This document shows positions 1 through 20,000 of a stretch of 20,000 bases of DNA, one piece after another. The notes under the pieces are model-generated. The model searched no databases, was not told where the DNA came from, and worked only from the letters and a program-made list of their open reading frames with translations. This DNA is from an uncultured virus (IMG/VR IMGVR_UViG_3300005934_000003). Its lineage: Duplodnaviria > Heunggongvirae > Uroviricota > Caudoviricetes. The first letter of the stretch is position 1. The number at the start of each line of letters is the position of its first letter. The stretch lies in IMG/VR virus record IMGVR_UViG_3300005934_000003, one strand, 5' to 3'. The position numbers were made by a program, and so were the translations under genes.

Positions 1-3000
1 TGTTAAACGTACCTGTGAATATCTTTGTCTAATTTCAATTGTAGTTTGATGTGCAGGAGATTCTGCAATTCCAATCGGTGGTGAAATGCTTATAATACCT
101 GACAAGTTTCCAGTTGATCCTGAAACATTTGATGTTTTTGTAACCTTATAAGTTACTCCATCAATACCTGCTATGTCTAAGTTATCACCAGGTCCAGGTA
201 ATCTTGAAAGTTGTTGAACTTGAATATTAGCACCTAGTTGGAATTGATCCGCATAACCGTCACCTGTAATGGTTGCAGTTGCTGATCTAAATCTTGTACC
301 TCTATTAACAAATGATGGTTGAGGTAATACACCATTTCCTAAACGTAAATCCCATTTAGGTTCTTGTGTTGATTTAGGATCAGTAATTGTCATTCTTAAA
401 ACTTGTGATTCGTTAATGTTAAGAACACCTGTTCCACCCATTCCTGAATGTGTATAACAATAGAAATATAAGTTTGCCGGAGCATCAAATTGAACTTCAA
501 TTTCTAATTTTCTATCAGTCGCTGTTTCAAAGTTAGCAATATAATTTGCATAAGTTACTGATGCACCATCAAGCAAATATCTTACACCTTTATGATATGG
601 TACACCGCCACCGTGTGTTCCGTCCTGTGTTGTAGAAATCAAGAACGGATGTGCAGGTCCTGGTGTAGAATCTTGTGGGAAATCTAACAGGGTTGGATCA
701 TTTAAATCAAACGTATATGTAATACCTTGTTGTAGTGCTAATGCTGGAGTTTCGTCAGAATCGATGTAGAATACATTTCCTAAATCAGCACCGTCTCTTC
801 CAACAGTAACAGTTTTAGTTTCAAACAATTGATACGTTGGTGTTGCACTTGTATAACCTGAACCTGGATCAAGAATTGTAAATGATCCTGCTCTACCGTT
901 TGATACTTCCATAAATGCAAATGCACCTTTACCTTTTTTGATTATATCAAGAGTATTACTTCCTGATCCTGATAAAGGATTACCTGAACTTGTTACTAAG
1001 AATTTGCCTTCGTTGTTTGGATTACCAAAATTAATTGAAGTATAATTTCTTTGTGGTGTTGTTTCTGAATACCAAGTAATAGCATCTTCTGACCAAGCCA
1101 CGTTACTACCGTTCTTTTCAAATGCTAAGAATATACCTTGTCCGTATCCAATTATATAATTTCCTGCACTTGGTAATGCTCCTGGTACTTCAACCCAAGT
1201 ATCTTTGCCGTTTCTAACGTTATAGAAAACTTTATCTGTTGTTTCGTCAACAGCAACAAATCTGTTGTTACCAAATATTAATTGTGTACAAGCAGACAAG
1301 TCTAATGGAACAAAGTTTTCGCCCCAACTAGTACCGTCAGCAGTTTTAAAATAAATTCTGTTAACAGTTGAATCAAAATCATTTGTTAATGCAATAAAGT
1401 GTCCTTGTCCCCAAACCAATCCTCTTACAGTTAGTGCACCAGTTTGTACCATAGGTGTGTCGTATGCTGTCCACGTTTGTGCATCTGTTGATTGCCACCA
1501 AGACAGTCCGTTATCGGACATAATAACATAATATCCATCACCGTATGCAACATAACGCTTGTTAGCAGTTGTTGAGTCTTCAGCAAATTCTGCCATAGAC
1601 CAAGATAGTCCATCTGTTGATGTTGCCGAAATACCTTCTTGTGCTACCGCTACAAATCTACCGCCAGCAAAAATAATGTTTTGCCAATTTAATTCTGAAC
1701 TTTGTATTTCTGGAGGAGCAGTAGGAAATGTTCCCATTGACCAACTTACACCATCACTTGAATAAGCATATTTTGATGTTCCTGTTGTACCAAATTCACT
1801 TTGTGCAATAGCAACGAATTTGTTATTACCATAAGCAACATCACTCCAGTCAATCGGCTCAGGCATATTTGTTGTAGACGCACTATATGGTGGTTTACTA
1901 AATTCTACCAATGGTTGAATTTGATAATATGCTGTGTCTAAAATAGGATCAACAATAGGTGTTCCTGAAATTAAGTGATCCCAACCGTCTTGACCGTTTG
2001 AAATTTTTCTAACCGTTGCAATTTTAGTTGATGGATCATATGTATCAACTATACCATACTGTCCAACACCACTACCTGCAATAATTCTAATTAGTTTACC
2101 TGTGTAACCTGCTGTTGAATCTTCTTCTGTGTCAGTTTGTGATAATGTTATGCTGGTTGTAGTACCACCTTGTGCGAGACCTTGTACAACGGTGTAATCG
2201 GCACCACCAGCAGTCGATGAATCACCTGGATCCATAATTCTAACTTCTTTTAATGCACCATCTCTAAATTCTAAATATTCTGTAACTAGATCGGAACCTG
2301 TACCTGAATAAGATTGAACAGCGGCGTTAGTGTAATGTTCACCTGCGTGTGTATATCCAAATAATACAATTTCGTTATCTTGATCAGTATAAACTGTTCC
2401 TACTTCTGCTTCACCTGATCTGTTATTAATAACAGCAGTAATAGGTGTTTCACTAATGTCATAACCTTCTGCAACTGATCCAAAGTCTCCATAAGAGTTG
2501 TTACCATTTGTAGCACGTATCTTACCGCCAGTTTCAGATAGATAACCGATATGACAGTAATATGTAAACACAGAAACAAGTTCTGTTAAACCTAGGTTTG
2601 TACACCATACACCAATACCATCACTGATTACCTGTGTAAAGTCGTTGGAAACAATTGACTTGTTGCCGCCGTCGTGCAAGTTACCATCAATCTTACATCC
2701 AACACAACCTGTACCTATTGTTGTTACGTTTTGTACATAAGTAGATCTTGATGTGATCCATACACTTGTATCATCTGGACCAGTACCTGGATCAAGTGAC
2801 ACAAACGCACCGCCTGTTGGTCTTCTAGTTCCAAACGCATTAACGGCACCTAAACCACCTGTTAATCCTTGAAGCGTAACATTTCTAATACCGCAACCGT
2901 TTCTAACATAAAACATATTTGAAGTTTCGTATCCAGATGCTGGCATAATTCTTGTCGAACGCAGTTCATCACCAACTAATGCAACATTGGCAGGAATTGA

Positions 3001-5700
3001 AATAGGTAATATTTCTTTGTATTCTCCTGTTTTAACAAATACCGTTGCAGGTGCTCTAGCACCTTGGTCTGCTAGAATATAATCCATTGCATACTTAATT
3101 GTTTTGAATGGATTGTTTTCTGAAGCACCTTTATCTAGTGCATCAATACCATCTGGACTTACATAGTAAACTTTAGGTATTGAACCTAGTAATGCCCAAG
3201 CAGGATGAATTGTTTCTGTACTATCAGTTGCTTTAGGAAGTGTTTTAAGAACAGTACCTAGGTCACCAATTGTTATTCTTTCATTTGTACCTTGTGAATA
3301 AGATTTAATATCACCTAATTCAGCAAGAACGTTTGTTTGAATACCTTTAATGAAGTACGCCCAAAATTCATTTAATGGTTTAGATAAATCAATATCTGGT
3401 CTACTATTAATTGTTGTTGCCGCGTGTCGTTTAATACATTGATATGAAGTGCCTGCCCATTCTACAATATCACCTAATTTATAAACTCTTGCAGAAGAGT
3501 CTTCGTTTTCCTGTAACCATCTACCTTTTAGATATTGTCCAACTGATAATAATTTCCAATTAGTATTTCCTGTAACTGTTACAGTTGCCATCAAACCATC
3601 TGTTTCGGCCATATTAGCGTGATTATAACAAGCATAGTATAATGTGCCTGGAGCATCATCTGGGATATGATAAGTTACTGATCGTGTTCCTGCAGAATTA
3701 AATCCTGCATTGTATTCTGCAAGTGTAGGAATAATTCTACCATCTAACATATAAATTACTTCGATGCCGTTTTCATATGGTTCACCGGCTGGTGTTGCTA
3801 GTATTCCGTTTGCTACCGTTGATAGATATAATGGATGATCGTTATTGCTAATATCATTTTGTTCAAATGTATATGTTGCACCTTTTGTAAACGCCAAGTT
3901 TGGAGTTCTTGCATTATCAATATAATACTTTTGTAACCCATTGTAGTTTCTTACACCAACGCTGTAAACAGTAGATTGATCTGATGCATCAGGACCATTA
4001 TTAACTAATGATTGGTGATCTCTTGTTGCTTGATAAAGGTATCCTGAATCTCTAATAACATCACCAATTTTATAGTCAATTGGATAGTTCCAATCACCTC
4101 TATGATTATACCATTTACCTAATATTTCCCAAGTTGTTTCATCTGTTGAAGGATTAACACCCTGGCTAAACTGTATTGCTTTGTATGAATATCCACCGTG
4201 TACAACAACATCCCCTGGTTGGTATGTTATGCCCGAATCCCAAGCATTATCAAAACCTATACCAGGAATGTAATCGTCAAATTTGTTTGTATCAAACGAT
4301 CCTTCGGAAGTGTGTGTTACAGAACATCTATAAACACCTTGACCGTGCGTTACTAGGTCACCTCTATAATATCTAACACCTAACGCCCATTCGCTACGAT
4401 ATTGAATACCATCAATTATAATTTCCCAGTTTACTAAATCGTTTTCTAATCCACCTGGATTTTGATCATCAACATAAACTTCGTCAGCGGCTGACATATG
4501 AGATACTAGACATCTATAAGTTACACCACCGTATCTAACTACATCGTTTTCTCTATAATGTGTTGATGTTTGCCAAGCGTTTGCCCACCAATCTGTTTTG
4601 TGAACAACGTCCCAATAACCTAATCCTTTTTCTTCTAAACCTAAATCTGCTAAATCCGAATCGTGATGAATTCTACATCTGTAAAGCACACCGTTGTATC
4701 TAACCAAGTCGCCAACAATGTAAGAATTTTCAGCAACCCAATCACCTCTCCATTGCGAGCCTCTTACGTGATTGGTCCAATATGCCGCACGTCTTTCAAA
4801 CCCAAATGAACCATCTGTTAGTGCAGTATGACCTTGTACACATCTATATACCACACCGCCTCTATGAACCAAGTCATTTAAAATATATTCTTGTGCTGTG
4901 TATGGAGGTGTTGCATTACCTCCTGAAATATAAGGATCAAAGTTTACAGCATCTACAGGTGTAGTTAAATCTGCATCAGCGTATAAACTAAATTCATTAT
5001 CCGAACGTCTGCTAATATAATAAGTGTTTCCGTTGTATTGTGTTGTACCGTTGACATCTGATATAACAACAGTTTGACCACTTGATAAATTATGTGCCGC
5101 TGTTGTTGTAACAATTGGTGGTTCTAAGTTTTGAATGTTTGTAATAGCAATTGAAGTACCACCAGTTGAAGGTCTCCACGCACCTCTCCAACGGTAACCT
5201 TCTGACATTAAATCCCATTTTGTTTTTGCTACCGTTCCTGTAACACTTAATTGTAAAACAGCACCTTGCGGATCAACTGTTTCAATTGTAACTCTAGCAT
5301 CGTTTACGCCGTCAACGCCGCCTAGTTGGCTACCAGTGATTGTGTAAACAATTTTTGGAATATAATTTTGACCTGCAACAGTAATAGCAACTGTGTATCT
5401 ATCTGCAAGTCTTGTAACTGTAAATTTTAAATCAGATCCGTTATTACTAGCAACACCTTCTGGTAATCTAGTTGCTAATGTAAATTCTGCTGTTTGTTGA
5501 TCAGTTGATGTGTATGGTTCTGGATATGTATAATCATATAGATAATCCTTAAAGAATCCGTTTGCATCTGATGTATGTGCTTCAATACAGAAATATACTC
5601 TACCACCTGATACCACAATGTCATCAAGTTTATATGTGGTACTTGTTGACCAAGTCCCTTTGTAAGAATACGTAAATCGATCTAGTTTAAATTCAGCCAT
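1..5700 (-). CDS. Giant multidomain virion/fibre protein, >1900 aa, 3'-truncated by the window: 8 CBM5/12-like W/Y repeats, E1-FCCH-like insert, 2 cupredoxin-like domains, pectin-lyase-like beta-helix, 7-bladed Asp-box propeller
   Basis: ATG at 5698-5700 (MAEFKLDRFTYSYKGTWSTSTTYKLDDIVVSGGRVYFCIEAHTS...). Manual translation of all 1900 codons to base 1 found no stop, and the last residues are ...EIRQRYSQVRLT. It is absent from the ORF track because no stop codon falls in the window. Domain calls are from motif recognition. Confidence 0.92.
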   Translation of the reverse strand, partial: MAEFKLDRFTYSYKGTWSTSTTYKLDDIVVSGGRVYFCIEAHTSDANGFFKDYLYDYTYPEPYTSTDQQTAEFTLATRLPEGVASNNGSDLKFTVTRLADRYTVAITVAGQNYIPKIVYTITGSQLGGVDGVNDARVTIETVDPQGAVLQLSVTGTVAKTKWDLMSEGYRWRGAWRPSTGGTSIAITNIQNLEPPIVTTTAAHNLSSGQTVVISDVNGTTQYNGNTYYISRRSDNEFSLYADADLTTPVDAVNFDPYISGGNATPPYTAQEYILNDLVHRGGVVYRCVQGHTALTDGSFGFERRAAYWTNHVRGSQWRGDWVAENSYIVGDLVRYNGVLYRCRIHHDSDLADLGLEEKGLGYWDVVHKTDWWANAWQTSTHYRENDVVRYGGVTYRCLVSHMSAADEVYVDDQNPGGLENDLVNWEIIIDGIQYRSEWALGVRYYRGDLVTHGQGVYRCSVTHTSEGSFDTNKFDDYIPGIGFDNAWDSGITYQPGDVVVHGGYSYKAIQFSQGVNPSTDETTWEILGKWYNHRGDWNYPIDYKIGDVIRDSGYLYQATRDHQSLVNNGPDASDQSTVYSVGVRNYNGLQKYYIDNARTPNLAFTKGATYTFEQNDISNNDHPLYLSTVANGILATPAGEPYENGIEVIYMLDGRIIPTLAEYNAGFNSAGTRSVTYHIPDDAPGTLYYACYNHANMAETDGLMATVTVTGNTNWKLLSVGQYLKGRWLQENEDSSARVYKLGDIVEWAGTSYQCIKRHAATTINSRPDIDLSKPLNEFWAYFIKGIQTNVLAELGDIKSYSQGTNERITIGDLGTVLKTLPKATDSTETIHPAWALLGSIPKVYYVSPDGIDALDKGASENNPFKTIKYAMDYILADQGARAPATVFVKTGEYKEILPISIPANVALVGDELRSTRIMPASGYETSNMFYVRNGCGIRNVTLQGLTGGLGAVNAFGTRRPTGGAFVSLDPGTGPDDTSVWITSRSTYVQNVTTIGTGCVGCKIDGNLHDGGNKSIVSNDFTQVISDGIGVWCTNLGLTELVSVFTYYCHIGYLSETGGKIRATNGNNSYGDFGSVAEGYDISETPITAVINNRSGEAEVGTVYTDQDNEIVLFGYTHAGEHYTNAAVQSYSGTGSDLVTEYLEFRDGALKEVRIMDPGDSSTAGGADYTVVQGLAQGGTTTSITLSQTDTEEDSTAGYTGKLIRIIAGSGVGQYGIVDTYDPSTKIATVRKISNGQDGWDHLISGTPIVDPILDTAYYQIQPLVEFSKPPYSASTTNMPEPIDWSDVAYGNNKFVAIAQSEFGTTGTSKYAYSSDGVSWSMGTFPTAPPEIQSSELNWQNIIFAGGRFVAVAQEGISATSTDGLSWSMAEFAEDSTTANKRYVAYGDGYYVIMSDNGLSWWQSTDAQTWTAYDTPMVQTGALTVRGLVWGQGHFIALTNDFDSTVNRIYFKTADGTSWGENFVPLDLSACTQLIFGNNRFVAVDETTDKVFYNVRNGKDTWVEVPGALPSAGNYIIGYGQGIFLAFEKNGSNVAWSEDAITWYSETTPQRNYTSINFGNPNNEGKFLVTSSGNPLSGSGSNTLDIIKKGKGAFAFMEVSNGRAGSFTILDPGSGYTSATPTYQLFETKTVTVGRDGADLGNVFYIDSDETPALALQQGITYTFDLNDPTLLDFPQDSTPGPAHPFLISTTQDGTHGGGVPYHKGVRYLLDGASVTYANYIANFETATDRKLEIEVQFDAPANLYFYCYTHSGMGGTGVLNINESQVLRMTITDPKSTQEPKWDLRLGNGVLPQPSFVNRGTRFRSATATITGDGYADQFQLGANIQVQQLSRLPGPGDNLDIAGIDGVTYKVTKTSNVSGSTGNLSGIISISPPIGIAESPAHQTTIEIRQRYSQVRLT

Positions 5701-5715
5701 TTTCTCTAATTACCT

Positions 5716-6075
5716 TTAATCATTTCCTCTTACCCTATCGTGTGGCATATTCAATCTTGCAATAAATTCGCCATCATCGTTAATGTAATAATTAATTCTT
5801 CTTGTGTCCCATTTGTATTGATCAAAGTTTAAGTTTTTAAAAATCTTGTTGTGATTTACATCGCGACCTTCAAAAAAATCAACACCAACTTGGAACCCAT
5901 CAAAGTTATCGTCAATTGCACCAGGTGTATTAATTTGCACACTATCAGTTTGACTCATTTGATCTAATTCGTATAAAAATAGTTCTCCAGCATCAGTTCT
6001 ACGTAAACCGTAGAAATATCTGGTACCCATACTTTCATTCATATTGTCTGCTGTATTACCAATAAAAGTTGTCAT
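5716..6075 (-). CDS. Hypothetical protein (119 aa), probably virion-associated
   Basis: Full ORF with SD (TAAGGAG) upstream, tightly packed between structural genes. No motif recognised. Confidence 0.8.
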   Translation of the reverse strand: MTTFIGNTADNMNESMGTRYFYGLRRTDAGELFLYELDQMSQTDSVQINTPGAIDDNFDGFQVGVDFFEGRDVNHNKIFKNLNFDQYKWDTRRINYYINDDGEFIARLNMPHDRVRGND

Positions 6076-6085
6076 ACTCTACTCC

Positions 6086-6415
6086 TTATACCTGTTCCAC
6101 GTAACTTATAATTACGTCTATTGAATCACCGTAACTGCTTTGTACCGATAGCGAATGATATTCATCTAAAATTAATTTTTCACCACCATTCATTGCACGT
6201 AAAGTTGAATTAGGTGCAATAGGTGTATCCTTAACGTAATATGCAGTAACACTTCCAGCATCGCCTACTAAAACAGAACCTAACACGGTTGCGTCTAATG
6301 TGTTTGTCATACTAATACCTAACACAATGTTCTTTTTATTTTGTTCCACTGAAAATACTTCGATAGGTTTTTGACCTACGTCTTTAATTACCGATGTTTT
6401 AAATAATGTTGCCAT
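6086..6415 (-). CDS. Small beta-rich virion protein (109 aa), paralog of 10111..10458
   Basis: Starts 3 nt after the stop of the 1023-aa fibre gene. Has an alternating beta-strand pattern, with KDTPIAPNSTL...EKLILD resembling HQVKIPAGETF...ERIVLE of the 115-aa protein. Confidence 0.8.
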   Translation of the reverse strand: MATLFKTSVIKDVGQKPIEVFSVEQNKKNIVLGISMTNTLDATVLGSVLVGDAGSVTAYYVKDTPIAPNSTLRAMNGGEKLILDEYHSLSVQSSYGDSIDVIISYVEQV

Positions 6416-6418
6416 ATC

Positions 6419-9400
6419 TTATCCAAATAACAGTGCCGAAACGATTGATAATTCTTCCGCCTCAGCCAATGTTGCTCCTCCTCCTGAACCAACAACAGAA
6501 CCCCAAGTTGCCCCGGTCCATATTTCTAATCTGCCTTGCGTTGTATTATAACGCATTAAACCTGCGGCAAGATTACTAGTTGGTCTTTCGTTAAGTGTAC
6601 CAGTTGGTACCCTAACCCCGTATGTTCCAGCAAAATCCCAATAACCTTCGTCTGTAACATCAAGAGTAGTAACACCGTTGCTATTAGTATTAGTTATCGT
6701 ATTTGTGCCGGGATTGAAGTGTAAATCGCCAATAATTAATTTGCCAGTTCCGTTAGGAGCCAGCGTTAAATCCGTGTTTCCAGCCTCTGTGCTAATGATA
6801 CTTGTATGAATTCTACCAGTATTAAAGCGTGTTGAGTTTAAATCCGCTTTTAGTACGCCGCCGTTGTAAAATCTAAATGTATCATCATTGGTACCAGGTG
6901 TTAATTCTGCTGTAATAAATGTATCTAAGTTTTGGTCAACAACACCACTTACACTACCACCAACAGCATTCCAGAAACCTTGTGAATATAATTCAAATAC
7001 ATTTGAACTTGTATTATATCTAAACATACCGTTAACTGGTGAACCTGGTCTATCAGCAGTTGTACCTGATGGAACTTTAAATGCATTTGTATCTACAAAG
7101 TCAACATATCCTGTACCGTGTGCAAAAATTTCTAGATTGTCGTTATTTTGATATGTTTGTAATGAGTTGTTAACCAAACGTACCAAGTCAACTTCAAACT
7201 GTGTAGCACTAAATTTGTCTTTGTCTATTGTTGCAACCAAGTTACCTTGTGCATAAAAATTAATTTCATCTTCGTCAGCACCTAAGGCGCTTTCTAAAAC
7301 AATTTTTGTGTCTTTATCTTTGTCAGTGATTTGTGCAATACCACCGGTGATTTCTGCATCACCTGTGATTGTTGTCTTGTTGTCACCAATAGGATCAATA
7401 ATAATTCCGCCGGCGGTTGATGAAAAAGTATTTCCAGAAAGTCTTAAATTTCCTGTTTCAATTTTTGTTGGATTAATTATTGAAGTATTAGAACCATCTG
7501 TAAATTGTAATCCTAATGTAGAAGCAATTTCTGTTAAAGGTGCAGTAAATGTTACATCACCTGTTGCTTGATTTACATAAAAAGAATTACCAACTCTGTA
7601 ATCACCTTTTGAGTCAACTGATGTAAAGAATACTTTACCTCCATTTGATTCAATAACTTCGTTTGTTTGAATTACATCATCTAAATTATTTGTTAAGTCT
7701 GCACCAACACCAATGTAACCAAAGTTTTGAGACATAAGTCTAAGACTTACATCTGGACCGTCCGCAACAACACCTCTAATACCGTAAACACACGCACTAC
7801 CGTTTGATCTCATCTCAGCGGCAAATTCTTGTCTGCTGTATCTTACTATACTTGTTGCTGTTGTTCCTGATGTTCCTGCAAGAATACTTCCACCGTCACC
7901 TGGTGTTAAATCTTGTTCGTTTAAATTATCATATCTACCATCAACATAAATTGTATTACCGTCTGCACTTACACTATCAACCAATAAGTTGTATGTTGAT
8001 GAAGAGTCAGTTGAAGTAACTGTAACAGTTTCACCTGGTTGAAAACCTGTACCACTTACACCTGTAAATGTAAACCAAGTTTTACCGTCTCCACCTCGAC
8101 CATCTGTTCCGGATACCGCTTTAATACCGTCTGAACAGAAATATGTAAAACAGTTTAGCCATTCAACCCTTACGCCGTTGGTCATAAAGATACCAATTTG
8201 ATTTGGTGCAAAGATTGTTACTTCATTACAAAGTAATGCGGCTTCAATTGATGATCTCGAAATATATTGACCATCTGCTTTAATACCTCTACCAGCATCA
8301 CCTTGTGCATAACCATAAGGATCAGTTGCAGAAGTAACACTACCTCTGTTTAAAATTGTAATATTATATAGATATGGTGAACGTAAATTAATTGTTCCTA
8401 CAACAGGATTGAAACTAAATGCGTAACCTCTATCAAGACCTGAATTGTAAAACATATCTTTAACTGTAAGATCCTGTACAACAACTCCTTCGTTTAGATA
8501 GAAACAGTTTTGATCGTTCGTTCCTGCTGTTGGTTTAATTGATGTTGCTCTTAATCCTGCACCAACTACTGTTACACCTGCAGGAATTGTCATAGGAAAT
8601 ACTTCAGTAAATTCTCCTGCGGCAATTTTAACAATATCTCCAGAAGTTGCAACACTTAAAGCGTGTTTGATTGTTAAGAATGCACTGTCAACACTTGTAC
8701 CTTCTTCTGTGTCATCACCGTTAGTAGTAACGTGATATGTATTACCTTCTTCTGTTAATAATAAATTTTCAATTCTAACTTTACCTGTACCATTAGCACG
8801 GATAGTTAAATCTTCGTTAGAGTTAATTGTTTGAATTACATTGTCGCCTAATTGTAGTGTACCAATATTAGCATAGTTTGAATCCAATGACTTCCAACGT
8901 TTTGTTGGTATACCTAATCTGTATTTGTCTGATTCATCAGGATTAATATCACTGATTATCTCACCTTGGATTTGAATGTTGTCTGTGTTTCCATCACCAA
9001 GTGTAATGTTACCACCTGCTGTGATGTTACCTGTGGCATATAAGTTACCGCTAACGTTTGTGTTACCTACTAATTCAATAGTACCTGTGCCGTTTGGACG
9101 TAGTTCAATAGGCGCATTAGAATCTAATGTTGTAATGTAATTGTCATTTAATTCTAATGAGTCTACGTGTATTTTTGAATGATAAATTACTGGGTCATTA
9201 CCAGCGGGTGTTAACGCAATAGTTCCTAAACTAGAACGTATTTCGTTTCCTTGAAATTCTAAGTTACCAACCTGAAGAGTACCAGCACTTTGATTAAGTG
9301 CTCCTACTTGTAAATTGTCTGCGTAAATTTTGCCTGCTACTTGGAGATCGTGTGTTGGTGAAGTTGTTTTTATACCAACTCTACCGTTGTTAACATCTAG

Positions 9401-9490
9401 ATATAATAAGTCAGTTTCAAAAGCCAAATCCACACCATTACGTATGAGATTTGCCTTAAGCAACGGACCCGAAATACGACCGACGGCCAT
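6419..9490 (-). CDS. Tail fibre/spike-like virion protein (1023 aa) with a central pectin-lyase-like beta-helix
   Basis: SD AAGGAG at 9499-9504. G/N/T-rich, with repeated 'N.I.T..SN.DL.L.PNGTG' shaft units and two 'P.GT...RP.....G..RYNT....E.....W' units. The segment YHVTTNGDD...FLTIKHAL...IPAGVTVVGAGLR is typical of the start of a right-handed beta-helix. Confidence 0.85.
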   Translation of the reverse strand: MAVGRISGPLLKANLIRNGVDLAFETDLLYLDVNNGRVGIKTTSPTHDLQVAGKIYADNLQVGALNQSAGTLQVGNLEFQGNEIRSSLGTIALTPAGNDPVIYHSKIHVDSLELNDNYITTLDSNAPIELRPNGTGTIELVGNTNVSGNLYATGNITAGGNITLGDGNTDNIQIQGEIISDINPDESDKYRLGIPTKRWKSLDSNYANIGTLQLGDNVIQTINSNEDLTIRANGTGKVRIENLLLTEEGNTYHVTTNGDDTEEGTSVDSAFLTIKHALSVATSGDIVKIAAGEFTEVFPMTIPAGVTVVGAGLRATSIKPTAGTNDQNCFYLNEGVVVQDLTVKDMFYNSGLDRGYAFSFNPVVGTINLRSPYLYNITILNRGSVTSATDPYGYAQGDAGRGIKADGQYISRSSIEAALLCNEVTIFAPNQIGIFMTNGVRVEWLNCFTYFCSDGIKAVSGTDGRGGDGKTWFTFTGVSGTGFQPGETVTVTSTDSSSTYNLLVDSVSADGNTIYVDGRYDNLNEQDLTPGDGGSILAGTSGTTATSIVRYSRQEFAAEMRSNGSACVYGIRGVVADGPDVSLRLMSQNFGYIGVGADLTNNLDDVIQTNEVIESNGGKVFFTSVDSKGDYRVGNSFYVNQATGDVTFTAPLTEIASTLGLQFTDGSNTSIINPTKIETGNLRLSGNTFSSTAGGIIIDPIGDNKTTITGDAEITGGIAQITDKDKDTKIVLESALGADEDEINFYAQGNLVATIDKDKFSATQFEVDLVRLVNNSLQTYQNNDNLEIFAHGTGYVDFVDTNAFKVPSGTTADRPGSPVNGMFRYNTSSNVFELYSQGFWNAVGGSVSGVVDQNLDTFITAELTPGTNDDTFRFYNGGVLKADLNSTRFNTGRIHTSIISTEAGNTDLTLAPNGTGKLIIGDLHFNPGTNTITNTNSNGVTTLDVTDEGYWDFAGTYGVRVPTGTLNERPTSNLAAGLMRYNTTQGRLEIWTGATWGSVVGSGGGATLAEAEELSIVSALLFG

Positions 9491-9505
9491 TGTCTATTCT
9501 CCTTT

Positions 9506-9590
9506 AGCGGGCATCCTGTGCCTCCAACTACCTTACATAGCGAGTTGACCACTGTTTGTCCTTGCAACTGAAAGGTCGTTTTAATTGCAA
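9506..9590 (-). ncRNA. Putative structured cis-regulatory 5' leader (hairpin plus three-way junction)
   Basis: Minus-strand pairings: TTGCAATT/AGTTGCAA, AGTG(G)/(C)CGCT, TCAACT/AGTTGG and GGCA/TGCC. It fills the space between a TAAATA promoter and the SD. Confidence 0.5.
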
Positions 9591-9597
9591 TTAATGT

Positions 9598-9605
9598 TAT
9601 TTATG
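9598..9605 (-). promoter_or_regulatory. T4-late-type promoter CATAAATA
   Basis: One mismatch to the T4 late consensus TATAAATA, located in an intergenic gap upstream of the fibre genes. Confidence 0.7.
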
Positions 9606-9632
9606 CCAAAGTGAAAAAAGGTTTAAGATAGA

Positions 9633-10106
9633 CTATCTATCGAAGTTATGAATAACTGTTACGTCTTTACCGAAAGGAACAGCAGAATCAAATCTAATTA
9701 GTTTACCACTACCGCCCTGTATAAGTGTGTAGTTAACACCTGCAATTTGTACAACGTTTTCAACAAGTACAAGTACATTTTCTGCGGCTTTTGGTGTTGG
9801 GTTTAATGGACCAAAGTCAGTGATATTAGCATCGCCTGTACCAAGGTTTTGTACAATAATGTTACCTGCTCTGTCAGTTCTTAATGTTTCCCAGTTGTTG
9901 TTTGTGTATACTTCTAGGTCGTTAATATCTGTGTTATATCTAATTGTACCATTTAACGGAGTAGAAGGTCTATCATCAGTTGTACCAACAGACACTTGAA
10001 TACCACCTCGGCCGCCGCCGAATGATACGTTACCGTTGATATCAACAAAAACTGTTTTATCAACTACAAACTTATTCTTTAAAAATGCCTGTTTAACAAA
10101 TCGCAT
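9633..10106 (-). CDS. Virion structural/fibre-associated protein (157 aa)
   Basis: Contains VSVGTTDDRPSTPLNGTIRYNTDINDLEVYTNNNW, the same unit found twice in the 1023-aa protein, followed by a small beta-domain (NVLVLVENVVQ...YTL...IRFDSAVP). Confidence 0.8.
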   Translation of the reverse strand: MRFVKQAFLKNKFVVDKTVFVDINGNVSFGGGRGGIQVSVGTTDDRPSTPLNGTIRYNTDINDLEVYTNNNWETLRTDRAGNIIVQNLGTGDANITDFGPLNPTPKAAENVLVLVENVVQIAGVNYTLIQGGSGKLIRFDSAVPFGKDVTVIHNFDR

Positions 10107-10110
10107 AATC

Positions 10111-10458
10111 TTACACCTGGATTGTAGATACCATATAGTTTACTGTCGCTGGTGAAGTAGTTTGTGCTTGAACTCTGTCTCCGTTTTCTAGCACGATTCT
10201 TTCAGAATCCATAATAAATGTTTCACCTGCTGGTATCTTTACCTGGTGCAAAATTTTGTTTTCATCTGAAAAGGCATCACCGTTTTTAACAATGTGTAAA
10301 TCTAAAAAAGTGTCAGCGTCTGTTAACACAGAACCACCACCTGAAATATTATCTGTATCTGCATAGTTACAGAAAATCATAGATGTTACAGCATTATCAC
10401 CACTGCTGGTGTATAAAGTTGTTATAGTTGCGTCAATAAATCCGTTCGATATTGCCAT
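10111..10458 (-). CDS. Small beta-rich virion protein (115 aa), paralog of 6086..6415
   Basis: Starts 8 nt after the stop of the 313-aa gene and shares the pattern described for the 109-aa protein. Confidence 0.8.
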   Translation of the reverse strand: MAISNGFIDATITTLYTSSGDNAVTSMIFCNYADTDNISGGGSVLTDADTFLDLHIVKNGDAFSDENKILHQVKIPAGETFIMDSERIVLENGDRVQAQTTSPATVNYMVSTIQV

Positions 10459-10466
10459 ATTCTTTC

Positions 10467-11408
10467 CTAAAACAGCATACCCATAAGTAATGCTTTTTTC
10501 TTACTAACAAGTTCATCTCTTGTACTAGATGTATTTACAAAAAATAGACCAGAACCGCCCACATCTTCGGATTGGGCATACAACTTAATTCTGCCACTAT
10601 CAGCCGCTGGAGCAGTAGGACTTACAGTTCCTTCAATGGATAATACGTCTCTTACCACCACTTCTGCACTGCCATTTGACTCTAAAAACAGCGAATCACC
10701 TGATGTAACAGGTCTTATAATAGTACCGTCTAATTCTAAATCACCTAGTATAATTTTTTGATTGTTTATTTCAACCCTTAAAATGCCATCAACTTCAGCA
10801 ATAACTCTACTGTAAGGGTCGCCTGATTGTAAATCCTGTACTTCAACTTTGGTATTATCACTTCTAATAATTGGAATTTGAACACCACCTTGGATAGCAT
10901 CATCAACATATTTTTTATTAACTAGATCATCGTCTGTTAGACCTAATTCATAATCTGTTGTTCCTCTAACACTAATCTTTGCAGTAGGAGCCTTGGTTCC
11001 TAATAAAATTAAATCATCACCGTTAGTTGAAATATGATGTGTTTGTATTGCTGTTAGATTGTTACCTGTTTTAAAAGTAAAAATACCCTGACCAGCGCCA
11101 CCATTGGGTAGTGTGTATGATGCATTTTCTTCCCAAAGTACTGTTGCGTCATCAATAGTACCTCTATCAATTCTAACACCAGCAGTGCCTAGTGTAACAC
11201 CAGCACCTGTTTCGCCATCGTTAATAGTGATTTCATTATCTTGAATTACCAACTGTTCTGTGCTTACGTTTGTATTAGTACCTTCAACAATTAAGTTACC
11301 TGTAACTCTTGTTGTACCTGTACGTGTACCCGTAGATAGCGTTATTTCACCGCCAGAAGCAGTTACAATTGAATAATCTCCAGAAAGTTTTAATACGTCT
11401 TTAGCCAT
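10467..11408 (-). CDS. Fibre-like virion structural protein (313 aa)
   Basis: Shaft-like motifs (VTGNLIVEGTNTNV, IQDNEITIN, AGVRIDRG, DDDLVNKKYVDD) and a hydrophobic C-terminus KKALLMGMLF. Confidence 0.8.
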   Translation of the reverse strand: MAKDVLKLSGDYSIVTASGGEITLSTGTRTGTTRVTGNLIVEGTNTNVSTEQLVIQDNEITINDGETGAGVTLGTAGVRIDRGTIDDATVLWEENASYTLPNGGAGQGIFTFKTGNNLTAIQTHHISTNGDDLILLGTKAPTAKISVRGTTDYELGLTDDDLVNKKYVDDAIQGGVQIPIIRSDNTKVEVQDLQSGDPYSRVIAEVDGILRVEINNQKIILGDLELDGTIIRPVTSGDSLFLESNGSAEVVVRDVLSIEGTVSPTAPAADSGRIKLYAQSEDVGGSGLFFVNTSSTRDELVSKKKALLMGMLF

Positions 11409-11436
11409 TTGTACAAAGGATCCCTTATAACATACT

Positions 11437-11443
11437 TATTTAG
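11437..11443 (-). promoter_or_regulatory. T4-late-type promoter (TTGA)CTAAATA
   Basis: TAAATA core immediately after a terminator and 28 nt upstream of the 313-aa gene start. Confidence 0.65.
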
Positions 11444-11445
11444 TC

Positions 11446-11478
11446 AAGAGAAAAGGGCAAAGCGAATTTGCCCTCTTC
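11446..11478 (-). terminator. Intrinsic terminator after the 148-aa gene
   Basis: Minus strand AGGGCAAA-TTCGC-TTTGCCCT followed by TTTCTCTT. Confidence 0.8.
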
Positions 11479-11500
11479 CCGAGTTTTGATAAAACTACGA

Positions 11501-11947
11501 TTATGCGTTAGCGAAATCGTCGTCATCAACTCCAGCCAAGTCGTCGTCACCAGCCTCTTCAACTTGTGCCGCGCCATCGCTCAAGTTAGCAGTAAAGTTC
11601 CAAGCAACTGACTTACCGTCATATGCGTTAGATCCTGTGCCATCTGGAGCCTCTAGAGTTGCTTTACGTCCTGAAATTTTAGAAACTTGATAAGTTTCTG
11701 AATCGTCCATTAACATAGTGATACCCATTTCACCAGCCACTAGTGCTGACATTAGTTTACCAGTTGTTAATGTGCAAGTGTATTCAGTGTCTGAAGCACC
11801 AATTTCTGCTACTACAAACTTCTTGCTACCTTTTTGCTTTACGATGTGACCTTCAACAACTGCTGTGCCGTTGTGGAAATCAACTTTAATTTCATTTCCG
11901 CCCGCAGTCGGTTCGCCGAAGTATCTTTTATTAAGTGGTCTACCCAT
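11501..11947 (-). CDS. Hypothetical protein (148 aa, MGRPLNKRYFG...), probably an abundant virion protein
   Basis: Strong SD AAGGAG at 11955-11960, own late promoter and own terminator, located close to the MCP gene, with an acidic C-terminal tail. The function is inferred from context only. Confidence 0.8.
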   Translation of the reverse strand: MGRPLNKRYFGEPTAGGNEIKVDFHNGTAVVEGHIVKQKGSKKFVVAEIGASDTEYTCTLTTGKLMSALVAGEMGITMLMDDSETYQVSKISGRKATLEAPDGTGSNAYDGKSVAWNFTANLSDGAAQVEEAGDDDLAGVDDDDFANA

Positions 11948-11968
11948 TTGTTTTCTCCTTTATAAGAA

Positions 11969-12046
11969 GTCCGATCCGGGTTCTATCCGGTACGCAGTGG
12001 GTTAATACTGCATAAGTCCATCACTTATTGATGGAACATATCTGAC
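11969..12046 (-). ncRNA. Putative four-way-junction (cloverleaf-like) leader RNA, 78 nt
   Basis: Closing stem GTCAGAT/ATCGGAC (one A.G mismatch) encloses three arms: TCCATCA-ATAAG-TGATGGA, TATGCAGT-ATTAACCC-ACTGCGTA and CCGG-ATAGAAC-CCGG. Confidence 0.65.
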
Positions 12047-12050
12047 AACG

Positions 12051-12057
12051 TATTTAG
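12051..12057 (-). promoter_or_regulatory. T4-late-type promoter CTAAATA overlapping the stop of the 91-aa gene
   Basis: TAAATA core 4 nt upstream of the first base of the cloverleaf. Confidence 0.65.
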
Positions 12058-12329
12058 TCTACTCTTGTGAATAAGTGTAATAAGTGTGTTTGCGAGAACA
12101 ATTTTATTGCTTCGTTTATTTTGTTGGCTTGATCTTGATGCTTTATTGCTAAATGATCGCTAGGACGTCTTCTAATATCTATTTCAATGTCTGAAAGTTT
12201 TCTTACTTCGCTTTGTATTGATGAACAAAATTTTATAATATTAAATTTAAACTCAGGAGCGGTCTTACCTAATTCTCTAAGTTCCTGTTCAATGCCTTGC
12301 CAATCCAGTGATGTCACTAGTTGTTTCAT
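12054..12329 (-). CDS. Hypothetical helical protein (91 aa), probably leaderless
   Basis: ORF fills the gap after the MCP terminator. It has no SD, and TAAATA lies 5 nt before the ATG. Confidence 0.7.
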   Translation of the reverse strand: MKQLVTSLDWQGIEQELRELGKTAPEFKFNIIKFCSSIQSEVRKLSDIEIDIRRRPSDHLAIKHQDQANKINEAIKLFSQTHLLHLFTRVD

Positions 12330-12334
12330 AACTG

Positions 12335-12342
12335 TATTTAAG
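12335..12342 (-). promoter_or_regulatory. T4-late-type promoter CTTAAATA
   Basis: TAAATA core directly after the U-tract of the MCP terminator. Confidence 0.65.
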
Positions 12343-12344
12343 TC

Positions 12345-12375
12345 AAAAAAATAGGGCGACCTAAGCCGCCCTATT
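12345..12375 (-). terminator. Intrinsic terminator after the major capsid gene
   Basis: Minus strand AATAGGGCGGC-TTAG-GTCGCCCTATT followed by TTTTT. Confidence 0.9.
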
Positions 12376-12399
12376 CTAATTACGTTATCTTCGTATGGA

Positions 12400-13572
12400 T
12401 TACGAGAAAGATACGTTAGCAGAAGTGATTGACACTTTGCCTAAGTAATCTGCCGCGTTACCTAATGAAGAAGCAGTATTTGAAAGTTCAATGTAACCGT
12501 AACGTGTCATAAAGCCAACAACTGGTTCAAAAGTTGCTGGATCTAATACAACGCCTGAAGACATTAGAGGAATGTATGGGCAATAGAACGCCGCCGCATC
12601 AGCCTCTGATGAACCTTTGTAACCAACTAATACTTGGTTGTCGTCTTGACCTGAATCAGCCAAGTAAGCGTCAACGAATACTTTCATTGCGCCGTTTAAC
12701 GTACCAACCATTTTAGTGTTAGTAGGTGCTTCGAACGTACCTTCAGTTGTTCTTGCAAACGCTGAAGTAGTCGCAGATTGTAGGATAGTTAATGCTTGGT
12801 TTGAAACCACTGCAAAATTACCTGCACCACGTCTTGTTCTAGCCGCGATCTTGTTAGCAACTCTGTTAATTTGAATTGCCAATGCCGCGTGTTCATCACC
12901 AACGAAAGTTGCAGTACCAGATACTGCCGCTTGGTTGTATGTTTCTTCTACAGAAGCAAGTGATCTCAATGAAGCAAGGATCTCTTGGTCGATCTCAGTA
13001 GTAATTTCCTGAGCAAGAGCGGCCATAATTTCCGCTTCAACATCGATACCTTGTTGTGCTTGAGCATCTTGTGCCGCTTCAAAAGTCCAACGAGCAGATA
13101 GTTTACGAGTTTTCGCCTCTACTGCTTGTTTTAAGATTTGAATCGACATTTTCTTACCAGGTGTACCTTCTAACGCCGCAGTGTTATCTGCTTTGTTTGA
13201 AGTTTCGTTACCTGAGTAACCTTCTGCGATTTTGAATGGTGAAAGTGCTTCTTCACCTGCTACCGCTGTGTCATATGACTCAGCATAGCGTACTCTTAGT
13301 GTGTGGATTTGACCCACAGGGCCTGTCATAGGTTGTACACCAACGATTTCGTTGGCGATAACTGTAGGCATAACCCTTCTGATTACTGGTAGAATGACTC
13401 TGTTTAGAGTTGCTACATTGCCAGCCGAAGTTGCGCCGCTTGAAGCCGCCTCAGCGAGATACTTGCGAGTGTTCTCGAGAGTGACATCCATTACGCTCTT
13501 CTTGTGACCATTTAGACCTTCTAATAGAGCAGTTTTCGTTTCTGACCAGTTGTTATTGATAACATCTGACAT
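12400..13572 (-). CDS. g23: Major capsid protein, T4 gp23-like (390 aa)
   Basis: Motifs LPVIRRVMP..IANEIVGVQPMTGPVGQI, VEAKTRKLSARWTFEAAQD, EITTEIDQEI, FYCPYIPL and FEPVVGFMTRYG. Located after the gp21 and gp22 genes, with SD AAGGAG. Confidence 0.97.
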   Translation of the reverse strand: MSDVINNNWSETKTALLEGLNGHKKSVMDVTLENTRKYLAEAASSGATSAGNVATLNRVILPVIRRVMPTVIANEIVGVQPMTGPVGQIHTLRVRYAESYDTAVAGEEALSPFKIAEGYSGNETSNKADNTAALEGTPGKKMSIQILKQAVEAKTRKLSARWTFEAAQDAQAQQGIDVEAEIMAALAQEITTEIDQEILASLRSLASVEETYNQAAVSGTATFVGDEHAALAIQINRVANKIAARTRRGAGNFAVVSNQALTILQSATTSAFARTTEGTFEAPTNTKMVGTLNGAMKVFVDAYLADSGQDDNQVLVGYKGSSEADAAAFYCPYIPLMSSGVVLDPATFEPVVGFMTRYGYIELSNTASSLGNAADYLGKVSITSANVSFS

Positions 13573-13588
13573 TTTCTGTCTCTCCTTT

Positions 13589-14674
13589 TTAGTTCAATCC
13601 CGCTAATTTGCGGAGTTCAATTAAGTTTGACTTTTCTTCTATTTGTGTTTCTTTGTTGCCTGTAACTTCTGTGCCTTCGTTTAATGCCTTTCTTTCTGCT
13701 CTTGCAGGACTTTCATCCTTCATTACAGCAGGAAGATATTTGTCAAACGCTTTGCCCAACTTTTCAGTTTGGACTGATTCCAAAAGTTCAGACATAATTT
13801 CTTTTTTGTCTTTACCTAATGGAGCCAACAACTCATTCATCACTCTTGTACGCTCTGCTTTGTCAGCCGCCGCTTTAATTTCAGCGTCTTTTGACTCCAC
13901 AATAGTTTCCTTCTCTGTGATTGTTTTCTTAGCCTCTGCCAATGCTTCATCTTTCTCAGCAACGATCTTCATTAACTTCGCAGTTTCTGATTTTTCGTTT
14001 AAGTAAGATGTACCATATTCATTAGCAAACGCTTCGAATATTTTTCTGCCAAAATGGTTTTCACGTGCAGACTTAATGTCTTCTTTCAATTGTGAAAGTT
14101 CAACAGCAAGTTTTTTGTTAACTGCATTTTCTACCACTTTAGCGGACTTTTCGATGAAACGTTGTTTTATTTCAGCGAACTTGTCCTTGGCCTCTTTAAC
14201 AAGTTTAACCTTGGTTTCAGCCAGATCCTTTTTGTCTTCTGCAAACTCGTTGATTTCCTTTGCAAGTTGCTTAACAATAAATGATTCAAGTTTAGCATAG
14301 TTTTCCGATACTTTTTTACGGTCTTCGTTCAACTCACCAACTTCTTGAGCCAATTGTTTCACGACAAATTGTTTTAATAAATCTGAATGTTCACTTACTT
14401 GCTTTTTATAAGCAACTCTTGCCTCAGCAAGTGCTGACTTATCCTCGGCAAATTCAGCAATTTCAGACTCCAACCTCTCGGAAACCATTTTGTCAATCGC
14501 TTCGATCATAACACCTTTGTCGTGTTCGTAGCGTTTTGCAAACTCTTCACGAAGTTCAGCAGTAACAGTGTTTTTGTTCTCTTTAACTTTTTCGTCCCAA
14601 GCACTAGTGATTTGTCCGTGGACTTCTTCACTAATTAAGCCTGTTTCAAATAGTTGTTTAAAAACATCACTCAT
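13589..14674 (-). CDS. g22: Prohead core scaffold protein, T4 gp22-like (361 aa)
   Basis: Long E/K-rich coiled-coil protein between the protease and MCP genes, with SD AAGGAG. Confidence 0.85.
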   Translation of the reverse strand: MSDVFKQLFETGLISEEVHGQITSAWDEKVKENKNTVTAELREEFAKRYEHDKGVMIEAIDKMVSERLESEIAEFAEDKSALAEARVAYKKQVSEHSDLLKQFVVKQLAQEVGELNEDRKKVSENYAKLESFIVKQLAKEINEFAEDKKDLAETKVKLVKEAKDKFAEIKQRFIEKSAKVVENAVNKKLAVELSQLKEDIKSARENHFGRKIFEAFANEYGTSYLNEKSETAKLMKIVAEKDEALAEAKKTITEKETIVESKDAEIKAAADKAERTRVMNELLAPLGKDKKEIMSELLESVQTEKLGKAFDKYLPAVMKDESPARAERKALNEGTEVTGNKETQIEEKSNLIELRKLAGLN

Positions 14675-14690
14675 TGGCTTTCTCCTTATG

Positions 14691-15320
14691 TTACTGCAAG
14701 CCTTTTATGACTCGTAGTATCTGTTCTTGTAGATACTTCTGTGCCTTAGCATCTTTCGATACTTCGTGCGCCATCCTAATCGCACTAAGACCACCTTTTG
14801 TATTCATTAGGTGTTCATAGATGGGAGTTGGATAGGCCCCCGGCGCACTTGGTTGTGCCACCACATCAACTGTGATGATTTCGAAATCGCTAACTTCACC
14901 ACTGGATTCGTTAACATTTCCACTACCCCTAGATGAGACACCTAGTTTAACGCCGCTTTCCAGCATTGTTTTAACTAGGTTACCCATTGGAGTTGGCAAA
15001 ATTTTCATCTTGCCAAACCCGTTAGGACCGTCCATCCACATATCTGTGATCATATGCGAAACACGGTCTAAATTTACCTTTAAATCATCTGGGTGATCTA
15101 CTTCACCAAGAACCGAATAACCACCTGAGATTTGATCCTTTAGGGTCTTTACAGCGTTGCCTATCTCGGAGACAGGGTAAACACGCTGGTTAGCGTTTTT
15201 GACACCACCCTGAATACAAATGCCCTTTAAATAAAGAGATTTATTATCCCCTTCACCTTGTGACTCTAAAGTAACCTTTGCTTGGTCGAATGTCAAATTC
15301 TCACGTAAGTAAGATGCCAT
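14691..15320 (-). CDS. g21: Prohead protease, T4 gp21-like (209 aa)
   Basis: Motifs KNANQRVYP, LGEVDHP (His), LGVSSRGSG (Ser) and DVVAQPSAPGAY (Asp), characteristic of gp21. Confidence 0.96.
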   Translation of the reverse strand: MASYLRENLTFDQAKVTLESQGEGDNKSLYLKGICIQGGVKNANQRVYPVSEIGNAVKTLKDQISGGYSVLGEVDHPDDLKVNLDRVSHMITDMWMDGPNGFGKMKILPTPMGNLVKTMLESGVKLGVSSRGSGNVNESSGEVSDFEIITVDVVAQPSAPGAYPTPIYEHLMNTKGGLSAIRMAHEVSKDAKAQKYLQEQILRVIKGLQ

Positions 15321-15338
15321 TTAGGCTTCCTCCCTTAA

Positions 15339-16247
15339 TTATTCAGCACTCTTTTTAACAGATGCTGGTTTAAAAGTCGAACCTGCTTTTGAACCTGGTT
15401 CATTCTCGTAAGATTTCCCCATATCCTTGGCAGATGCCGTCTTACCGCCCTTTTCTTCTTTGCCTTGGGCAATATTCTTGCCGTCAGCACCAGAGTCGGT
15501 ACCACCTTTCGATGCTACTGGACTGGCTTTGTTATCAGCGCCTTCTTTATTAGATGGAGCAGAAACTTTTTCGACATATTCTCTCATAGTTTCGCCAGCG
15601 GATTTTTCTGTTTGCTCATCTTCTACAGCCACTTCTGGTGTAGCAAGTTCGGCTTCTACTGATTCTTCTTCCTTCTCTTCTTCACCTGCTTCGTCTTCAG
15701 CACCTTCTTCGCCTTCGTCGTCGGCTTTATCACCAACCATAGCGTCAAATTCTGCTTTAAGTTCGTCAAGTGCGTCTTCTAAGTCAACAACACGGTCTTC
15801 TAAATCTTCGTGATCTTCTTCGTGATCATCCATTTTGCCGTCGTCGTTAAAATCGTTGTCACCTTCAGCATCAGCATCAACTGCCGCGATCATATCGTCT
15901 GCTGGGTCACCACCGATTTCTTCGATTGACTCATCTTCGGAAACTTCTTCATCGTCAGTAGATTCTTCAACTTCATCGTCTTTCGCTTCTTCTACAGCGT
16001 CTTCGTCGCTTTCAGTTGCTTCTTCTACTTCGTCTTCTTTTTCTTCAGTTGCTTCTTCAACTGCTTCTTCTTCTTTTTCTGCAGTCTCATCAACTTCCTC
16101 GTCTGCTTTTTCTTCAGACTCGATTAATCCTTGATAGATTTCTTTTGACTTCTCAACAACGATATCGTGAAAAAGTTCTTCTGCTTTTTCTTTTTCTTCG
16201 TTGACAAGAAGGTCTAATAACTGTTCAAATTTTTGTTTATCTGACAT
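15339..16247 (-). CDS. Highly acidic prohead core/internal protein (302 aa), positional analogue of T4 gp67/gp68
   Basis: D/E-rich low-complexity protein directly upstream of gp21, with its own late promoter and SD AAGGAG. Confidence 0.75.
   Translation of the reverse strand: MSDKQKFEQLLDLLVNEEKEKAEELFHDIVVEKSKEIYQGLIESEEKADEEVDETAEKEEEAVEEATEEKEDEVEEATESDEDAVEEAKDDEVEESTDDEEVSEDESIEEIGGDPADDMIAAVDADAEGDNDFNDDGKMDDHEEDHEDLEDRVVDLEDALDELKAEFDAMVGDKADDEGEEGAEDEAGEEEKEEESVEAELATPEVAVEDEQTEKSAGETMREYVEKVSAPSNKEGADNKASPVASKGGTDSGADGKNIAQGKEEKGGKTASAKDMGKSYENEPGSKAGSTFKPASVKKSAE
15915..16110 (-). repeat. Imperfect intragenic tandem repeats encoding about 9-11-aa acidic units (E/A-V-E-E-A/S-T...)
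   Basis: EEVDETAEKEEEAVEEATEEKEDEVEEATESDEDAVEEAKDDEVEESTDDEEVSEDESIEE, with recurring tcttc units in the DNA. Confidence 0.7.
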
Positions 16248-16293
16248 CGTTTTTCTCCTTCATTTGTTTGTTATAGGCAAGGCTGTCAATACA

Positions 16294-16300
16294 TATTTAC
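16294..16300 (-). promoter_or_regulatory. T4-late-type promoter GTAAATA for the core-protease-scaffold-MCP operon
   Basis: TAAATA core in the intergenic gap, directly after a U-tract. Confidence 0.65.
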
Positions 16301-16321
16301 AAAAAAACCAGTTTTACCGGT
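16301..16321 (-). terminator. Probable weak intrinsic terminator
   Basis: Minus strand ACCGGT-AAA-ACTGGT followed by TTTTTT. Confidence 0.55.
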
Positions 16322-16361
16322 AGAAATAGGACAAAAAAGCAGTTTTTTAGAGGGTTTGATG

Positions 16362-16943
16362 TTAAAACACCTCTTTTTCGAACTGCTCATATGTAATATT
16401 CCTAAAATTTGCATTTGTATTTAATACACTAGGGCAAAAGTCACCCTCTGTAATTACCCTTTTATACTGGATATCCGAGTGGGTTTTGACTATTGTTTCG
16501 GTTTGTCTAAGCCAATTACCGTAGTAAGTTGCAGGTTCGTGGCTTTTTTTGTAGTTGGGTGTATCCGCAAAAACGTTATTAAAACGTTTTCCTCCCATTA
16601 GTCCTTCAAAATCAAAACCTAAAATGAATATCTCATTATAGTAATGATCAGATGCTAAACTTAAAGCAGTAGGTCCGCTACTCCAACCTTTATTAGGACT
16701 AAAATAGTGAAGTCCTACGTACTTGTCATATGCTTTGTTGTAATTTGTCCAGACTTGCCCATCTAAATGATAGTTACTGCCAACAATCTCGTGAACCATT
16801 TTAGGATCAACAGCAACAAGGTAGTCAGGAGCGAAAGTTCTATACACTGCATTACAGGCGTATATTTTTCCCTTACCTACCAAGCGGTTAATTTCTAAAC
16901 GTGAACGTGACTGTCCGTTCCCCAAGACAAATGCTCTGCTCAT
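16362..16943 (-). CDS. Putative Maf/DUF115/CstII(GT42)-like glycosyltransferase-fold protein (193 aa)
   Basis: Ordered motifs AFVLGNGQS, IYACNA, PDYLVAVD, WSSGPTALSLA and EIFILGFDF match the GNGPS / CN / PD...D / (T/S)SG..A...A / IYLxGFDF pattern of sialyltransferase-like and Maf proteins. Confidence 0.7.
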   Translation of the reverse strand: MSRAFVLGNGQSRSRLEINRLVGKGKIYACNAVYRTFAPDYLVAVDPKMVHEIVGSNYHLDGQVWTNYNKAYDKYVGLHYFSPNKGWSSGPTALSLASDHYYNEIFILGFDFEGLMGGKRFNNVFADTPNYKKSHEPATYYGNWLRQTETIVKTHSDIQYKRVITEGDFCPSVLNTNANFRNITYEQFEKEVF

Positions 16944-16967
16944 AGTAATAATAATTATGTAGGATTA

Positions 16968-17213
16968 TTAAACTGCTGTGCCGTCTTGAATAGGCTGGGC
17001 GTACATCATTCTCACAAACTCTAATTCTTTTGTTTGTTCAAGTTCGCGAGCCTCTGCAGTTCTTCTTAAGGTATTAATCTGTTTAAGAGTTAATCTAGTT
17101 TTTCTAGTATCATCGGAATCGATCACAGAAATATCGTTTTCAGGACTGTATCTTTTGTCGTCCTCAAATTTTGATCCATCTTGGCTAAAATAAAAAAATT
17201 CTTTTAACAGCAT
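16968..17213 (-). CDS. Small head-module protein (81 aa), probably leaderless
   Basis: Lies directly after the portal gene, has TATAAATA 5 nt before the ATG, and has no SD. Confidence 0.75.
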   Translation of the reverse strand: MLLKEFFYFSQDGSKFEDDKRYSPENDISVIDSDDTRKTRLTLKQINTLRRTAEARELEQTKELEFVRMMYAQPIQDGTAV

Positions 17214-17218
17214 TATAA

Positions 17219-17226
17219 TATTTATA
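17219..17226 (-). promoter_or_regulatory. T4 late promoter consensus TATAAATA overlapping the portal stop codon
   Basis: Exact match to the T4 gp55-dependent late promoter consensus. Confidence 0.75.
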
Positions 17227-18919
17227 CTCCTAAGGTAGGTTCTCCACCACCTTCACCTTCGTCTTCTGCTGGTGGTTCAGGTGCATCAGCGCCGGGTTCT
17301 GTTGAACCTAAGTTGTCTAAATCACTTTGAATACCGCCTGGTGTTACTCCAACACCTCTCATTTCAGTACCAGAGCCGATGTTGTTAAAGTCACCTGCGG
17401 AGTTTTCTTCTCTCCACATAGACTCGTTTTCTGCCATTTCTTCTGCACTTAATCCTAAGAAACGTTTAAGTGCAAAACGTTTTGACATATATGGTATTTC
17501 TTGTAAACTAGCAAACGTATTAACACGAGCATTATCCATTTCACTTTGTCTATATGCCGCAAAGTTCTGTGGAGTGTTCATTTTTAAATCAAATAAATCG
17601 TTATCAATGTTTAAACCTTTAGAATTAATGTAAAGTTTAAACTCTCTATCAAAGATGTGTTCAATTAAACTTTGTAAACGTTCACAGTATTTGTTAAATC
17701 TTAATTCTTGAATGTATGCTGTGCCAACCCTGCCATCGTTGTATTGTGCGGCACTGTCATCAGCACCTGTTGGTAGATAAGAACTTGGAATACGTAAACC
17801 TCTTAACAGTTTGTTTGTAAAGTATTTTAAATCGTCAATTTCACCTAGGTTAGTACCACCTGGTAATGTTTCTACCTTAGAACCTCTACCTTCAGCCGTT
17901 TGTGGGAAGAAGTAATCTTCGTTAATAGATAAAGGATTAAAACTAGCATCAATTACATTAGTTCCACCACCTGTTGCACTTGGAATACGTCTTTGATGAA
18001 TTTCGTTTTTTACTCTTTCAACAAATCCCATAGCAAGGTGGGTTGGCATATTACCTACGTCGATGTAGAACACACGTCTTTCAGGTGCTCTTTGTACACG
18101 ATAGATAATAATTGCGTCTTCTAATAATTCTTTTTGTTTGTAAACTTTAAAAATAGATTCTAATAGTGAATTACCAAATGGATAGTTTCTATCTAATCCT
18201 TCACTTAAACTTAAATGTACAACGTGTTCTGCTTCAATGGCTACTTGATTCATTGTTTTTTCAAAACGTGAACCATAGTTTTGTGGTCCTGCACCAACAA
18301 ACCCTCTTCCAAATGCACCGCCTGATGCATTATAATCAATCTGTCCGTTTGATGCGTTAGCATTAAGTTGTGTAACTGCTAACTGTTGAAAGTTAGGATT
18401 AATGTCTCTAATAACATACTGCTCAGGTTTTTTACCTTCGCTTTCGTTTACAATTACCTTATCAACTTTGGTTGGGTCAACGTGCATCCATTTAAATGTT
18501 TCTGGATCACGTACAAAGAAAGCATCACCGTACTTGAATATGTTACGAACAATTTTAAAAATACGTCTTTGAAACTGATTCATATCAGTCCATTGTTGTA
18601 ATGTGCTTTTTAAAACTTTAACTTCTGATGATGTACCACTTGCTTTGTAATGTAAATGAAAAGGTGTTTTATTTTCGTTGTTTTGTTGTGTACAAAATTC
18701 TGATAGAATATCCAGTGCCGCGTTTACTTCACTGTCTAAATCCATTGTATCGTACTGACCATAACGCTCAATACGATTAGGATGTCCTGTGTAAACATCT
18801 GGTAAGAATGATGAATAGTTAGATCTTGCAGGACCGACAGCATCACTTCCTGGAATTGCTCCAAATTTTCCTGATGTGTCTTGTGGTTTATATTCCTGAA
18901 AGTATTTTTTCCAACTCAT
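17222..18919 (-). CDS. g20: Portal vertex protein, T4 gp20-like (565 aa)
   Basis: Motifs LLEDAIIIYRVQRAPERRVFYIDVGNMP, EDYFFP..AEGRGSKVETLPGGTNLGEIDDLKYF..KL.RGLRIPSSYL and ELRFNKYCERLQ. Confidence 0.97.
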   Translation of the reverse strand: MSWKKYFQEYKPQDTSGKFGAIPGSDAVGPARSNYSSFLPDVYTGHPNRIERYGQYDTMDLDSEVNAALDILSEFCTQQNNENKTPFHLHYKASGTSSEVKVLKSTLQQWTDMNQFQRRIFKIVRNIFKYGDAFFVRDPETFKWMHVDPTKVDKVIVNESEGKKPEQYVIRDINPNFQQLAVTQLNANASNGQIDYNASGGAFGRGFVGAGPQNYGSRFEKTMNQVAIEAEHVVHLSLSEGLDRNYPFGNSLLESIFKVYKQKELLEDAIIIYRVQRAPERRVFYIDVGNMPTHLAMGFVERVKNEIHQRRIPSATGGGTNVIDASFNPLSINEDYFFPQTAEGRGSKVETLPGGTNLGEIDDLKYFTNKLLRGLRIPSSYLPTGADDSAAQYNDGRVGTAYIQELRFNKYCERLQSLIEHIFDREFKLYINSKGLNIDNDLFDLKMNTPQNFAAYRQSEMDNARVNTFASLQEIPYMSKRFALKRFLGLSAEEMAENESMWREENSAGDFNNIGSGTEMRGVGVTPGGIQSDLDNLGSTEPGADAPEPPAEDEGEGGGEPTLGV

Positions 18920-18928
18920 TATAATTCC

Positions 18929-19999
18929 TTACATAGATCTTAGTTCTTCTAACTGATCTTTACTAATTCTAATTAACTCGTCCATTTTACCGGCAAGTCC
19001 GCCTGATACAACGTTATTTACCGGAGTTCCAGAACTTCCTTTATTATTTGATTGTACACTCTCAGCCTGCATCTTGTCAAGTTGTTCGTCGCTCAAACCG
19101 GTCATTGATTTAACCATTCCGCGACCTTGTTCGTTTATTGCGGTCTCATTTTCCTTGGCATAGGTTTCATATTTCTTGCCCATTTCCTGTGCAGACGATA
19201 TCATTCCGCCTAGATCCATTTTTCCTGACTTCATACCAGACATCATATTACCCATATCGCCCTGCATCATATTAAGCATACCGCCGATTGGTGAATCCTT
19301 AGGAATAACCGCTTCGTTACCGTGCAACATAGCCAATTTGCCCTTGCCAAAGTTTTCAAATAAATTTCCGCCTTTGCCGGTACCAAAGAAATAACTCGGA
19401 AGTTCTTGAATTTTGTCATTTATAAATCCGTCCAAGAATTGGATCATAACTTCTTTGTCAGCACCTTGGTAATTGCTCTCAATATATTTTTTTAATCCAT
19501 CTTTAATTTTCTGTTTCGCATCGCCGGATTTAACGCCTTCTTTTTGTAATTCTTCGTATACGGTATCTAGATAACTGCTAATACCCATACCATCAAATAT
19601 ACCCGTTAGGCCTCCTCGACCTTCACCTGCTACTCCGGCCTGTCTTCTAAACAGATCCTTATCAATGCCAGCGCCGGTGCCTAAAATCTTATCCCACCAA
19701 CTGTTGTTAATGGAGCCACCACTTGCAATATTACTTTCAGTTGCCGAACCGCCACCTAAAATTGCATCATTTAATGTTTTACCAATTTTAGAGATTAATT
19801 CCATTAGACCTTCCATAATTTTAGCACGACCTTCTTCGGTAAATGGATTTAAATCTGTTGTAAGTCTTTCTAAAAATGCTTTGATTGCCGGTGCCGCTTC
19901 TTTGATTTTTTCAGCAAATGTTTCCATTGCCTGTTGAAATTCTGGACTTCCTAAAATCTCTGTAAACAGATCAGCAAATGCTTTTCTAACCTCTGCAAT
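18929..19999 (-). CDS. C-terminal part of a tape-measure-like tail protein (5'-truncated)
   Basis: The frame stays open upstream of the listed ATG at 19927 to the window edge (IAEVRKAFADLFTEILGSPEFQQAMETF...). It is helical and G/M-rich and carries FENFGKGKLAMLHGNEAVIP, which resembles the C-terminal motif of phage tape-measure proteins. Confidence 0.6.
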   Translation of the reverse strand: MAEVRKAFADLFTEILGSPEFQQAMETFAEKIKEAAPAIKAFLERLTTDLNPFTEEGRAKIMEGLMELISKIGKTLNDAILGGGSATESNIASGGSINNSWWDKILGTGAGIDKDLFRRQAGVAGEGRGGLTGIFDGMGISSYLDTVYEELQKEGVKSGDAKQKIKDGLKKYIESNYQGADKEVMIQFLDGFINDKIQELPSYFFGTGKGGNLFENFGKGKLAMLHGNEAVIPKDSPIGGMLNMMQGDMGNMMSGMKSGKMDLGGMISSAQEMGKKYETYAKENETAINEQGRGMVKSMTGLSDEQLDKMQAESVQSNNKGSSGTPVNNVVSGGLAGKMDELIRISKDQLEELRSM

Positions 20000-20000
20000 T

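Follow-up and report, generated by a model that had tools for sequence, protein, structure and literature searches.

Autogenous operators are known from the pseudoknot in the T4 gene 32 mRNA, from T4 gene 43 and from the leaders of ribosomal-protein mRNAs, and the scaffolding protein of phage P22 is subject to post-transcriptional self-control. The leader of the E. coli ompA mRNA carries a 5' stabiliser hairpin. T4-type late promoters consist of a TATAAATA-like -10 box located a few bases before the transcript start, and have no -35 box. The freshwater-2 motif, a structured RNA, reportedly came from the 224-motif screen of Weinberg et al. 2017. The word "freshwater" is absent from the main text of that paper (PMC5737381), and a full-text literature search, conducted outside the discoverers' supplement, found no paper that names the freshwater-2 motif or its Rfam accession, RF02980.

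We analysed the leader RNA of a 148-aa gene in the DNA of an uncultured phage. The leader is like the T4 gene 32, T4 gene 43 and ribosomal-protein operators in that it is a structured, gene-specific 5' leader beside the ribosome-binding site. However, it has no sequence or structural kinship with them, protein binding is a proposal that we make here, and its product has the look of a protein of the virion surface, not of an enzyme acting on nucleic acids. With the ompA leader it shares stable stems at the mRNA start, where the first nucleotides may be paired; 5' stabilisers of the ompA kind are not sequence-invariant, whereas the motif found in the window is. The leader motif is already known, because it is the catalogued Rfam family freshwater-2, type Cis-reg.

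Results

Source of the DNA

The window, i.e., the whole stretch of 20,000 nucleotides that was analysed, sits on a 43.8-kb IMG/VR record rated 15% complete, which suggests a genome size near 300 kb. It encodes a T4-type portal protein (Pfam Portal_T4, 3.4e-110), a prohead protease and a Gp23-type major capsid protein (1.5e-97), together with giant baseplate-wedge-like and tail-fibre-like proteins, and all of the genes in the leader's part of the window are on the minus strand. The capsid protein is 66–68% identical to those of the jumbo phages PA5oct, Phosso and Vibrio phage 2.275.O, and PA5oct and the Vibrio phage share with the window the gene order portal, small ORF, protease, scaffold, capsid. 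By these sequence comparisons, the source is an uncultured aquatic PA5oct-like jumbo myovirus, with a head module resembling that of PA5oct.

Identification and structure of the leader RNA

The window was compared with Rfam 15 using cmscan, and one above-threshold match was obtained, to RF02980 (freshwater-2, type Cis-reg). The match scored 77.3 bits against a gathering score of 49.9, covered model positions 1–84 of 84, and had E values of 1.3e-10 in the 20-kb window and 2.6e-12 in 401 nt. No other family among the 4227 in Rfam matched at E<=1 in 11800–12200. In the alignment of the window to the RF02980 consensus, the three tandem hairpins, the acUUAUGC...GCGUA strands and the loop UAGAAC are all present, and the match ends on the ATG of the 148-aa gene, with the Shine-Dalgarno sequence (SD) and the AUG inside the model. 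The two RNAs have the same three hairpins, the same linker and loop letters and the same 3' SD and AUG, and there is no essential difference between them; the model starts at P1 and so leaves aside three parts of the window leader, namely the promoter box, the 5' GU(U)C and the closing stem P0. From this match it is nearly certain that the leader is an ordinary full-length member of freshwater-2. The original prediction had called the RNA "undescribed" and had named beforehand a match to an existing Rfam family as the outcome that would remove its novelty. Because the leader is a full-length RF02980 member, this word has to be dropped. The other part of the same claim, that it is a phage cis-regulatory leader RNA, fits a conserved, structured and gene-linked element located between a late-promoter-like box and an SD.

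The positions of the features are listed in Table 1. On the minus strand, the TAAATA box is followed by CGUU (4 nt), a 78-nt segment (12046–11969) and UUCUUAUA (8 nt), and then by the SD, AAAACAA and the AUG, so that the predicted layout of the box, 4 nt, 78 nt, 8 nt and the SD of the 148-aa gene is reproduced exactly in the sequence. The minimum free energy (MFE) structure of the leader calculated by RNAfold (-28.8 kcal/mol) contains the closing stem P0 and the hairpins P1, P2 and P3. P0 is formed by GUC-A-GAU and AUC-G-GAC with 6 pairs over 7 positions, P1 has 7 bp, P2 has 8 bp, and P3 (CCGG-AUAGAAC-CCGG) abuts P0 directly. This structure agrees with the predicted 7-position closing stem, two arms of 7–8 bp and an arm with a 7-nt loop stacked on the closing stem. 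The centroid structure, on the other hand, retained P1–P3 and did not contain P0. The single-sequence stability is modest, with a z score of -2.03 and 9 of 200 shuffled sequences folding equally well; it is the Rfam match and the relatives, and not this stability, that place the fold beyond chance.

Table 1. Features of the leader and its surroundings in the window
Feature	Position	Strand	Basis or remark
Upstream 91-aa ORF	12054..12329	-	stop codon overlapped by the TAAATA box
TAAATA box, T4-type late-promoter-like	12051..12056	-	sequence; opens with the stop codon that ends the 91-aa ORF upstream
RF02980 freshwater-2 match (P1, P2, P3, spacer, SD, AUG)	11945..12035	-	cmscan
P0 5' strand GUCAGAU	12040..12046	-	in MFE, not in centroid; 5' GU(U)C conserved; probably at or near the mRNA 5' end
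P1 hairpin UCCAUC / GAUGGA	12017..12035	-	fold and Rfam alignment
P2 hairpin UAUGCAG / CUGCGUA	11991..12014	-	lower stem U-A, A-U, U.G, G-C invariant
P3 hairpin CCGG-AUAGAAC-CCGG	11976..11990	-	loop UAGAAC invariant
P0 3' strand AUCGGAC	11969..11975	-	found in 81/185 distinct leaders
CUUCU, can pair with SD AGGAG	11965..11969	-	MFE; specific to the subclass of the window
Shine-Dalgarno AAGGAG, within conserved AAGGAGAAAACAAAUG	11955..11960	-	sequence, Rfam alignment, leader alignment
Start codon AUG	11945..11947	-	
148-aa gene MGRPLNKRYFG...	11501..11947	-	ORF; two SH3-like barrels and acidic tail in model
14-bp terminator-like hairpin 3' of the gene	11448..11480	-	-22.3 kcal/mol, z -5.22

The promoter-box sequence at the leader is CTAAATAC, and the transcript would start a few bases 3' of this T4-type TAAATA box. 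Such sites occur nine times on the minus strand and three times on the plus strand of the window. A TAAATA was found within 60 nt upstream of the conserved core in 199 of the 200 pattern-bearing sources, and the single miss is cut by the contig end. No terminator was found between the upstream 91-aa ORF and the leader, and therefore read-through from a promoter-like site at 12340 may occur. A 14-bp hairpin follows the stop codon of the 148-aa gene, which makes a terminator of its own plausible. The leader and gene had been described as a self-contained, monocistronic unit: the terminator-like hairpin 3' of the gene supports this description, but "monocistronic" can be called plausible only, in view of the possible upstream read-through.

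Twelve metatranscriptome runs share words with the region, and four of them were compared, as assembled contigs only. Contigs from two RNA libraries covered 11724–12033 with no difference and 11631–12004 with one difference. These contigs span the leader and the beginning of the gene; neither the strand nor the ends can be read from them, and they may come from DNA carry-over. No RNA-library contig of the four runs lay over 12038–12119 or reached the predicted start, and assembled contigs are uninformative on transcript ends.

The SD of the window is predicted to be paired, with a probability of being unpaired of 0.08, through CUUCU:AGGAG. This pairing occurs only in the AUCGGACUUC subclass and does not characterise the family: the probability of an unpaired SD exceeded 0.5 in 148 of 184 distinct leaders. 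The structured part ends 1 to about 20 nt from the SD. No anti-SD is conserved across the leaders, and the window has no terminator separating the leader from the ORF.

Comparison with tRNA

The original prediction also proposed a tRNA mimic, while stating that the RNA is not a canonical tRNA. The latter statement is borne out: ARAGORN found 0 tRNA genes in the window, no family of the Rfam tRNA clan matched at E<=1 in 11800–12200, and the loops AAUAAGU, UAUUAACCCA and AUAGAAC contain neither a D-loop GG nor a T-loop UUCRA nor a 7-nt anticodon loop, with no CCA after P0. The arm lengths and linkers also deviate from the tRNA rules. The leader is like tRNAs and viral tRNA-like structures in its size and, in one subclass, in a possible four-way junction, but it fails every detector and is without their defining loops or CCA end. 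The possibility of a conserved 7-bp acceptor-like stem was considered and rejected, as the stem is absent in 104 of 185 leaders and its central positions are unpaired in 74 and 54 of the other 81.

That this RNA serves as a substrate of RNase P/Z, or as a decoy that draws anticodon nucleases or other factors that bind tRNA, is thus a far-fetched explanation. It could draw on the modelled shape of the subclass, a tRNA-sized four-way junction with a 7-nt loop arm beside the closing stem, and on real tRNA genes that lie near the leader in some related loci. On the other side, only freshwater-2 scored at E<=1 among the 4227 Rfam families, and the acceptor-like P0 is missing from more than half of the leaders (104/185) and mismatched at two central positions in most others. 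The claim of a tRNA mimic was not sustained by these results.

Linkage of the leader to one gene family

The 148-aa protein has 203 relatives in IMG/VR, and the best 80 of the 203 were used as loci. When 20 of those 80 loci were scanned with Rfam, freshwater-2 was found above the cut-off in 16, each match ending at the ATG of the homologue, and the remaining four (L015, L053, L071 and L077) have this core in a shorter form. At least 120 further stretches were obtained by searching for the conserved letters as a pattern. In the pooled set, which includes the sources fetched with the pattern, the exact core is present in 200 of 201 sources, with one letter changed in the exception (L039), and the parsable downstream ORFs start with MGRP in 196 of 197 cases and with MARP in one.

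The leaders of the alignment A1 described below were filtered by GG[AG]CTTATG...CGTA...TAGAAC, and 80 of the loci behind it were fetched with that very pattern. The invariance in A1 is therefore partly built in, and a better check is a set collected from the protein side. A profile of distant family members (A3) retrieved 80 more loci, with proteins 42–78% identical to a distant member; two single distant proteins (P0172 and P0224) used as queries returned no related loci. In this protein-first set, the core was present in 74 of 80 loci, with 46 exact cores and 28 recognisable P2–P3 cores. Three of the remaining six loci have UUACG...CGUA, in which the U.G pair is changed to C-G, and in the other three the gene is the second of tandem paralogues, the first of which has the leader. 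Scores of 40–47 bits, below the RF02980 cut-off, were obtained for distant relatives in which P1 is shortened.

Six records of 44–176 kb contain exactly one copy of the leader each, and one 199-kb record has two leader-plus-gene units in tandem. Paralogues of 348–372 aa also bear the leader. The major capsid gene located 500 nt upstream has no freshwater-2 leader in the Rfam scan of the window, and other late genes are likewise without it. The leader is tied one-to-one to the MGRP... gene family. From this linkage and its duplication together with the gene, the leader and the N-terminal domain of the gene family travel as a unit.

Covariation and forms of the leader

The alignment A1 comprised 141 distinct leaders aligned by MAFFT, and the pooled loci gave 185 distinct leaders. 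RNAalifold on the 141 leaders recovered P2 (7 bp) and P3. P2 pair 80/96 is CG in 122, GC in 16 and GU in 3 of the 141 sequences, pair 81/95 is UA in 67, GC in 54 and AU in 20, and P3 pair 103/113 is AU in 63, GC in 40, UG in 22 and CG in 16. P2 is 100% paired both in the 141 and in the 81 sequences of the long form described below, with two covarying pairs, and P3 is 100% paired in the 81 long-form leaders, where all 4 pairs change on both sides. P1 of the long form is paired in 95.5% of the cells and contains 2 covarying pairs; some distant members have this hairpin in reduced form or not at all. For the whole long form (n=81), 91.6% of the cells are paired as compared with 81.3% in shuffles, and none of 500 shuffles reached the observed value. 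The covariation in P2 and P3 is strong across the 141–185 distinct leaders. P1, P2 and P3 are thus supported by compensatory changes among the relatives. All 141 A1 leaders have the same paired bases UUAUG/CGUA and the same loop UAGAAC, and P1, the upper part of P2 and the P3 stem vary freely.

The leaders fall into two forms. In the long form, to which 81 of the 185 belong, the 3' strand of P0 (AU-N-GGAC) follows P3; in the short form (104/185), P3, usually GAC-CUAGAAC-GUC, is followed almost directly by the SD. The 5' GU(U)C stands at a fixed distance from TAAATA in 160 of the 185 distinct leaders, and it is also found, without a 3' partner, in 55 of 70 short-form leaders of the first set. 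Among the 81 long-form leaders, P0 pair 12-95 is G-C in 78, pair 17-94 is U-A in 78 and U.G in 2, pair 18-93 is C-G in 79, pair 21-90 is A-U in 78 and G.U in 2, and pair 22-89 is U-A in 75. The two central pairs are 19-92, which is unpaired in 74, and 20-91, which is G-C in 20, A-U in 3, G.U in 3 and unpaired in 54. In other words, five positions are paired in 75–79 of 81 leaders, the two central positions are mostly mismatched, and only one pair ever changes on both sides. Some odd members are consistent with a real P0 helix, i.e., GUCUAAU/GUUGGAC in L186 and GUUCAA/UUGGAC in L096 and L164. P0 is a conserved pairable feature of about half of the family, including the window, with thin covariation support. 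Since it occurs in 81 of 185 leaders and is almost invariant, the four-way junction belongs to one subclass and lacks the support of covariation, and "cloverleaf" is at best the shape of this subclass.

The GGAC element of the long form has a possible counterpart in the coding region. GGAC at codons 2–3 was found in 0 of 81 long-form leaders, all of which use AGA for Arg3, and 54 of 103 short-form leaders read GGA-CGN. In 14 supported independent contrasts, taken from a quick and poorly resolved protein tree with 24 changes of form, the leader form and the codon form differed in the opposite direction in about 7, in the same direction in 0.2 and not at all in 6.8 (median sign-test p 0.016, range 0.002–0.22). 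The sequences give a hint that a GGAC 3' of P3 may be needed in one of two places, the tail or the stretch directly following the AUG. No fine covariation was seen between the base after the 5' GUC and codons 2–4.

Two further pairings can be drawn. The longest pairing that loop L2 (ACCCAC) could make with UGGG of AUG-GGN is CCCA:UGGG, 4 bp. A fifth pair fails because Gly is mostly encoded by GGA, and AUGGGA is retained where L2 lacks CCC. Met-Gly coding fixes the start region, which therefore cannot covary with L2. The 5' GUUC could also pair with GAAC of the P3 loop, and since both sides are invariant, covariation is uninformative on this pairing.

Properties of the gene product

The 148-aa protein matched no Pfam or PHROG family, and tblastn gave no match in 50,697 phage records. 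In a large protein collection, 1421 matches were obtained at E<=0.001, and among the best 120 listed, the few named ones are all "hypothetical protein". An exhaustive profile-free search gave 221 cluster representatives at E<=0.001, in many of which the domain of ~130 aa is N-terminal in proteins of 200–1022 aa. Of 25 longer relatives scanned, 12 have a C-terminal fn3, PA14/GLEYA, Laminin_G_3 or Big_2 domain, and 13 are without a confident family. Such an arrangement would be that of a protein on the virion surface, anchored by its N-domain.

The AlphaFold2 model of the 148-aa protein is all-beta and confident (pLDDT 88.7, pTM 0.85), and the protein models as two SH3-like barrels. Foldseek found no match to this model in the PDB at E<=0.001, and VIA gave nothing beyond generic barrels of the Tudor, chromo, SH3 and KOW types (Z<=4.8). 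In BFVD, the model matched uncharacterised proteins of the jumbo phage Atu_ph07 (E 3.6e-7, TM 0.67) and, more weakly, a protein of a Yersinia jumbo phage whose annotation names it as a possible surface protein. The pI is 4.45 for the whole protein, 9.6 for residues 1–50 and 4.05 for the acidic tail ending in ...DDDDF. The Atlas scores for the protein were at most 0.85, which we take as a lead only.

In a profile search of three cultured jumbo phages, Atu_ph07 and PA5oct yielded two homologues each and the Vibrio phage yielded none. The better PA5oct homologue, EST35_0383 (E 8.4e-17, 326 aa), starts with MGRPIKSDWFGE; its annotation reads "structural protein", and it carries the note "ESI-MS/MS", which presumably refers to detection by mass spectrometry. 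From these annotations and the domain layouts, the 148-aa gene family very probably encodes a virion component. The leader of EST35_0383 is 25 nt after a TAAATA box, with no hairpins and no Rfam match. As the cultured jumbo-phage homologues are without the leader, the RNA is an addition made in one aquatic lineage. Neither in PA5oct nor in Vibrio phage 2.275.O is the gene that directly follows the capsid gene a homologue (hhalign probability <1%).

Discussion

We propose, with a probability of roughly 0.4, that the leader is a protein-bound, probably autogenous, translational operator. Three tandem hairpins form in the 5' leader of the late mRNA, with the invariant P2–P3 bases near an invariant, strong SD, and in the subclass of the window a short P0 would close them into a four-way junction. 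The P2–P3 platform is then the candidate site for a sequence-specific protein, which would make it a translational operator next to the ribosome-binding site. The likeliest protein to bind there would be the gene's own product, as long as it is not yet in virions, and the synthesis of the virion protein could thereby be tied to its consumption. Invariant letters amid drifting stems argue for specific recognition rather than bulk stability, with the caveat that the A1 leaders were selected by pattern. The lack of a conserved anti-SD, together with an SD that is mostly open, fits a bound factor better than refolding. Furthermore, the comparison of loci suggests an operator in that the linkage to a single gene family is strict and the adjoining capsid gene, although far more abundant in its product, is without the element; a factor on P2–P3 would be within the reach of the ribosome. 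The basic N-terminal part, the acidic tail and the modelled SH3/Tudor/KOW-type barrels were also counted in favour. Against this operator, the fold matches are generic (best Z 4.8), SH3-like barrels are common in plain structural proteins, and the cultured jumbo-phage homologues manage without the leader. The paralogues with fn3, PA14/GLEYA, Laminin_G_3 and Big_2 look like virion-surface proteins and not like regulators, and the invariant bases could equally serve contacts with the ribosome or a ligand. In a more specific and rather doubtful version, the operator is coupled to assembly: the unassembled two-barrel protein would bind P2–P3 and block the ribosome, perhaps with the help of a further contact to a second GGAC element located immediately 3' of P3 or at codons 2–3, so that it would be made only as fast as capsids or tails consume it. 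The bound form in the subclass of the window would be the tRNA-shaped four-way junction.

It is possible, although somewhat unlikely, that the leader is instead a constitutive 5' stabiliser, a translation enhancer, or both, in which the 5' hairpins and P0 block 5'-end-dependent decay and present an open, strong SD; this would give a higher yield of an abundant virion protein. Such a role would suit a leader that starts right after the box with 5' GU(U)C at a fixed distance (160/185), a P0 that would pair the first bases in 81 of 185 leaders, an SD predicted to be open in 148 of 184, and a product of a virion-protein family. The RNA-library contigs over the leader and the 5' part of the gene point the same way, although such contigs are no proof of transcription. 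However, a stabiliser needs stems and not letters, yet UUAUG/CGUA and UAGAAC are fixed while the other stems drift; the capsid gene and other late genes do without the leader, and the window's own SD is predicted to be paired. A riboswitch is quite improbable. P2–P3, with or without P1 and P0, would then be a small-molecule aptamer that reports the state of the infected cell and tunes late-gene translation, and invariant nucleotides at helix junctions and loops in a covarying scaffold are what it would be expected to have. Related loci also carry a glutamine riboswitch and a manA RNA a few hundred bases upstream, and therefore these phages use such elements. On the other hand, the leader has no conserved expression platform, with neither a terminator after the aptamer nor a conserved anti-SD; the CUUCU:AGGAG pairing is specific to a subclass of a family whose SD is mostly open, the controlled gene encodes a virion protein with no metabolic link, and P1 is not kept in all distant members. 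The remaining probability, after the operator, the stabiliser, the riboswitch and the tRNA mimic, is left to something else.

As a discovery, the leader adds nothing, because the motif has been in Rfam for years. What the present analysis adds is its context, which may not be in print: freshwater-2 occurs in PA5oct-like aquatic jumbo phages, after a late-promoter box, in front of one gene family with a cultured-phage relative that is annotated as a structural protein and bears the "ESI-MS/MS" note, and in a long form with and a short form without a closing stem. With this context, the function of freshwater-2 can be tested with one purified protein and one 110-nt RNA. If the assembly-coupled operator is true, it would be the first function for freshwater-2, and a rare case of a structural phage protein that controls its own mRNA via a dedicated RNA fold.

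GGAC and the SD in the leader and gene

GGAC at codons 2-3 of the MGRP gene was compared with the AU-N-GGAC found 3' of P3, the third hairpin of the freshwater-2 leader, in 184 distinct leader-plus-gene units. None of the 81 leaders retaining AU-N-GGAC was followed by GGAC at these codons, whereas GGA-CGN occurred there behind 54 of the 103 leaders that lacked it. When a quick tree was used to draw independent contrasts, the two GGAC forms again went opposite ways (median p 0.016). This distribution may reflect a second, movable GGAC element or a codon habit of particular lineages.

In the window and its closest relatives, the SD AGGAG can pair with CUUCU in the tail, the stretch between P3 and the SD, and the predicted probability that the SD is unpaired was 0.03-0.08. 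This pairing is absent from most members of the freshwater-2 family.

Coordinates of the features in the window, in related loci (L) and in the longer records containing them (G)
Feature	Location	Strand	Basis or remark
Open-ended ORF, >1900 aa	window 1-5700	minus	CBM_5_12 and PHROG matches
Possible CUUCU tail/SD AGGAG pairing	window 11965-11969 with 11955-11959		
Codons 2-3 of MGRP gene	window 11939-11944		GGAC comparison site
TAAATA box and ATG of 91-aa ORF, TAAATAcagttATG	window 12329-12340	minus	sequence
TAAATA box and ATG of 81-aa ORF, TAAATAttataATG	window 17213-17224	minus	sequence
Additional RNAs	L002, L014, L015, L019, L035, L070, L071, L074; 300-700 nt upstream of leader		Rfam
Tandem MGRP paralogues	G009 (record of L222) 141694-142959		
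Tandem MGRP paralogues	G006/G007 (records of L211, L212)		
EST35_0383, MGRP-family homologue	PA5oct MK797984.1 262386-263366 (= L289 2887-3867)		

Genes and RNAs around the leader

On related phage contigs (20 loci scanned), the interval that separates the capsid gene from the freshwater-2 leader holds additional Rfam RNAs scoring above their cut-offs: a glutamine riboswitch (RF01739) is present in 8 of the 20 loci, L002 has a manA RNA (RF01745), and L019 carries three tRNA genes. All three kinds of RNA are absent from the window, where the interval is occupied by the 91-aa ORF instead. The TAAATA box of this ORF and that of the 81-aa ORF lie just 11 nt upstream of the ATG, and if these boxes are late promoters, both mRNAs would be leaderless or almost so, without an SD.

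Elsewhere in the window, the open-ended ORF carries seven CBM_5_12 carbohydrate-binding repeats and its PHROG matches are tail-fibre or baseplate proteins; a 1023-aa baseplate-wedge-like protein is encoded upstream of it.

MGRP genes with and without the leader

In one record, every tandem MGRP paralogue is preceded by a separate freshwater-2 leader. In two other tandem records, the leader is limited to the first, longer copy (~385-394 aa), which is followed by a 136-aa copy of the same gene family without a leader. The homologue in the cultured phage PA5oct, EST35_0383, is annotated as 'structural protein' with the note 'ESI-MS/MS', and is preceded by CTAAATAG and then a short unstructured leader. 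Hence the MGRP gene family is older and wider than the freshwater-2 RNA motif.
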